Positions 1 through 64,000 of a DNA stretch of 64,000 bases are shown one piece after another (positions within the stretch are counted from its first letter, which is position 1; every line of letters begins with the position of its first letter). Source of the DNA: Alphaproteobacteria bacterium (GTDB taxonomy: Bacteria; Pseudomonadota; Alphaproteobacteria; UBA828). The stretch is from contig CBDEFM010000002.1 of assembly GCA_965237415.1 (NCBI GenBank), positions 672,001-736,000 of the forward strand. The letters are read 5' to 3'. The notes under the pieces were generated by a model. It did no database searches and was not told where the DNA came from. It saw nothing but the letters and a program-made list of their open reading frames with translations. A program made the translations under genes and the position numbers.

Positions 1-1046
1 CCGACGATCGCCCGGTGCGAGAAGTCGCCGTCGCTGCCGAAGGGCAGCGCCCGCAGCAGGAAGTAGCGTACGGCGTCGATCCCGTAGCGGGCGACGATGT
101 GGTGCGGGTCGATGGCGTTGCCGAGGGATTTCGACATCTTCTCGCCCTCGATCGTCCACCAGCCGTGGGCGAAGACCCGTGTCGGCGGCTCGACGCCTGC
201 CGCCATCAGGAAGGCGGGCCAGTAGACGGTGTGAAAGCGCAGAATGTCCTTCCCCACCATGTGGAGATCGGCCGGCCAGTACGTGCGGTAGAGATCGCTC
301 TGCGTATCGGGGAACCCGGCGCCGCTGATGTAGTTGGTCAGCGCGTCCAGCCACACGTACATCGTGTGGTCGGGATCGCCGGGTACGGGAATGCCCCATT
401 TCAGGCTCGCGCGCGATACGGAGAGGTCGTTCAGCCCGCCGGAGACGAAGCTGATGACCTCGTTGCGCCGGCTCTCCGGCGCGACCGCGTGCGGGTTGTT
501 CTCGTAGAATTCGAGCAGCGGCTCCTGCCAGGCCGAGAGGCGGAAGAAGTAGCTGGGCTCCTCCATCCATTCGACCGGCGAGCCGCCCGCCACCGTCACC
601 TTGCCGCCGTCGGGGCCGGTCGTGACCTCCGATTCGGTGTAGAACGCCTCCTCCCTGACCGAGTACCAGCCCGAATAGTTGCTGAGGTAGATGTGACCGT
701 TGGCCACGATTCGGCGCCACAGCTCCTGGCATGAGCGCGTGTGACGATCCTCTGTGGTACGGATGAAGTCGTCGTTGCTCAAGCCCATGACCTCGCCAAG
801 GTCGCGAAACCGCTGCGAGACCTGGTCGACGAAGTCCTGCGGCTCCATGCCGGCGGCGACGGCGGATTTCTGGACCTTCTGGCCGTGCTCGTCGGTCCCG
901 GTAAGGAACAGCACGTCGCGGCCGTCGAGCCGCATGAAGCGGGCCAGCACGTCGCAGGCAAGCGACGTGTAGGCGTGCCCGATATGGGGCGAATCGTTCA
1001 CATAGTAGATCGGTGTGCTCAGGTAGTAGGCCGCTCGGGGCGCCAT
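1..1046 (-). CDS. metG: Methionine--tRNA ligase, 5' part (runs off the left edge of the window)
   Basis: Not in the ORF track. Manual translation from the ATG at 1046 gives MAPRAAYYLSTPIYYVNDSPHIGHAYT (HIGH motif). KMSKS is encoded near 125-140 on the minus strand. Follows holB, as is typical in Alphaproteobacteria. Confidence 0.95.
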   Translation of the reverse strand, partial: MAPRAAYYLSTPIYYVNDSPHIGHAYTSLACDVLARFMRLDGRDVLFLTGTDEHGQKVQKSAVAAGMEPQDFVDQVSQRFRDLGEVMGLSNDDFIRTTEDRHTRSCQELWRRIVANGHIYLSNYSGWYSVREEAFYTESEVTTGPDGGKVTVAGGSPVEWMEEPSYFFRLSAWQEPLLEFYENNPHAVAPESRRNEVISFVSGGLNDLSVSRASLKWGIPVPGDPDHTMYVWLDALTNYISGAGFPDTQSDLYRTYWPADLHMVGKDILRFHTVYWPAFLMAAGVEPPTRVFAHGWWTIEGEKMSKSLGNAIDPHHIVARYGIDAVRYFLLRALPFGSDGDFSHRAIV

Positions 1047-1071
1047 GGGCTCTCGCCTCCGGTCCTGCCGC

Positions 1072-2151
1072 TCAGGCCCGCGCGGCCTCCTGCAGCGCCG
1101 AGAACGCGCCGATCAGGACCTGCCGGGGGTCGAGGTTGAGCCCGTCCGCGTCGGCGAACGAACGGCCGAGGTTTTCCCACACGCCGACCCAGCGATCAAG
1201 CGCCGCACCCTCCAGGAGGGCGGCGCTCGCCCTTTCGCCCGGCACGACCTCCTCCATCGTGTGGAGCTCGCTCCGGGCCGCGGCCCGGATCGAGCGGCCG
1301 AGCCACCAGAGGATCAGCTCCGCGAGCGTGCGCATCCGATCCACGCCGTCCCGGCCCGAGAGCCCGTCGGCCAGCTCGTGAAGCGGCCGCGTGTCGAGCG
1401 CTGGCAGCGTGCCGACGAGCCCGATAAGGCGCCGGTAGAGGGCGACTCCGCCCTGCTCGGCCAGCGCCGCCGCGCGGCCGGGGCTGCCTTCGGCAAGCAG
1501 CCCCAGCATGCGCCGCTCGGCCGCCGGCAGAGTGGGCATGGCCTCTGCGAGCAGCCCATCGAGCGCCGGCGCAGGCAACGGCGAGAGCGCAAGCACGCGA
1601 CAGCGCGAGCGAAGCGTCGCCGGCACGCGGCTTGGCGCATGGCTGACGAGGAGGAAGAGCACGCGGCTCGGTGGCTCCTCCAGGCGTTTGAGCAGGGCGT
1701 TGGCGGCGTTCCGGTTCATCTCCTCCGCCGCATCGACGACCACCACCCGCCAGCCGCCCTCGCCCGCCGTGAGCGAGAGGAAGGCATTGGCGACCCGCAC
1801 ATCGTCCACCACGATCTCGGCGCGGAGCCGCCCCCGGTCGCCGAGACCCCGTTCGACCACCGCGAGATCGCTGTGTCCGCCGGCCGCGATCCGTCGGAAG
1901 ACCGGATGGTCCGGTGGCATCGCCAATCCGTCGCCGCCGCCCCCTTCTCCACCGGCGAGCACGAAACGCGCGAATCGGTAGGCCAATGTCGCCTTACCGA
2001 TGCCGCGGGGACCCGCGATCAGCCAGGCGTGGGCGAGCCTGCCGCTCTGCCATGCCTCCATGAAGGTGCTGGCAGCGCTCTGGTGCCCGACGAGATGCGG
2101 GTTCTCGCGCGGTGCTAGCCAGGCAAAGGCCGAATCGGCGCCCTCACCCAT
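1072..2151 (-). CDS. holB: DNA polymerase III subunit delta'
   Basis: GRLAHAWLIAGPRGIGKATLA, NAANALLKRLEEPP and TLRSRC clamp-loader motifs. Start placed at the ATG at 2151, overlapping the tmk stop. Confidence 0.93.
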   Translation of the reverse strand: MGEGADSAFAWLAPRENPHLVGHQSAASTFMEAWQSGRLAHAWLIAGPRGIGKATLAYRFARFVLAGGEGGGGDGLAMPPDHPVFRRIAAGGHSDLAVVERGLGDRGRLRAEIVVDDVRVANAFLSLTAGEGGWRVVVVDAAEEMNRNAANALLKRLEEPPSRVLFLLVSHAPSRVPATLRSRCRVLALSPLPAPALDGLLAEAMPTLPAAERRMLGLLAEGSPGRAAALAEQGGVALYRRLIGLVGTLPALDTRPLHELADGLSGRDGVDRMRTLAELILWWLGRSIRAAARSELHTMEEVVPGERASAALLEGAALDRWVGVWENLGRSFADADGLNLDPRQVLIGAFSALQEAARA

Positions 2152-2782
2152 CGAACGAGACCGGGAGACGGGCCGCCACAATCTCCAGGATCGCGCGGCC
2201 GACCGTTTCGGGATCCGCTGTCGCATCCACCACCGCGAAGCGCGCCGGCTCGGCCCGGGCGCGGGCGATGAAGCCCTCTCGAACCCGCTCGTGAAAGTCC
2301 GTGCCCATGCGCTCGTAGCGGTTCGATCCCGCGCGCGCGCCGGCCCGCCTGAGCCCTTCCGCCACCGGGACATCCAGCACCACCGTGAGGTCCGGCTGGA
2401 AGCCCCCGAGAGACAGCGCGCTGAGACGTTCCAGGACGGCGAGATCGGCGCCCTGGCCGTAGCCCTGGTAAACGATCATCGAATCGACGAAGCGGTCCGA
2501 GATCATCCAGAGACCACGCTCCAGCGCCGGCTCGATCGTGTGCAGCAAGTGGTCGCGCCGTGCGGCCGCATGGAGCATGGCCTCAGCCAGCGGCTCCCAG
2601 CGTTCCACGGGGCCCGAGACGAGAAGCCGTCGTATCTCTTCGGCGCCGGGCGAGCCGCCGGGTTCGCGCGTTGCGAGGGTCTCGACACCACGCGCTTCGA
2701 GGGCGTTACGAAGGCGCGCGGTTTGCTCCGTCTTGCCGGCGCCTTCGCCGCCCTCCAGCGTGATGAAGCGTCCGCGCGTCAT
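2144..2782 (-). CDS. tmk: Thymidylate kinase
   Basis: FITLEGGEGAGKT P-loop, TREPGG, SDRFVDSMIVYQG. Start trimmed to MTRGRF. Confidence 0.95.
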   Translation of the reverse strand: MTRGRFITLEGGEGAGKTEQTARLRNALEARGVETLATREPGGSPGAEEIRRLLVSGPVERWEPLAEAMLHAAARRDHLLHTIEPALERGLWMISDRFVDSMIVYQGYGQGADLAVLERLSALSLGGFQPDLTVVLDVPVAEGLRRAGARAGSNRYERMGTDFHERVREGFIARARAEPARFAVVDATADPETVGRAILEIVAARLPVSFDG

Positions 2783-2799
2783 GCGGCGGTGCAGTAACT

Positions 2800-3987
2800 C
2801 TAGCCGCCCCGGCCCCAGATCAGCGCGTCGATTGCGGCCCCAATTCGTCCGAAGCCGGAGAGACTGTCCACCGACGCGCCGGCTACCAGCGGCCATTGGC
2901 GCGTCTCTACCTTCGGCGCGCTGACCACCAGGGTGGCCACCCGGTCCCCCTTTTCGACTGGCGCCGCGATCGGGCCGTCGGCCAGGATTTTCACCACCAT
3001 CTCCTTGCGGGACTTGCGTGGCATCATCAGCACGACGTCGCTTTCTACGACGAGGGGCAGCGCATCGGCCTCGCCGAGCCAGACGTCGAACTGGTCGACC
3101 ACCTGGCCCGCGCGGAACAGGACGTATGTCTTGAACGAACGAAAACCGTAGTTGAGCAGGCGTTCCGATTCCCGCGCCCGGACGTCGACGCCTTTGATCC
3201 CGTTCACGACCAGCACCAGGCGCTGCTCCCCGCGTTTCGCCGATGCTGCGAGGCCGTGTCCCGAGGCCTCTGTGTAGCCGGTCTTGAGGCCATCTGCCCC
3301 GTCAAAGCGGTAGAGCAGCGGGTTGCGGTTGCCCTGCTTGATGCCGTTGTAGGTGTAGCTCTTCTCAGCAAACAGCGGGTAGTACTCAGGGAAGTCCACA
3401 ATGATACGCCGTGACAGCTCGGCCATGTCGCGAGCCGTGGTGATGTGGTCGGGATCGGGCCAGCCGGTGGAGTTGACGAAGTGACTGTCGTCGAGGCCGA
3501 GCTCGGCGCCCGTCTCGTTCATCAGGTCGGCGAAAGCGGCTTCCGACCCGGCCAGGCCTTCGGCTATCACGATGCTGGCGTCGTTGCCGGACTGCACCGC
3601 GATGCCGCGCAGCAACTCGCCTACGGTTACCTTCGAATTGACCTCAACAAACATGCGTGACCCTTTCATTCGCCACGCTTTTTTGCTCACCACAAAGGTG
3701 TCCTCCATAGAGAGCCGACCGTCTGCCAGGTGCTCGTAGGCGACATAGAGCGTCATGATCTTGCTCATGGACGCCGGGTACATGGGCTCGTCGGCATTCT
3801 TCTCGGCGAGGACCATTCCGGTCCCTGCATCCATCAGGATGAAATGCTGCGCTTCGGTATCGACCGCAACGGCCGGCCGGGGCAGCGACGCGGCGATGAC
3901 GGCGGCACCCACGCATAGGCACAGGGCACAGGCGAAAGCGGCAAGCCCGACACGTCGGCTGATTGTTGGGACTCCTGGATCGGCCAT
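2800..3987 (-). CDS. dacA: D-alanyl-D-alanine carboxypeptidase (PBP5/6, peptidase S11)
   Basis: PASMSK (SxxK), SGNDA (SxN), GLKTGYT (KTG) and a signal-like N-terminus. Start codon uncertain. Confidence 0.9.
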   Translation of the reverse strand: MADPGVPTISRRVGLAAFACALCLCVGAAVIAASLPRPAVAVDTEAQHFILMDAGTGMVLAEKNADEPMYPASMSKIMTLYVAYEHLADGRLSMEDTFVVSKKAWRMKGSRMFVEVNSKVTVGELLRGIAVQSGNDASIVIAEGLAGSEAAFADLMNETGAELGLDDSHFVNSTGWPDPDHITTARDMAELSRRIIVDFPEYYPLFAEKSYTYNGIKQGNRNPLLYRFDGADGLKTGYTEASGHGLAASAKRGEQRLVLVVNGIKGVDVRARESERLLNYGFRSFKTYVLFRAGQVVDQFDVWLGEADALPLVVESDVVLMMPRKSRKEMVVKILADGPIAAPVEKGDRVATLVVSAPKVETRQWPLVAGASVDSLSGFGRIGAAIDALIWGRGG

Positions 3988-4072
3988 CTCGTTCCGGCTC
4001 CTCCTCATCGCATCGGTGTCTTCGGCAAGATGTACACCGTCGCCGGGGGGCGGGCCAAGCGTCAGGGCGTCT

Positions 4073-5023
4073 TCAGCGGTACCCCGCCGCGATGATCTGC
4101 GACTCCGTGAGCCCGGCGCGATTGAGCTGGGCGAGAATGGTGGCCGCCTCGTCGTTCGAGTCGACCGGGCCGATGCGGACCGCATAGACCATACGCCCGC
4201 CGCGCCGTTCCGCCTCGACCGCGACAGAGCCAAGCGTGCGCACTATGGCGCCCAGACGGTCGGCGTCGTCGCGCCCCTCGAGGACCGCAGCTTCGACCAG
4301 GAGCCCGGGCGACCGACTGCCGCCGCTCGTACCTCTGGCCTCCACCCGAGTCGGGCGTGCGGCGGCGGTGCGTACCGGCTTGACTGGTGGCAACACCACC
4401 GTAGCGGTTGATGGCTCCGGCTGGCGAGGCTTGACGGCGACGGCAGACGCCCCGTCGGCGAAGGCGATCTTGGGCGAATCGGCGGGCCACGGCACGTCAG
4501 GCTGGACGTGGTCCAGGCCGAGATACTCGACCCTGACCTCGGCCAGGCCCTTGCGATAGAAGCCGAGCAGCTGTGCGGCACGGCGAGAGACATCGATGAG
4601 CCGCCCGTCGATGAAGGGCCCCCGGTCGTTCACGCGCATAACCACCTGCCGCCCGTTCTCGAGGTTGGTCACGCGCACGCGGCTCGGCAGCGGCAGTGTC
4701 GGATGGGCGGCCGTCACCTCGTTCATGTCGTAGCGCTCGCCGTTCGCCGTCGGCTGGCCGTGGAACGGGTGACCGTACCAGGAGGCGACGCCGGTCCGGT
4801 CGTAGTTGGAATCGTAGCTCGGAAAATACCAGACGTGCTCGATCAGGTAGGGCGTACCGAGCTTGTAACCGTCATCCTCCGCCGCTGCGGGCAGCGGCTG
4901 CGTCTCCTGCGTCTCAAGGCTTAACTTTTTGACGACATGGAGGGCGAGCTTCACCTCGCTGCAGCCGGCCAGCGCGAGCAAGCCGAGCGCAATCGAGGCG
5001 AAGAAGAGCGGTTTCCGCGTCAT
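4073..5023 (-). CDS. rlpA: Septal ring lytic transglycosylase RlpA family lipoprotein with C-terminal SPOR domain
   Basis: Lipobox LAGC, GVASWYG, TAAHPTLPLPS, RVNDRGPF, IDVS, and a C-terminal YAVRIGP SPOR-like segment. Confidence 0.92.
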   Translation of the reverse strand: MTRKPLFFASIALGLLALAGCSEVKLALHVVKKLSLETQETQPLPAAAEDDGYKLGTPYLIEHVWYFPSYDSNYDRTGVASWYGHPFHGQPTANGERYDMNEVTAAHPTLPLPSRVRVTNLENGRQVVMRVNDRGPFIDGRLIDVSRRAAQLLGFYRKGLAEVRVEYLGLDHVQPDVPWPADSPKIAFADGASAVAVKPRQPEPSTATVVLPPVKPVRTAAARPTRVEARGTSGGSRSPGLLVEAAVLEGRDDADRLGAIVRTLGSVAVEAERRGGRMVYAVRIGPVDSNDEAATILAQLNRAGLTESQIIAAGYR

Positions 5024-5042
5024 CGGCTGGATCGGCCGGTCG

Positions 5043-6053
5043 TCACCGCCTTCCGATTCCGTCGGCAAGCAGACCGACAGATGTTGCGAAATAGAACGAC
5101 CGGTTCCACCGCATGATCGTCCGGTAGTTGTTGTAGACGAGGTAAGCAGGCCCCTCTTCCCCGCCGGGCAGGACCACCGAGCCGCTAATCGCGGCTTGCG
5201 GCAGGTCACCGCCTTCGTCGCGCCGAAGACCCAGGGCCTGCCATTCGGCGAGGGTCTTCGTCACCTCCAAACCGAAGAGTGCGTGATCGAAGCCGGCTGG
5301 CAGCGCCACACGTCGGCCCCAGGTCTCGCCGGCACGCCATCCGGCCTGGGCGAGATAGTTGGCCGCAGAGGCGAAGACATCGGTCTGTGTGCCCCAAATG
5401 TCGCGCCTGCCGTCGCCGTCATAGTCCACGGCGTAGTTCACAAAGCTCGAAGGCATGAACTGGCTCTGCCCCATGGCGCCGGCCCAGCTTCCCACCATCG
5501 CCTCAGGCGTGATGTGGCCGTCCTCCAGGATGCGAAGCGCGTGCAGCAGCTCCTGACGGAAATAGGCGCTGCGTCTGCCGTCATGGGCGAGTGTCGCGAG
5601 CGCGCCGATCACCGAGAACCCGCCGAGATATTGGCCGAAGTTCGTCTCGATGCCCCAGAGCGCGACGATGAAGCGGGGCGGCACACCGTACTTGCGCCCG
5701 ATCGGCTCGAGTATGTCGCGGTGTGCGGCGAGCAGCTCCCGACCCTTCGCCACGCGCGATTCGGGCACCACGCGCTCCACATACTGGGCGAAGGTCAGGG
5801 TGATTTCAGGCTGGGAACGGTCCAGTTCAATGATGCGCGGAATCGGCTCGACGTCTGCAAAAGCCGCGTCGAACGTCGCGGCGCTAATCCCGAGGCCGAG
5901 GGCCTCGCTGCGCACGCCTTCGCGCCATTCTGCGAATGTTTCGGCGGCGTCTTCTTGCGCCAATGCACTGCCCGCCATCAGCGCGCCGGCAAGCGCTAAT
6001 ATTGCTGCCATGCGCGCGGATCTTAACCCGATTTGCGATTCGCGCCGTTTCAT
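5043..6053 (-). CDS. Lytic murein transglycosylase (MltB/SLT_2 family)
   Basis: ALWGIETNFG, GSWAGAMGQSQFMPS, VDYDGDGRRDIW, SAANYL. Confidence 0.9.
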   Translation of the reverse strand: MKRRESQIGLRSARMAAILALAGALMAGSALAQEDAAETFAEWREGVRSEALGLGISAATFDAAFADVEPIPRIIELDRSQPEITLTFAQYVERVVPESRVAKGRELLAAHRDILEPIGRKYGVPPRFIVALWGIETNFGQYLGGFSVIGALATLAHDGRRSAYFRQELLHALRILEDGHITPEAMVGSWAGAMGQSQFMPSSFVNYAVDYDGDGRRDIWGTQTDVFASAANYLAQAGWRAGETWGRRVALPAGFDHALFGLEVTKTLAEWQALGLRRDEGGDLPQAAISGSVVLPGGEEGPAYLVYNNYRTIMRWNRSFYFATSVGLLADGIGRR

Positions 6054-6161
6054 GGGGGGCCCCTATGACACGCTTAGTATCAGCGCGCCACCCCCCCAAT
6101 TGTCGCGACGCTATTCAGATAGTCGTGATCGGGTTTCGACCCGGCCACGCCGAGAGGCGTC

Positions 6162-7127
6162 TTATTCCAGGGCTTTGGGATTGATTACAAAGGAAGAATC
6201 GAGCCGGCCGTCGAGCGCATCGAGCACGTTCTGCGCACATCGTGTTGCCATGCGGATAAATGCACCGCGGGACGAACCCCCCATATGCGGCATGAGTACG
6301 GTGGCCGGATGATGCAATAACGGATCGTCGAGTCGCGGCGGTTCTTCATCGAAAACGTCGAGGCCCGCGCCGGCCAGATGCCCCGATTCGAGCGCCTCAT
6401 GGAGGGCCGTGCCGTCGACGATGGGCCCCCTGGCAGCGTTGACGAGGATCGCACCCGGTTTCATCAATCCGAGTGCTGTCCGGTCGATCAAATGGCGCGT
6501 TTCGTCGTTCAGCGGCACGTGCACGCTGACATAGTCCGCCCTCGGCAACGCCTCGGCGAGACTCGCGACGGGCGTGCAGCCGGCATCGACGATGACCTGT
6601 TGCGGAATGTAAGGGTCGCAGCATTCGACCGTCATCTCGAAGGCACGGCAGCGCGCCGCGACTCGCCGCCCGATGCGCCCGAAGCCGATAATCAGCACGG
6701 TGCGCCCGTAGAGTTCGAGATGATCGGCGGCTTCGCGCACGAGAAAGTCGCCGCGTCGCACCGATTCGTCGTAGTGGCGGCTCTTCTTTGCCGCCGCAAG
6801 CATGAAGAAGAGAGTGAGCTCGGCGACCGTGACGGCGTTGGCATCGCCGACCGTAGCGACGGGGATCTTCAACGCAGTCGCCCTTTCAAGGTCGATATTG
6901 TCGCAGCCGACGCCGTGCCGCGCGATCACCTTGAGCCGGGTCGATGCCGCGAGAGCCTCGGCGCCGAGCGGCAGATAGCGCAAGATGAGGCCGTCGGCGT
7001 CCGCAATCTCGCGGCGCAGGCTCTCCTCGTCATCCCGCGCCACCGCGCAGATGTCCAGGTCGGTGCGGCGTGCAAGAAGATCGAGTCCCGCCTCGTCGAT
7101 CGCATCGTGTATGATTACCTTCGGCAT
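6162..7127 (-). CDS. D-isomer-specific 2-hydroxyacid dehydrogenase (SerA-like, no ACT domain)
   Basis: RHGVGCDNID, GFGRIG Rossmann motif, NAARG, LDVFDEEP, PHMGG. Confidence 0.85.
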   Translation of the reverse strand: MPKVIIHDAIDEAGLDLLARRTDLDICAVARDDEESLRREIADADGLILRYLPLGAEALAASTRLKVIARHGVGCDNIDLERATALKIPVATVGDANAVTVAELTLFFMLAAAKKSRHYDESVRRGDFLVREAADHLELYGRTVLIIGFGRIGRRVAARCRAFEMTVECCDPYIPQQVIVDAGCTPVASLAEALPRADYVSVHVPLNDETRHLIDRTALGLMKPGAILVNAARGPIVDGTALHEALESGHLAGAGLDVFDEEPPRLDDPLLHHPATVLMPHMGGSSRGAFIRMATRCAQNVLDALDGRLDSSFVINPKALE

Positions 7128-7207
7128 GGTGGTCCCGCTGCTCGCGATCGAACGCGGCGGCCGGCGGAGCTTGCCGTCACCAACCGAACGGTACGAGGTC
7201 CCGAGCG

Positions 7208-8611
7208 ATGGCGCTTAACTCCCCCGAGGCGCGCGATCTCGCGCATCATCTTCATTCCTTCACCCATCTTCCCAGCCTGGAGCGGGATGGTCCGCTCGTG
7301 CTGGAGCGAGGCGAAGGTATCTATGTCCACGATATCCATGGCAAGCGCTATCTCGAAAGCGTGTCCGGCCTGTGGAACATCGTCGCAGGCTTCAGCGAGC
7401 CTCGGCTGGTGCGGGCAGCCCATGAGGCGATGCAGCAGATGCCGGCCTATCACACCTTCTTCGGGCGCACCGCCCTACCCCCGATCGCGCTCGCCGAAAA
7501 GCTGGTCGAAATCGCGCCGATGGAGGTGTCGCGGGTCTATTTCGTCAATTCGGGGTCGGAGGCCAACGACAGCACGATCAAGATGCTGTGGATGATGGCG
7601 AGAGGCGCCGGCGAGCCTGAGCGGCGCAAGCTCATCTCGCGCCACATGGCCTATCACGGCACGACCGTCGCCTCGTGCAGCCTCAACGGCAAGCCCTATA
7701 TCGGCGCCTTCGGGCTGCCAATGCCGGAGGTGCGCTTTGTCGAGGCGCCTCACTACTGGCGCAACGCCCATCCCGGCGAGAGCGAGGAGGCCTACGCCAA
7801 CCGCCTCGCGGGCGAGCTGGAGCGGCTGATCGAGGCCGAAGGCGCCGAGACATTCGCCGGTTTCTTCGCCGAGCCTGTAATGGGCGCCGGCGGTGCGGTG
7901 CCGCCGCCAGCCGGTTACTTCCCGAAGATTCAGGCGGTGCTCAACCGCCACGGGATCCCCATGGTCGCCGACGAGGTGGTCACCGGTCTCGGCCGCACCG
8001 GGAACCTGTGGGGCGCCGAGACCTATGACTTCACGCCCGACATCGTGGTGACATCGAAGGCGCTCACTTCCGGCTACCAAGCGATGGCGGCGGTGCTGCT
8101 TTCGCCGGAGATGGATCGGAGGCTGCACCGGGCGGCGGAGGAATTCGACGAGTTTCCCCACGGCTTCACGACCGGCGGCAGTCCGGTCGCGGCAGCGGTC
8201 GCACTGGAAACCATCGCGCTGATAACCGAGCCCGGTGGCCTGCTCGACAACGTCAGGGCAGTGGCGCCCACCCTTGAATCGGCGCTGCAGGACTTCGAGG
8301 ACCACCCCCTCGTCGGCGAGGTGCGGCACGTGGGCCTCCTTGGCGCGCTCGAAATCGTGGCAGACAGGGCCGGCAAGCAACCCTTCGCGCCGGAGCATGA
8401 GATCGGCGAGCGTATCGTGCAGGCGGCCTCCGCGCGCGGGCTCATCACGAGGCCGATCGGCGATGCCGTCATCGTCGCCCCGCCCTTCATGATCACCCGC
8501 GAGCAAATCGGCGAGCTGATGGCGACCCTCCGGGAAGTGCTGGACGAGATTGCCGACACCGCCGCACGCGAGGGCATGGGTCCGGTCCCCCTCGCCGCTT
8601 CGGCGGAGTAG
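7208..8611 (+). CDS. Class III PLP aminotransferase (omega-transaminase type)
   Basis: SGLWNIVAGF, NSGSEAND, YHG, AEPVMGAGG, ADEVVTGLGRTG, SKALT (PLP lysine), FPHGFT. Confidence 0.9.
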   Translation: MALNSPEARDLAHHLHSFTHLPSLERDGPLVLERGEGIYVHDIHGKRYLESVSGLWNIVAGFSEPRLVRAAHEAMQQMPAYHTFFGRTALPPIALAEKLVEIAPMEVSRVYFVNSGSEANDSTIKMLWMMARGAGEPERRKLISRHMAYHGTTVASCSLNGKPYIGAFGLPMPEVRFVEAPHYWRNAHPGESEEAYANRLAGELERLIEAEGAETFAGFFAEPVMGAGGAVPPPAGYFPKIQAVLNRHGIPMVADEVVTGLGRTGNLWGAETYDFTPDIVVTSKALTSGYQAMAAVLLSPEMDRRLHRAAEEFDEFPHGFTTGGSPVAAAVALETIALITEPGGLLDNVRAVAPTLESALQDFEDHPLVGEVRHVGLLGALEIVADRAGKQPFAPEHEIGERIVQAASARGLITRPIGDAVIVAPPFMITREQIGELMATLREVLDEIADTAAREGMGPVPLAASAE

Positions 8612-8777
8612 GGATCCGGCGCCGGCGGAGCGACCGTCGGGTGCCGCCGAGAGCCTTTCGAGTAGAAGATAAAGATAGGGTAATAACTATCTGATAATAA
8701 TCCAATAATACCGCGCATCGGGGGCAGCGTGGAGTGACTCATCCTGCGTCCCCCGGCGCCTCATCGGCATCCTAAAC

Positions 8778-10415
8778 TCAGAGCGCACGGGCACGCTCGC
8801 GCAGTTCGAACTTCTTGATCTTGCCTGTCGCCGTCTTCGGCAAGTCGCCGAAGACGACCGTGCGTGGCGCCTTGAATCGGGCCAGCCGCTCACGGCAATG
8901 GTCGATCAGCGCCGCCTCCGAGACCGCCTGCGCGTCAGGCTTCAGCGCGACGAAGGCGCAGGGCGATTCCCCCCACCTCTCATCGGGGCGCGCAACGACC
9001 GCCGCTTCGAGCACGGCCTCGTGGCCGTAGAGCGCGTTCTCGACCTCGATGCTCGAAATATTCTCGCCGCCGGAGATGATGATGTCCTTGGCGCGGTCGG
9101 TGATCTGGATGTAGCCGTCGGGGTGCGTCACGGCGAGGTCGCCGCTGTGGAACCAGCCGCCCCTGAAGGCGTCGTCCGTGGCGCGGGCGTCGTCGAGATA
9201 ACCCTTCATCACCGTGTTCCCGCGCAGCATGATCTCGCCCACCGTGGCGCCATCGGCCGGCACCGGCGCCAGCGTCTCCGAATCCGCCACCATTGCGCCC
9301 CGGATCGCGTGATGGCGCACGCCCTGGCGCGCCATCAGCGCAGCGCGGTCGTCGAGCGGGAGGTCCTGCCAGTCCTCCTGCGGTGCCGCCACCAAGGCCG
9401 GCCCGTAAACCTCCGTCAGGCCGTAAAGATGGGTAACGTTGAAGCCCATGGCCTCCATGGCCGCAATCACCGGCGCTGGAGGCGCCGCGCCCCCGGTGAC
9501 CACCTCGACCACATGATCGAAGCGCCGCTTATCGCTCTCGGGCGCGTTGATTAGCATGCCAAGCACAATCGGTGCGCCTGCGATGTGCGTCACCCTCTCC
9601 TCGTCGATCAGGCGAAAGACCTCCGCCGGCTCCAGCTTGCGCAGGCATACATGGGTGCCGGCCGCAGCAGTCACGGCCCAGGTGTGGGTCCAGCCGTTGC
9701 AGTGGAACATCGGAAGTGTCCAGAGATAGATCGACTCGCGGTTGAACCCGTTCATGAGCACGTTGCTGAGCGCGTTCAGGTAGGCGCCGCGGTGGTGATA
9801 CACGACCCCCTTCGGCCGGCCCGTCGTGCCTGATGTGTAGTTGAGCGAGATCGCCTGCCACTCGTCATCGGGCCAGGGCCACTCGAAATCCGACGCGCCG
9901 GCGGCGAGCAGCGCCTCGTAGCTCTCGTCGCCGAAGCCCCTCCCCTCCCCGTCGGCCTCCGCAGGATCGTCGATCGTCACCACGTGCGGCCGGCAGTCGA
10001 GCTGCGCCAACGCCTCCTCCACGACGCTCGCGAACGCGGAGTCGGCGATGAGGACGCGGGAGCGCGCGTGGTTCAGCATCCAGGCGATGGAGGCAGAGTC
10101 GAGGCGGATATTGAGCGCGTTGAGCACGGCGCCCGCCATCGGCACGCCGAAATGGGCTTCCAGCATGGCCGGCACGTTGGGTGCCATGACCGAGACCGTG
10201 TCGCCGAGGCCGACACCGCGCTCGAGGAGCGCGCTGGCCAGCCGGCGGCAACGATCGTAGGTCTCCGCGTAGCTTCGCCGCAGCGCGCCGTGCACCACGG
10301 CCGTCCGCGCCGGATAGATCTCGGCCGCCCGGGCCATGAAATCGCACGGTGTCAGCGCGGTATGGTTGGCTGGGCCCCGTTCGAGCCCGTTCTCGTAGCG
10401 GTTGCTGTCCGGCAC
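8778..10415 (-). CDS. Acyl-CoA synthetase (AMP-binding family)
   Basis: YTSGTTGRPKG, LPMFHCNGW, YGLTE, FHSGDL, DRAKDIIISGGENIS, PKTATGK. Confidence 0.9.
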   Translation of the reverse strand: MPDSNRYENGLERGPANHTALTPCDFMARAAEIYPARTAVVHGALRRSYAETYDRCRRLASALLERGVGLGDTVSVMAPNVPAMLEAHFGVPMAGAVLNALNIRLDSASIAWMLNHARSRVLIADSAFASVVEEALAQLDCRPHVVTIDDPAEADGEGRGFGDESYEALLAAGASDFEWPWPDDEWQAISLNYTSGTTGRPKGVVYHHRGAYLNALSNVLMNGFNRESIYLWTLPMFHCNGWTHTWAVTAAAGTHVCLRKLEPAEVFRLIDEERVTHIAGAPIVLGMLINAPESDKRRFDHVVEVVTGGAAPPAPVIAAMEAMGFNVTHLYGLTEVYGPALVAAPQEDWQDLPLDDRAALMARQGVRHHAIRGAMVADSETLAPVPADGATVGEIMLRGNTVMKGYLDDARATDDAFRGGWFHSGDLAVTHPDGYIQITDRAKDIIISGGENISSIEVENALYGHEAVLEAAVVARPDERWGESPCAFVALKPDAQAVSEAALIDHCRERLARFKAPRTVVFGDLPKTATGKIKKFELRERARAL

Positions 10416-10557
10416 TTATCGATTCCCTCGGTGACGACACAGGCATGGTCGGCGCTCGCCCGACGCGGCGTCAAGAACCAGCCCGGAATTCCCGCCGCGG
10501 TCACGGTCTGCGCGGCATGCGGTCGCGCGACAGGTGGCCCGCGGCTATACTTGCACG

Positions 10558-11217
10558 ATGCAGGTCGCCATTGTCTCCGACACCATTTGTCCTTGGTGCT
10601 ATATCGGCAAGCGGCGCTTCGAGCGTGCTCGTGCTGGTCGGCCCGCCGAGCTCGCGGTCGAGTGGCGGCCGTTTCAGCTCAACCCCGACATGCCGGCCGA
10701 CGGCGTGGATCGGCAGCGCTACATGGTGGCCAAATTCGGCTCCGAAGAGCGGGTTGCCGAGATTTTCGGCGCCATCGAACAGGCCGGCGGGTCCGAGGGC
10801 ATCCAATTCGTCTTCGATCGTATCGCGCGCACACCGAATACCGTGGATTCGCACCGGCTGATTGAGTTCGCCGGGCAGCGCGGCGCGCAGGACCAGGTGG
10901 TCGAGGCGCTGTTTCGGCGGTATTTCGAGCAGGGCGAGGACATCGGCGACCGCGCCGTTCTTGAGGCTGCCGCTGTGGATGGCGGCCTCGATGAGGGCGA
11001 AGTGCGGCGCTTCCTGGCTGGCTCTGACGGGACCGAGCACGTGCGCAGGGAAAGCGAGGCCGCGAGCCGCATGGGCATATCGGGCGTGCCCTGCTTCATT
11101 TTCGAGGGCCGCTACGCAGTCTCGGGCGCGCAGCCGCCGGACGTGTTCGAGCGGGTGTTCGAGCTTGCCGCCGCTGCCGCTGAGAATTCCGCCGATTCCC
11201 CGCCCCCGGCGACGTAG
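10558..11217 (+). CDS. DsbA-family oxidoreductase (FrnE-like)
   Basis: SDTICPWCYIG CxxC, WRPFQLNP, GISGVP cis-Pro loop, SGAQP. Confidence 0.88.
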   Translation: MQVAIVSDTICPWCYIGKRRFERARAGRPAELAVEWRPFQLNPDMPADGVDRQRYMVAKFGSEERVAEIFGAIEQAGGSEGIQFVFDRIARTPNTVDSHRLIEFAGQRGAQDQVVEALFRRYFEQGEDIGDRAVLEAAAVDGGLDEGEVRRFLAGSDGTEHVRRESEAASRMGISGVPCFIFEGRYAVSGAQPPDVFERVFELAAAAAENSADSPPPAT

Positions 11218-11252
11218 CCCCTTCCTCAACGCCCATCACCGCTCAGGCGCGT

Positions 11253-14200
11253 TCATTCGGCGTTCGCTTCGCCCGCCCCGAGGAACGGGAACAAGCCTCG
11301 GAGGAAGCCGGGTGCCAGGACGGAAAGCGGATTCACTGAAATATCCGGCTCCGCGGTCGTCCCGCCCACCCGGTAGGACGCCGCGAACAGCCCCTCGCCT
11401 TCGCCGCCGGTCAGCAAATTCCCCAGAATGGGTATGGCGTCGATGAGGGTATTCAGCGTGTAGGCTGGCACGATTGTGCCGCTCATGTCGACTCGGCCCG
11501 TTTCGAGATCGACGGTCCCTTCGGCATTGACGCCGAGCGCGAAGCCCGATGTCCGCCCGTCCCGGATGGTGAGAATGCCCTCTGCGATGGAGAACGGCAT
11601 GTCGAAGCGCGAGAAGGCGATACCCTTGTCTCCCTTCAGCTCGTTGAGGATGCCGGTCAGCGTCGCGATTGTAAGCAACTTCGCCAGAGTCGGCGCGTTG
11701 ATCACGCGGTAGTCTTCAATCCTGACCCTACCGGTGACGGGAGCGCCCGGCCGGTCGTCGTGCACCACCGCCTCCATCAAGAGGTCGCCGCCGCCGGCGT
11801 TGTCGTAGATGCCGAAGGTGCGGGCCACGGCGCCTGCGTCGCGCGAGCGCACGGTCACCAGCCGTTCGCCCTCGTGTGGTTCGAGGGAGACGTACATGGG
11901 CACTCCGGTGGCCAGCGTTCCCTCCATGAACCCGGCGTGTCGGCCCTTGGAGTCGGACTCGAAATGAGCGCGGAATTCCGTTAGCTGCTGATCCTCGCTC
12001 GTCAGGAGGCGCTCGACTTCGAGATCGAGCACGAGCTTGCCGAATTCCGGAGCGCCCTCGGTCGTGAGCCGACTGAGATAGGGCCGCGCATCGAGACTGG
12101 CGCCCCGGATTGAGACGTTGGTCGTGTCGGCATCGGTCTCGATCCTGCCGGAGATGTCCGTGGCTCCCTGGCGAAATTCTTCGATTGTGATCTGGCGAAC
12201 CCCTCCGGTCCCACGCGCAAGGGTGGCCTGACCGAGGCCGTAGAGTGTCTCCGTTTCGATCTCGACCCGGCTGAGCTCGACGGCGCCCTCCGGAGGAAGG
12301 CTAGCGAGAACGCGCACCGCCCCCGGCGATCCGGCGGGCTTGGCCCAGTGCAGCTCCGGGATCTCTAGCCTCGCCTGGGTCGTATCGAGCGCAAACGTCG
12401 CGCGCGGCGGCTCGCCGCCCCCCGGATCGGTGTATTCCCCGTCGACGGCGAGGCTGCCCTCAACGTAGGGCGCGAGTTCCAGGCCCAGTGCGGTCTGGCC
12501 CTCAGGCGTCACCGTCGTCGCCACGTCGAACCGCCGCGCGAATGGAGCGCCATCGCTGAAATGCTCTTGCCACGCGATCGTCGCGGGCATGCCCTCAAGC
12601 TTGGCCGTGCCGCGCAGATCCATGCTCGAATTGTTGGCGCCGAGGCGCAGTGTTCCCTCGGTCATGTCGACGACGCCGGCAATCTCCTCGATCCGGGCAT
12701 CCCGTACCCGCGCGACGGCGGTCACGTCGATCCGCCGTGTCCCGGCCGCTCCGAGCAACGCAAGATCGAGTGCGAACAGGGTGTGCACCGTGCCACCAGC
12801 CCGCGCCAGAGGCAGGTCGATCTTTTTCACCAGCCCGAGCCTCGGATGGTCCAGCAGGGCGAGGGCGTCCGACATGGGCCCCTCGGCCTCGATCATCACC
12901 GACATTCGGGGCTGCACCGTGTGAATTTCGCTCAGCATGGCGGTCCCATAAGGCGCAGCGATTCCTTCGATGCGGCCACCGCTCATCGTGATGTCGAGCG
13001 AATCGCCGGTGAAGTGTGCGATCCCGTCCACCCCCGCCACTGAGGGCATCGGCCGCAGGTAATGGATGCTGGCATCCTCGAACGCGAACGAGCCAACCGC
13101 CGACGCTTCGCTGAAGCGTTTGAATTCATAGTCGCCCGGCTCGATATCGAGAACGGCGTTGAAGTGCGTGATCACGCCGTCGGCGACATTCTGCACGATC
13201 CATTCGCGGCCGTTCGCGATGAACGTCTTCGGCCAGTACGTGCCGAGCGAATCGAACGGCATATCGCTCGCCTGGAATCGCCCCTTGAAACCGACACCGA
13301 CACTCGACCGCCAGAGTTCGCCGTCCAGGTAAAAGCTGGGGCGGTCGGTATCGACGACGAAGGACTCGAGAACGATCCGCGACAGCTCGCCGTCGATCGA
13401 GCCTGCGGCGGTGAGCCCGCGGACAGGAACCGGGGCGGGAAAGACCCCGGGCAGGGCGACCTCCCCCTCCCCGCCCGCGATGTCGAAGACGACACCACCG
13501 AGAATGCCGCCCGGAGCCACGTCGAACCCGAGCGTGCCTGAGAGTGGAACGCGGAGTCCGGCCAAATCCTCCAGGTCGGGGGCGATGAAGGCCAGTTCTG
13601 CCAGGTTCAGCCCGGCGAAGCCGATGGCGGCGCTGCCCATCTTGCTCTCCCGGTGATGGAACAGCTCGACTTCGAGATGGGTCTCCAGTTCCTGCACCTG
13701 CAATTCCATCGACAGATGACCGAGGATCGCAGCGTCGTCCAGATCGAGGGTGAGGTCGGCGTCGGGTGCCGTCCAGGTGAGATCGGCCACCTCGTCGCGC
13801 AGGACGAGGGCGGCATCGCGGAGACTGACCCGCTTTAGCTGCGACAACGGGTGATCTTCGCGCGGCGGGTCGAGCAGGTCGGCGACCAGGGCGTCGCTGG
13901 CGGCATCGTCCGTGCTGACGCCCTCTCCGCCTCCGGCGAGGTGCACGCTCCCGTCAGGCCTGCGGACGAGGCCGAAGCGCGGCTCGATCAGCTCGATCGA
14001 CGTGGGGGCGATGGTGCCGCGCAACAGGGCTGCGCCGCTCAATCCCAGCGACGCCGCGGGCACCGCCGCCAGGGTATCGCCGTTCGTGTCGGCGATACGA
14101 AGTTCGGTCAATCGGATTTCGAGTGCCTCGCCCCAGCCGACCCAGACGAGGTCGGTGTCCTCGAACTCGAAGAGATAGGGAAGATCGTCGCCTTCCAGAG

Positions 14201-14339
14201 CCTCTTGGATATAGGGAGACAGAAAGCCGAGCGAGAGGGGACCGCTCGACAACCGCCACGCGCCCAGGACGAAGAGGACGGCGAGCACGCCGAACAGAGC
14301 GCCGAGTACCTGGAGAGCGATGCGGGCCGTCGATCTCAT
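11253..14339 (-). CDS. YhdP/AsmA-like (DUF3971 plus AsmA_2) membrane-anchored periplasmic protein
   Basis: About 1030 aa, N-terminal TM then WRLSSGPLSL, beta-rich body, C-terminal GTIVPAYTLN..IPILG..VNPLSVLAPGFLR typical of the AsmA C-terminal domain. Next to glnE and bcp. Confidence 0.8.
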   Translation of the reverse strand: MRSTARIALQVLGALFGVLAVLFVLGAWRLSSGPLSLGFLSPYIQEALEGDDLPYLFEFEDTDLVWVGWGEALEIRLTELRIADTNGDTLAAVPAASLGLSGAALLRGTIAPTSIELIEPRFGLVRRPDGSVHLAGGGEGVSTDDAASDALVADLLDPPREDHPLSQLKRVSLRDAALVLRDEVADLTWTAPDADLTLDLDDAAILGHLSMELQVQELETHLEVELFHHRESKMGSAAIGFAGLNLAELAFIAPDLEDLAGLRVPLSGTLGFDVAPGGILGGVVFDIAGGEGEVALPGVFPAPVPVRGLTAAGSIDGELSRIVLESFVVDTDRPSFYLDGELWRSSVGVGFKGRFQASDMPFDSLGTYWPKTFIANGREWIVQNVADGVITHFNAVLDIEPGDYEFKRFSEASAVGSFAFEDASIHYLRPMPSVAGVDGIAHFTGDSLDITMSGGRIEGIAAPYGTAMLSEIHTVQPRMSVMIEAEGPMSDALALLDHPRLGLVKKIDLPLARAGGTVHTLFALDLALLGAAGTRRIDVTAVARVRDARIEEIAGVVDMTEGTLRLGANNSSMDLRGTAKLEGMPATIAWQEHFSDGAPFARRFDVATTVTPEGQTALGLELAPYVEGSLAVDGEYTDPGGGEPPRATFALDTTQARLEIPELHWAKPAGSPGAVRVLASLPPEGAVELSRVEIETETLYGLGQATLARGTGGVRQITIEEFRQGATDISGRIETDADTTNVSIRGASLDARPYLSRLTTEGAPEFGKLVLDLEVERLLTSEDQQLTEFRAHFESDSKGRHAGFMEGTLATGVPMYVSLEPHEGERLVTVRSRDAGAVARTFGIYDNAGGGDLLMEAVVHDDRPGAPVTGRVRIEDYRVINAPTLAKLLTIATLTGILNELKGDKGIAFSRFDMPFSIAEGILTIRDGRTSGFALGVNAEGTVDLETGRVDMSGTIVPAYTLNTLIDAIPILGNLLTGGEGEGLFAASYRVGGTTAEPDISVNPLSVLAPGFLRGLFPFLGAGEANAE

Positions 14340-14419
14340 GTCGATCAACCGGAGACGGCTCCCCCTCCGCTCCCTTTGCCTATTCTTCGCGTCAATCCTT
14401 GTAATACAATCGGCGCGCG

Positions 14420-17389
14420 GTGTCGCTTCTGTCTTTCCTGCAAGACGATAAGATTTGTCCCGAGCCGGCCTCGGGCGAGCGCGCGCGCGCTGGGCGAGAC
14501 GCCTGGCTGGCGGCGGCGGTTGCACTCGGCGGCGCGGAAGAGTCGTTCGCCAGCGCGCTCGTGGGCGACCGACGCGCCTGCGGCTTCCTCGACGGCATAT
14601 TCGGCAACGCCCCCGCTCTCGGTCGAGCACTGACGCGCGAGCCGGCCCAGCTTCGCGTGGTGGCCGAGCGTGGCCCCGACGACGCGTTCGAGCGCGAGCT
14701 CGACGGGATATCGAGCACGGCCTGCCGCGCCAGTGACCGTCGTGCCCTCACCCAACGGCTCCGGGCGGCCAAGCGGCGGGCATTGCTCACCGTCGCGCTT
14801 GCCGACATCGCCGGCGCCTGGCCGCTGGATAAGGTGGCGGAGTCCCTCACCAGGTTTGCCGATGCCGCAATTGCCGGAGCGCTCGATCATCTGCTTCGGG
14901 ATGCAGCCACGCGGGTCACCCTTGCTCGGGCCGACCGCGATCGGCCCGTATCTGCCTGCGGGTTGACAGTACTCGGTGTCGGCGGGCTCGGCGCTGGCGA
15001 GCTTACCTATTCGAGCGCGCTCAGTCTGTTCGTGCTGTTCGACCCTGAGCGGGCGCAACACCGGGGGCGGGGCGAGCCCACGGAAACCTTGCACCGCCTC
15101 GTTCGCGACCTCGTCTCCCTGCTTGGGGACGGGACCGGCGAGAGCTGCGTGTATCAGACCGATCTGAAATTCAGGCCCAACATGGGCGGGACACCGCTCG
15201 CGCTCTCCACCGCGGCTGCGGAACAGTACTACGAGAGTCACGGGCAGAATTGGGAACGCGCCGCAATGATCAAGGCCCGCCCGGTCGCCGGCGATGCGAC
15301 GGTCGGCGCCGACATGATGGAGCGGCTGCGGCCCTTCATCTGGCGCAAGTATCTCGATTTTGCGGCCATCCAGGATATCCAGTCGATCAAGCGGCAGATC
15401 GCCGCCGAGCCCGGTAGCAGCCGGATCGAAATCGCCGGCCACGACATCGAGCGGGGCCGTGGCGGTATTCGCCAGATCGAACTGTACGCGCAAACGCAGC
15501 AGTTGATCTGGGGCGGCCGGGATGCGTCATTGCGCTCGGGTGTGACCTGCGACGCCCTCCGCGCGCTCGCCGCCGCCGGGCTCACGAACGAAAAGGCGGT
15601 GGATGAGCTGATCGAATCGTACCGCTTCCTCCGCAGGCTCGAGCACCGTCTGGAGATGGTCGACGACCAACCTTCTCTGAAAGTCCCCGACGACGCGGAC
15701 GACCGCACTGCAATCGCCCACCTCATGGGCTTCCGCGACGAGGCCGATTTCGCCGAGGCGCTCCGCGCACACGTGCGATCCGTCGAGGAGCACTACGCCG
15801 CCCTCTTCGAGGATGAGCCGGCGCTCGGCGGCGAGGGCGGCAATCTGGTGTTTACCGGTACCGCCGATGATCCCGACACACTGGCCAGCCTCCTGCGGAT
15901 GGGGTTCGGCGATGCCGCCGCCGTCTCGGCGACGGTGCGCCACTGGCACCATGGCCGAATCATGGCGACCCGCAGCACCCGCGCCAGGGAGCTCCTGACC
16001 GAACTGATGCCGGCGCTCCTTCGCGCGCTGACCAGCACCGCCGACCCCGACTCGGCGTTCCGCAAGCTCAATGAGTTTCTCGGCGGATTGCCCTCCGGTG
16101 TTCAGCCCTTCCTGCTGCTTCACGACAATCCCGGACTTCTCGCCCGGCTGGCCGAGATTCTGGGCAGCGCGCCCCGCATCGCCGAGCATCTGAGCCGCAA
16201 CCCCGATCTACTCGAAGGGCTCATCAGCGGTGATCTTCACCAGCGCCTGCCGAATCGGGACGAGCTCGACGATGACCTTCACCGAGCCCTCGCGCCTGCT
16301 GACGAATTTCAAGCCATCCTCGACGGGGTGAGGCGTTGGCAGCACGTGCGCGAGTTCCAGGTCGGCATGCAGATCCTCCGGGGCGATGTGGCCGCCGACC
16401 AATTGTCCGGCGCTCTGTCGGACATCGCCGATTCGGTGATCGCGGCGTTGCTGCCCCGGATGCAACGGGAATTCGCGAGACGGCACGGCACGGTGCCGGG
16501 CGCGACCTTCGCGGTCCTCGGCTTGGGCAAGCTCGGCAGCCGCGAGATGACCTTCGACAGCGACCTCGATGTGGTCTTCGTCTATGGCGCCCAGGGCGGG
16601 GTGGATGTGCAGTCCGACGGTGCCCAGGGACTTGCGGCGAGCCACTTCTACGCACGCTTCAGCCAACGCCTGACGAATGCCCTCAGCGCGCACACCGCCG
16701 AGGGTCGGCTCTACGAGATCGATACCAGGCTGCGCCCCTCCGGCAGCTCGGGGCCGATTGCCACCGAAGCCGCCGCCTTCCGCCGCTACCACGAAGAGAA
16801 CGCTTGGACCTGGGAGCACATGGCGCTGACACGCGCCAGGCCGGTGGCCGGCGACCGTGAGCTCAGCGCGACGGTGATGGACGGGATTCGGGCGGTCCTC
16901 TGCGCGCCGCGCGATACCGATACGCTGCTCGCCGACGTCGCCTCGATGCGCGAACGGGTCGACAACGAACGCCGGACCGAGAACAGGTGGCGCCTCAAGC
17001 ATGTGCGGGGCGGCGTTCTCGATCTCGAGTTCATCGCCCAGTACCACCTGCTGCGCCACGCCGCGCGGCACCCGTCGATTCTCGTTCAGTCGACGCAGTC
17101 GGTCTATCGGCGGCTGGGAGAAGCCGGCATTCTCGATGCCGACGACGCGGGCGAGCTCGCCGACACGGCTGCCTTTCTCCAACGTCTCCAGGGCCTGCTC
17201 AGGCTCACCGTCGGCACCAACCGGGACGTGGACCGCTTCACGGCGGGTGTGCGGGAGACACTGGCGCGGGCGATGGGAGTCGAAGACTTCGCCGCCCTTG
17301 AGACCAGGGTCCATGCCGTCCAGGATCGCATCCGCGCCGCCTATCATCGCCTTATCGCGGCGCCTGCCGCAAAGCTTAACAGAGAGTGA
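14420..17389 (+). CDS. glnE: Glutamine synthetase adenylyltransferase/adenylyl-removing enzyme, N-terminal active site degenerate
   Basis: Two-domain layout: YYESHGQNWERAAMIKARP, LRPFIWRKYLDF, then LGKLGSREMTFDSDLD, LYEIDTRLRPSG, AWTWEHMALTRAR, GGVLDLEF. Confidence 0.92.
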   Translation: MSLLSFLQDDKICPEPASGERARAGRDAWLAAAVALGGAEESFASALVGDRRACGFLDGIFGNAPALGRALTREPAQLRVVAERGPDDAFERELDGISSTACRASDRRALTQRLRAAKRRALLTVALADIAGAWPLDKVAESLTRFADAAIAGALDHLLRDAATRVTLARADRDRPVSACGLTVLGVGGLGAGELTYSSALSLFVLFDPERAQHRGRGEPTETLHRLVRDLVSLLGDGTGESCVYQTDLKFRPNMGGTPLALSTAAAEQYYESHGQNWERAAMIKARPVAGDATVGADMMERLRPFIWRKYLDFAAIQDIQSIKRQIAAEPGSSRIEIAGHDIERGRGGIRQIELYAQTQQLIWGGRDASLRSGVTCDALRALAAAGLTNEKAVDELIESYRFLRRLEHRLEMVDDQPSLKVPDDADDRTAIAHLMGFRDEADFAEALRAHVRSVEEHYAALFEDEPALGGEGGNLVFTGTADDPDTLASLLRMGFGDAAAVSATVRHWHHGRIMATRSTRARELLTELMPALLRALTSTADPDSAFRKLNEFLGGLPSGVQPFLLLHDNPGLLARLAEILGSAPRIAEHLSRNPDLLEGLISGDLHQRLPNRDELDDDLHRALAPADEFQAILDGVRRWQHVREFQVGMQILRGDVAADQLSGALSDIADSVIAALLPRMQREFARRHGTVPGATFAVLGLGKLGSREMTFDSDLDVVFVYGAQGGVDVQSDGAQGLAASHFYARFSQRLTNALSAHTAEGRLYEIDTRLRPSGSSGPIATEAAAFRRYHEENAWTWEHMALTRARPVAGDRELSATVMDGIRAVLCAPRDTDTLLADVASMRERVDNERRTENRWRLKHVRGGVLDLEFIAQYHLLRHAARHPSILVQSTQSVYRRLGEAGILDADDAGELADTAAFLQRLQGLLRLTVGTNRDVDRFTAGVRETLARAMGVEDFAALETRVHAVQDRIRAAYHRLIAAPAAKLNRE

Positions 17390-17402
17390 GGGGAGACCCA
17401 GT

Positions 17403-17887
17403 ATGACGACGGTATCGACGCCGGCAGCCCGGCGCCGGGGTTCACGGCGCCCACCAACGACGGCGGCTCGCTGAACCTCGACCGCCTGCGCGGCAAGGCG
17501 GTGGTGCTCTATTTCTACCCGCGCGACGACACCCCCGGCTGCACGCGGGAAGCGCAGGAGTTCACCGAAGCTCTGGCCGAGTTCGCGAGGGCCGGTGCGG
17601 AGATCGTCGGCGTCTCCAAGGACTCCGCCGCCAAGCACGACAAGTTCCGTGCGAAGTACGGCCTCCCCTTCACCCTCGTCTCGGATGCCGAGGGCGACAT
17701 CTGCGAGCGTTACGGCGTCTGGGTCGAGAAGAAGAACTACGGCAAGACCTACATGGGCATCGAGCGTTCGACCTTTTTGATCGACGCGGACGGGAGCGTC
17801 AGCAAGGTCTGGCGCAAGGTGAAGGTCGCGGGCCATGTCGATGCGGTGTTAGGGGCGGTAAAGGACTTGAATGCCGGTGATGGCTGA
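17403..17887 (+). CDS. bcp: Peroxiredoxin Bcp/PrxQ with an apparent 1-nt frameshift just after the start codon
   Basis: VLYFYPRDDTPGCTREA and GIERSTFLID. The homologous frame extends upstream (GIDAGSPAPGFTAP...RGKAVV), but the RBS-preceded ATG at 17403 is one base out of frame with it. Confidence 0.85.
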
Positions 17888-17933
17888 CCGTCAGCGTTAG
17901 CGGTACCGTCGAACACGAAAGGAAACCCCTGCC

Positions 17934-18182
17934 GTATCTGAAGCAATCAAGAGCAAGTGGGCCACCATCGGCACCGTTGCATGCGGCTATAGCGCGATCG
18001 GCCTCGTGTCGGCGGGGTTCTGGAACTCCATCGGGCTCGTCGCCGTCAGCCTCTTCAACGCCATGGGTCTGGTCTGCATCGCCCCCGGCAACGCCATGGG
18101 GATCGTCGCATTGGCCGGCGGCACCGCCACAGGCGTCATCGCTGTCGCCGGCGGCAGCAGCCGAAGCGCGATACCGATCTAG
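17934..18182 (+). CDS. Putative small Gly/Ala-rich hydrophobic repeat protein (about 82 aa) with no canonical start
   Basis: Open frame VSEAIKSKWATIGTVACGYSAIGLVSAGFWNSIGLVAVSLFNAMGLVCIAPGNAMGIVALAGGTATGVIAVAGGSSRSAIPI*. Strong G/C third-position bias. AAAGGAAA upstream; GTA sits where a start codon is expected. Confidence 0.5.
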   Translation, partial: VSEAIKSKWATIGTVACGYSAIGLVSAGFWNSIGLVAVSLFNAMGLVCIAPGNAMGIVALAGGTATGVIAVAGGSSRSAIPI

Positions 18183-18311
18183 TCACCTGACACTGAAGTT
18201 GAGATCATTTTCAATTGGCAGTGTCGTCACACTAAGTCGCTCTATTGTCGAAGAATGTGGTCGTGCAATATAGTTGTCTTTATGTGGCGAACTTCAGATT
18301 CAGGTGACTAG
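18179..18311. mobile_element. 133-bp MITE-like element with terminal inverted repeats, bounded by CTAG
   Basis: Left end CTAGTCACCTGACACTGAAGTT and right end AACTTCAGATTCAGGTGACTAG are inverted repeats (20/22 match). AT-rich non-coding interior. Confidence 0.75.
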
Positions 18312-18331
18312 CCCGGTCACTCCCCCACGCC

Positions 18332-18425
18332 GTCATGCCCGGACTTGTTCCGGGCATCTCCCTCCGCCGGGCCCAGTCGGTCGCTGAGCGAGTGCGTGGA
18401 TGGCCGGAACGAGTCCGGCCATGAC
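18332..18425. repeat. REP-like double-palindrome intergenic element of alphaproteobacterial type
   Basis: GTCATGCCCGGACTTGTTCCGGGCATC ... GATGGCCGGAACGAGTCCGGCCATGAC: two hairpins in inverted arrangement, between convergent genes. Confidence 0.75.
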
Positions 18426-18461
18426 GCGGCGGGGGTACCCCGCGACGTCGGATGCGCCGAG

Positions 18462-18704
18462 TCAGCCCCCCTTGAAAGGGCGAAAAAGGCTGATCGTGTC
18501 GTCGGTCGAGAGCGGCGATTCGGGCCACTGATCGCGGGGGACGGCCTCGCCGTTCACCATGGCGAGCAGGGCGGGGTCGCCGTCCACGCCGAGCCCGGAG
18601 AGCGCGTCCGCGACGTTGGTTCCCGCCTCCAGATCGAGGCTGCGGCTCTTTGCGCTACCGAATTGGGGGAGCTCGATTGCGATGAGCTCCACCGTCACCT
18701 TCAT
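18462..18704 (-). CDS. MoaD/ThiS-family sulfur carrier protein
   Basis: 80 aa, VNGE motif, C-terminal GG. Overlaps the AOR stop by 4 nt. Confidence 0.85.
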   Translation of the reverse strand: MKVTVELIAIELPQFGSAKSRSLDLEAGTNVADALSGLGVDGDPALLAMVNGEAVPRDQWPESPLSTDDTISLFRPFKGG

Positions 18705-20530
18705 GCGAGGCCGAGCCGCTGCCTTGTCTCCGCCGTCGGCCGTCCGTCCGTCGTCCAGCCGCGCAGCGCGTAATACTGCGGCAGCATCGTGTCGAGCTCG
18801 CAGACCTTGCCCTTGCCCGAGCCGCTCTTCGCCGCCTCCTTGAGGATGCGCTGAGGCAGCGTGTCGTCGGCGGCGGTCATGCCGGCGTCGAGGTTGAACT
18901 GGCGCTCCATGTTCCAGATGCGCTCGCCGGTCTCGTTCAGCCGGTCCACGGTCCAGCTGCCCTCGCAGGCGGCATCGACCAGGTTGGCGACTTCGTCGAG
19001 ACCCCAGATCATCATCGGGAAGGCGCAGATGCCGACGGAATCGATGGCCGCGTTCGAATCCTGGCTGTCCTTCACGATCTTGGCCTTGCCGTCAAGCTTG
19101 CCGCCGGAGAAGTCGTCCTCATAAGGGTCGGCGCGCAGGTGGCAGGCGCCCCGGTTGCTGGTGGCGTAGGCGAGGCCCATCCCCTGCATCGAGCGGCCGT
19201 CGTAGCCGGGGAACTCCTGCCCCTTGGCGACCATGGCGAACTCGGGGCGGCCGTACTTCTCGCAGAGCCGCTTGGCGCCGAGCCCGAGATCCTTGCCGAA
19301 GCCTGTGCCCGTGCCGGCCTCCTCCGCCGCCCTGCAGAGCGCCTCGGCCGAGCCGAAGGTGTAGGCGATGCCGCCGGTCTCGGCGTCGCTAATGGCGCCG
19401 GTCTCGTAGAGCTCCATCGCGGCTGCAACGGTGGCCCCGAAGGAGATCGGGTCCATCCCGTCCTCGTTGCAGACGAAGTTGGCGAAGGTCGCGGCCTCGA
19501 TGTCGTCGACGCCCACCATGGGGCCGAGGGAGTAGGCCGATTCGTATTCCAGCCCGCCGCTGACCTTCTTGTAGCGATCCCGATCGCGGATCGCGAAATG
19601 CGAGGGGTCCATCTTGGAGGCGCGCTGGCAGCCGATGGTGCAGGCGAAACAGGCGCGGTTCGCGACCAGATTGGCGGCGCCGTCGGAGCGGCGCACCTTC
19701 ATCATCGCGTCGGGACCGAGATTGCCGGTACCCTCGAACTGCACGTCCTGGTTGTTGCGGGTCGGCAGGCTGCCGAAGGCCTGGGTGACGTCGATCATCG
19801 AGAGCGTGCCGGTGCGCGCGAGGTCGGCGCGGGTCTGGCTCTCGGAGAGCGCGGCGGCGGCGTGCTCTACGGCCTCGGCGAAGGCGTCAGTGTCGTCCAC
19901 CGCGACGCCCCGCGTGCCGCGCACGGCAATCGCCTTGAGGTTCTTGGACCCCATCACGGCGCCGACGCCGGAGCGCCCGGCGGCCCGGTCGAGGTCGTTC
20001 ATCACGCAGGCGTAGCGGTTGAGGGTCTCGCCGGCCCGGCCGATCGAGGCGATCTTGATCGCGCCGTCCTGATGGCGCGCCTTGATCATCGGCTCGGTAT
20101 CCCAGACCGACTTGCCCCAGACGAAGCCCTCCGCGTCGATGAGCTCGGCGTGGTCGTCCTTGATGTAGAGGTAGACGGGGCGCGGCGAGCGGCCTTCGCA
20201 GATCACCATGTCCCAGCCCGCGAGCTTCAACTCGGCGCCGAAGTAGCCGCCCGAGTTCGAGCAGGCGACGGCGTTGGTCAGCGCTCCCTTGGTGACGACC
20301 GTGTAGCGGCCTCCGGTCGGCGCCGTGGTCCCGGTCAGCGGGCCGGTCGCGAAGATCAGCTTGTTCTCGGGCGAGAGCGGATCCGCCTTCGGGTCCATCT
20401 CCTCCGCCAGGTACTTGGTGGCAAGGCCCCTGCTGCCCAGATAGGTCTGCGCCCACTCCATGTTGAGCGCCTCTTCCGTGCAGGTGCCGGCGGTGAGGTC
20501 AGCCCGTAACAGTCTGCCTTGCCAAGCCAT
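18701..20530 (-). CDS. Aldehyde:ferredoxin oxidoreductase family (tungstopterin) catalytic subunit
   Basis: SNSGGYFGAELKLAG, RAAGRSGVGAVMGSKNLKAI, CFACTIGC, GLEYE, RGACH, DSVGIC, YYALRGW. Confidence 0.9.
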   Translation of the reverse strand: MAWQGRLLRADLTAGTCTEEALNMEWAQTYLGSRGLATKYLAEEMDPKADPLSPENKLIFATGPLTGTTAPTGGRYTVVTKGALTNAVACSNSGGYFGAELKLAGWDMVICEGRSPRPVYLYIKDDHAELIDAEGFVWGKSVWDTEPMIKARHQDGAIKIASIGRAGETLNRYACVMNDLDRAAGRSGVGAVMGSKNLKAIAVRGTRGVAVDDTDAFAEAVEHAAAALSESQTRADLARTGTLSMIDVTQAFGSLPTRNNQDVQFEGTGNLGPDAMMKVRRSDGAANLVANRACFACTIGCQRASKMDPSHFAIRDRDRYKKVSGGLEYESAYSLGPMVGVDDIEAATFANFVCNEDGMDPISFGATVAAAMELYETGAISDAETGGIAYTFGSAEALCRAAEEAGTGTGFGKDLGLGAKRLCEKYGRPEFAMVAKGQEFPGYDGRSMQGMGLAYATSNRGACHLRADPYEDDFSGGKLDGKAKIVKDSQDSNAAIDSVGICAFPMMIWGLDEVANLVDAACEGSWTVDRLNETGERIWNMERQFNLDAGMTAADDTLPQRILKEAAKSGSGKGKVCELDTMLPQYYALRGWTTDGRPTAETRQRLGLA

Positions 20531-20648
20531 AACGTCCTCCGCGCTGTCGATCGGCCGAGCCGGGCCGCGTGATGGGAAACGTACTCTTGGATTCGCCGTT
20601 CGCCAAGGGGTGGGCAGGCTTGAGAGCCCGGAGAGGCGGTAGCGGGGA

Positions 20649-21935
20649 TTACGCAGCCGGGCGGTGGACGGGCACCACGTAGGGGCCTTCGGGGATCACG
20701 GCAACCCGTCGGTCGCCATGCCGGGCAGTGCTTTCCGCCACCGATCCTGCGAGCGACTCGGTCATGCGGACTCCGGTGAGCGCCCGGTCCTCGGGCGCGA
20801 GACCCTCGGTGAAGAGATGGACCGTCCCGGCCCGCATGGGGCGGAGTTGCATCTCGGTCTGCCATTCGTCGATCGCGGCGTGGGTCTTGCCGTTGATCTC
20901 GTCGAGGAAATGCTCTGGTCCATTCTCCACCAGGCGGCGCTGGGCATCGGCGTAGTGAGCCGAGCCCAGACCTTCGGAGCATGCCGACGCAACGATGAGA
21001 TCGCCGCCCGGCACCAGAATTTCCAGCGGGCCGACCATGCCCTTGACGGTCTGATAGTAGGTCGCATCCAGCGGATGGCCCGCGGCGCTGGTCAGCACGG
21101 TCTTGAACCGTTCGCCCACGGGAACGGTGGCGAACCCCTCGGCGAAGCGGACCGCCTCCTCGTGGCTCGCCACGACCTCGCCGTAGTTGAGGAAGGCGAC
21201 GCGGCGCTCGTCGTCGATGACGCTGTTGACGGCGCGGGCTCCGCCGATCATCGCCATAATCTCCAGCTGCTCCTCGTGCAGCGGATTTCCCTCCAGCACG
21301 CAGTTGGTGCAGTTGGGATGCTCCATGAAGCGGGCGCTGTGGAAGGTGGTGACGGTCTCGGCATGGGCGACGCCGGGCGCGATCACCTTGCGCCCGCCCG
21401 ACCAGCCGGCCATGAAGTGCGGCTCCACCAGGCCAGTGGCGATGCGCAGATCGGCTTCGACGAAGCGCCGGTCGAGCCGTACCACCGTGCCCCGCCGGGT
21501 CGTTCCGATCAGCACGTGGTCTGCGTCCTCCCGGGCAAAATGGTTCGCGACGTCCACCGTCTCCAGCACCCAGGGATCGCCGACCAGAGCGGCAAGCTCT
21601 TCGCCCTCGTTGGGCCGGTGCAGCCCGGTCGCGATCAGCACCGTGATCTGCTCAGGCGCCAGCCCGGCGCCGAGCAGAGTGCGGATGAGCGGCGGCAGGA
21701 TCACGCCGTTGGGCACCGGGCGCGTGAAGTCGCAGATAAGGATGCAGACGCGCTTGGCACGCGCGGCCTCCTCCGCAAGCAGCGGGCAAGCCACGGGCCG
21801 GGCGAGAGCCTCTTCCATGGCCTGCGCCGGATCGGCGAGCAGCGGCATCGCCTTCTTGGCAATCACGGTGACGTCGAGCTCGTCGGGCAGATCGACCGCC
21901 CGCAGGCCCCGGCCGTAGTTCAGATGAACGCGCAT
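20649..21935 (-). CDS. Nickel-pincer-nucleotide-dependent racemase/epimerase, LarA family
   Basis: DFTRP, ATGLHR, NH, EPHFMAGWSGGRK, PGVA, FH, GHPLDATYYQTVKG. Confidence 0.85.
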   Translation of the reverse strand: MRVHLNYGRGLRAVDLPDELDVTVIAKKAMPLLADPAQAMEEALARPVACPLLAEEAARAKRVCILICDFTRPVPNGVILPPLIRTLLGAGLAPEQITVLIATGLHRPNEGEELAALVGDPWVLETVDVANHFAREDADHVLIGTTRRGTVVRLDRRFVEADLRIATGLVEPHFMAGWSGGRKVIAPGVAHAETVTTFHSARFMEHPNCTNCVLEGNPLHEEQLEIMAMIGGARAVNSVIDDERRVAFLNYGEVVASHEEAVRFAEGFATVPVGERFKTVLTSAAGHPLDATYYQTVKGMVGPLEILVPGGDLIVASACSEGLGSAHYADAQRRLVENGPEHFLDEINGKTHAAIDEWQTEMQLRPMRAGTVHLFTEGLAPEDRALTGVRMTESLAGSVAESTARHGDRRVAVIPEGPYVVPVHRPAA

Positions 21936-21984
21936 GCGATCGGCCTAAGGCGCAAGAGATGCAACGGCAGTCTTCATCGTCACC

Positions 21985-24504
21985 TCACCGCGTCCCGGCG
22001 AGGGGAATTCCGGTTGCGTGCGCAGTTGCAATAGTCAGCGCGCGGAGGTCTTCGGGCTCGACGTTCTGAAGGTTTGTCTTGCCGGTGCAGCGCGCCATCA
22101 TCGACGCCTCGGACGCGGTCGCCTTGATGATGTTGACGGTGCCTGTCGTGCGGTCCTCGTCGCTGCGGTCTGCCGAGAACGCGAGCTCGTGGGCGCCGGT
22201 GATGGCACCGCCTGCAGCAAGCCCCACGGCGACACCCAGCACCACCGCGACCGTGCCGAGCGCGATCACCTTGGCCGCATCGGTGCCCGAGCGTACGCCG
22301 CCGAAGTAGACGAGGTCGATCTCCTCCTCGCGGTTGAGACGGCGCAGGATCGCCACCGCATCCCGCAGGATCGTGAGATCGGGCGCACCCCTGAGCTCCG
22401 CCCAGGGTGCGCCGAGCCCGGCGCTGCCGTCCAGCAGCAGCATGCCGAAGCCCGCATCGAGCGTATGGGGGATCGCCTCTTCCAGAACCTCTGGCGAGGA
22501 GACCGAAAGCCCCAGCACCTGGCCTTCGGCCGCGGCGGTCGCGTCGACGGGCGTGAAGCGGTGGCCGAGAGCGTAGATCAGCCCCGCCGCGTCCGCGCTC
22601 GGCGCGATCTGCCCCGGCAGCACGAGCTGGAACCAGCGCGCGCCTTCACCCACGGGCTGCACCCCGAGATAGCTCGCATCCGCCTCCGCGATGCCGCGCC
22701 CGACCGCAGCCCGCACCTCCGCCGGCGCGTCGTCGAAGCCCGTCACCATGAAGGGCAGCGCGAGATCGGTGCCGCCCACCGTGGTGCCGATCCGGCAGGC
22801 CTCGCGGTAGGGATCGATCACAAGGCGCGAGAGGTTCGCGGGCAGGAAGGCGAGATCGTCCAGAACGCCGGGGAGCTCTTCCGGGAAGGGGTCGTCCCGC
22901 TCGCCCATGCGCTTCTCCAGCATCGCCTTCTGACCCGCCGTATCGCCCGGCGTGGTGCGGGCCATCACGAAGATGTCCTCACGGTGCCCCACTGCATAGT
23001 CGGCGGAGCCGGTCTCGGCATCGCAGCGGTAGCACCGTGCCGCCTCCTTGCGCGCGGACTCCCAGCCGTAGGTGGTCTCGATCTCGGGGAACGTCACAGG
23101 GTCCTTGCCGAGGCCGAGGAAATCGGGGTGCTGAACCGGCAGAAGCTCCCACTCCAGGTCCTGCGCCACCGGCACCCGCTGCGTGCGGTAAGGTGTCTTG
23201 TAAGGCAGCGGGTCGGCGCGGCCCTCCAGATACGCCTTCACGTAGTAGGCAACCCGCTGGCCGTGGTTCATCGCCATCACGATGGTCGACCCGCCGAAGG
23301 CCCCGTCGCCCGCCGCGAACACCATGGGATCGTTCGTGCGCATGCCTTCCCACGCGGTCCGCACTCGGTCCGTCTGCATCAATCCCCGCCGGTGGAGGTC
23401 GTCGCAGAGACCCTCCTGCCCCACCGAGGCGATCACCATGCCGCACGCGATGTCGTGCTCCGTGCCCGGCACGTTCACCGGCGCGCGCCGGCCGGACTCG
23501 TCCGGGTCTCCCAGCGTGGTCTCAACGCAGCGCACGGCGAGCCCGTTGCCCTGCGGCACGATGGCGGTCTGCTGGGTGTGATAGATGAACTCGATCCCCT
23601 CCTCGATCGCGCCCTCGAGCTCGATCTTGCGCGCCGGGATCTCCGCCGGGCCCCGCCGGTAGATCACCTTGACGTGCTTGCAGCCCGGCAGGCGCCTCGC
23701 GACCCGGCAGGCGTCCATCGCCACGTCGCCGCCGCCGATCACCACAACCGTCTCCGGCATCTCGGGCCGGGCGCCCTCGTTCACGTCGCGCAGGAACTGC
23801 ACGCCGTCGATCACACTGGTGCGGTCCTCGCCCGGAATGCCCATCTTCTTGCCCCACCACGCACCGATGGCGAGGACTACCGCGTCGTGCCGCTCCTTGA
23901 GATCGTCCAGCGTCACGTCCCGCCCGAGCGCGGTGTCGAGGTGAACCTCCATCCCGGGGCAGCGGCGAGCCATGCGGTCGATATCCTCCTGGATGATCCC
24001 GGGCGGCAGCCGAAACGCAGGAATGCCCCAGATCATCATGCCGCCCAAGCGGTCGGTCATCTCGTAGACGTGCACCTTGTAGCCCGCGACCGAGAGGTCT
24101 TGCGCCGCCGTCAGGCCCGCAGGGCCCGAGCCCACCACCGCAACGCTCTGCTCATGGCGCACCGGCACCGGCGGCGGGTCGTAGTCGTGACCCACCTCGT
24201 CCATGACGAAGCGCTTCAGGTTGCGGATCTGCACAGGGCCGTCGGAATCCGTCCGCCGGCACGCCGGCTCGCACGGCGCATCGCACACCCGCCCGCAGAT
24301 CGAACTGAATGGATTGGTCGCCGTGATCGCCTCGAACGCCTCCTCGAAGCGCCGCTCCCAGATATAGGCGATATAGGACGGCGCATCCGTCCCCACCGGG
24401 CAGGCGATCTGGCAGGGCGCCGGCACGAAGTGCGCGTCGTCCGTGTCGTCCGGCAGCTCCGCGAGCAGCTGACCGCCCGCCTCCATCTCCTCCAATATCG
24501 CCAT
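21985..24504 (-). CDS. GltD-like Fe-S/FAD pyridine-nucleotide oxidoreductase fused to a degenerate glutamate-synthase FMN-barrel domain
   Basis: PCQIACP, ICGRVCDAPCEPAC, GSGPAG, GIPAFRLP, GGGDVAMD, EAARCYRC; then LDDLAFLPANLSRLVIDPYREAC...FGGVRSGTDAAKVIALG...MARCTGK. Confidence 0.8.
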   Translation of the reverse strand: MAILEEMEAGGQLLAELPDDTDDAHFVPAPCQIACPVGTDAPSYIAYIWERRFEEAFEAITATNPFSSICGRVCDAPCEPACRRTDSDGPVQIRNLKRFVMDEVGHDYDPPPVPVRHEQSVAVVGSGPAGLTAAQDLSVAGYKVHVYEMTDRLGGMMIWGIPAFRLPPGIIQEDIDRMARRCPGMEVHLDTALGRDVTLDDLKERHDAVVLAIGAWWGKKMGIPGEDRTSVIDGVQFLRDVNEGARPEMPETVVVIGGGDVAMDACRVARRLPGCKHVKVIYRRGPAEIPARKIELEGAIEEGIEFIYHTQQTAIVPQGNGLAVRCVETTLGDPDESGRRAPVNVPGTEHDIACGMVIASVGQEGLCDDLHRRGLMQTDRVRTAWEGMRTNDPMVFAAGDGAFGGSTIVMAMNHGQRVAYYVKAYLEGRADPLPYKTPYRTQRVPVAQDLEWELLPVQHPDFLGLGKDPVTFPEIETTYGWESARKEAARCYRCDAETGSADYAVGHREDIFVMARTTPGDTAGQKAMLEKRMGERDDPFPEELPGVLDDLAFLPANLSRLVIDPYREACRIGTTVGGTDLALPFMVTGFDDAPAEVRAAVGRGIAEADASYLGVQPVGEGARWFQLVLPGQIAPSADAAGLIYALGHRFTPVDATAAAEGQVLGLSVSSPEVLEEAIPHTLDAGFGMLLLDGSAGLGAPWAELRGAPDLTILRDAVAILRRLNREEEIDLVYFGGVRSGTDAAKVIALGTVAVVLGVAVGLAAGGAITGAHELAFSADRSDEDRTTGTVNIIKATASEASMMARCTGKTNLQNVEPEDLRALTIATAHATGIPLAGTR

Positions 24505-24507
24505 CGC

Positions 24508-26466
24508 TCAGCCCATCCTGCTGAGGAGCGCCTGCTCGCGCTCGCGGTATTCCGGCGCATAGGGCAGGCCCGTCATCTCCGCCGCGTCCCGGGTCACCGC
24601 AACCAGGTCGTTCCGGTTCAGCCCGGTCGTGCTCCCATAACCCAGCGCCTGGGTCAGTGCCGCGATCTGCCAGCGCACGCCTTCCAGGTAGCGGTGGATG
24701 TTGCGGGCCTCCGCCACCGGGTTGTAGCGGCGCTCGTGCTCGGGGTCCTGGGTCGCGATCCCCGTCACGCACTGCCCCACGTGGCATTGCATGCAGGCGA
24801 TGCAGCCGCCGGCGATGATCACCGCCGTTCCCATCGCCACCGCATCGGCGCCGAGGCAGAGCCCCTTCACCGCGTCGATCCCGTCCCGGATGCCGCCCAT
24901 GAGCACGAGCTGCATCTTGCCGAGGCCGTCGACCTCCCCCAGCGCCTCGATCGCCTGGGTGATGGCGGCAAGCGTGGGCACCCCCACGTGCTCCATCACC
25001 TCCGCACCGCCCGCACCCGTCGAGCCCTGCATCCCGTCGAGCTCAACGAAGTCGAAGCCGTCCTTGTAGGCGATCTTGATATCGTCGCGCACCCGGCCCG
25101 CGCCGAGCTTCACGCTCACCGGGATGCGGTAGCCTGTCGCCTCCCGGAACTCCTCCACCTTGATGACCAGATCGTCGGCGCCGAGGATGTCCGGGTGGCG
25201 GGAGGGCGAGCGCAGGTCGATGCCCTCCGGGATCCCCCGGATGGTGGCAAGCTCCTTAGTCACCTTCTTCGCCATGAGCTGGCCGCCGAAGCCCGGCTTC
25301 GCCCCCTGGCTGATATAGATTTCGAGCCCGTCCGCCCGGTTCATGTCGTGGATGTTCCAGCCGAGCCGGCCGCCCAGACACTGGAAGACAAGCTGCTCCG
25401 CCGCACCCCGCTGGGCGTCGCTCATGCCGCCTTCGCCGGTATTCTCGGCGATCCCCGCCATGCTCGACGCCATGCCCACCGCCTGCTTGGTCGAGCGCGA
25501 GAGCGCGCCGTAGCTCATCGGCGCGACCATCACCGGCATGGAGAGCTTGAGCGCCTTCGCTCCGTTCAGACCCCCGATCTCGGTCCGCATTTCCACCGCC
25601 GTCACCGGGTCGCCTGCCGTGCCCGCGCCCGAGAGGTCGCGCTTGAAGGCGAGGTCCGAGAGGTGCGGCAACGTGCGCGCGCCGCCATAGCCCCGCACCC
25701 GGTAGCGGCCGATCTGGGCCTTGACGTAGACGTCCTCCTGCACTTTCGGGTTCCAGTAATCCGACGCGCCCGAGAAGGTGAAGAAGGGAATGCTGCGCAC
25801 CTGCTGCTCGCTGGTCGCGTAGCGCAGACGCTTTCCGGCGTTCACGATCTTCTGGAAGCCGCCCTTGTAGGCGATCTCGTGACGGTCCAGGAACGCGCGG
25901 ATGTCGTCGACCTCGGCCTCCTCGATATCGGTCAGCTGCGCGTCGGAGCCGAGAGAGCGCACCGCGCCGCCGACATAAATGTCACCGGCCGCCATATCCT
26001 CGCCCACACGCTCGCCGGATTCGCCCAGGATGATGATGCGCCCGCCGTACATCATGTAACCGGCCATGAAGTTGGCGTTGCCGACGCAGCAGAGCGTCCC
26101 CGCCTTCATCACCTGGCCCGCACGCGAGCCCACGTTGCCGTGCACCACGATCTCCACGCCACGGATCGCAACGCCCGCGATCGCGCCCGCGTTGCCGCGC
26201 ACCGTCACCGTTCCGGCGTACATGTTGTCGCCGAGACCCCAGCCGGCATTGTTGTCGATCTCGAAGCGTGCCTTGTCCGCAAGTCCTGCGCAGAAGTAGC
26301 CCGCAGAGCCCCGGACATGCACCCGCACCGGGTGGATCAGTCCGACGCCGATATGATGGCGCGCGTCGGGGTTGAGGACCTCGATGTCCTCTCCCTTCGC
26401 TCCCCAGTCGCGGATTTGCTCGTTGGCGTGGCGGACGGAAACCTGTCCTAGGTCAATCTGGACCAT
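24508..26466 (-). CDS. GXGXG (GltB domain III / GlxC-MgsB-like) plus FMN-binding glutamate synthase (GlxD-MgsC-like) fusion
   Basis: N-terminal beta-helix GSAGYFCAG..GNAG..GSRAGQVMKAG; C-terminal APMSYGALS, NTGEGGM, SQGAKPGFGGQL, SPSRHPD, DGMQGSTGA, CIACMQCHVGQCVTGIATQDP. Confidence 0.85.
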   Translation of the reverse strand: MVQIDLGQVSVRHANEQIRDWGAKGEDIEVLNPDARHHIGVGLIHPVRVHVRGSAGYFCAGLADKARFEIDNNAGWGLGDNMYAGTVTVRGNAGAIAGVAIRGVEIVVHGNVGSRAGQVMKAGTLCCVGNANFMAGYMMYGGRIIILGESGERVGEDMAAGDIYVGGAVRSLGSDAQLTDIEEAEVDDIRAFLDRHEIAYKGGFQKIVNAGKRLRYATSEQQVRSIPFFTFSGASDYWNPKVQEDVYVKAQIGRYRVRGYGGARTLPHLSDLAFKRDLSGAGTAGDPVTAVEMRTEIGGLNGAKALKLSMPVMVAPMSYGALSRSTKQAVGMASSMAGIAENTGEGGMSDAQRGAAEQLVFQCLGGRLGWNIHDMNRADGLEIYISQGAKPGFGGQLMAKKVTKELATIRGIPEGIDLRSPSRHPDILGADDLVIKVEEFREATGYRIPVSVKLGAGRVRDDIKIAYKDGFDFVELDGMQGSTGAGGAEVMEHVGVPTLAAITQAIEALGEVDGLGKMQLVLMGGIRDGIDAVKGLCLGADAVAMGTAVIIAGGCIACMQCHVGQCVTGIATQDPEHERRYNPVAEARNIHRYLEGVRWQIAALTQALGYGSTTGLNRNDLVAVTRDAAEMTGLPYAPEYREREQALLSRMG

Positions 26467-27389
26467 GTGCCATAGCTCCCCGGCGGCGGTTCCCTCGTGT
26501 CAAGCGCGCGGCCCGGGAAGAGGCGGTTCAGCGAAACCTCCTCCGAGGCGATCGCGATCAGGTCGTCGTTCTCGTACATGATCATCGGCTTCGCCGCGAG
26601 ATTGTCCTTGGCGTAGCCGATCTCATCCTTGGTCGAGACCAGGAACGAGAACGTGCCGTCGAGATCGTCGATCGAGGTCTTCAGCGCATCCTCGAGAAGA
26701 ATCGCGTTGGCGAGCTTGTCTGCCAGATAGACCGCGATCAGCTCGCTGTCGTTGTCTGTATGGAACCCGAACCCGCGCCGCTCCAGCCGCCGGCGCATCT
26801 TCCAGTAGTTCGTAATCTGGCCGTTGTGCACGATCGCGATGTCGGTGAACCCCGTTGCCCAGAAGGGATGCGCCGCCTCGGGCTTCACCTCGGACTCGGT
26901 CGCAAGCCGCACATGGCCGAGCCCGTGGGTGCCCTGAACCTCGCGCACGTGGAAGATCTCGTCCACATCGTGGGCGCTGCCCACGTCCTTGCGGATATCC
27001 AGGCTCTCCCCGATCGAGATCAGCGTCGCCGCGTGCTCCATGTCGTAGGTCAGCTTCTGCACGTCGCCGGCGAAGCGCACAACGACCCGGTAGCTGTTGC
27101 CCACATGTTCGCCGTCCACGATCTCCGCACCGTGCTCCTCAAGGGTGCTGCGAATATCCGCGATCGCGCCCTCGACGCCACTGTTATGGCCGACGCCATC
27201 GCCCGCGCCGTTCCCCTCCCCCACCAGGAAGCGCAGCCGGAGCTGGCCCGGCTCGGCGTCCTCATAGAGCGCGAACCCGGTCGAATCAGGGCCCCGGTGC
27301 TGGCAGCCGTCCAGCATGTCGATCAGCGCCTGACCCGCCGACAGACCCGTGTCACCGTGCTTGAACATCACGCCCGCTATCCCGCACAT
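26448..27389 (-). CDS. Class II (Ntn) glutamine amidotransferase, GlxB/MgsA-like
   Basis: MCGIAG N-terminal Cys nucleophile, HRGPDSTG, GHVRLATES, AHPF, VHNGQITN, DNDSE, LDGTFS. Confidence 0.88.
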   Translation of the reverse strand: MCGIAGVMFKHGDTGLSAGQALIDMLDGCQHRGPDSTGFALYEDAEPGQLRLRFLVGEGNGAGDGVGHNSGVEGAIADIRSTLEEHGAEIVDGEHVGNSYRVVVRFAGDVQKLTYDMEHAATLISIGESLDIRKDVGSAHDVDEIFHVREVQGTHGLGHVRLATESEVKPEAAHPFWATGFTDIAIVHNGQITNYWKMRRRLERRGFGFHTDNDSELIAVYLADKLANAILLEDALKTSIDDLDGTFSFLVSTKDEIGYAKDNLAAKPMIMYENDDLIAIASEEVSLNRLFPGRALDTREPPPGSYGTWSRLT

Positions 27390-27496
27390 GCGCGTCGTCC
27401 CGTTCTGTCGTCCCGAAAGTGCCCGATCATACCATGAATCAAGGACTCGCAAGCCGAACCTCCGCTATCATGCCCCCAGCCTGAGGAAGATCAGCC

Positions 27497-28396
27497 ATGC
27501 CCCACGCGCAGGCGCCGGACGGGATCAAGCTCTACTACGAGGAGGCCGGGACCGGCCATCCAATGCTCTTCATCCACGAATTCGCTGGCGATCTCCTGAG
27601 TTGGGAGCCGCAGCTCTGCCACTTCGCGCGGCGCTACCGCTGCATCGCCTACAACGCCCGCGGCTATCCCCCCTCGGACGTGCCGGAGGACGCCGACGCC
27701 TACAGCCAGGCCCATGCGGTGGCGGATGCGATCGCCGTCCTCGACCACTTGGGCGTCGAGCGCGCCCATGTGGTGGGCTTGAGCATGGGCGGCTTCGCGA
27801 CCATCCATATCGGCCTGAAACACCCGGACCGCGCCTCGGCACTGGTGGTCGCCGGCTGCGGCTACGGCGCGCCGAAGGATGCCCGCACCGGGTTCCAGCG
27901 CGAGACCCATGCGGTGGCCGACCGCCTGGAGCGCGAGGGAGCAGGCCCGGTGGGTGCCGACTACGCGCTCGGGCCCACGCGGGTGCAGTTCCAGACCAAG
28001 GACCCGCGCGGCTGGGCGACCTTCCGCGACCGCGTGGCGGATCATTCGGCGAAGGGCACGGCCAACACGCTGCGCGGCGTGCAGGCCCGCCGCCCCTCGC
28101 TCTACGATCTGGAGGACGGCCTCGCCGCGCTCACCGTGCCGACGCTGCTGATCACCGGGGACGAAGACGAGCCCTGCCTCGACGCGAACCTCTACCTCAA
28201 GCGCACGATGCCCACGGCCGGCCTGTTGGTGATCCCGAAGTCGGGCCACACCATCAACTTGGAGGAGCCGGACGCCTTCAACCAGGCCTGCGCGGATTTC
28301 TTCGCCCAGGTCGAGAACGGCCGTTGGGAGGCGCGCGATCCGCGCTCGCTCAGCGCCACGTCGATCATCCGGGCCGACGCGGACGAGCGGTCATGA
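27497..28396 (+). CDS. Alpha/beta-fold hydrolase
   Basis: FIHEFAG oxyanion region, GLSMGG nucleophile elbow, GDEDEP, SGHTINLE. Confidence 0.85.
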   Translation: MPHAQAPDGIKLYYEEAGTGHPMLFIHEFAGDLLSWEPQLCHFARRYRCIAYNARGYPPSDVPEDADAYSQAHAVADAIAVLDHLGVERAHVVGLSMGGFATIHIGLKHPDRASALVVAGCGYGAPKDARTGFQRETHAVADRLEREGAGPVGADYALGPTRVQFQTKDPRGWATFRDRVADHSAKGTANTLRGVQARRPSLYDLEDGLAALTVPTLLITGDEDEPCLDANLYLKRTMPTAGLLVIPKSGHTINLEEPDAFNQACADFFAQVENGRWEARDPRSLSATSIIRADADERS

Positions 28397-29559
28397 CAGG
28401 CGAGGAACGCGCACTCGCCCAGGCGCTTCACAGCCTCCTCGCCGAGCTGATCGCGATCCCCTCCGCCACTCCGCCGGGCGACACCAGAGCGATCTGCGAA
28501 GCCGCCGGCGAGCATCTCAAGGCGGCCGGCTATGAGGTCTCCATGCCGACGCGGACCCCGCCGTTCGCTAACCTGGTCGCGCGGCTCGGCGAGGGCTCGC
28601 CCTGCGTGGTGTTCAACGCCCACATCGACACGGTCGGCACCGGCGACCGTGCTGCCTGGCGCACCGACCCCTTCGCCGCAACGATGGAGAAGGGCCGCAT
28701 CTACGGCCTCGGCGCCAACAACTGCAAGGGATCGGCAGCGGTGCATCTCTGGCTCGCGGGCGAAGTCGCGCGCCTGGGCGGGCCTGCGCGGGGGAGCCTG
28801 ATCTTCGTGCTCGCCGGCGACGAGGAACGCCTCGGCCCGGAGGGAACCGCCTTCCTGCGCGAGGAAGGGATCATCGAGCCCGATGCGCTGGTGCTCGGCG
28901 CGCCCACCGAGAACCAGATCATCATCGAGGAACGCGGCGTCCTCTGGCTCGAGATCGAAACCACCGGCCGCGCCGCTCACGGCGGCGATCCACCGGCAGG
29001 CGACAATGCCATCCTCCGCATGGTGCGCCTGCTGGAGAGCCTGCGCACCGAACTGGGGCCGGCACTCGCCACGCGGCGACGGGGCGAAAAGGTCTCGACC
29101 ATGAATTTCGGCACCATCCACGGCGGCGAGAACCCCAACGTGGTCCCCGACCGCTGCACGGCCCGCATCGACCGCCGCTTGCTGCCCGACGAACCGGTCG
29201 AGGAAGCCCAGGCCGAGATGGAGGCTGTGCTGGCCGCCTCGGGCGAGCCTGCGGGGTCCTACTCCGTTCGCCGTCTTGCAGGCACCGACGGCTTCTCCGC
29301 GCCCCTCGACGGTCCCTATGTCTCGGCTCTGACGGCGGCCATCGAGGAGCGTCTGGGAAGGCCGCCAGAGGTGCTCAACGCGCTCGCCGTGAGCGACGGG
29401 CGCTTCTTCGCCCGCGACGGCATCGAGATCGTCAATTTCGGCCCCGGCGACGGCGCCGTGAGCCACGCCGCCAACGAGCACGTGCCGCTCGTCGAGATGG
29501 TGGACGCGGCACTGATCCTCCGCGCCTTCGTGGAGCGTACCCTCGGCTTCGCCGGGTGA
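28393..29559 (+). CDS. M20 (ArgE/DapE-like) amidohydrolase with altered metal ligands
   Basis: NAHIDTV, GRIYGLGANNCKG, GDEE, GRAAHG, GGENPNVVPD, SHAANEH. ATG overlaps the upstream TGA (ATGA). Confidence 0.85.
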   Translation: MTGEERALAQALHSLLAELIAIPSATPPGDTRAICEAAGEHLKAAGYEVSMPTRTPPFANLVARLGEGSPCVVFNAHIDTVGTGDRAAWRTDPFAATMEKGRIYGLGANNCKGSAAVHLWLAGEVARLGGPARGSLIFVLAGDEERLGPEGTAFLREEGIIEPDALVLGAPTENQIIIEERGVLWLEIETTGRAAHGGDPPAGDNAILRMVRLLESLRTELGPALATRRRGEKVSTMNFGTIHGGENPNVVPDRCTARIDRRLLPDEPVEEAQAEMEAVLAASGEPAGSYSVRRLAGTDGFSAPLDGPYVSALTAAIEERLGRPPEVLNALAVSDGRFFARDGIEIVNFGPGDGAVSHAANEHVPLVEMVDAALILRAFVERTLGFAG

Positions 29560-29658
29560 GACCTCGGCGGCGCGCCGTTGCGCCGGCGGCAGCCTGCGCC
29601 TAACCTTTCGCGGCGCGCGGCGGGCGCGCTCGACGAACAGCGAGAGAGGCTTGGATCC

Positions 29659-30906
29659 ATGTTCGACAGCACTCGGAGAGGATTTCTCAAGGGCACGGCG
29701 GGCACCGCCGCAACGCTTGTGGCGGCGGGCCTCGCGGCATCGCCCAAGGCTTATGCGGACGACGACGAGATCGTCATCGCCAGCATCTTCGACCAGTCCG
29801 GCGGTCTCGACATCTACGGCACGCCGATGACCCAGACCTGCGAGCTCGCGGTCGAGGAGATCAACGCGGCCGGCGGACTGGTCGGCAAGAAGGTACGGCT
29901 GATCAAGTACGACCCGCAGTCCAACATGGAGCTCTATGCCCAGTACGCCCAGGAAGCGGCGCTCAAGGAGCGCGTCGACCTGGTGCACGGCGGCATCACC
30001 AGCGCCTCGCGCGAGGTCATCCGGCCGATCCTCCGGCGCTTCAAGACCCTCCTCTGGTACAGCGTGATCTACGAGGGCGGCGTCTGCGACATCAACAACT
30101 TCGTCAGCGGCGTGACCGCCGTGCAGTGGGTGAAGCCGATGGCCGACTACGGCTTCAGGACCCACGGCAAGCGCTGCTACTACATCGGCGCCGACTACAA
30201 TGCGCCCCAGATCATCGGCAAGTGGACCGAGTTCTTCTCGCGCGACCATGGCGCCGAGGTCCTCACCAAGGACTTCTTCCCGCTCGACGTGGCGGAGTTC
30301 GGCACGGCCATCGCCAAGATTCAGGAAGCCAAGCCGGACTGGCTCTCCACCTGCCTCGTGGGCGCGGCGCATACCGGCTTCTACCGCCAGTGGTACGCGG
30401 CGGGCATGCTGAACGAGATCCCGATCGTCTCGGTGACCTTCGGCGTCGGCAACGAGCACAAGCAGCTCAGCGCGGAGGAAGGCAACGGCATCGTCAGCGC
30501 CCAGCCCTACTTCGAGGAGCTGCAGCTCCCCGCCAACCTGGAATTCGTGAAGCGCTATCAGGCGCGCTTCGGCGACGACGCCCAGTATCTGAATTCGGTG
30601 GGCGTCGGCGGCTATCTCGGCACCATGCTCTGGTCCCTCGGCGTCAAGGCCGCCGGCAGCCACGCGCGCGAGGACGTGATGGCAGCGCTGCGCAGCGGCG
30701 ACATCGCCTGGGACGGCCCGGCCGGGCACATGGTGGTCGATCCGGTCACCAACCACGTCGTCCAGGACATGCACATGGCGGAGTGCCAGAACCAGACCTG
30801 GAACATCTTCGAGAGCTTCTCGCAGCTCTATCCGAGCGACGTGATCGACCGCTGCGATCTGACCAAGACGCCCGACATGAACGCCCATCTGGAGCCGATC
30901 CTCTAG
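29659..30906 (+). CDS. ABC transporter substrate-binding protein, UrtA/AmiC family, Tat signal
   Basis: TRRGFLK twin-arginine motif, EEINAAGGLVG, YDPQSN, GGITSASRE, YEGGVCD, ADYN. Confidence 0.85.
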   Translation: MFDSTRRGFLKGTAGTAATLVAAGLAASPKAYADDDEIVIASIFDQSGGLDIYGTPMTQTCELAVEEINAAGGLVGKKVRLIKYDPQSNMELYAQYAQEAALKERVDLVHGGITSASREVIRPILRRFKTLLWYSVIYEGGVCDINNFVSGVTAVQWVKPMADYGFRTHGKRCYYIGADYNAPQIIGKWTEFFSRDHGAEVLTKDFFPLDVAEFGTAIAKIQEAKPDWLSTCLVGAAHTGFYRQWYAAGMLNEIPIVSVTFGVGNEHKQLSAEEGNGIVSAQPYFEELQLPANLEFVKRYQARFGDDAQYLNSVGVGGYLGTMLWSLGVKAAGSHAREDVMAALRSGDIAWDGPAGHMVVDPVTNHVVQDMHMAECQNQTWNIFESFSQLYPSDVIDRCDLTKTPDMNAHLEPIL

Positions 30907-30963
30907 GCGTTCGGCAAGCCGCAGCGAAGCGAGAGCGACAACGCGCTTCACGACGGGCGCGCC

Positions 30964-31833
30964 GTGGATACCGCCGCGCTCCTGATCATCGAAGTGCTGA
31001 ACGGTATCGCCAGCCTGGCGCTCGCCTGCGCCGGGCTGGCGATCATCTTCGGCATGATGCGGGTGATCAATTTCGCCCACGGCGAGTTCATGATGCTGGG
31101 CGCCTACACCACGGTCGTCTGCACCAAGACGCTCGGCATCAACATCTGGATCTCGATGCTGCTCATCTCGCCGATCGTGGTGGGGATCATCGGCATCATC
31201 GTCGAGCGGGCCTTCATCCGCTTCTTCTACGGCCGGATGATCGACACCCTGATCGCGACCTGGGGCCTCAGCCTGCTGTTGATCGGCATCGTCACGGCGA
31301 TCTTCGGCAACATCATCGAAGGCGTCTCGGCGCCCATGGGCAGCTTCAAAGTGGGCATCTACAGCGTCGCCCAGTACCGCATGGTCCTGATCGGCATCGT
31401 GATCCTGCTGTTCATCCTCATCTTCCTGGTGCTGACCCGCACCAGGCTCGGCCTCATCGCGCGCGGCACCATGCAGAATCCGGCCCAAGCCTCGGTGCTC
31501 GGCATCAGCCCGCAGCGCGTCTACATGGTGACCTTCGCGGTCGGCGCAGGGTTGACGGGGCTCGCGGGCGGTCTGCTGGCGCCGATCTCCCAGGTCATCC
31601 CGACGGCGGGCGCGGCCTACGTCGCGCAGACCTTCATCACCGTCATCACCGGCGGCACGGGCGCCGTGACCGGCACGCTGGTCGCCTCGGGCGTGTTCGG
31701 CACCGTGCGCCAGCTCCTGAGCTACGAGTTCACGCCGGTCCTCGGCGGCGTGGGACTGCTCATCGTCGCCGTGGTGATGCTACGGCTCCTGCCCCAGGGC
31801 ATCACCGGCAAGATCTTCAGGCGCTCGCTGTGA
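30964..31833 (+). CDS. ABC transporter permease (UrtB/LivH-like)
   Basis: GLAIIFGMMRVINFAHGEFMMLGAY, LIATWGLSL, PQGI. Confidence 0.88.
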   Translation: MDTAALLIIEVLNGIASLALACAGLAIIFGMMRVINFAHGEFMMLGAYTTVVCTKTLGINIWISMLLISPIVVGIIGIIVERAFIRFFYGRMIDTLIATWGLSLLLIGIVTAIFGNIIEGVSAPMGSFKVGIYSVAQYRMVLIGIVILLFILIFLVLTRTRLGLIARGTMQNPAQASVLGISPQRVYMVTFAVGAGLTGLAGGLLAPISQVIPTAGAAYVAQTFITVITGGTGAVTGTLVASGVFGTVRQLLSYEFTPVLGGVGLLIVAVVMLRLLPQGITGKIFRRSL

Positions 31834-32885
31834 CGGTCCTCGGCGTCAACCTGCGAAGCTGGGAGACATGCGGCACGATCCTGATCGTGCTGGTGCTGCT
31901 GGTGCTGCTGTTCGCCGGCCCGCAGATTTTCGACCTCTTCATGCTCTTCAAGGTGACTCTTTTTGTCGCCATGGCGATCCTGGCGCTCTCCATGGGCTTC
32001 ATCTGGGGCTACGGCGGAATCCTCTGCTTCGGCCAGTCGGCGTTCTACGGCCTCGGCGCCTACAGCTATGCCATCGCGGTGGGCAACTTCGGCGAGAGCA
32101 CGGCGCCCTTCCTGCTGGCGATCATCGTGCCCGCCGCCTTCGCCGCCCTGCTGGGCTACTTCATGTTCTATGGCCGCCTCAGCGACGTCTATCTCGCCGT
32201 GGTGACGCTGGCGGTCACGCTCATCCTCTACAACTTCATGCGCTCGACGGCGGGCGAGGAATACGCCATCGGCGCGCAGCGGCTCATGGGCTTCAACGGC
32301 ATCTCGTCGGTCCAGCCCATCAATTGGCCGGGGGACGGCAACGCGCTGCTCTTCCCGGACGAGATATTCCATCTCTCGATGGGGTGTCTCATTCTGTGCT
32401 ACGTCGGCTTGAAATTCCTCAACCGCTCGCATTTCGGGCGGGTCGCGGTCGCGATTCGGGAGAACGAGCTGCGCGCCGAGCTGCTCGGCTACGACGTCCG
32501 CCTGCACAAGCTGCAGACGTTCACCATCGGCGGCGGCATGGCCGGGCTCGCCGGGTGCCTCGGCGTCAATTTCAACTCCTTCGTCAACCCGGATGTGTTC
32601 GCCCTCAACTTCGCGGCCGAGATCATCATGTGGACGTTGATTGGCGGGCTCGGCACCCTGGTCGGGCCGATGATCGGCTGTATCGGGCTTCTGATGCTAA
32701 AGTTCGAGATCGGCCAGCAGCAGATCACCAACACCTACCTGATCTTCGGCGGGATCATTATGGTATTCGTTCTGCTGGTGCCGGCCGGGCTGCTGCCCAC
32801 CGCGCGCCAGCTTGCGGATCGTTTCGTTCCTGGGATGCGCGACGGCAACGGGGCCGGTGAGAGAGCGCGGGAGGCGGCGCAGTGA
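31830..32885 (+). CDS. ABC transporter permease (UrtC/LivM-like)
   Basis: GTG start overlapping the previous TGA. WGYGGILCFGQSAFYGLGAY, AIRENELRAELLGY, GGLGTLVGP. Confidence 0.88.
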   Translation: MTVLGVNLRSWETCGTILIVLVLLVLLFAGPQIFDLFMLFKVTLFVAMAILALSMGFIWGYGGILCFGQSAFYGLGAYSYAIAVGNFGESTAPFLLAIIVPAAFAALLGYFMFYGRLSDVYLAVVTLAVTLILYNFMRSTAGEEYAIGAQRLMGFNGISSVQPINWPGDGNALLFPDEIFHLSMGCLILCYVGLKFLNRSHFGRVAVAIRENELRAELLGYDVRLHKLQTFTIGGGMAGLAGCLGVNFNSFVNPDVFALNFAAEIIMWTLIGGLGTLVGPMIGCIGLLMLKFEIGQQQITNTYLIFGGIIMVFVLLVPAGLLPTARQLADRFVPGMRDGNGAGERAREAAQ

Positions 32886-33646
32886 CAGAGGGAGCGAGCG
32901 ACGCGGTGACCGATACGGCGGCGAACGCTATGCCCATCCTGGAGACGCACGGTCTGACAATGCGCTTCGGCGGCGTGGTCGCGGTCGACCATGTGGACTT
33001 CGCCATGGCCGAAGGCGAGCTCCGCTGCCTGATCGGCCCGAACGGCGCCGGCAAGAGCACCTTCTTCAAGTGCCTGACCCACCAGTACAAGGCGTCGGCC
33101 GGACGGGTCCGCTTCCGGGGCACCGACATCACCGGCTCCCACACCTACCAGATCGCGCGCCGCGGCATCGGCATCAAGACCCAGGTGCCGAGCGTCTTCG
33201 ACGGGCTGAGCGTCCACGAGAACATCTGGGTCGCAGCGCGGCGCCATCACGGCCGCCGCGAGGCCAACCAAACCGTCGACGGAATTCTGGAGAGGCTCCG
33301 GCTCAGCGCCCTCGCCCGCCGGCTCGTGGGTCAGCTCGCCCACGGCGAGCGGCAGCGGGTCGAGCTCGGCACCGTGCTCACCAGCGAGCCCGAGCTGATT
33401 CTGCTCGACGAGCCGACGGCGGGCATGACCCACGAAGAGGTCAATCAGACCACCGATCTGATTCGCGAGATCCACAAGACCACCTCGATGATCGTCGTCG
33501 AGCACGACATGCAGTTCATCAAGGCGATCGCGAAGCGGGTCACCGTGTTCCATCAAGGAGCGATCCTGATCGAAGACACCATGGCGAACCTGGAGAAGAA
33601 CCAGCAGGTGCGCGACATCTATCTCGGCAAGCAGCACGCGGCCTGA
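32882..33646 (+). CDS. ABC transporter ATP-binding protein (UrtD/LivG-like)
   Basis: GPNGAGKST, LAHGERQ, LLDEPTAGM, VEHDM. Confidence 0.9.
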   Translation: MTEGASDAVTDTAANAMPILETHGLTMRFGGVVAVDHVDFAMAEGELRCLIGPNGAGKSTFFKCLTHQYKASAGRVRFRGTDITGSHTYQIARRGIGIKTQVPSVFDGLSVHENIWVAARRHHGRREANQTVDGILERLRLSALARRLVGQLAHGERQRVELGTVLTSEPELILLDEPTAGMTHEEVNQTTDLIREIHKTTSMIVVEHDMQFIKAIAKRVTVFHQGAILIEDTMANLEKNQQVRDIYLGKQHAA

Positions 33647-33649
33647 AAC

Positions 33650-34354
33650 ATGCTGAGCGCCGAAGGCATCCGCGCGAGCTACGGCAGGATCCCGATCCTG
33701 CACGGCATCGACCTCCAGGTCGCGGAGGGCGAGTTCGTCGGCATCCTGGGCCACAACGGGATGGGCAAGACGACGCTGCTCAAGACCCTGATCGGCCTGG
33801 TCAAGACAACCGACGGCACGATCACCTTCGAGGGCGAGGCGATCACGCGGGAGCCGCCGCACAAGCGCAGCCGCCGCGGTATCGGCTATGTACCACAGGG
33901 GCGCGAGATCTTCCCCAACGTGAGCGTGCGCGACAATCTGCGATTGGGCTTCGCGGTGCAGAAGGTCGACGAGCGGGAGGTCCTAGAGGAGGTGCTGGAG
34001 GAGTTCCCGCGCCTCAAGCCGCTTCTCGACCGCGCCGGCCGCGTGCTCTCCGGCGGTGAGCAGCAGATCCTGGCGCTTGCGCGGTGCCTCTGCGGTCGCC
34101 CGCGTCTGATCCTCCTCGACGAGCCGACGGAAGGAATCCAGCCCTCGATCGTCGAAGAGATCGTGGAAATCCTCAAGACCCTGCAGGTCCGGCGCAAGCT
34201 CACCGTCGTCCTGGTCGAGCAGAACCTCGACTTCATCGCCGAACTGTCCCAGCGCGTGCTCATCATTCAGCGCGGTCAGTTCACCAGCGAGGTCTCGCCG
34301 GCGCAGCTCTCCGACCCCGATCTCATCGGTGAGTTCGTCGGCATGGGCGGCTAG
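33650..34354 (+). CDS. ABC transporter ATP-binding protein (UrtE/LivF-like)
   Basis: GHNGMGKTT, YVPQGREIFP, LSGGEQQ, LLDEPTEGIQP, VEQN. Confidence 0.9.
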   Translation: MLSAEGIRASYGRIPILHGIDLQVAEGEFVGILGHNGMGKTTLLKTLIGLVKTTDGTITFEGEAITREPPHKRSRRGIGYVPQGREIFPNVSVRDNLRLGFAVQKVDEREVLEEVLEEFPRLKPLLDRAGRVLSGGEQQILALARCLCGRPRLILLDEPTEGIQPSIVEEIVEILKTLQVRRKLTVVLVEQNLDFIAELSQRVLIIQRGQFTSEVSPAQLSDPDLIGEFVGMGG

Positions 34355-34376
34355 GGTCAGGATCGAGATCGAGGCC

Positions 34377-35180
34377 ATGCCCGCGCTCACCGACGCCCAA
34401 CGCCACGAATTCGAAGACCACGGATACCTGCTGCTACCCGCCCTCTTCTCGGAGGACGAGATGGCCGCCGTGCGCGCCGAGGCCGAGACCGTGGCGGCGC
34501 GGGAAGGCCCCGAGGTTGTTGCCGAGGCGGAGTCCGATGCTGTGCGGCTCGTCTACGGTGCGCATCGCTTCAACGAGGCGTTTCATCGCCTCTCGCGCCA
34601 TCCCCGCTGGCTGGAGCCGGTGCAGGAGCTGATGGGCGGGCCGGTCTACATCCACCAGTCGCGCCTCAACCCCAAGGCGGCATTCCGCGGCGGACCGTGG
34701 GACTGGCATCAGGACTACGCCACCTGGTCGAACCGCGACGGGCTCCGCGAGCCCCGCGCCTTCATGGTCGCGATCCTGCTGGACGAGGCCAACGCCGCCA
34801 ACGGGCCGCTGATGCTGGTGCCGGGCTCGCACCACTACGGGCTGATCGCCGAGGCCGCGGACAACCGCGAATCGCCCGGCTACACGCTGTTCCTCATCTC
34901 CGACGAGCATCTCACCCACATCGTGGACGCGGGCGGCATTGAGCCCGTCGTCGGCCCGCCTGGGTCTGTCCTGATCACCCACGCCAATATGGTTCACGGC
35001 TCGGCTGGCAACATCACCCCTTGGCCGCGCCGCATCTTCTATCTCAACGTCGCCGCGGTCGATAACCCGCCCACCAAGTTCGAGCGCGCCGAGCATCACT
35101 GCACCCGCGACTGGTCGGCGATCGAGCCCCTGGACGACGATTGCCTCCTCGACCTGACGTCGGGGACAGCAGCCGACTGA
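34377..35180 (+). CDS. Fe(II)/2-oxoglutarate dioxygenase, PhyH family (EctD / proline-4-hydroxylase-like)
   Basis: VYIHQSRLNPK, WHQDY (HxD), NGPLMLVPGSH, MVHGSAGNITPWPR. Confidence 0.85.
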   Translation: MPALTDAQRHEFEDHGYLLLPALFSEDEMAAVRAEAETVAAREGPEVVAEAESDAVRLVYGAHRFNEAFHRLSRHPRWLEPVQELMGGPVYIHQSRLNPKAAFRGGPWDWHQDYATWSNRDGLREPRAFMVAILLDEANAANGPLMLVPGSHHYGLIAEAADNRESPGYTLFLISDEHLTHIVDAGGIEPVVGPPGSVLITHANMVHGSAGNITPWPRRIFYLNVAAVDNPPTKFERAEHHCTRDWSAIEPLDDDCLLDLTSGTAAD

Positions 35181-35188
35181 GGACCCCC

Positions 35189-36205
35189 ATGAAGTATGGA
35201 TTCTTCATCCGCGGCCAGTTCCGCCGCGGCGAGGACATGAACGCGCGATTCGCGGACCTCTGCGCCCAGGCGAGACTCGCGGACGAACTGGGCTTCGACA
35301 TCCTCGCCACGGGCATGCACTACGCCGCCTACCCGCTGCAGCAATACCAGCAGATTCCGCTGCTGGCGCGGCTGATGGCGGAGGCGCCGCGCTGCCGCCT
35401 GCTGCCGGGAATCATCTTGCTCTCGCTGCACAAGCCGCTCGACATCGCCGAGCAGGTCGCCACGCTCGACGTGATGTCGGGCGGGCGCATGATCTTCGGT
35501 GCCGGCCTCGGCTATCGCGAGGTGGAGTTCAAGGGTTTCGGCACCACGCAGGCCGAGCGCGTGGCGCGGCTCGAAGAGAATCTCGAGGCCGTCGTCCGCC
35601 TCTGGACCGAGGACGGCGTGACCATGGCGGGCTCCCACTTCACGCTCGACGACGCGACCGTCTCGCTCAAGCCGATGCAGAAGCCGCACCCGCCGATCTG
35701 GCTCGGGGCCAACGCGGATGCGGCGGTCGAGCGCGCGGCCCGGCTCGGCGATACCTGGTTCATCAACCCGCACCAGCGCATGGAGACCACCGAGCGTCAG
35801 CTCATGATCTACCGCCGCGCCCTCGACGAGGCGAACCGGCCCTTCCCCGAGGAACTGCCGCTGATGCGCGAGATTTTCGTTGCCCGCACCAGGACGGAGG
35901 CGGAACGGCTGGCCCGCCCCTACCTGGAGGAGAAGTACAAGACCTATCACCAATGGGGTCAGGACAAGGCCATGCCGGCCGGCGACGACGACCTCTCGCT
36001 CGACTTCGAGGAGCTGATGCGCGACCGCTTCCTCTTCGGCTCACCCGAGGAGGTGGCGGAGCAGATCGCCGGCTACGACCGCCGCCTGGGCATCACCACC
36101 TTCATCCTCGGCATGGACTGGCTCGGGATGCCGCACGCGCAAGTCACCGACAGCATGCGGCTCTTCGCCGAAGAGGTGGTGCCGCAGGTCGAAGGCGCCG
36201 CCTAG
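35189..36205 (+). CDS. Luciferase-like (LLM) flavin-dependent oxidoreductase
   Basis: ADELGFD, AEQVATLDVMSGGR, GLGYR, PMQKPHPPIWLG, GSPEEV. Confidence 0.85.
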   Translation: MKYGFFIRGQFRRGEDMNARFADLCAQARLADELGFDILATGMHYAAYPLQQYQQIPLLARLMAEAPRCRLLPGIILLSLHKPLDIAEQVATLDVMSGGRMIFGAGLGYREVEFKGFGTTQAERVARLEENLEAVVRLWTEDGVTMAGSHFTLDDATVSLKPMQKPHPPIWLGANADAAVERAARLGDTWFINPHQRMETTERQLMIYRRALDEANRPFPEELPLMREIFVARTRTEAERLARPYLEEKYKTYHQWGQDKAMPAGDDDLSLDFEELMRDRFLFGSPEEVAEQIAGYDRRLGITTFILGMDWLGMPHAQVTDSMRLFAEEVVPQVEGAA

Positions 36206-36227
36206 GTCCCGGTCCCCCGCACACGCC

Positions 36228-36632
36228 ATGGCCGAGAGCCTTCACCACGTCCACATCTTTGCCCGCGATATCGAGGCGACCATCGCCTGGTGGCGCGACA
36301 TGCTGGGCGGCGAGCTGGTCTATGACGGGGTGCTCGCCGGCTCCCGCAACGTCTTCATGCGGATCGGCAGCGGCGGGCTGCACCTCTACGACCAGCCACC
36401 GCGCGATACGGGACACGGCGCGGTCCACCATATCGGCATCCGGAGCGACGACCTGCGTGCCCTGGTCGCACGCTTGAAGGCGGAGGGAGTGCCCTTCCGC
36501 AGCGAGGTCCGAGAGTTCGGCACCTGGCGCTACATCATGTGCGCCGCACCTGACGACGTGCTGCTGGAGCTCTTCGAGTTCGATCCCGACCACGAGCCCC
36601 AGCACGCAACCCGCTGGCTGCGGGAGGAGTAG
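36228..36632 (+). CDS. VOC/glyoxalase family protein
   Basis: LHHVHI, VHHIGI and APDDVLLELFE metal-ligand pattern. Confidence 0.8.
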   Translation: MAESLHHVHIFARDIEATIAWWRDMLGGELVYDGVLAGSRNVFMRIGSGGLHLYDQPPRDTGHGAVHHIGIRSDDLRALVARLKAEGVPFRSEVREFGTWRYIMCAAPDDVLLELFEFDPDHEPQHATRWLREE

Positions 36633-36672
36633 CGACAGCGGTACACCATTCGTCTCCGTTGCCTCGCGCCGT

Positions 36673-37485
36673 TCAGTTGCCGAGCCGGATGATTTCCGGA
36701 AGGAAAGTCACGACCTCGGGAACGAAGGTGATGAGCAGCGCGAGCCCCACCATGATCAGGAAGAACGGGAGCGTCGCGCGGGCGATGCGACCGATCCGCT
36801 CGCCAGTCATCCCCTAAATTACGAACAGGTTGAAGCCCACGGGTGGCGTGATCTGCGCCATCTCCACCACGATCACCAGGAACACGCCGAACCAGATCTT
36901 GTCGAACCCCGCCGCCTGCACGAGCGGCAGCGTGATGGGCAAGGTCATGACGATGCTCGACATGCCCTCCAGCACGCAGCCGAGGATCGCGTAGAAGACG
37001 AGCAACAACACGAGTAGCGCGATGGGTGAGAGATCGAGGGCCGCAATCTCGCCGGCGACCATGCGGGGCACACCGAGGAAGACGAGCGGCGTTTCGTCGA
37101 TGGTGGCGGAGGTGCTGCCGCCCACCCATGACTTCCAAGCAAAGGCGGCCAGCGACCACGCGAGCACACCGGCGATCATGATGCCGGCCGTGGTGGCAGC
37201 AACGTCGAGCCAGTACGCCAACCGGGGAGGAACGCTCTGCGAGAGCAGCATCACCCTGACGTATCCGCCCGTCCGCAACGCGAACGCCGCGGCGAGGAAG
37301 ATCGAGACGGCGAAGCAGTACGCCGCGTATTCCCAGGCGAAGGAGAGGCTGACGTTGAGCGCGGTGCGGCAGAAGATTTCGGCGAGAATGAGCCCTGCGA
37401 TCCCCAGCACCAGCACGGCCGCGAGGTAGCCGCAGGCGCGCGACAGCGCATCTATTCCTATGAGAATCCGCGCAAGAGCGGACAA
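36673..37485 (-). pseudogene. TRAP permease remnant: dctQ 5' part fused by deletion to the dctM 3' end, plus an internal stop
   Basis: DctQ-like up to ...SATIDETPL, then abruptly the DctM C-terminus (LGCVLEG..GFDKIWFG..AQITPPVGFNLFVI). TAG at 36814-36816, after which homology continues in frame (GMTGERIGRIARATLPFF...PE) to 36673. Confidence 0.85.
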
Positions 37486-37565
37486 GGCGCCGGCCTCCCT
37501 GGACCGCTCGCGGTTACCGAGACCCGGCGCTCACGGCTAGTCGCCGGACGCCGGAGCGGTACCCG

Positions 37566-38570
37566 CTAGCGGCCGATGTCCCGGAAGAAGCCGTCGATGA
37601 TGGCTTCGCCCTCATCGCCGAGCTCGGCCAGCGCCTCGGCCAGCATCGGCTCGGTCGCGGCCTGCATGTCGTCCAGCATCGCCGCCGACACCTCGGCCAT
37701 CGCCAACCCGCGCTCGTTCAGGATCTTCGATTTCGCCGCGTCCTCGGCCTTGCTGACCTGCCAGAACACGGGCTCCAGCATCCGGGCCACCGCCTCGATG
37801 GTCTCCCGCTGGCCTTCGGCGAGAGAATTCCAGGCATCGAGATTCACGGAGACCATGTTCGACGACCAGACGTGGCTCGTCGGGTACATGTGCGAGAGGA
37901 ACTCCCAGAACTTCCCGTCCACGCCGGAGCTCGCCGAGGTCGTGACGGCATCGATGGTTCCGGCCGCGAGCGATGGCACCACTTCGCCCCAGGGAAGCTG
38001 CACCGATGTCATGCCGATGCGGTTGAACATCTCGGTGGTCGTGCTGTTGTAAGTGCGGATCTTGATTCCGGCGAGGTCCGCGACGCCCTTGGCCTCCACC
38101 TTGGTGTACACGTATTGGCGCGGCCACGGTACGACGTAGAGAACCCTCTGGTTGTACGCCGCGGCCACCCTTTCGATGGCCGGGCGGAAATGCTTGTGGA
38201 AGATCGCGAGTTGATCGAGGTCCTCGATGAGGTACGGCTGCGTTTCCAGCCCGAGGATCTTGCGCTCTCCAACCTGCTGATTGAGGAGCATTTCGCCGAT
38301 GGGCACGAGCCCGTCGCCGACCGCGTTCAGCATCTCGGGTCCCTTGAAGCCCAGTGACCCGCCCGGGTGAATGTTGATGGTGACTTCGCCGCCGGTGACT
38401 TGCCCCACCACCTTGGCGAAGGTCTTGGCGTTCTCGACGTGGAAGTTGCCGTCGGGCCAGGCGAGGGGCAGGTCCCATTCGGTCTCGGCCAGAGCGGCGG
38501 TCGTCAGAGATGCGAAGAGCAGCGCAGCCGAGACGACTGCGGCAGTGGAGAGGCGCGCGGCGTGCAACAT
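37566..38570 (-). CDS. dctP: TRAP transporter substrate-binding protein DctP
   Basis: Signal peptide, WDLPLAWPDGNFH, HPGGSLG, DLAGIKIR, LPWGEVVPSLAAGTIDA. Confidence 0.88.
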   Translation of the reverse strand: MLHAARLSTAAVVSAALLFASLTTAALAETEWDLPLAWPDGNFHVENAKTFAKVVGQVTGGEVTINIHPGGSLGFKGPEMLNAVGDGLVPIGEMLLNQQVGERKILGLETQPYLIEDLDQLAIFHKHFRPAIERVAAAYNQRVLYVVPWPRQYVYTKVEAKGVADLAGIKIRTYNSTTTEMFNRIGMTSVQLPWGEVVPSLAAGTIDAVTTSASSGVDGKFWEFLSHMYPTSHVWSSNMVSVNLDAWNSLAEGQRETIEAVARMLEPVFWQVSKAEDAAKSKILNERGLAMAEVSAAMLDDMQAATEPMLAEALAELGDEGEAIIDGFFRDIGR

Positions 38571-38722
38571 GGCTCGATACCTCTTCGTGAATCCCGGTTC
38601 CCTGTCATGCGGGATTGTAGAAAGCGGAGCACGCGTCTGGATGTGAACGGCACCTCCATCAATCTATCAGCGGCCCTGCGGCTCTGTCAGCAGCGGCCGG
38701 GAACGTCACCCATGCGCCGCCG

Positions 38723-40129
38723 TCAGACCAGCAGCATCCCCGCAAGGCCGAGGAAGGCGAGGAAGCCCACGACATCGGTAACCGTGGTGAGCAGCACGCC
38801 TGCCGCCGTCGCCGGGTCGATCTTCAGCCGCCAGAGCGCAACCGGGATCACCAGCCCGAAGGAGCCGGCGACCAGCATGTTGATGATCATGGCGGCTCCG
38901 ATCACGATGCCGAGCGCGATGTTGTCGTACCAGGCCGCGGCGGCGACGCCGATGAGGAGGGCGAAGACGACGCCGTTGATCCCGCCGACCAGCACCTCCT
39001 TCCACAGCACCCTGAGCACGTTGGATGTCGTCAGGTCCTTGGTGGCGATGGCGCGCACCGCCACCGTCATGGTCTGCGTGCCGGCGTTGCCGCCCATGGA
39101 GGCGACGATCGGCATGAGGACCGCGAGCGCCACCATCTGATCGATCGTTCCATCGAACTGATAGATCACGAGCGACGCGAGGATCGCCGTGCCCAGATTC
39201 ACCAGCAGCCAAGTGAAGCGGCCGGTCGCGGTGCGCAGCGCGGCGCGGTAGATGTCCGGCTCCTGCACACCGCTGAGGCGCAGGATGTCCTCCTCCGCCT
39301 CCTCCTGGATAACGTCGACCACGTCGTCCACGGTGATGACGCCGATGAGGCGCCCGGACTCGCCGATCACGGGCGCCGATACGAGGTCGTACTGGTCGAA
39401 GACGTGGCCCACCTCCTCCTGATCGGTCTCGGCGGGGATCGCCTTGAGGTCCGTCGCCATGATGTCGCGCAGCTGGACCGGGCGCCGGGTGCGGAGCAGC
39501 CTGTGTAGCGGGATCCGCCCGATGGGCCGATGGCGAGGGTCGATGACGTAGATCTCGTAGAAGTCGTCCGGCATGTCGCCGCCGGTCTCGCGCATGTGGT
39601 CGATGGTCTGGCCCACGGTCCAGAAAGCCGGCAGCGACACCACCTCGCGCTGCATGAGGCGGCCGGCGCTGTCCTCGGGGTAGGTCAGGCTTTCCGTGAC
39701 ACCGGCCCGCTCCTCGCTCGAGATCGCGTCGAGAATCTCCTTGCGCTGCGGGTCGTCCAGGTCCTCGAGCACGGCGACGGCGTCGTCGCTCTCCATGTCT
39801 GCGATCGCCTCGGCGGCCCGCTCCGCGCCGATCTCCCCGATCAGCTCCTCGCGGATCTCGTCCCCGACATGGGGGAGCACGTCGCCGCTCAGCACATCGT
39901 GGGCGATGGCGATGAGACGGCGGCGCTCGCCGGCGCGGAACCTCTCGATCAGATCGGCAACGTCGGCCTCGTGCAGGGGCGCGACCAGGGCACGGACGCG
40001 GTCGCCGTCGGAATCCGCCAACGCCACGCGCACGGCGCCGACAAGCTCTATCGTGAGACCGTAGAGACCCTCGCGCCCGCCCCGTTCGGCCGCGGCGCCG
40101 ATCTCGGGCGGCAGGTCGGGCCGCGCCAC
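38723..40129 (-). CDS. mgtE: Magnesium transporter MgtE
   Basis: LHEADVAD, YPEDSAGRLM, CBS pair, ITVDD, MPIVASMGGNAGTQT, DPATA..TTVTDVVG. Confidence 0.95.
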   Translation of the reverse strand: MARPDLPPEIGAAAERGGREGLYGLTIELVGAVRVALADSDGDRVRALVAPLHEADVADLIERFRAGERRRLIAIAHDVLSGDVLPHVGDEIREELIGEIGAERAAEAIADMESDDAVAVLEDLDDPQRKEILDAISSEERAGVTESLTYPEDSAGRLMQREVVSLPAFWTVGQTIDHMRETGGDMPDDFYEIYVIDPRHRPIGRIPLHRLLRTRRPVQLRDIMATDLKAIPAETDQEEVGHVFDQYDLVSAPVIGESGRLIGVITVDDVVDVIQEEAEEDILRLSGVQEPDIYRAALRTATGRFTWLLVNLGTAILASLVIYQFDGTIDQMVALAVLMPIVASMGGNAGTQTMTVAVRAIATKDLTTSNVLRVLWKEVLVGGINGVVFALLIGVAAAAWYDNIALGIVIGAAMIINMLVAGSFGLVIPVALWRLKIDPATAAGVLLTTVTDVVGFLAFLGLAGMLLV

Positions 40130-40140
40130 TGTGTCCTCGT

Positions 40141-42447
40141 TCAGCCCGCCGTGTCGGCGGCGGTTGCCACGTCGCTCTCCCCCGCCCGGCTTTGCGCCTC
40201 GACGGCGGCGACGGCGGTCATGTTGAGCACGCCGCGGGTGGTGGCCGACCCATGCAGCACGTAGGCCGGCGCAGCCAGCCCAAGGAGGATCGGGCCGACG
40301 GAGATGCCGTCGGCCAGCACCTTGAGCATGCCGTAGGCGATGTTGGCCGAGGTCAGGTCGGGCAGGATCAGAGTATTGGCTTGGCCGGTAAGTCGGGAGT
40401 TGGGGAACATCTCGGCGCGGATCGCCTCATCGAGCGCGGCGTCGGCGTTCATCTCGCCCTCGGCCTCCAGCTCGGGCGCCCTCTGGTGAAGCAGGTGCAT
40501 CGCCTCGCGCATCTTCACCGACGCCGCGAGGTCGTTGCTGCCGAAGTTGGAGGCGGAGAGCAGCGCGATCTTCGGCGTCATGCCGAAGCGCCGGACCTGC
40601 TCGGCGACCAGCATGGTCGACTGGCAGAGTTGCGACGGAGTCGGGTCCTCGGTGATATCCGTGTCGGCGATGAAGAAGATGCCCTTGGTCAGGATCAGGA
40701 CCCTGAGCGCCGCCGCAGTGGCGACACCGGCTCGGAGTCCGATCACGTCGAGCACGTGCAGAAGCTCCGCGCGGAACGGCGTCGCCGGGCCGGCCAACAT
40801 CGCGTCGGCGTCGCCGCAACGCACCATCATCGAGGCGATCACCGTGGGTTGCGTGCGGAGCGCTCTGCGCGCCGCCGCCGGCGCGGCTCCGCGACGCCCC
40901 ATCAACTCGTGATAGAGCCGGCAATAGGCGTCATATTTCTCGTAGTGCTCCGGATCGACGACCTCGACGTCCGTGCCCGGCTGAAGCCGGAGCGAGAGCC
41001 GTTCGATCCGCTCCTCGATGCGGGACGGCCGCCCGATCAGGATCGGCCGCGCGATGCCCTCGTCGATGGCTTGCTGGGCGGCGCGCAGCACACGCTCGTT
41101 CTCGCCGGCAGCGTAGACCACCCTTTGCGGGTCCTGCTTGGCCTGATCGAACACCACCTTCATCAAGTAGCCGGTGCGGAATACGAGGCCCGCGAGCTCT
41201 GCCCGATAGGCCGCGAGGTCGGCGATCGGCCGGCCCGCGACTCCGCTCGCCATCGCCGCCTCGATCACGGCGATCGGCACGGTCTCGATCAGGCGCGGGT
41301 CGAAGGGCTTTGGGATGATGTAGTCGGGGCCGAATTTCTGCGACTGGTCGCCATAGGCCGCGGCCACGACGTCGGAGGATTCGGCGGTCGCCAGGTCGGC
41401 AATCGCGCGCACGCAGGCGAGCTTCATCGCCGTGTTGATCTCGGTCGCTCCGCAATCGAGCGCGCCGCGAAAGATGAACGGGAAGCAGAGCACGTTGTTG
41501 ACCTGGTTCGGATAGTCGGAGCGCCCGGTCGCGATGATCGCGTCGGGCCGCGCGGCGAGCGCATCCTCGGGCATGATCTCGGGTGTCGGGTTCGCGAGCG
41601 CGAGGATGATGGGCTTCGGGCCCATGCTCCGCACCATCGCCTGGCTCATGGTACCGGGGCCTGAGAGGCCGAGGAAGATGTCGGCGCCCGCGATCGCGTC
41701 GTCGAGCGTGCGTGCGTCGGTGTCGAGCGCGTAGCGCTTCTTTTGCTCGTTCAGGTCCGTCCGGCCCGCGTGTACGACGCCCTTGCGGTCGCATACCGAG
41801 ATGTTGTGTTGCGTGACGCCGAGCTCGCGCAGGAGGTCGAGGCAGGCGATGGCTGCGGCCCCTGCGCCCGAGCACACAACCCGAACCGCATCTGGCGTCT
41901 TGCCGACGATCCGGAGCGCGTTGAGCGCGGCGGCTGCCACGCAGATCGCGGTGCCGTGCTGATCGTCGTGGAACACTGGGATGTTGAGGCGCTCCCTGAG
42001 GCGACGCTCGACCTCGAAGCACTCGGGAGCCTTGATGTCCTCGAGGTTGATTGCGCCGAAGGTCGGCTCCAGGCGGGCGATGGTCTCTACCAGCGCGTCG
42101 ACGTCGCCTTCGTCGACCTCGATGTCGAAGACGTCGATGTTGGCGAACTTCTTGAAGAGGACCGCCTTGCCCTCCATCACCGGCTTCGAAGCGAGGGCGC
42201 CGATGGAGCCGAGGCCCAGCACCGCGCTGCCGTTGCTGATCACCGCGACCAGATTGGCTCGGACGGTGTAGTCCCAGGCCCGTGCCGGGTCCTTCGCGAT
42301 CTCCTCGCAGGCCGCGGCCACGCCCGGGCTGTAGGCAAGCGCCAGATCGCGCTGCGTGCTCATGCGCTTGGTGGCATGGATGCCGAGCTTGCCCGGCTTG
42401 GGCTTGCGGTGATAGTCGAGCGCCGCTTGACGCAGGTCTTCCGCCAT
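40141..42447 (-). CDS. maeB: NADP-dependent malic enzyme with phosphotransacetylase-like domain
   Basis: [56 protein letters not shown]-terminal PTA-like domain ([16 protein letters not shown]). Confidence 0.95.
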
Positions 42448-42606
42448 GGCCTGCCCCTTCTTCGATTCCGCTGCGCCGTGCCGCCGGGACTTTGGTCGCA
42501 ACGTTTCTCGATAGCAAACAGAATCGGTTGCCAGCCTGCATCATTCGCGCGCGCCGGTGTAAGATCGTTGGTTTACGGCACGCGACGCCGGCAAAGGGAG
42601 GCGGTC

Positions 42607-43452
42607 ATGGCATTCACGGAGGTCAACGGCGCCAGGCTCTGGTACGAGGCGACGGGGGACGGCGCGCCCGTGGTTCACATCCACGGCGCAGGCTTCGGTC
42701 ACTTCAACTTCGCCACCGCGACGCCGATCGCGTCGAAATACTTTCGCTGTATCGATTTTGATATGCGCGGCTACGGGGAATCCGACAAACCGATCCAGTT
42801 CTACGACATGGGGGTGTGGGCCGATGATGTGGCCGGCCTCATGGACGCTCTCGGCATCGAGCGCGCCCATATCCACGGCACCTCCATGGGCGGGATGATC
42901 GCGCAGGTCTTCGGCGCGAAGTATGCCGACCGGACGGACCGGCTCGTCATCAATTGCTCGGCCGCCAAGCTCGACCTGGCTGGCCGCCTTACCTTCCAGA
43001 ACTGGATCGACATCTCGGAGGCCTATGGCTGCGGCAGCCGCACCTTGGCCCAACTCATCGCGGTCCAGGCGCTGTCGCGGAAATTCCTCGACGGGCCGGA
43101 CGGCCCTGGCGCGGTCGACATGATCCAGGACATTCTGGAGCGCTCAAACCGCAGAGAGGTCTACCAGCGGGCCTGCCGCGCGATGATGGAGATGGACCTC
43201 AGGCCCTACGCCGCTGAGATCAAGGCGCCGACGCTCGTGATCGGCGGCGACGAAGACATCATGACGCCGTGGGAGGTGGGCGAGACCGGCGCCGGGCAGA
43301 CCTGGCTCGCCGAGAACATCCCGAACGCCATCAAGCACGTGATCCGGGGCTCGAACCACTCGACTCTCTTCGACAACACCGAGGAGAACATGCGGGTGGT
43401 GGTCAACTTCCTCAGCGGCCGCAACGACCTCCTCGCGCCTCTGGAGGACTGA
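42607..43452 (+). CDS. Alpha/beta-fold hydrolase (enol-lactonase-like)
   Basis: HIHGAG, DMRGYGES, GTSMGG, GDEDIMTP, SNHST. RBS GGGAGG upstream. Confidence 0.85.
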   Translation: MAFTEVNGARLWYEATGDGAPVVHIHGAGFGHFNFATATPIASKYFRCIDFDMRGYGESDKPIQFYDMGVWADDVAGLMDALGIERAHIHGTSMGGMIAQVFGAKYADRTDRLVINCSAAKLDLAGRLTFQNWIDISEAYGCGSRTLAQLIAVQALSRKFLDGPDGPGAVDMIQDILERSNRREVYQRACRAMMEMDLRPYAAEIKAPTLVIGGDEDIMTPWEVGETGAGQTWLAENIPNAIKHVIRGSNHSTLFDNTEENMRVVVNFLSGRNDLLAPLED

Positions 43453-43465
43453 CGCGCCGACGGAT

Positions 43466-44077
43466 TCAGCCGCCAAGCGCTGCCGCAGCCTCGTCGCAGG
43501 TGACCCGCTCGGCGATGTTCTCCAGCGCGAAGTTGAGGCCGGCGTTGTGCCACTCGTCGTTGATGGTCGAGGTTCCGTCCGTGAGGACGACGGCGCGGTA
43601 ACCCGCGTCGGCGCCGTGGCGGGCGGTGTGCTCGATCGAGAAGTTGGTCCACGCGCCGGAGATCACGATGGTGTCCACGCCGAGCCCCTTGAGGATCGTC
43701 TCGAGGTGGGTGTCGTGGAACGCGTTCATGCGCATCTTCTCGACCACCAGATCGCCCGTCTGAGGTTCGAGCCCGGCCACCGCCGCGGCACCCCAGGTGC
43801 CGCGCACCAGCGCCTTGGCCTCGGCGACGCTCTGGAAGAGCGGCGCGTTAAGCTTCAGTCCAGGTGCGCCTTCCTCGACGATGTAGTGGACGTGGATGAC
43901 CGCCATGCCGGCCTTGCGCGCGGCCGCGGCGAGGGATTTCACGTTCTCCACCACGTTCTGCGACTGGGCATGGGCGGGCGCGCCCGAATCGGCGAAGGCG
44001 CCGCCTTCTGCGATCACGTCGTTCTGCAGGTCCTGGATGATGAGCGCGCTGCGCGCAGGGTCCAGTTCGAAGGCCAT
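43466..44077 (-). CDS. Isochorismatase/cysteine-hydrolase family protein (Ser at the nucleophile position)
   Basis: ALIIQDLQND, VEKMRMNAF, SGAWTNFSIEHTARHGADAGY. Confidence 0.85.
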   Translation of the reverse strand: MAFELDPARSALIIQDLQNDVIAEGGAFADSGAPAHAQSQNVVENVKSLAAAARKAGMAVIHVHYIVEEGAPGLKLNAPLFQSVAEAKALVRGTWGAAAVAGLEPQTGDLVVEKMRMNAFHDTHLETILKGLGVDTIVISGAWTNFSIEHTARHGADAGYRAVVLTDGTSTINDEWHNAGLNFALENIAERVTCDEAAAALGG

Positions 44078-44087
44078 GGGTCCTCTC

Positions 44088-44984
44088 CTACATATAGCTC
44101 AGGCGATTGCCGGCGACCTTGAGCGCGACCCGATAGACCGAGGTCGAGCAGGTGCAGTAGAGCTCGTTCCACCCGCTGCCGCCCCAGTTGAGGTTGGCGG
44201 AGTGCTCCGGCATTCCGATGCCGCCAAGATGTTCGCCGTCCGGCGCGAAGACCCAGAAGCCGCGCGGGCCGGTGACGTAGACGTTGCCCTGCTCGTCGCA
44301 CTTCATGCCGTCGACCACGCCGTTCTCCAGCACGCCGTCGCCGATATTCTCGGCGAACATGCGCCCGTTGGAGAGCGAGCCGTCGGCGCCCACGTCGAAC
44401 ACCCGGATGTGGGCGCGCGTGGTGTCGTTAATGTAGAGGATGCTCTCGTCCGGCGAGAAGCAGAGGCCGTTCGGCTGGTCGAAGTCATCGACCTCGCAGT
44501 GAAGCGCGCCGTCGGGCGCGATGCGGAAGACCGCCTGGAAACCGAGCTCCCGCTCGCGCTCCAGGCCGAAGACCGGCATGCGGCCGTACCACGGATCGGA
44601 GAAGTAGACCGAGCCGTCGGACTTCACGATCACGTCGTTGGGGCTGTTCAGCTCCTTGCCGTTGTAGTGCGAGGCGAGAACCTGGCGCTCGCCGGACGGC
44701 GTCTCGCGGATCAGCGCGCTGGTCACGTGCTCGCAGATGTAAAGGTTGAGATCGGCATCCAGCGTCATGCCGTTGCCCTTGTCGTTGGGGTGGCGCACGT
44801 CGCTCGCGCCATCCGCCGCGCTCCAGCGCCGGCGCGTATCCGCCGGGATGTCGCTGAAATAGAGGCATTGCTCGCGGGGGTGCCAGATCGGCCCCTCGGT
44901 GAACTGGAAGCCCGTGCAAATCTGGTCGATGGTTGCATCCTCGGCCACGAGATCCAGCAGCCGCGGTGAATTGACCTCGATCAT
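44088..44984 (-). CDS. SMP-30/gluconolactonase family lactonase
   Basis: FTEGPIW, FSDIP, LNSPND, FSDPWYG, PNGLCFSPDE, DGMKCD. Confidence 0.9.
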   Translation of the reverse strand: MIEVNSPRLLDLVAEDATIDQICTGFQFTEGPIWHPREQCLYFSDIPADTRRRWSAADGASDVRHPNDKGNGMTLDADLNLYICEHVTSALIRETPSGERQVLASHYNGKELNSPNDVIVKSDGSVYFSDPWYGRMPVFGLERERELGFQAVFRIAPDGALHCEVDDFDQPNGLCFSPDESILYINDTTRAHIRVFDVGADGSLSNGRMFAENIGDGVLENGVVDGMKCDEQGNVYVTGPRGFWVFAPDGEHLGGIGMPEHSANLNWGGSGWNELYCTCSTSVYRVALKVAGNRLSYM

Positions 44985-45062
44985 CCCCTTCTCTCCCTTT
45001 GCGACAACGCGCCTCGCCTACGTCCGGCGGCGGGGCGATCCTATCACGGTGCGGGCCGGATG

Positions 45063-45467
45063 CTATGCGGCACCGGCACCGACGATGGCATCGGCATCGA
45101 CCTCGACCAGCATCTCCGGCGAGACCAGCGCCGAGACCTCCACCAGCGTGGAGCACGGGAAGTTGCCGGTGAAAAACTCCCGCCGCGCCGCAAGGAAGGC
45201 CGGGCGGTCGCGTTCCAGATTCGAAAGATACACCCGCATCCGCACCACGTCGGAGAGGCTGCCGCCGGCGGCTTCGAGATAGTGCCGGATGCTGCGGAAG
45301 ATGATGCGCGACTGCTCGCCCGGATCGCCCACCGCGAGCACGTTGAAGTCCGCGTCCACCGCCACGAGCCCCGCGACATAGACGTTGTTGCCGTGGCGCA
45401 GGCAGTTGGACCAGAGGCCGGGCGCCGGCTCGGCCACATGGGGCGTCAGTACGCGTTCGATCGCCAT
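45063..45467 (-). CDS. RidA/YjgF family protein
   Basis: VYVAG, LEAAGGSLSDVV, RREFF, PCSTLVEVSAL, LVEVDA. Confidence 0.85.
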   Translation of the reverse strand: MAIERVLTPHVAEPAPGLWSNCLRHGNNVYVAGLVAVDADFNVLAVGDPGEQSRIIFRSIRHYLEAAGGSLSDVVRMRVYLSNLERDRPAFLAARREFFTGNFPCSTLVEVSALVSPEMLVEVDADAIVGAGAA

Positions 45468-45522
45468 CGTCGCTCCTTCCCTATCTTGTCGTCTCGTCGC
45501 GGCGGGCGGCGCTGCGGGCCGG

Positions 45523-46407
45523 CTAGAGTCGGTACAGCCGCCGCGCGGTGCCGCCGAATATCGCCTCCTGCGCCGCCGGGCTCAAATGGGCCAGCGCGCG
45601 GCGGTAGGCTTGGATGAGGCTCGCATAGTCGGTCCACAGCTTCTCGATCGGGAAGTTGCTGCCCCAGAGGCAGCGCTCGGGCCCGAAGAGCGCGACGGTC
45701 TCCTGCACCGTGCGCTCGATATGGGCCTGGTCGAGCCGATGGATGAAGGTGCCGAGCCCCGACAGTTTGACGTGGACGCTGGGCACGGCGGCGAGCCTTT
45801 CCATTCCCTCGCGCCAGGCGCGCCAGCCCTCTGGCGTCAGGTCCTCGGGCATCCCGCAATGGGCGAGCACCATCGGCACGTTGGGGAACGCCTCGGCGAA
45901 GGCGGCGCCGTCCTCTATCTGCGGGGTGAAGACCTGAAGCTCGAAGACGAGATCCTGCTCCGCCAGCATCCCGAAGTGTCGCCGCAGCGCCGCGTCGTTC
46001 ATCACCGCGGGCCCGTCGGCGAAGCGGTATTGTTCGTTCTCGTGCCAATGGAGCTGCATGCGGATGCCACGCAGCAGCGGGTATTGGGCCTGGGCTTTGA
46101 GCACCGCACCAACATCCGGGTCGCGCAAGTCGGCGTAACCGACGATAGCGTGGGGGTAGCCGGTGCGGTCGGCCTCGGCCTGCACCCGCGCCACCTCGTC
46201 GACGGCCCGTGCGGGCGCCCAGTTGGCCTGCACATAGATCGACTGCGCAATACCGCTGCCCTCGATGTCGCCCAGATATTCCTCGATGGCATAGTCCCGC
46301 CGGATCGGCTCATAGGGGCCGAAGATGCGCGGCAGCATCGGCCCCTCGAGCCACGGCAGGTCGCGCTGGCGCCAGATGTGGTGGTGGGAGTCGACGATCC
46401 GGTCCAT
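45523..46407 (-). CDS. Amidohydrolase_2 family protein (lactonase-like)
   Basis: IVDSHHHIW, RGIR, LAHCGMP, VKLSG, FGPERCLWGSNFP. Confidence 0.85.
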   Translation of the reverse strand: MDRIVDSHHHIWRQRDLPWLEGPMLPRIFGPYEPIRRDYAIEEYLGDIEGSGIAQSIYVQANWAPARAVDEVARVQAEADRTGYPHAIVGYADLRDPDVGAVLKAQAQYPLLRGIRMQLHWHENEQYRFADGPAVMNDAALRRHFGMLAEQDLVFELQVFTPQIEDGAAFAEAFPNVPMVLAHCGMPEDLTPEGWRAWREGMERLAAVPSVHVKLSGLGTFIHRLDQAHIERTVQETVALFGPERCLWGSNFPIEKLWTDYASLIQAYRRALAHLSPAAQEAIFGGTARRLYRL

Positions 46408-46508
46408 AGTGGACCGCATGGTGGCCCGAGACGGCTGCCGGCGCCAGGACGGGGAATGGGCGCCCGATGAAGGTTGACGGCAGTTTCGGGCGGGCTTAGT
46501 TCGGTTAG

Positions 46509-46769
46509 ATGCGCACGGTCAACATCAGCCACGCGAAGACCCATCTGTCGCGCCTCGTCGAGGAGGCGGCCGGCGGCGAGGAGATCGTCATCGCCAAGCA
46601 CAACCGGCCGGTGGCGCGCCTAGTCGCGCTGGAACCCTCGACGCGCCCGCGCGAACCCGGCGGCTGGGAGGGAAAGGTCTGGATAGCCGACGACTTCGAC
46701 GCACCACTCCCAAAGGAGTTGGAGGACGCGTTCTATGGCGGCGATGGCGGCGATCCGTCTGACGCTTGA
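46509..46769 (+). CDS. Phd/YefM family antitoxin
   Basis: VNISHAKTHLSRLVEEAAGGEEIVIAKHNRPVARLV, C-terminal IADDFDAPLP typical of VapC-associated Phd antitoxins. Confidence 0.9.
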   Translation: MRTVNISHAKTHLSRLVEEAAGGEEIVIAKHNRPVARLVALEPSTRPREPGGWEGKVWIADDFDAPLPKELEDAFYGGDGGDPSDA

Positions 46770-46845
46770 TGCCCGCGCACTCCTTTGGAGGCGTGGCTGC
46801 CGGCCGACACATGACGCCTCGATGCCAAGAGAGGTAATTCCATGA
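46744..46845 (+). pseudogene. Remnant of a VapC/PIN toxin N-terminus
   Basis: Overlapping frame MAAIRLTLDARALLW resembles the PIN start RLLLDTHALLW, then degenerates and stops after 33 codons. Confidence 0.6.
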
Positions 46846-47594
46846 ACAAAATCGACTTGGAAGGCCGGCGGGCCATCGTGACCGGCGGCGCCCAGGGGCT
46901 CGGGCGCGCGATCGGCGAGCGGCTGCAGGCCTCCGGCGCCGCCGTCTACGTCTGGGATTTCGACCCCGCCGCCATGGCGGAGGCGCAGGCGGACTGGCCG
47001 GACGGCGGCCCGGCAGGATGGTTCGAGGTCGATGTCTCGGATGCGGATGCTGTCGAGGCGGCGCTTCGGGAGACCCAGGCGAGCGCCGGCGGCATAGACA
47101 TCCTGGTCAACAACGCCGGCATCTCCGGCCCCAACATGCCGACCTGGGAGTACCCCGTGGACGACTGGCGCCGGGTGATCGATATCGATCTCAACGGCCC
47201 CTACCTGGTGTGCCGCGCGGTGGTGCCGCTGATGCGGGACGCTGGCTGGGGGCGCATCGTCAACATCGCCTCGGTGGCCGGCAAGGAGGGTAACCCCAAC
47301 GCACCCGCCTATAGCGCGGCCAAGGGTGGGCTGATCGCGCTCACCAAGAGCCTCGGCAAGGAGCTCGCCGGCAGCGGGGTGCTGGTCAATTGTGTCACGC
47401 CAGCGGCGGTGGAGACCCGCATTTTCGCCCAGATGACGCAGACCCATATCGACATGATGAAGTCGAAAATCCCGCTCGGGCGCTTCGGCCTGCCGCAGGA
47501 GATCGCGGCCATGGTCGCCTGGCTCTGCTCCGAGGATTGTTCGTTCTCGACCGGGGGCGTGTTCGACCTTTCCGGCGGCCGCGCGACCTATTGA
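46842..47594 (+). CDS. SDR family NAD(P)-dependent oxidoreductase
   Basis: TGGAQGLG, LVNNAG, NIAS, YSAAK, FDLSGG. Confidence 0.9.
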   Translation: MNKIDLEGRRAIVTGGAQGLGRAIGERLQASGAAVYVWDFDPAAMAEAQADWPDGGPAGWFEVDVSDADAVEAALRETQASAGGIDILVNNAGISGPNMPTWEYPVDDWRRVIDIDLNGPYLVCRAVVPLMRDAGWGRIVNIASVAGKEGNPNAPAYSAAKGGLIALTKSLGKELAGSGVLVNCVTPAAVETRIFAQMTQTHIDMMKSKIPLGRFGLPQEIAAMVAWLCSEDCSFSTGGVFDLSGGRATY

Positions 47595-47734
47595 CCGCGC
47601 GCGCCTCGTCGCAGTGAGCGCGCGACGTATTAGCCGCGCGACTGACGCACCAGGATCAGGTTGACCGGCCCCACCGGCGCTCCCACACTCGCCGCGCCGC
47701 GGGGGCGATCGCGCCCAACGACGAGAGGGAGACC

Positions 47735-48499
47735 ATGAAGGAGCACGAGGAAGGCTATTCGATGCCGCTGGCGGCGCCGACCTTCACGAAGCCGCCGTTC
47801 TACGCGACGCCCGACAGCAAGATTTTGATGATGGCCTACCGCGCCGACCCCGAAGCGGTCGCCTTCGAGGTGCCGGAGCCGCTGGAGCCGGTCGAGCCCA
47901 ACCTGATGCTCGCCTGGCTCGGCGACATGGGCCAGCCGACCCACTCGGTCGACCTCTATCACGAGTGCCTGACCGCCATAATGGTCCGCTTCAAGGAATG
48001 GACGGGCTGGTATATCAACTACATCTGGGTCGATAACGACATGGCGCTCACCTTCGAGCGCGAGATTTACGGCTGGCCGGCGAACATGTGCGAGACCACG
48101 CCGCTGACCTTCCATGGCAGCCAGGCGATCGGCCATTGTCAGCGCGCCGGCGAATGCCTGATGCGGCTCAGCATGAACGTGACCAGCCCGCCCCCGATCC
48201 GCCGCGCCGACAGCGCCATCGAGGACCGCTTCGCCGAGCTGGTCGACGCCGACTTCCTGCAGATTCGCAAGCTCCCCCACCCCGAGGAGGGCGGCAAGCC
48301 GATCAAGCAGGTGCTCCTGATCCGGCCGGAGGATTTTGCGCTACACGAGATCTGGTCTGGCCCCGGCCACCTGGAGCTCGGGCGCTCCGGCCTCTACCCG
48401 CACCTCTACAAGCTCGAGCCGGTCGAGGTGCTGGAGACCTGGTACCTCAAGGCCTCCTGGGTCGTGCCTTACCCGAAGGTGGTCTGGGACAACGGTTAG
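47735..48499 (+). CDS. Acetoacetate decarboxylase-like superfamily protein lacking the Schiff-base lysine
   Basis: SMPLAAP..PP, YRADPE..VPEPLEP, YHEC, IWVDND, EREIYGWPAN (PKK in ADC), WSGPGHL. Confidence 0.75.
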   Translation: MKEHEEGYSMPLAAPTFTKPPFYATPDSKILMMAYRADPEAVAFEVPEPLEPVEPNLMLAWLGDMGQPTHSVDLYHECLTAIMVRFKEWTGWYINYIWVDNDMALTFEREIYGWPANMCETTPLTFHGSQAIGHCQRAGECLMRLSMNVTSPPPIRRADSAIEDRFAELVDADFLQIRKLPHPEEGGKPIKQVLLIRPEDFALHEIWSGPGHLELGRSGLYPHLYKLEPVEVLETWYLKASWVVPYPKVVWDNG

Positions 48500-48641
48500 G
48501 CCGAATGCCTCATCTGGGTCGCGGTCTGCGGCGGAAAAGGAGAAATTACAAAACGAACCCAATTTCGCATAACCCCCTTATATGACGCCATAAATTAGAA
48601 AACTATGCTTGGCGGACCCGCTGATCGCCGCCGGGTTGGCG

Positions 48642-49673
48642 TCAGGTCGAGATCATCTTCTTCTCGATGCCGACGCCGGCCTCGACGGCACGCTGATACT
48701 CGAGCGGGACGGTCGCCGAATCCTGGATCGCGATCCCGGTCGAATCGAAGAGCGTGACCTCGGTGTCGTCCCGGCGGCCCTCGAGCCTGTCGCAGATGAC
48801 GGCGCCGATCGCGCCGGCCACATCGTCGGCCGTGATGATGCCCTCCTTGATCGGCACGTTGATCTCGCCGTCGGGCACGCACTGCCTGATGTCGTCCACG
48901 AAAATACGCGCCCGCGCCGCGATGGCGCTTTCCAGCTCCTGATTGCCGGCGAGGTCGGAGCCCAGCGCTGCGATGTGGGTGCCGTCTGCGATCCACGCGT
49001 CCTTGACCACGGGATCGGCGCCGGTGGTGGTGGTGACGACCGCATCGGCGCCCCGCACCACCGCTTCGAGATCGGTGGAGGGGACAAGATTGAGGCCCGG
49101 ATGGCGCGGCGCCTCGCTCTCCATGAAGTTGTCGAGGGTGGCCTGGGTACGGCTCCAGACCCGGACCTCGGACCAGTCACGGACGGCGGCGCAGGTGCGG
49201 AGCGAGCCGATACCGACGTCGCCCGCGCCTACCAGGGCGAGGACGGACGCATCCTTGCGCGCGAGCCAGCGGATGGAGACCGCGGCGGAAGCGCCCGTGC
49301 GCATCATGGTGTGATAGCTGCCGTCGACGATGGCGAGCGGAAAGCCGGTCTCGGGCTCGGTGTAGACCAGGATCGAGAAGACCGTCGGCAGGTCGAACTT
49401 GGCGCGGTTGTGCTCACGGATCGAGACCCACTTGCAAGCAGCGGCCTCGGTCACGCCGGCGCCGGCCGGCTCCTCGATATAGGAGGGCATGACCTCCCAC
49501 TCGCCGGGATACTTGTCCAGCACGATGTGGCCCTTGGGCTCCAAGTAGCAGCGCCCCTCGCCGTGCCGGCGGAACGCGATCTCGACGCAATTCACGTACT
49601 CGCCGGGCTCCAGCAGGCCCATCATGTCGGTGCGGCTGAGGATCAGGGTCTTGCGGTTGCGCCAGCTCGTCAT
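48642..49673 (-). CDS. Ornithine cyclodeaminase / mu-crystallin / alanine dehydrogenase family
   Basis: KWVS, TGFPLAIVDG..TMMRTGA, VGAG, GTHIAALGSD, LFDSTGIAIQD. Confidence 0.88.
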   Translation of the reverse strand: MTSWRNRKTLILSRTDMMGLLEPGEYVNCVEIAFRRHGEGRCYLEPKGHIVLDKYPGEWEVMPSYIEEPAGAGVTEAAACKWVSIREHNRAKFDLPTVFSILVYTEPETGFPLAIVDGSYHTMMRTGASAAVSIRWLARKDASVLALVGAGDVGIGSLRTCAAVRDWSEVRVWSRTQATLDNFMESEAPRHPGLNLVPSTDLEAVVRGADAVVTTTTGADPVVKDAWIADGTHIAALGSDLAGNQELESAIAARARIFVDDIRQCVPDGEINVPIKEGIITADDVAGAIGAVICDRLEGRRDDTEVTLFDSTGIAIQDSATVPLEYQRAVEAGVGIEKKMIST

Positions 49674-52027
49674 GATTTGTCGGTTCCTTCCTTTGGCCCG
49701 GAGAGCGATTGCTCGTGCAGAATGCGCCAGATCGCCTCGGGCGTGGCCGGCATCTCCACTGCGTCGTGGCCGCCATGATCGCGGAGCGCATCGGCCACCG
49801 CGTTCATCACCGCCGCCGGCGCCACGATCGAACCGGCCTCGCCGCAGCCCTTCACGCCCAGCGCGTTCGTCAGGCACGGTATCACGGCGAAGTGCCCGTC
49901 GAAGAACGGCAGATTGTCGGCGCGCGGCAGCGCGTAGTCCATGAACGAGCCGGCGAGGAGCTGCCCGCTCGCCTCGTCGTAAACCGCATGCTCGGTGAGC
50001 GCCTGGCCGATCCCCTGGGCGATGGCGCCGTGGCATTGCCCCCCCACCAGGAGCGGATTGAGGATGCGCCCGAAGTCGTCCACGGCGGTGTAGCGAACGA
50101 TCCGCACGACGCCCGTCGCGCGCTCGATCTCCACCTCGCACACATGGCAGCCGTTGGAGAAGGTCACGGCGCGGGCCATGTGATGGACCTCGCAGTCGAG
50201 GCCAAGCGTCTCGGCCTCCGGCCGGAGCGCCGGGTCGAAGGAGGCACGGACGACCTCGGCGAAGCCGGCCGTGCGGTCAGTGCCGGCGATTCGGTAGCGC
50301 CCGTGCGTGAACTGCACGTCCTCCTCCCGCGCCTCCAGCAGGGCAGCGGCAACCGCGCGACCCTTCGCAACGGTCTCCGCCGCCGCGCGGCGCACGGCGT
50401 TCCCGCCGATTGGCAGGCTGCGCGAGCCGCTGGTACCGCTCCCGTGCGGAACGAGGTCGGTGTCCCCCTGCTGCACGCGCACGTCCCGCACGGGAATGCC
50501 GAGGCGCTCGGCGACGATCTGGGCGTAGGCCGTCTCATGCCCCTGCCCCGTCGACTGGCTGCCGATGAGCACCGTGGCCGCGCCTTCCTTATCGAAGCGG
50601 AGCGCCGCCCACTGGTCGCGGTTGCCGCCGCAGGGATCGACGTAGAGCGCGAGCCCGATGCCCCGCAGATGTGTCCCCTGCCCCGCACCCGCCTCTCGCC
50701 GTCGCGCGGCCTGCCAGCCGCCCGCTTGGCACGCCCTCTCCAGAACGGCTGTGAAATCGCCCGAGTCGTAGGTCTGCCCGAGCGCTGTGCGGTAGGGCAT
50801 GGCGCTTTCGGCAATGAGATTGCGGCGGCGCAGCTCGGCGGGGTCGAGGCCGAGGTCGTGCGCCGCCCGGTCGATCAGGCGCTCCAGCAGATAGACGTTC
50901 TCCGGCCTACCGGCACCGCGGTAGGCGTCGGTCGGCGCGGTGTTGGTGTAGGCGGCGCGGACCCGCACGTGGAGCGCAGGTGTCCGGTAAGGGCCGACCA
51001 GCGCACGGGTGCCGCCGGCGGTCGGGATGAACGGCCCGAAGTTGGAGGGATAGGCGCCGAGGTTGGCGACGCTGTCGACGGCGAGCGCGAGAAACCGCCC
51101 GTCGCCGTCGAGCGCCAGCGTCGCCCGCGAACGCAGGTCGCGGCCCTGATGGTCGCTCGCCATGGCCTCGCCCCGCTCCGCCACCCACTTGACCGGATGG
51201 CCGAGCGCGCGGGCGGCGAACAGCACGAGCGCATACTCGGGATAGACCCAGAGCTTGATTCCGAAGGCGCCGCCGACATCGGGTGTCACTACGCGGAGCC
51301 GCCGGGCGGGAACCTTCAGCACGTGCTGGGTCAGGATGTCCCGCACCAGATGAACGCCCTGCGTGCCGGTGGTGAGCGTGTAGACGCCGCTCCCCGCATC
51401 GAAAGTACCGAGCGCGGCGCGGGGCTCCATGGGGCAGCCGATGACGCGCTGGTTGTAGGTCTCGATGCTCACCCGGTGGGCCGCCCTGCCGAGCGCGTCC
51501 TCCACCGCCGCGCGGTCGCCCAACTCCCAGTTGACGCAGCAATTGCCCGGCGCCTCGGCGTGAAGCTCGGGCGCATCGGCCTGCAGCGCGGCGTCTGCAT
51601 CCGTGATTGCCGGGAGCGGCCGATAGGCGACGGAAACGGCCTCGACCGCTGCCTGGGCCTCGGCTGCGCTCTCGGCAACCACGAAGGCGACCGGGTCGCC
51701 GACTACGCGCACGCGCCCGGTTGCGAGCACCGGGCGGGGCGGCAAACGGGCGGCGCTGCCGTCGGCGCCCTTGGGCGCCATGACGCAGGGGATCGCCCCG
51801 ATGCCGGCATGGGCCAGATCGGCGGCGGTGAAGACGGCGCACACCCCCGGCAACGCTGCCGCAGCGCTTGCGTCGATCGGGCCGAGCTCGGCATGGGCAT
51901 AAGGCGAGCGCACGACGCAGCCCCATGCCTGGCGGGGGAGCACGACATCGTCGATATAACGCCCGCCGCCGGTCAGGAAGCGCTCGTCCTCCGTCCGCCT
52001 CTCCGCCGCGCCGATACCCTCTGCCAT
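49670..52027 (-). CDS. Xanthine dehydrogenase family molybdopterin-binding large subunit (form II CoxL-like)
   Basis: EDERFLTGGGRYIDD, MEPR, DVGGAFG, AYRGAGRPE, GQGHETAYAQ, GDTD, GVKGCGEAG. Confidence 0.9.
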   Translation of the reverse strand: MAEGIGAAERRTEDERFLTGGGRYIDDVVLPRQAWGCVVRSPYAHAELGPIDASAAAALPGVCAVFTAADLAHAGIGAIPCVMAPKGADGSAARLPPRPVLATGRVRVVGDPVAFVVAESAAEAQAAVEAVSVAYRPLPAITDADAALQADAPELHAEAPGNCCVNWELGDRAAVEDALGRAAHRVSIETYNQRVIGCPMEPRAALGTFDAGSGVYTLTTGTQGVHLVRDILTQHVLKVPARRLRVVTPDVGGAFGIKLWVYPEYALVLFAARALGHPVKWVAERGEAMASDHQGRDLRSRATLALDGDGRFLALAVDSVANLGAYPSNFGPFIPTAGGTRALVGPYRTPALHVRVRAAYTNTAPTDAYRGAGRPENVYLLERLIDRAAHDLGLDPAELRRRNLIAESAMPYRTALGQTYDSGDFTAVLERACQAGGWQAARRREAGAGQGTHLRGIGLALYVDPCGGNRDQWAALRFDKEGAATVLIGSQSTGQGHETAYAQIVAERLGIPVRDVRVQQGDTDLVPHGSGTSGSRSLPIGGNAVRRAAAETVAKGRAVAAALLEAREEDVQFTHGRYRIAGTDRTAGFAEVVRASFDPALRPEAETLGLDCEVHHMARAVTFSNGCHVCEVEIERATGVVRIVRYTAVDDFGRILNPLLVGGQCHGAIAQGIGQALTEHAVYDEASGQLLAGSFMDYALPRADNLPFFDGHFAVIPCLTNALGVKGCGEAGSIVAPAAVMNAVADALRDHGGHDAVEMPATPEAIWRILHEQSLSGPKEGTDKS

Positions 52028-52107
52028 CCCGCCCCCGCATTGCCGTCCCTGCGCGCGCACGTTAGATAGCCGGGCGCCAGGCCGCAATCGGCGGGAGATG
52101 CAAAGGC

Positions 52108-53581
52108 GTGGGAAGCAAAGACGACGGCTACGACGTGATCGTGGTGGGCTGCGGCATCGCCGGCCTCTCGGCCGCCGTCAGCGCCCAGCAGGCCGGCGCC
52201 CGTGTGGCGCTGCTGGAGCGTGCACCCAAGGAGGAGCGCGGCGGCAACACCCGCTACACCGAGTCCTTCTGGCGAATGCAGAGCCACGATGCGGTCTCCG
52301 AGGATTTTTGGGACCGCTTCGCCGAGAACGCCGGCGGTCACCTCGACCCGGCGGTGATCGAGGAGAGCGTGAAACCCTACGACGAATGGCCGCGGCTGCT
52401 GCGCGGCCTTGGTTTCGTCGATCCTGAGCTGGTCACGACGCTCGCCGACAATGCCGGGCCGACGCTGCGCTGGCTCACCGGCTTCGGGATCTCATTCGAC
52501 TTTCTGCCCAACTACTTCATCACCGAGAGCACGACGCGCATGGCCCCGGCGGGAGGCGGCCTCGCCCTGGTGGAGGCGCTGGCGGCGCATGCCGAATCCG
52601 TCCCTGACCGGATCGCCATCCACTACGAGACGACGGCACGCCGGCTCATCCAGGACGACGAGGGCCGGACGAACGGCGTCGGGGCGACCGGCGCCAACAA
52701 TCGGACCACACGCCTCCACGCACGCGCGGTGGTGCTGGCCTCCGGCGGCTTCGAGGGCAACCCCGAGATGCTGAGCCGCTATCTCGGCCCGCAGAGCCAG
52801 TTCATCCGCCCGGTCGCGCGCGGCGGCTACTACAACCGGGGCGAAGGCATCCGCATGGCGCTGGAGATCGGCGCCGCCCCCTGCGGCGACTACGGCAGCT
52901 TCCACGCTCAACCCGTCGATCCACGCTCCGGCCAGCACGAGCCGGTGGTGCTCAACTATCCTTACGGCATCCTGGTGAACCGCGAGGGCCGCCGCTTTGT
53001 CGACGAGGCGCCGGCGACGGTGGACGCGAGCTACGAGGCAGCCTCACGGTGGATGATGGCGCAGACCGAGGGCATCGCCTTCGCCATCACCGACGCAAGG
53101 CTCGACGACGTGCCCAACTGGCAGAAGTCGGTGCGCACCGACCAGCCGCCGGTGGAGGCGAAAACTCCGGCCGCTCTGGCTCAAGCGCTCGGCGTCGACG
53201 GCGACGGGCTCGCGCGCACGCTGGACGCCTACAACGCCGCTTGCCGGGCTGAGGACGGGTTCAAGCCTCTGGCCACTGGACAGGCTCGCGACGGAGGGCC
53301 TCACGCCCAGAAAATCCAACTGGGCGCGTCCCGTGGACCGGCCGCCCTTCCGCGCCTGGCCGATCATCGCCGCCAACTGCTTCACCGTCGGCGGCCTCAA
53401 GATCAACCCGCAGGCTCAGGTGCTCAACACAGACGGCGAGACGATCCCCGGCCTCTACGCGGCGGGCGAGACCGCCGGCCTCTATTACCGCACCTATACG
53501 GGCTCCACCTCGGTGATGCGGGGCGCGGTCTTCGGCCGGATCGCCGGCCTCGACGCGGCGGCGCGCAAGAACCGCCCGTAG
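52108..53581 (+). pseudogene. TcuA-like FAD-dependent dehydrogenase (FAD_binding_2), frameshifted near 53275
   Basis: VVGCGIAG, RGGNTRYT, LASGGFEGN. After FKPLA the homologous sequence (LDRLATEGLTPRKSNWARP..FTVGGLKIN..GLYAAGE..GAVFGRIAG) continues in another frame to the TAG at 53581. Confidence 0.8.
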
Positions 53582-53595
53582 TTGGCGGGGTCGCG

Positions 53596-53772
53596 GTGAG
53601 CCAAATCGCACTCCCCACCGTCTTCATGCGGGGCGGCACCAGCAAGGGCCTCTTCTTCCACCGCCGCGACCTGCCGGCGGAGCGGGCGCGTTGGGACGCG
53701 CTCTTCCTCGCCGCCCTCGGCAGCCCCGACCCGCACGGCCGCCAGCTCGATGGCATGGGCGGCGGCATCTCC
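53596..53772 (+). pseudogene. PrpF-family isomerase, N-terminal fragment
   Basis: GTG start, FMRGGTSKGLFF..DLP..LGSPDPHGRQLDGMGGGISS, then homology ends. Confidence 0.8.
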
Positions 53773-54230
53773 TCGGCAAGCACGGTAACGCCTATGTTGC
53801 CAAGCTCGTCAACAACATGCTCTGGAAGGTCCATGCTGCAGCCATCGGCGAGGCCATGGTCGCGGCCAAGGTCGCAGGCCTGGAGCCCCAGGTGTGGTGG
53901 GAGACGATGAAAGGCGGGGCGGCGGACAGTTACGTCATGCACCACGACGTGCCCGCTGTCTTCGCCGGCCATTACGACCCCTCCTTCCCGATCGCGCTCT
54001 GCCTCAAAGACCTCGACCTCATCGACGAGCTGATGCGGGAGACCGGCGTCCGCAACGACCTCATCGACGCCACGCACGCCCGCTTCCGCGAGGTCGGCGA
54101 GCGCTATGGCCTGGACGCCGGCGACATGACTGTGTGCAAGCTCCTGGAAGACGACGCGGGAGTCGAGCTCCGCGTCGCAGGCGATTGGGTGGCCTCCTGG
54201 GAAGTCCCCCACCCCGATGACGAGAGTTGA
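53772..54230 (+). pseudogene. Beta-hydroxyacid dehydrogenase (3-hydroxyisobutyrate DH family), C-terminal fragment
   Basis: LGKHGNAYVAKLVNN..GEAMVAAKVAGL..FPIALCLKDLDL; the N-terminal Rossmann domain is absent. Confidence 0.8.
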
Positions 54231-54364
54231 ACCCGGGTGCATACCGCCCATCGCCTCATGGAGGGCGGGTGTTGGTGCTCTCAGGAAGCCTCGCAAGAGA
54301 GGGCGCACCCGCCAGAGAGCCCCTTAAAGGGAGACTCGCTCCGCTCACGCGGCAATACACCCAA

Positions 54365-55415
54365 ACCGCTTATGCACATGGCTCCGGTTCGATCAACATG
54401 CTGTAGGTAAGGCGTTCTGCATTGGTGGCGAGGCGGAAGAGCGAGCGGAAAGCAGCGTGGCGGGTTTTGCGGCGGTTGAAGCGAAAGACGAACTCATCGA
54501 GATAGGCCTGCAGATGCTTGCGACGCAGCCCGTGGTAGACGCCTCGCGCCCATCCTTTGAGGTTGGAGAAGACTTGGTGGATCCACGGCAGGACGAGGTG
54601 AGCGGCGGTCTTCCCGACGACATGGACATTGTGGCGATCGGCGGGGACCGCAGCGTAGCCGGACCAGCCGTCGGTTTTCGCGATGGCGTCGGGATCGGCG
54701 GCGGTTTCGACGAAGTGTCCGAGGTCGGCGGCGCCGTAGGAGGAGATTTCGGCCAGCCGCAGGCGGCCTGGGATGTTTCCGTCCCCGAGTTCGATGGCGC
54801 CGACGATGAGCATCTTGCCGTCGTGGCTGCGTCCTTGCCCTCCGGTGGGAGGATCGTCTTTGGTCCGGAATGGAAGGCTGGCCTCGTCGATTTCCACCAG
54901 GCCCGACAACGGGTTGCGCTCGGGGTCGACCATGCTGGCGCGCAGCTTGTGGGCGAGCAGCCAAGCGCTGCGGTAAGAGCCGATACCGAGCTGTTTCTGG
55001 AGCTGCAGGGCAGAGATGCCGTTGGAGTGGGTCGCCATCAGGTAGGCGGCCCAGAACCAGACGGTGAGCGGCAGCTTGCTGGCGTGCAGGATCGTCCCGG
55101 CCGTCACCGAGGTCTGCCGGCGGCAGCCGGCGCACTCGAAGGTGTGTGCTTTTCTGCGCAGCGCCCATCCCTTTTCATGGCCGCACGCGGGACAGACGAA
55201 GCCGTCCGGCCAGCGCATTTCGATCAGCCAGGCGGCGCAGGCGTCATCGTCCGGGAACATGTGCTGGAAGGCGAGGAGGCTGTCGGGGACCTGTTTCATG
55301 TGGTGGCTCCGTCGGCAGGAACGTATAAGGAACATTCTACCCGTTCCCCCGCCCTAACCTCAACCTCAACATCTGGTGGCAAACTCTCGCGACCGGAGCC
55401 ATGTGCATAAGCGGT
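54365..55415 (-). mobile_element. IS1595-family insertion sequence (probably ISSod11 group), 1051 bp
   Basis: Perfect 24-bp TIR ACCGCTTATGCACATGGCTCCGGT at both ends. 8-bp direct repeat ACACCCAA at 54357-54364 and 55416-55423. Confidence 0.93.
54370..55299 (-). CDS. IS1595-family transposase
   Basis: Zn ribbon (RWPDGFVCPAC..FECAGC), SVTAGT, VEIDE, TDGW, WIHQVFSNLK, HLQAYLDEFVFRFNRR. Stop codon lies inside the TIR. Confidence 0.93.
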   Translation of the reverse strand: MKQVPDSLLAFQHMFPDDDACAAWLIEMRWPDGFVCPACGHEKGWALRRKAHTFECAGCRRQTSVTAGTILHASKLPLTVWFWAAYLMATHSNGISALQLQKQLGIGSYRSAWLLAHKLRASMVDPERNPLSGLVEIDEASLPFRTKDDPPTGGQGRSHDGKMLIVGAIELGDGNIPGRLRLAEISSYGAADLGHFVETAADPDAIAKTDGWSGYAAVPADRHNVHVVGKTAAHLVLPWIHQVFSNLKGWARGVYHGLRRKHLQAYLDEFVFRFNRRKTRHAAFRSLFRLATNAERLTYSMLIEPEPCA

Positions 55416-55536
55416 ACACCCAAAACTAATTTGTTTCTGAACTGGAGAGAATACGAACAAAAGTGATGGTGCTGACAGGGCGATCTCTTGCGACAACAAA
55501 ATGCGCAAATTTGTTGACGCAATTTCGACGACTCGA

Positions 55537-55545
55537 TGCTATAGT
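55537..55545 (+). promoter_or_regulatory. Candidate extended -10 promoter for the repeat-HEPN gene
   Basis: TGCTATAGT (TGn-TATAGT) about 45 nt upstream of the ORF in an AT-rich stretch. TTGACG at 55514 is 20 bp away, too far for a canonical -35. Confidence 0.35.
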
Positions 55546-55590
55546 AGCCTGAACAAATGTGGCACGCTTCGGTCTGATTGAGCTCGATGG

Positions 55591-57003
55591 TTGGAAAGAG
55601 TACCGATAGCGTCAACAACGAACGGCTTGCCAATGTCTAAGTTGAAGAAGTCTACATCCGAATTTTGTGTTACTGGCCTTCTCGAGTCCTTCAAGCCCGC
55701 GTCTGCGCTGTCCGAGATCGGGGACACCATGGAGTCCTTCGAGCCATGGCCTGAGCTGTCCGCGGTCGGGGAGATCATGGAGTCCTTCAAGCCACCGCCT
55801 GGGCTGTCCGCGGTCGGGGAGATCATGGAGTCCTTCAAGCCATCGCCTGGGCTGTCCGCGGTCGGGGAGATCATGGAGTCCTTCAAGCCACCGCCTGGGC
55901 TGTCCGCGGTCGGGGAGATCATGGAGTCCCTCAAGCCACCGCCTGGGCTGTCCGCGGTCGGGGAGATCATGGAGTCCTTCAAGCCACCGCCTGGGCTGTC
56001 CGCGGTCGGAGACATCGTGGAGTCCCTCAAGCCACCGCCTGGGCTGTCCGCGGTCGGGGAGATCATGGAGTCCTTCAAGCCACCGCCTGGGCTGTCCGCG
56101 GTCGGAGACATCGTGGAGTCCCTCAAGCCACCGCCTGGGCTGTCCGCGGTCGGGGAGATCATGGAGTCCTTCAAGCCATCGCCTGGGCTGTCCGCGGTCG
56201 GGGAGATCATGGAGTCCTTCAAGCCATCGCCTGGGCTGTCCGCGGTCGGAGACATCGTGGAGTCCCTCAAGCCACCGCCTGGGCTGTCCGCGGTCGGGGA
56301 GATCATGGAGTCCTTCAAGCCACCGCCTGGGCTGTCCGCGGTCGGAGACATCGTGGAGTCCTTCAGGCCCTCGATCGAGCTGAACGACACCGGCACCGTC
56401 CTCGACTCCCTCGAATCCCACTCCACATTGATCGATGTGCTTTCGGTTGATCCGAGCCCTTCACTAATCACTCGCCCGCGCGCTTCATGCGTCATTTTGC
56501 GACCCACCCTGGAGATTAGCCTTCCATTTGAATTAGTGCCTGCTCCGCAGGCGGTTGGAACGATTGAGCCTGATGCGACATTTGATCCGGTGCACGGGCA
56601 GTTGTTTAGCAAATTTGAACGATGGCTTCGAAGTGTAATTGAAGAGGCCCTATTTGAATTGATTGGCCCGAATTGGATAAGGCAGAGGGTTTCCCAAGGT
56701 ATACGCGAGAAATGGCAGGAGCGACAAACCGAAGATTGTGCGAACGGTCAGCCGGTATTTGACGCGATTCAGTACGCAGACTTTATGGACTTGTGTGCAA
56801 TTATCACTAGAGGTGACAACTGGCGGGATGCGTTCCAAGCGATCTTTCTGAATCGAGACGATATCAGCGTTTCGTTCTGTCGCCTTAATCCAGTACGAAG
56901 AGCGCTTGCGCATAGCCGCCCCCTCAGCCAAATGGATATTCTGACGTTGATTGTAGAAGTCTCTCGGATTCTAAGCAGACTAGGGATTGGAGCGCTGCGC
57001 TAA
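55591..57003 (+). CDS. Tandem-repeat protein with C-terminal Swt1-like HEPN domain (putative RNase)
   Basis: 16-aa repeat tract, then FERWLRSVIEEAL..GPNWIRQRV..YADFMDL..II..NW..F..RLNPVRRALAHSRPL (R-x4-H). Start could be the TTG at 55591 or the ATG at 55633. Confidence 0.7.
   Translation: MERVPIASTTNGLPMSKLKKSTSEFCVTGLLESFKPASALSEIGDTMESFEPWPELSAVGEIMESFKPPPGLSAVGEIMESFKPSPGLSAVGEIMESFKPPPGLSAVGEIMESLKPPPGLSAVGEIMESFKPPPGLSAVGDIVESLKPPPGLSAVGEIMESFKPPPGLSAVGDIVESLKPPPGLSAVGEIMESFKPSPGLSAVGEIMESFKPSPGLSAVGDIVESLKPPPGLSAVGEIMESFKPPPGLSAVGDIVESFRPSIELNDTGTVLDSLESHSTLIDVLSVDPSPSLITRPRASCVILRPTLEISLPFELVPAPQAVGTIEPDATFDPVHGQLFSKFERWLRSVIEEALFELIGPNWIRQRVSQGIREKWQERQTEDCANGQPVFDAIQYADFMDLCAIITRGDNWRDAFQAIFLNRDDISVSFCRLNPVRRALAHSRPLSQMDILTLIVEVSRILSRLGIGALR
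55684..56403 (+). repeat. 48-bp coding tandem repeat, 14 clear units plus 1 degenerate unit
   Basis: Consensus GAGTCCTTCAAGCCACCGCCTGGGCTGTCCGCGGTCGGGGAGATCATG (ESFKPPPGLSAVGEIM), head-to-tail with no spacers. Confidence 0.97.
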
Positions 57004-57139
57004 CTTTGGTGTCTGTCGGCCCCCACCTCCCTTCCACCATTGATCGCAAGGCGTTCTGTCGCTATTGGATAGCCTCACTCGATGAGCAGACCCTGCGCGG
57101 CGTCCAGGCGTGGTTGCGCGGGGCAAGGGAGTGCGCGCG

Positions 57140-57859
57140 ATGCAGCAGCCGCCCGGAGGCGCGGCAACGGGCGAGAAGCCTGACCTCAACGAGATCGCAC
57201 GGATACGCGCGGACCACGCGCGCTGGCTCGAGAGCGACGGCGCGGAGGGCGTGCGCGCGGACCTCTCAGGCATGGAACTCGCGGACGTGCGGTTCCCCGG
57301 CGCGGACCTGCGCCGCGCGGTCTTCGTAGGCGCCAACCTCTTCCGCGCCGACTTCGCCGGCGCCGAGCTCTCGGAAGCCGACTTTACGGGCGCCAACTTG
57401 AACCGTGCCGATCTCGCCGGTGCGACGCTGCAGCGCGCGGTGCTGGACAAGGCCGATCTCTCCGATGCAGCGCTCGGCGATGCGCGCATGGAGCACGCTT
57501 CGCTGGTCGAGACCCGTCTGCAGCGCGCCTGGCTCGGGCGCGCGCACCTGGAGCACGCCACGCTTATCCGCGCGGACCTGCACGGCGCCTGGGTCGGCCG
57601 TGCCAGCCTGGAGCAGGCGAACCTGGAAGGCGCAATGCTGGTGGGTGCCGAATTCCCCGGCACGAGCTTTCGCAACGCGACGCTGAGGAGCGCCTATTTC
57701 GGCGGCGTGGCTTTGGTAGACGCCGATCTCTCCGGCGCCGACCTGGGCGAGGTGCGGAACCTGACGCATACACAGCTCGAGTCGGCGACAGTCGATGAGC
57801 GGACGATCTTGCCGCCGGAGCTTGAGCCCGGCAGCGGCGAGGCGCGGGCTGCGGGGTGA
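57140..57859 (+). CDS. Pentapeptide repeat protein
   Basis: HARWL..G.RADLSG N-cap followed by many A(D/N)Lxx units; C-terminal NLTHTQL..TILP. Confidence 0.9.
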   Translation: MQQPPGGAATGEKPDLNEIARIRADHARWLESDGAEGVRADLSGMELADVRFPGADLRRAVFVGANLFRADFAGAELSEADFTGANLNRADLAGATLQRAVLDKADLSDAALGDARMEHASLVETRLQRAWLGRAHLEHATLIRADLHGAWVGRASLEQANLEGAMLVGAEFPGTSFRNATLRSAYFGGVALVDADLSGADLGEVRNLTHTQLESATVDERTILPPELEPGSGEARAAG

Positions 57860-57935
57860 GGCCGGGGTTCAGGAAAACGACAGGGACGCGCCGCCGGTCC
57901 AGCGGCGGTAACCGATAGAGCGGCGGGAGGGATTC

Positions 57936-59972
57936 GTGACGAAGCTGAGGGTAGCGGTCGATATCGGGGGCACGTTCACCGATATCTGCATTCTCGACGA
58001 GGACACCGGCGCGCTCAGGGTCGCGAAGACGGCATCGACGCCCGAGGACCCCCTGATCGGCGCGATGCGGGGGCTTGAAGAGGCGAAGATCGACCTCAAG
58101 GACGTGACGCTTTTCTCCCACGGCACGACCGTCGCTACCAACGCGCTCATCACCCGTCGGCTGCCGCCCGCTGCGATGATCTGCACCGAGGGCTACCGCG
58201 ACGTCATCGAGATCAGGCGCTCCAACAAGGAGGACCTCTGGGATACCTACAAGGATGTCGCCCAGCCCTATATCAGGCGCCGCGACCGGCTGACCGTGCG
58301 GGAGCGCATCGACCACGGCGGCAAGGTGACAACCCCGCTCGACGAGGCCGACGCGCGCGAGAAGGCCCGGATCCTGCGCAAGCGCGGCGTCGACGCGGTC
58401 GCCGTCTGCTTTATGAACTCCTTCATCAATCCGGCGCACGAGACCCGGGTGAAGGAGATTCTGGAGGAGGAGCTGCCGGGTGTGGAGATCACCACGTCAT
58501 CCGAGACCCTGCCCGAGATCTTCGAGCACGAGCGCTTCTCCACTACGGTGGTCAACGCAATCCTGAGCCCCGTGGTCAGCGGCTACGTGTCGCGCATGAA
58601 CGACGCGCTGCAAGAGGGCGGCTACGCGAGCGATCTGTTGATGCTGCACTCCGGCGGTGGCGTCATGACGCCGGCGACCGCCGGGCAGTTCGCGGGCCGC
58701 CTTGCCGGCTCCGGCATCGCCGCCGGCGCCATCGCGAGCCGCCACATCGCGATGCTCTGCGGCTACGAGAACTCCATCGGCCTCGACATGGGCGGCACGA
58801 GCTGCGACGTCTCGCTGGTCTTCGGCGGTGCATCGCGCGTCACCAAGGATTGGCACATCGAGTTCGGCTATCCGATCCGCTTCCCCAGCATCGAGGTGCT
58901 GACCATCGGCGCGGGCGGCGGCTCGCTCGCCTGGATCGACGACGCCGGCTCCTTGCACAACGGGCCGCAGTCGGCGGGTGCCGATCCGGGGCCGGCCTGC
59001 TACGGGCGGGGCAACACGACGCCCACCAACACCGATGCGAACCTGGCGCTGGGCCGGCTCGGCACGCAGCTTGCCGGCGGGCAGATCGTGCTCGACAAGG
59101 CGGCGTCCGAGACCGCGGTGCGCACCGGCGTCGCCGAGCCGCTGGGCATGGACTCTGTCACGGCGGCCAAGGCCATCGTGAGCGTCGCCAACGCCAACAT
59201 GGCGGATGCGGTGCGTCTCATTTCCATCAGCCGGGGCTATGACCCGCGCGACTTCGCGCTCGTCGCCTTCGGCGGCGCCGGCGCTCTGCACGGTGTGGCG
59301 CTGGCAAAAGAGCTTTCCATCCCGACCGTGATCGTGCCGCCCAATCCGGGGGTGACCTCGGCGCTGGGCTGCCTGCTGGTGGACGTGCGCCACGATCTCT
59401 CGCAGACCTATCTCGCGCTCGCGGCAGAGGCCGACCCAGCCGACATCGAGGCCCGCTTCGGCGAGATGGAGGCGGAAGCGCACAGCCGGCTGGTGAAGGA
59501 GGGCGTGGCGGAGGCCGACATGGTGCTGCAACGCACGATCGACATGATGTATCTGGGCCAGTGGCGCTCGCTGCAGGTGCCGGTGGCTACGCCCTTCACC
59601 TCGGTGCCTGAGGCCGTGAACGCCTTCCACGCCGACCATGACCGGGAATACGCCTTCCGCCGGGACGACACGCCGGTCGAGCTTTTCCGCCTCAATCTCG
59701 CGGCTATTGGCACGGTGTCCAAGGCCGAGCTGATGCGTCATGCGGCGAACGGCGCCAAGGCGGTGGCGGAGGCTAAGCGCATGGTCGATTTCGACGAGGT
59801 TGAGGGAGCGGTCGAGACCCCGATATACTCACACGATGGGCTTCCGGCGGGCGCGGTGATCGAGGGGCCGGCAATTATCGAGCAGCTCGATTCGACAACG
59901 GTCATCCCGCCCGGCGTACGCGCAGAAGTGGACGAGTGGCTCAACGTCCGGATCCACGTAGCGGAGGCATAG
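57936..59972 (+). CDS. Hydantoinase/oxoprolinase A subunit (ATP-binding)
   Basis: VDIGGTFTD, HGTTVATNAL, EHERFSTT, DMGGTSCD, IGAGGGS, GPQSAGADPGPACYG, AFGGAG. Confidence 0.92.
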   Translation: MTKLRVAVDIGGTFTDICILDEDTGALRVAKTASTPEDPLIGAMRGLEEAKIDLKDVTLFSHGTTVATNALITRRLPPAAMICTEGYRDVIEIRRSNKEDLWDTYKDVAQPYIRRRDRLTVRERIDHGGKVTTPLDEADAREKARILRKRGVDAVAVCFMNSFINPAHETRVKEILEEELPGVEITTSSETLPEIFEHERFSTTVVNAILSPVVSGYVSRMNDALQEGGYASDLLMLHSGGGVMTPATAGQFAGRLAGSGIAAGAIASRHIAMLCGYENSIGLDMGGTSCDVSLVFGGASRVTKDWHIEFGYPIRFPSIEVLTIGAGGGSLAWIDDAGSLHNGPQSAGADPGPACYGRGNTTPTNTDANLALGRLGTQLAGGQIVLDKAASETAVRTGVAEPLGMDSVTAAKAIVSVANANMADAVRLISISRGYDPRDFALVAFGGAGALHGVALAKELSIPTVIVPPNPGVTSALGCLLVDVRHDLSQTYLALAAEADPADIEARFGEMEAEAHSRLVKEGVAEADMVLQRTIDMMYLGQWRSLQVPVATPFTSVPEAVNAFHADHDREYAFRRDDTPVELFRLNLAAIGTVSKAELMRHAANGAKAVAEAKRMVDFDEVEGAVETPIYSHDGLPAGAVIEGPAIIEQLDSTTVIPPGVRAEVDEWLNVRIHVAEA

Positions 59973-59974
59973 AG

Positions 59975-61972
59975 ATGAGCAAGCAAGGCACTGGCATAAC
60001 GCTCGATCCGGTCACCTTCGAGGTCCTGAAGAACTCGTTCATCACGACCGTCGACCAGATGGCGGAGCAGATCCTGAGGACCTGCTATTCGTTCGTCATC
60101 TACAACCGCGACTTTTCGTCTGCCCTGAATGACGCCAACGGCGATTCTATCGCCCAGGGCAACATGGACATCGCCGTCCATGTCGGCACGCTCCACTACA
60201 CCTGCAAGGCGGTCATCGACACGTTCAAGGACGACATGCGGCCGGGCGACGTGTTCATGATCAACGACCCCTACGCCGGCGGCACCCACTTCAACGACGT
60301 GCGGATCATCCGCCCGGTGTTCGTGGGCGACGAGATCATCGCCTTCGCCCAGTCCAACGGCCACTGGTCGGATGTCGGCGGCAGCACGCCCGGCTCCTTC
60401 GACGTGCTCGCCAAGGAGATGTTCCGCGAGGGCATCCGCATCACGCCGACGCGGCTAATCGACGAGGGCAAGTGGCGCCACGACTTCGCCAACATGATCG
60501 CCGCCAACACGCGCGACCCGGAATCGATCATCGGCGACATGAACGCGCAGGCCGAGGCCACCCGCGTCGCCGAGCGCGAGATGCTGCGGCTGGTGGAGAA
60601 GTACGGCAAGGACACCGTCGTCACCGGCTGCAAGGAGGTGCAGGACTATGTCGAGCTGGCGACGCGCCAGCGCATCGCCGCGCTCCCCGACGGCACCTGG
60701 GAGAACGTGGACTATATCGACCGGGATCCGGCGAGCGGCGAGGGGATGATCCCCATCAAGGTGAAGCTCACCATCAAGGGCGACGAGGTCACCTACGACT
60801 TCACCGGCAGCCACGGGACCATCAGCTCGCTCTACAACTCTGCCTTCGGCGGCACCTTCTCGGCCGTCGTCGCGGGCATGAAGACCTACTTCCCCGACCT
60901 GCCGCTCAACTCGGGCTTCTACCGGCCGATCAACGTGATCGCGCCCGAGAACTCCATCGTCGACGCCCGCTGGCCGGTCGCGGTGACGGGCTTCCTGATG
61001 CCGTTCGAAAAGATCATGAACTCGATCTACGAGATCTGGTCCGACATCATGCCCGAGCGTGCGATCGCGTGCGCCTTCAACCTGGAATACCTGCTCACCG
61101 GGGGCCGGGACCTGCGCACCGAAGACCGCAAAATCTTCATGTTCTACGACTGGCTGCCCGGCGGCTGGGGCGGGCGCAACGGCAAGGACGGCTGCAACGT
61201 CACCACCGCCTGCTTCGGCACGGGCCTCATGACCCAGCCGGTGGAGGGGCAGGAACGGCTCTGCCCGATCATCGCCAACGAGTACCAGATTCAGACCGAT
61301 TCGCCCGGCCCCGGCAAGTGGCGGGGCGGCGCCGGCGTGGTCAAGACCAGCACCCTGCAGGATGCGGAGAGCACCGTCATCTCCTACATCTGCGACCGCG
61401 AGCGGGCGATCGTCTGGGGCATCAAGGGCGGGCTGCCGTCGATGCCGCACGGGCTCTACATTCAGCGCAAGGGCAAAAACGAGCGCGAATGGCTGGGGTC
61501 GGTCTTCTCCGACGTGCCGATCGAGTCCGGCGACGTGTTCTCGCGACCGACTGCCGGCGGCGGAGGCCTGGGCGATCCGCTCGAGCGCGACCCGGCGGCG
61601 GTGGTGCGCGATGTCGAGGACGATTACGTCTCGCTCGAGCGCGCGCGCATGGACTATGGCGTTGTGCTCACCGTGATCGACGCGGACCTCGCGAGCTATG
61701 AGGTGGACGTGGAGGCCACGCGCGCTGAGCGTGCCGCCATTGCCAAGGCGCGACGTGGCTGGCTGGAGGAGGACGGCGCCTCGGTGGCCGAGCGCTACCG
61801 CAAGGGCGAGCTCAACCAGTTCGACATGGTGCGACGCTACGGTGTCATCGTGGACTGGGGCACGGGCGAGTACTTCCCCAAGACCACAGCCGAGTTCCGC
61901 ACGATGGTGAAGAAGCGCTCGGCCGCCCACTGGAACGACGCCATCGCGGAGCTCGACCAAGCCGCCGAATAG
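59975..61972 (+). CDS. Hydantoinase B/oxoprolinase subunit
   Basis: LDPVTFEV, RDFS, NDPYAGGTHFND, GHWSDVGG, GPGKWRGG, GGGGLGDPLERDP, DYGVV. Confidence 0.92.
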   Translation: MSKQGTGITLDPVTFEVLKNSFITTVDQMAEQILRTCYSFVIYNRDFSSALNDANGDSIAQGNMDIAVHVGTLHYTCKAVIDTFKDDMRPGDVFMINDPYAGGTHFNDVRIIRPVFVGDEIIAFAQSNGHWSDVGGSTPGSFDVLAKEMFREGIRITPTRLIDEGKWRHDFANMIAANTRDPESIIGDMNAQAEATRVAEREMLRLVEKYGKDTVVTGCKEVQDYVELATRQRIAALPDGTWENVDYIDRDPASGEGMIPIKVKLTIKGDEVTYDFTGSHGTISSLYNSAFGGTFSAVVAGMKTYFPDLPLNSGFYRPINVIAPENSIVDARWPVAVTGFLMPFEKIMNSIYEIWSDIMPERAIACAFNLEYLLTGGRDLRTEDRKIFMFYDWLPGGWGGRNGKDGCNVTTACFGTGLMTQPVEGQERLCPIIANEYQIQTDSPGPGKWRGGAGVVKTSTLQDAESTVISYICDRERAIVWGIKGGLPSMPHGLYIQRKGKNEREWLGSVFSDVPIESGDVFSRPTAGGGGLGDPLERDPAAVVRDVEDDYVSLERARMDYGVVLTVIDADLASYEVDVEATRAERAAIAKARRGWLEEDGASVAERYRKGELNQFDMVRRYGVIVDWGTGEYFPKTTAEFRTMVKKRSAAHWNDAIAELDQAAE

Positions 61973-62026
61973 GGCGTGACCCCGGTGAGAATCCTGGCTA
62001 AGCCCTTGATGTAGAAATCCCCGCCA

Positions 62027-63088
62027 TCACGTTGAGATGGAGGGCATTTCTCGACCTTTCAGGTGGCCCAGCAGGGTTTCGGCCCGCTGACGCTTCTCCT
62101 CGTCCGGATCGCGCTGCACGATGCGCAGCAGCGCGTCGCGCGCCGTGACATCGCCGCTCTCCGCCATGTCGAACGCCATTCGGTCGCGCCGTTCGTAATG
62201 GCTGCGATCGAATGCCACGACGTTGGGAGAGAGAGCTTCCCAGTAGTATTTCTGATCGTCGGAGGACCAGCCCGCATAGACCTCTTCCCACGTCCCGCAG
62301 CCGGAATAGGGGCACATGTTGGTCTCGGCGACGGGTTGGCTCGCCGGCTGGTAGCGGGCATCGAAAGACTGCCGTATCTCGGTTGAACGATTAGGCAGTG
62401 CGCGATGCACCGTGGTATCCGAGAAGATCAGCACGTCCCCCGCCTCGAACGAGCCGGTCACCCACCGGCCGGGGATCGGTACGCAGATGTCCATCCCGCC
62501 GGCGCCGCTGCCGACCTTGGTGTCCAGCACGCCTGCCAGGTGCGAGCCGGCCGCCACCGCCAACGCTCCCTTGTCTCTCGGGCAGTCGCCCAGCGGGATC
62601 CACATTGCGTGACTGGTCGCGCCACCGATGTGGACCTTGTCCTGATGCGCGCCGGTGGTGAAATCGAAGCTCTCGCTTTGAGGGAAGATGTTGCGTTGGA
62701 CGAACATCGGATGCGCCAGGGCGGGCTCGCCGAAGATCCCGTCGAAGAGCGCCAGCACGGCCGGGTGGGTCCTGAGCCGGTGCAGTGCCTCATCGGCCCA
62801 GATGCCGCGAAACACTCTCATGTAGGGTTCTTCGGGGTCCTTGCAGGACGCGGCGGGATTGGCGATGCCATCCTCGATCGGACGATCCGGGTTGAGCCAG
62901 CCCTCCGCCGCCGCCTTCTCCAGCAGACGTCGGCGAACCTCCAGCACGGCGTCGCGCGGCAATAGCCCGCGCAGGAACAGATAGCCGTCGCGTCGGAGCC
63001 GCCCGGCCAGGGCCGGACCGTTGCCGATGAGATCGGTCGAATCGAGAAAGCTGCGCTCCACGTCCACCGCCGCTGCTCCTGTCCGCAC
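62027..63088 (-). CDS. Fe(II)/2-oxoglutarate dioxygenase, PhyH family
   Basis: DGYLFLRGLL, AHQD (HxD), WIPLGDCP, GSH, GDVLIF..TVHRALPN, RQSFDARYQ. Confidence 0.85.
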   Translation of the reverse strand: MRTGAAAVDVERSFLDSTDLIGNGPALAGRLRRDGYLFLRGLLPRDAVLEVRRRLLEKAAAEGWLNPDRPIEDGIANPAASCKDPEEPYMRVFRGIWADEALHRLRTHPAVLALFDGIFGEPALAHPMFVQRNIFPQSESFDFTTGAHQDKVHIGGATSHAMWIPLGDCPRDKGALAVAAGSHLAGVLDTKVGSGAGGMDICVPIPGRWVTGSFEAGDVLIFSDTTVHRALPNRSTEIRQSFDARYQPASQPVAETNMCPYSGCGTWEEVYAGWSSDDQKYYWEALSPNVVAFDRSHYERRDRMAFDMAESGDVTARDALLRIVQRDPDEEKRQRAETLLGHLKGREMPSIST

Positions 63089-63184
63089 CGATCGCGAGAG
63101 TGCGGGAGACGGAAGGGCGGCGTCAAGGCGGCCCCGGCCGACGGCCGACGGTCACATCTCCGGGTGCGGGTGCTGTGGGAGCGC

Positions 63185-63976
63185 CTATTCGAGGATCAAT
63201 TCCTCGATCATCACCGGAAGACCCGCGGTCAGCCCGCCGTCGACCACCAGGTTGGCACCGTTGACGAAGGCCGCCTCGTCGGCGGCGACGAAGGCGACGG
63301 CGGCGGCGATATCGTCGGGCCGGCCGACGCGGCCAACCGGATACCAGCGCGCGAGCTGCTCGAAGATCTTCGGGTTCTTCTCCCGGCGGATGCGCCAGGT
63401 CTCGATGTCGGTCTCCACCGTGCCGGGCGAGACCATGTTGGCACGGATGCCCTTGGGCCCGTACTCCACCGCGAGCGAGCGGGTGAAACTGAGCAGCCCG
63501 GCCTTGGCGGCGCTGTAGGCCGGGTTGCCGAGCGCCATCAGGCCGTTGACCGAGCCGATGTTGACGATGGCGCCGGCGCCGCGCGCGACCATGCCGGGCA
63601 GGACCGCCTTGGCGCAGACGAACTGGCCGTCAAGGTCGATTGCGAGCTCGGCCTGCCAGTCAGCGAGTTCGGTGCTCTCCAGGTCGCCCTTGAGCGCCCA
63701 GGCCGCGTTGTTGACCAGCACGTCGGGGGCACCGATGGCATCCGTCATCGTCTTCAGCGCAGCTGCGACCGAGTCGGGGTCCGTGATCTCGGCCGTGAGC
63801 GCGATTCCACGTGCGCCGGCGGCCTCGATCCGCTGAGCCGTATCTGCCGCCGCGTCGCCCCTCCGGTCGAGCACACCAACCGCCGCACCCTCGAACGCCA
63901 GCCGCTCGGCAATCGCGCCGCCGATGCCGCCGCCCCCGCCGGTGATAAGTGCGGACCTTCCCAAGAAACGCATCAT
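63185..63976 (-). CDS. SDR family oxidoreductase
   Basis: TGGGGGIG, LVNNA, NIGS, YSAAK, PGTV, VDGG. Confidence 0.9.
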   Translation of the reverse strand: MMRFLGRSALITGGGGGIGGAIAERLAFEGAAVGVLDRRGDAAADTAQRIEAAGARGIALTAEITDPDSVAAALKTMTDAIGAPDVLVNNAAWALKGDLESTELADWQAELAIDLDGQFVCAKAVLPGMVARGAGAIVNIGSVNGLMALGNPAYSAAKAGLLSFTRSLAVEYGPKGIRANMVSPGTVETDIETWRIRREKNPKIFEQLARWYPVGRVGRPDDIAAAVAFVAADEAAFVNGANLVVDGGLTAGLPVMIEELILE

Positions 63977-64000
63977 GGCGACTCCTCCAGCACGGCGAGC

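Follow-up and report, generated by a model that had tools for sequence, protein, structure and literature searches.

N-methylglutamate synthase (MgsABC, the same as GlxBCD; EC 2.1.1.21) acts with gmaS/glnT and mgdABCD in the N-methylglutamate pathway, by which methylamine is used, and its genes lie in the order amidotransferase, GXGXG and FMN barrel. The NADPH-dependent glutamate synthase of bacteria (GltBD, EC 1.4.1.13; for example Azospirillum brasilense, PDB 6s6s) consists of an alpha and a beta subunit, which together provide a GATase_2-type Ntn amidotransferase, a PF04898 central domain, an FMN/Fe-S synthase barrel with a three-Cys cluster, a GXGXG domain behind that barrel and a GltD-type subunit with FAD and two [4Fe-4S] clusters. 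In PMC8097209, the central domain of GltB is described as a truncated barrel that possibly derives from the FMN barrel, and dihydropyrimidine dehydrogenase (DPD/PreT-PreA, 1gt8) as a single chain in which a GltD-like domain precedes an FMN-oxidoreductase-fold TIM barrel. Here, we analysed a 64,000-nt stretch of an alphaproteobacterial contig (the window) with three adjacent genes, A, B and C, which encode an uncharacterised glutamate synthase relative from the methylamine-linked branch; our literature searches returned no description of this enzyme.

All three open reading frames are on the minus strand (26448..27452, 24508..26466 and 21985..24504). The true start of gene A is the ATG at 27389, inside its reading frame, where the protein begins MCGIAG. 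Gene A (26448..27389, 313 aa) overlaps gene B by 19 nt, and 3 nt separate B from C. Based on its start motif and Pfam matches (GATase_6, 69 bits; GATase_7, 64 bits), A is a stand-alone class II (Ntn) amidotransferase, GlxB/MgsA-like and distinct from the GATase_2 type of GltB. Removal of the initial Met would yield Cys1, and 67 of 69 orthologues start with MCG[IV]. Gene B (24508..26466, 652 aa) carries a GXGXG beta-helix N-terminal to an FMN/Fe-S synthase barrel, while gene C (21985..24504, 839 aa) joins a GltD-like NAD(P)H/FAD/2x[4Fe-4S] reductase to a degenerate Glu_synthase barrel. RNA-library contigs from three studies, by themselves no proof of transcription, cover all three genes and span the A/B, B/C and C/LarA junctions. 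The three tightly coupled genes that the first-pass annotation had observed are confirmed, and its interpretation was partly supported, including the view that they hold all GOGAT-type modules in a new partition. As in GltBD, an Ntn amidotransferase, GXGXG and a GltD-type reductase accompany an FMN/Fe-S synthase barrel whose catalytic motifs are the same and which has a non-catalytic, barrel-like partner, but the triad distributes these modules over three proteins and lacks the PF04898 domain.

Gene B is best understood by comparison with GlxBCD. Its GXGXG domain (residues 35-171, 25954..26364, minus strand; PF01493, 49.4 bits), a region that also gives a formylmethanofuran dehydrogenase subunit C-like match (66 bits), precedes a catalytic Glu_synthase barrel (residues 303-610, 24637..25560, minus strand; PF01645, 297.8 bits) with the motifs NTGEGG, QGAKPG and GGIRDGID. 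Read from the sequence, a Cys cluster, C555-x2-C558-x2-C561-x4-C566 (CX2CX2CX4C; 24769..24804, minus strand), follows the GltB-type CX5CX4C pattern with a fourth Cys added, suggesting a [4Fe-4S] rather than a [3Fe-4S] cluster. None of the 12 aligned orthologues departs from QGAKPG, NTGEGG or any of the four Cys. In GlxBCD/MgsABC operons, glxC and glxD stand side by side and B runs colinear with the pair; in tblastn searches at least 80% of B was covered across adjoining glxC and FMN genes in 243 of 476 matching plasmid records. The closest branch by sequence is the same one: A is 36% identical to its counterpart in the Methylobacterium sp. DM1 plasmid cluster (order GAT-glxC-FMN-glnT), and the two parts of B are 32.5% (glxC) and 41% (FMN/GlxD) identical to theirs, compared with 31% between B and the GltB of its own genome. 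We therefore read B as the product of glxC joined to its neighbour glxD, which places the triad in the N-methylglutamate-synthase branch with a reductase added. A reshuffled GltB, as proposed in the first-pass annotation, was rejected because the GXGXG-FMN order, the reverse of that in GltB, matches the glxC-glxD neighbours.

The third gene, with its NAD(P)H reductase and second barrel, has no counterpart in MgsABC. Its Fer4_20 Fe-S domain (residues 29-103, 24196..24420, minus strand; PF14691, 81.9 bits) contains six Cys (C31, C35, C70, C74, C78 and C82), invariant in 25 of 25 sequences, which align with C78, C82, C117, C121, C127 and C131 of the genome's own GltD. FAD/NAD(P)H-binding domains follow (residues 120-415, 23260..24147, minus strand; PF07992, Pyr_redox_2, 107 bits), and C also matches NF009410 (392 bits) and TIGR01318 (251 bits), each under its cut-off. 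Comparison with the genome's own GltD located a relocated EAARC491-x2-C494 motif past the flavin domains (23023..23034, minus strand), likewise invariant in 25 of 25. It probably replaces the two Cys at the canonical GltD N-terminus (AARCSQC), and its Cys may serve as cluster ligands.

The C-terminal part of C (residues 545-839, 21988..22872, minus strand) is a genuine but degenerate Glu_synthase barrel, as the first-pass annotation had recognised. The Pfam Glu_synthase score stays below threshold here (residues 683-765; 16.2 bits, cut-off 20.4), but diverged family members score up to 46 bits (P0181). In an hhalign comparison based on a 22-row alignment, the tail matched B over residues 266-641 (probability 98.9%, E = 3.9e-17), with gaps opposite NTGEGG, ISQGAKPG...RSPSRHPD and the Cys cluster. 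These elements are all missing, whereas LDDLxFLPANLSRLVIDPYREAC, GGVRSGTD (the GGxRxGxD phosphate loop) and ARCTGKTNLxNxEPEDL are retained. An AF2 model (pLDDT 92.4, pTM 0.91) shows an FMN-type TIM barrel, matching 1fcb_A (Z 22.5) and GltS 6s6s_A (Z 19.9, 273 residues aligned). The same annotation took this barrel for an equivalent of the GltB central domain, to which we detected no sequence likeness in the genome's own GltB (hhalign probability 0.2%); its strong match to the genome's stand-alone GlxD-like protein (E = 8.4e-35) instead marks it as GlxD-derived by homology.

We modelled B together with the degenerate barrel and obtained an ipSAE of 0.78, compared with 0.00 for the best control. 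Such a mark was attained for 58 of 80 complexes of solved structure and for 2 of 110 mismatched pairs. Contacts agreed by at least 80% between runs, partner pLDDT was at least 87 and the modelled interface takes in the B loop at 385-393 (QGAKPG). The barrel is thus predicted to partner B, in line with the interaction that the first-pass annotation had put up for checking, although the model may reproduce a packing between barrels that the predictor learned from known structures. Natural fusions of the two were also found: the best 120 matches comprised 65 GXGXG-FMN-barrel, 48 GltD-barrel and 2 GXGXG-FMN-GltD-barrel proteins, with 4 FMN-barrel partials and 1 fragment. Since 65 of these 120 place the barrel behind B without GltD, tethering of the diaphorase, the role first suggested for it, is not its sole role.

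These GXGXG-FMN-barrel proteins (~1020-1030 aa) appear under, for example, Desulfococcus multivorans, Desulfosarcina variabilis and Desulfobacter curvatus, where they are named 'glutamate synthase-related protein' or 'GlxD', and our searches returned no characterisation of them. They share the B module and the degenerate barrel with our triad at 45-55% identity, but have the barrel joined to B rather than to the reductase, and 14 of 14 metagenome loci were without a GltD module. Ten of these 14 loci have an amidotransferase gene upstream, and the other 4 begin within ~420 nt of the GXGXG match. A GS-like gene follows directly 3' in 9 of 9 loci with enough flank, although it is just 35-37% identical to type III glutamine synthetase (GS).

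The A-B-C triad is no chance arrangement: across 80 related genome loci, a working barrel lies upstream of C in 78 and A is also present in 69, with every locus that misses either one ending at a contig edge. These loci come from records labelled Alpha- and Gammaproteobacteria, Planctomycetota, Latescibacterota and Opitutales MAGs. In 14 of the 80 genome loci, or 12 of the 68 that extend far enough, the gene directly behind C encodes a type III GS (glnT/gmaS type); metagenome loci show this arrangement in 11 of 35 cases. The copy behind C is 68% identical to DM1 glnT. SoxA- and SoxB-like genes occur in 7 of 80 loci each and Amt in 15 of 80, and FolD follows the type III GS in four of the loci bearing Sox-like genes. 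In this, the relatives resemble the MgsABC pathway and the SAR11 cluster glxBCD-glnT-soxBDAG, proposed as the N-methylglutamate pathway (PMC3160333). By genome, TIGR03105 (type III GS) matched above its cut-off in 33 of 33 carriers, including our own; in a class sample of 201 genomes it matched in 10 of 11 with the barrel and 25 of 190 without, counts that overstate the association because kindred genomes are not independent.

Our analysis establishes the domains, homologies, synteny, natural fusions and co-occurrence described above, with a complex model in support; which cofactors the enzyme binds, which way its electrons flow and what it converts into what are inferred. We consider it somewhat better than even (probability about 0.55) that the three proteins make up a single enzyme, a member of the GlxBCD/MgsABC branch that has acquired its own NAD(P)H reductase, probably using gamma-glutamylmethylamide. 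A, through Cys1, would hydrolyse a gamma-glutamyl amide and hand the freed amine to B, at whose FMN site amine and 2-oxoglutarate would form an imine that is reduced by FMNH2. NAD(P)H would supply the electrons, which would travel by way of the FAD and the two [4Fe-4S] clusters in C to reach the Cys4 cluster in B, and the C-terminal barrel, a catalytically stripped GlxD-type copy, would dock on the working barrel as a structural subunit. The likeliest amide donor would be gamma-glutamylmethylamide made by type III GS, yielding N-methylglutamate and glutamate, with glutamine, yielding two glutamates, as the alternative. Several observations count against an N-methylglutamate synthase. Classical N-methylglutamate synthase is, to our knowledge, described as not requiring a reductase subunit, and type III GS stands behind C in only the minority of genome loci given above. 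The own genome's split GlxBCD-like set also has a barrel nearer to DM1 GlxD than B is (52% versus 41%). At three related loci (L037, L051 and L067), a second GS and a split GlxBC-like set adjoin ABC, and that set could be the true gmaS-mgs. Unlike in the MgsABC pathway, moreover, no glnT/gmaS, Amt or mgd-like gene adjoins the triad in the window. The first-pass annotation was thus right about the window in finding no adjacent gmaS or mgd, but this does not hold for relatives.

A second true glutamate synthase, converting glutamine, 2-oxoglutarate and NAD(P)H to two glutamates within an alternative GS/GOGAT set with type III GS and an Amt transporter (for example, under nitrogen scarcity), seems to us unlikely but worth weighing. 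All GOGAT modules are there with catalytic motifs intact, an Amt family gene occurs in 15 of 80 loci, next to the 14 with GS directly behind C, NCBIfam names TIGR03105 a glutamate-ammonia ligase and 73 of 80 loci are without Sox/Mgd-like genes; the GltD-type reductase is the hallmark of NADPH-GOGAT (PMC8097209). Canonical GltB (at least 1,500 aa) is nevertheless already present in 32 of 32 carrier genomes tested, which makes a plain replacement GOGAT unlikely, and our own genome encodes gltD-gltB. A, B and the degenerate barrel are also nearest to the GlxBCD type rather than GltB, the four loci with FolD carry Sox/Mgd-like genes beyond it and the same GS type sits within the Methylobacterium cluster and is read as gmaS in SAR11 (PMC3160333). 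Between the two options first suggested, a distinct GOGAT or an N-alkylglutamate synthase, the neighbourhoods of relatives favour the latter.

The window's own neighbours, which imply that the substrate may differ in this lineage, raise the less probable idea that its sub-lineage recruited the enzyme for a different nitrogen compound. The divergent M20 amidohydrolase (plus strand, ending at 29559) and alpha/beta hydrolase (27497-28396, plus strand) would cleave an amide or N-acyl compound taken up by the cell, and ABC would attach the amine or ammonia thus set free to a 2-oxo acid supplied by a LarA-like racemase or, in some relatives, a GlpD-like dehydrogenase. The LarA-like gene (lactate racemase family; 20649..21935, minus strand; Lar_N 188 bits, LarA_C 50 bits) begins 49 nt downstream of C and is a lineage-specific companion of the triad, found behind C in 15 of the 80 genome loci and in 5 of 80 from metagenomes. 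Beyond it lies an aldehyde:ferredoxin oxidoreductase family (AFOR) gene (18701..20530, minus strand; AFOR_N 256 bits, AFOR_C 392 bits), adjoining the triad in close relatives only (loci with C at least 85% identical). The block of Liv-type ABC importer (from 29578), M20 and hydrolase beside A-B-C-LarA(-AFOR) is conserved in L001-L007, L009, L011 and L022; an MFS transporter and GlpD-like flavoprotein are added in L014, L015, L017 and L020. We found no terminator-like site between C and the LarA or AFOR genes, and RNA-library contigs span the C/LarA junction. However, A, B and C keep 60-98% identity whatever the context, pointing to a single conserved reaction, while the genes for the hydrolases and the importer lie in divergent orientation and are restricted to the window's own sub-lineage. 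Whole-genome tblastn placed no match to type III GS, Amt or Sox/Mgd-like proteins inside the window, but the genome retains all of these unlinked to the triad; the sequence names no substrate. Least probable, and in our view very doubtful, is that the barrel of C is alive and, as in DPD, provides one more redox or regulatory site by binding FMN or some other ligand with a phosphate. The order of GltD-like domain and TIM barrel is that of DPD (PMC8097209), the DPD chain 1gt8_A matches the barrel (Z 15.0), GGVRSGTD and the beta-8 glycine-rich stretch, the phosphate-binding half of an FMN site, are conserved and the 60-98% identity extends over the whole of C. Yet the NTGEGG, QGAKPG (catalytic Lys loop), beta-5 Lys and GSTGAGG segments are deleted or replaced, the Cys cluster is missing and the Pfam score is sub-threshold. 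In DPD, moreover, the barrel holds an active FMN site of DHODH type and a ferredoxin domain comes after it, whereas the barrel of C is of Glu_synthase type, without catalytic loops or a ferredoxin tail.

The three genes are tightly packed on the minus strand of a window with high G+C (0.62-0.72). Gene A occupies 26448-27389 and starts at an ATG giving MCGIAG, gene B (24508-26466) shares 19 nt with the 3' end of A, and gene C (21985-24504) begins 3 nt past the stop of B. A scan of 18400-27700 returned zero promoter-like and zero terminator-like sites (shuffle means, 0.8 and 2.9) and is uninformative on operon limits. A encodes a class II amidotransferase matching Pfam GATase_6 and GATase_7, with GATase_2 (PF00310) absent from its Pfam matches at E ≤ 0.01; its N-terminal Ntn amidotransferase carries Cys1, and an MCG[IV] start was found in 67 of 69 orthologues. 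B carries an N-terminal GXGXG beta-helix (residues 35-171) and, behind it, a full Glu_synthase barrel (PF01645, 297.8 bits), the working FMN barrel, in which NTGEGG and QGAKPG were invariant in 12 of 12 orthologues. The cluster motif CX2CX2CX4C was likewise invariant in all 12, with C555, C561 and C566 forming a CX5CX4C spacing and C558 being extra, which gives B four cluster cysteines compared with three in GltB; Pfam detected no Fer4 match in B.

C combines Fer4_20 and Pyr_redox_2 with a tail of about 300 residues (545-839) that matched Glu_synthase and FMN_dh at sub-threshold scores only. Although GltD-like, C fell below every curated GltD cut-off (207 versus 448 bits for TIGR01317, 251 versus 483 for TIGR01318 and 392 versus 516 for NF009410). 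Six of its cysteines (C31, C35, C70, C74, C78 and C82) correspond in alignment to all but the first two of the eight in the GltD of the same genome, while the first GltD pair (AARCSQC) is missing from the N-terminus of C and an invariant EAARC491YRC494 motif is found behind the flavin domains instead. From these alignments we infer a relocated ligand pair, in which case both [4Fe-4S] clusters of C would probably be complete. C570 and C806 lie within motifs shared with a GlxD-like protein of the same genome and were therefore probably inherited rather than forming a new metal site. Taken together, the open frames, the Pfam and NCBIfam scans, and the alignment and model of the tail bear out in full the domain content that the first-pass annotation had described for the three genes.

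That annotation also read the triad as a reshuffling of GltB modules, whereas comparison with other systems revealed a plain fusion of GlxC and GlxD. Among plasmid records matching B, 243 of 476 covered at least 80% of its length, and a plasmid of Methylobacterium sp. DM1 carries the row amidotransferase, glxC, FMN protein and glnT (36%, 32.5% and 41% identity for the amidotransferase, GXGXG and FMN barrel). On this basis B is a GlxC-GlxD fusion, which places the triad in the branch of GlxBCD, or MgsABC, the N-methylglutamate synthase (NMGS). The window's genome itself encodes, on its second contig, split amidotransferase, GXGXG and FMN-barrel genes in the same order (42%, 39% and 41% identity to A and B), and it holds a canonical gltD-gltB pair elsewhere, with GltB in a 1513-codon open frame. 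Like MgsABC, the triad runs from amidotransferase through GXGXG to FMN barrel, the latter two being joined into one protein in B; unlike MgsABC, whose three subunits lack a pyridine-nucleotide reductase, it includes C, which contributes Fer4_20, Pyr_redox_2 and another barrel. It shares with GltB the Ntn amidotransferase with Cys1 and a PF01645 barrel with its catalytic loops and CX5CX4C. GltB, however, is a single alpha chain of ~1500 aa ordered GAT-central-FMN-GXGXG, with the central domain PF04898 between amidotransferase and FMN domain, whereas the triad is spread over three genes, places GXGXG before the barrel and is devoid of PF04898. Dihydropyrimidine dehydrogenase (DPD) is also distinct, as it combines an active DHODH-type FMN barrel with a C-terminal 2x[4Fe-4S] ferredoxin domain, whereas Pfam found neither PF01180 nor a ferredoxin-tail match in C.

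The tail of C is a degenerate copy of the Glu_synthase barrel. In hhalign, a tail alignment of 22 rows matched residues 266-641 of B with a probability of 98.9% (E = 3.9e-17), with gaps where B has NTGEGG, QGAKPG...RSPSRHPD and the Cys cluster, and with GGVRSGTD (GGIRDGID in B) and the beta-8 stretch retained. Diverged relatives of the tail passed the Pfam Glu_synthase threshold (protein entry P0181, 46 bits). A confident AF2 model (pLDDT 92.4, pTM 0.91) has the fold of an FMN-type TIM barrel, for which the top Foldseek rows were the alpha-hydroxy-acid oxidases flavocytochrome b2 and mandelate oxidase; GltS was not among the 'pdb' rows shown. VIA-align gave 1fcb_A a Z of 22.5 (rmsd 3.0, 251 aligned) and GltS 6s6s_A a Z of 19.9 at rank 11 (rmsd 3.3, 273 aligned, chain range 486-1189), and the fold alone does not tell a GltS-type barrel from other FMN barrels. 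The DPD chain 1gt8_A reached a Z of only 15.0 compared with 19.9-22.5 for the top rows, and the tail aligns best with the Glu_synthase/GlxD type. By profile comparison, the dead barrel is nearer to the stand-alone GlxD-like protein of the same genome (E = 8.4e-35, 332 columns) than to B, and it matched the FMN domain of the canonical GltB weakly (E = 0.0039, 87 columns). Hhalign detected no homology to the GltB central domain (probability 0.2% against the central segment of the same genome's GltB); with PF04898 unmatched in A, B and C, the first-pass description of the barrel as a central-domain equivalent finds no likeness in sequence.

When B and the tail were modelled as a complex, the score was 0.78 (best control, 0.00); 58 of 80 solved complexes attained that mark, as did 2 of 110 mismatched pairs. 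Model runs shared at least 80% of contacts with partner pLDDT of at least 87, and the modelled interface includes the QGAKPG loop of B (385-393) and the GGVRSGTD loop of the tail. The model supports binding of B and the tail, although it could echo known barrel packings.

The triad family is not rare, with a relative of C encoded by 245 stretches of species genomes and the barrel present in 11 of 201 genomes of a class sample, the window's own included. Of 8,000 scored candidates, 7,996 passed E 0.001 as relatives of C, a set that includes ordinary GltD-like proteins; the best 120 listed were 66-99% identical, and 117 of them covered 97-100% of the query. The best 80 of the 245 loci carried titles of Alphaproteobacteria, Gammaproteobacteria, Planctomycetota, Latescibacterota and Opitutales MAGs, and in these a working barrel lay upstream of C in 78 and A as well in 69, with all misses at contig ends. 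A plasmid collection drawn mostly from cultured bacteria contained 212 records matching C, none of them over at least 80% of its length and all through the GltD part only (32-37% identity). Database names for the triad-family proteins were generic only.

Searching 1.84 billion representatives with the tail recovered 437 proteins (E ≤ 0.001). The best 120 matches to the tail of a related entry, P0138, were 65 GXGXG-FMN-barrel proteins (1013-1088 aa), 48 GltD-barrel proteins, 2 GXGXG-FMN-GltD-barrel proteins, 4 partial FMN-barrel proteins and 1 fragment. This sorting indicates that the dead barrel always accompanies a working barrel, with or without the reductase. The GltD-barrel form occurs in records under the names Desulfonema ishimotonii and Desulfatitalea alkaliphila, and the B-barrel form in Desulfococcus multivorans. 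The two GXGXG-FMN-GltD-barrel entries are P0290 (1501 aa, 4 members) and P0367 (1510 aa, 5 members); a 1486-aa B+C fusion, P0128, is a singleton on one 7.3-kb contig and was set aside as support. The GltD-less form was seen in metagenome loci (L090-L101, L103, L111 and L112) as an amidotransferase gene followed by a GXGXG-FMN-dead-barrel protein, with no electron donor evident within those loci. In all nine with enough flank, the downstream glutamine synthetase (GS)-like gene was just 35-37% identical to type III GS, the glnT/gmaS type.

Genome context ties the triad to type III GS. TIGR03105 scored above cut-off in all 33 carrier genomes tested and, in the class sample, in 10 of 11 genomes with the barrel versus 25 of 190 without it, kin among these not being independent. 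Of the 80 genome loci, 14 have type III GS as the gene immediately following C (12 when counting only the 68 loci with sufficient flank), and this copy shares 68% identity with DM1 glnT. In metagenome loci it adjoins 11 of 35 GltD-bearing sets, and a more distant GS adjoins 9 of 9 GltD-less sets. In four loci (L024, L025, L027 and L037) the row is extended by FolD and SoxB/D/A/G-like genes. Among the 80 genome loci, SoxA-like and SoxB-like genes were each found in 7 and an Amt gene in 15, and 12 of 80 metagenome loci contain a Sox-like gene. The earlier observation that neither gmaS nor mgdABCD is adjacent holds for the window, which contains no glnT, Amt or mgd adjoining the triad, whereas relatives carry type III GS behind C in the 14 loci mentioned. 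All three are found elsewhere in the same genome, with Sox/Mgd-like copies at 2.906 Mb of contig C2 and 0.434 Mb of contig C1; the ORF listing around its type III GS (C2:2808593-2809876) was uninformative. The SAR11 row glxBCD-glnT-soxBDAG is read as an N-methylglutamate pathway (PMC3160333), as is mgsABC-gmaS in Methylobacterium (PMC6237917), and glnT-linked relatives of the triad share the gene layout of both.

These predicted domains and neighbours are best explained by taking the triad for a GOGAT-like amidotransferase that depends on NAD(P)H and belongs to the Mgs branch. NMGS has been proposed to act in a GOGAT-like manner on gamma-glutamylmethylamide and 2-oxoglutarate, with its electron donor or redox cofactor and its true reaction stated to be unknown (PMC6237917); C would provide this redox supply. 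Canonical GltB was present in 32 of 32 carrier genomes tested, so the triad does not replace GOGAT. Glutamine may alternatively be the amide donor, and several features weigh against the Mgs-branch reading: the unlinked glnT, Amt and mgd of the window's genome, a second GS and split GlxBC-like set beside the triad in three loci (L037, L051 and L067), and the local companions. The latter include a LarA-like gene 49 nt downstream of C, which follows C in 15 of 80 loci, and a gene of the aldehyde:ferredoxin oxidoreductase (AFOR) family with a divergent hydrolase, an M20 amidohydrolase and a Liv-type importer, which are common to near kin only.

Extending the Mgs-branch reading, we give roughly one chance in three to the joint proposal that the triad is a reductase-linked NMGS, that its barrel is a model for the GltB central domain and that the reductase was inserted stepwise. 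Such a 'methylamine GOGAT' would convert gamma-glutamylmethylamide, 2-oxoglutarate and NAD(P)H to N-methylglutamate and glutamate and, with a glnT/gmaS-type synthetase, would assimilate the nitrogen of methylamine with no ammonia set free at any step. A duplicated synthase barrel would then have lost its chemistry and come to line the amine path as a partner, illustrating in a present-day protein how the GltB central domain may have arisen, and the metagenome series from B-barrel through B-GltD-barrel to B plus GltD-barrel would record the insertion. A sister enzyme with its donor as a fixed subunit makes the reductive GOGAT-like reading directly testable with three genes. The dead barrel also offers a clear instance of a catalytic barrel that became a structural pseudo-enzyme subunit, and is relevant to how the GltB central domain originated, a matter under debate (PMC8097209). 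That review of GltD-like modules lists GltS, DPD, Nfn and AegA, and the term 'N-methylglutamate' is absent from its accessible text (PMC8097209). In a literature search of the main texts of openly accessible papers, the architecture was undescribed and no paper joined NMGS with a GltD-type subunit.

At least part of the stretch was present in 20 public runs from ten studies, seven of them RNA libraries. RNA contigs from four runs in three studies cover the stretch at 90-99% identity and bridge the A/B, B/C and C/LarA junctions, which hints at transcription of the triad; their depth cannot rank the genes. Some runs holding the stretch were labelled sponge metagenome, a setting where methylated amines are a possible source of nitrogen.

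Behind C lie the LarA-like racemase gene (20649-21935, minus) and AFOR family gene (18701-20530, minus), in a genome whose near relatives are titled Alphaproteobacteria or Rhodospirillales MAGs, and a second AFOR copy lies at C2:3463234-3465075 (59% identity). Two Pfam-less ORFs downstream of AFOR (15527-16189 and 16208-17836, minus) recur at 52-88% identity in six related loci (L001, L003-L005, L007 and L009). In a sister lineage (L014, L015, L017 and L020), the row of triad and LarA continues with genes for a DHA2-type MFS transporter and a GlpD-like FAD dehydrogenase, a pair that fits 2-hydroxy-acid/2-oxo-acid handling beside the enzyme.

Other relatives in the same genome include a split GlxBCD-like set of amidotransferase, GXGXG and FMN barrel (C1:98450-104689, L087), preceded by a DAO-family gene and a GS-like gene and with a gamma-glutamyltranspeptidase gene nearby. 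It may represent another gamma-glutamyl-amine pathway; it is not clearly a gmaS-mgs cluster, the adjoining GS-like gene sharing just 27-29% identity with type III GS. A stand-alone Glu_synthase-family protein (C2:2670403-2672052, L083) has an N-terminal extension that is Rieske-like by eye. In a Rhodospirillales MAG (L067:1101-16154), three glutamate-synthase-like sets stand in a row, with the ABC triad flanked on both sides by A/B-like genes (35-42% identity). Finally, a 1222-bp copy of the 3' part of C (C2:3048967-3050187, L088), 96.7% identical in nucleotides and spanning residues 438-839 (linker and dead barrel), sits directly behind two Mutator-family transposase genes and probably represents a gene fragment mobilised through IS activity.
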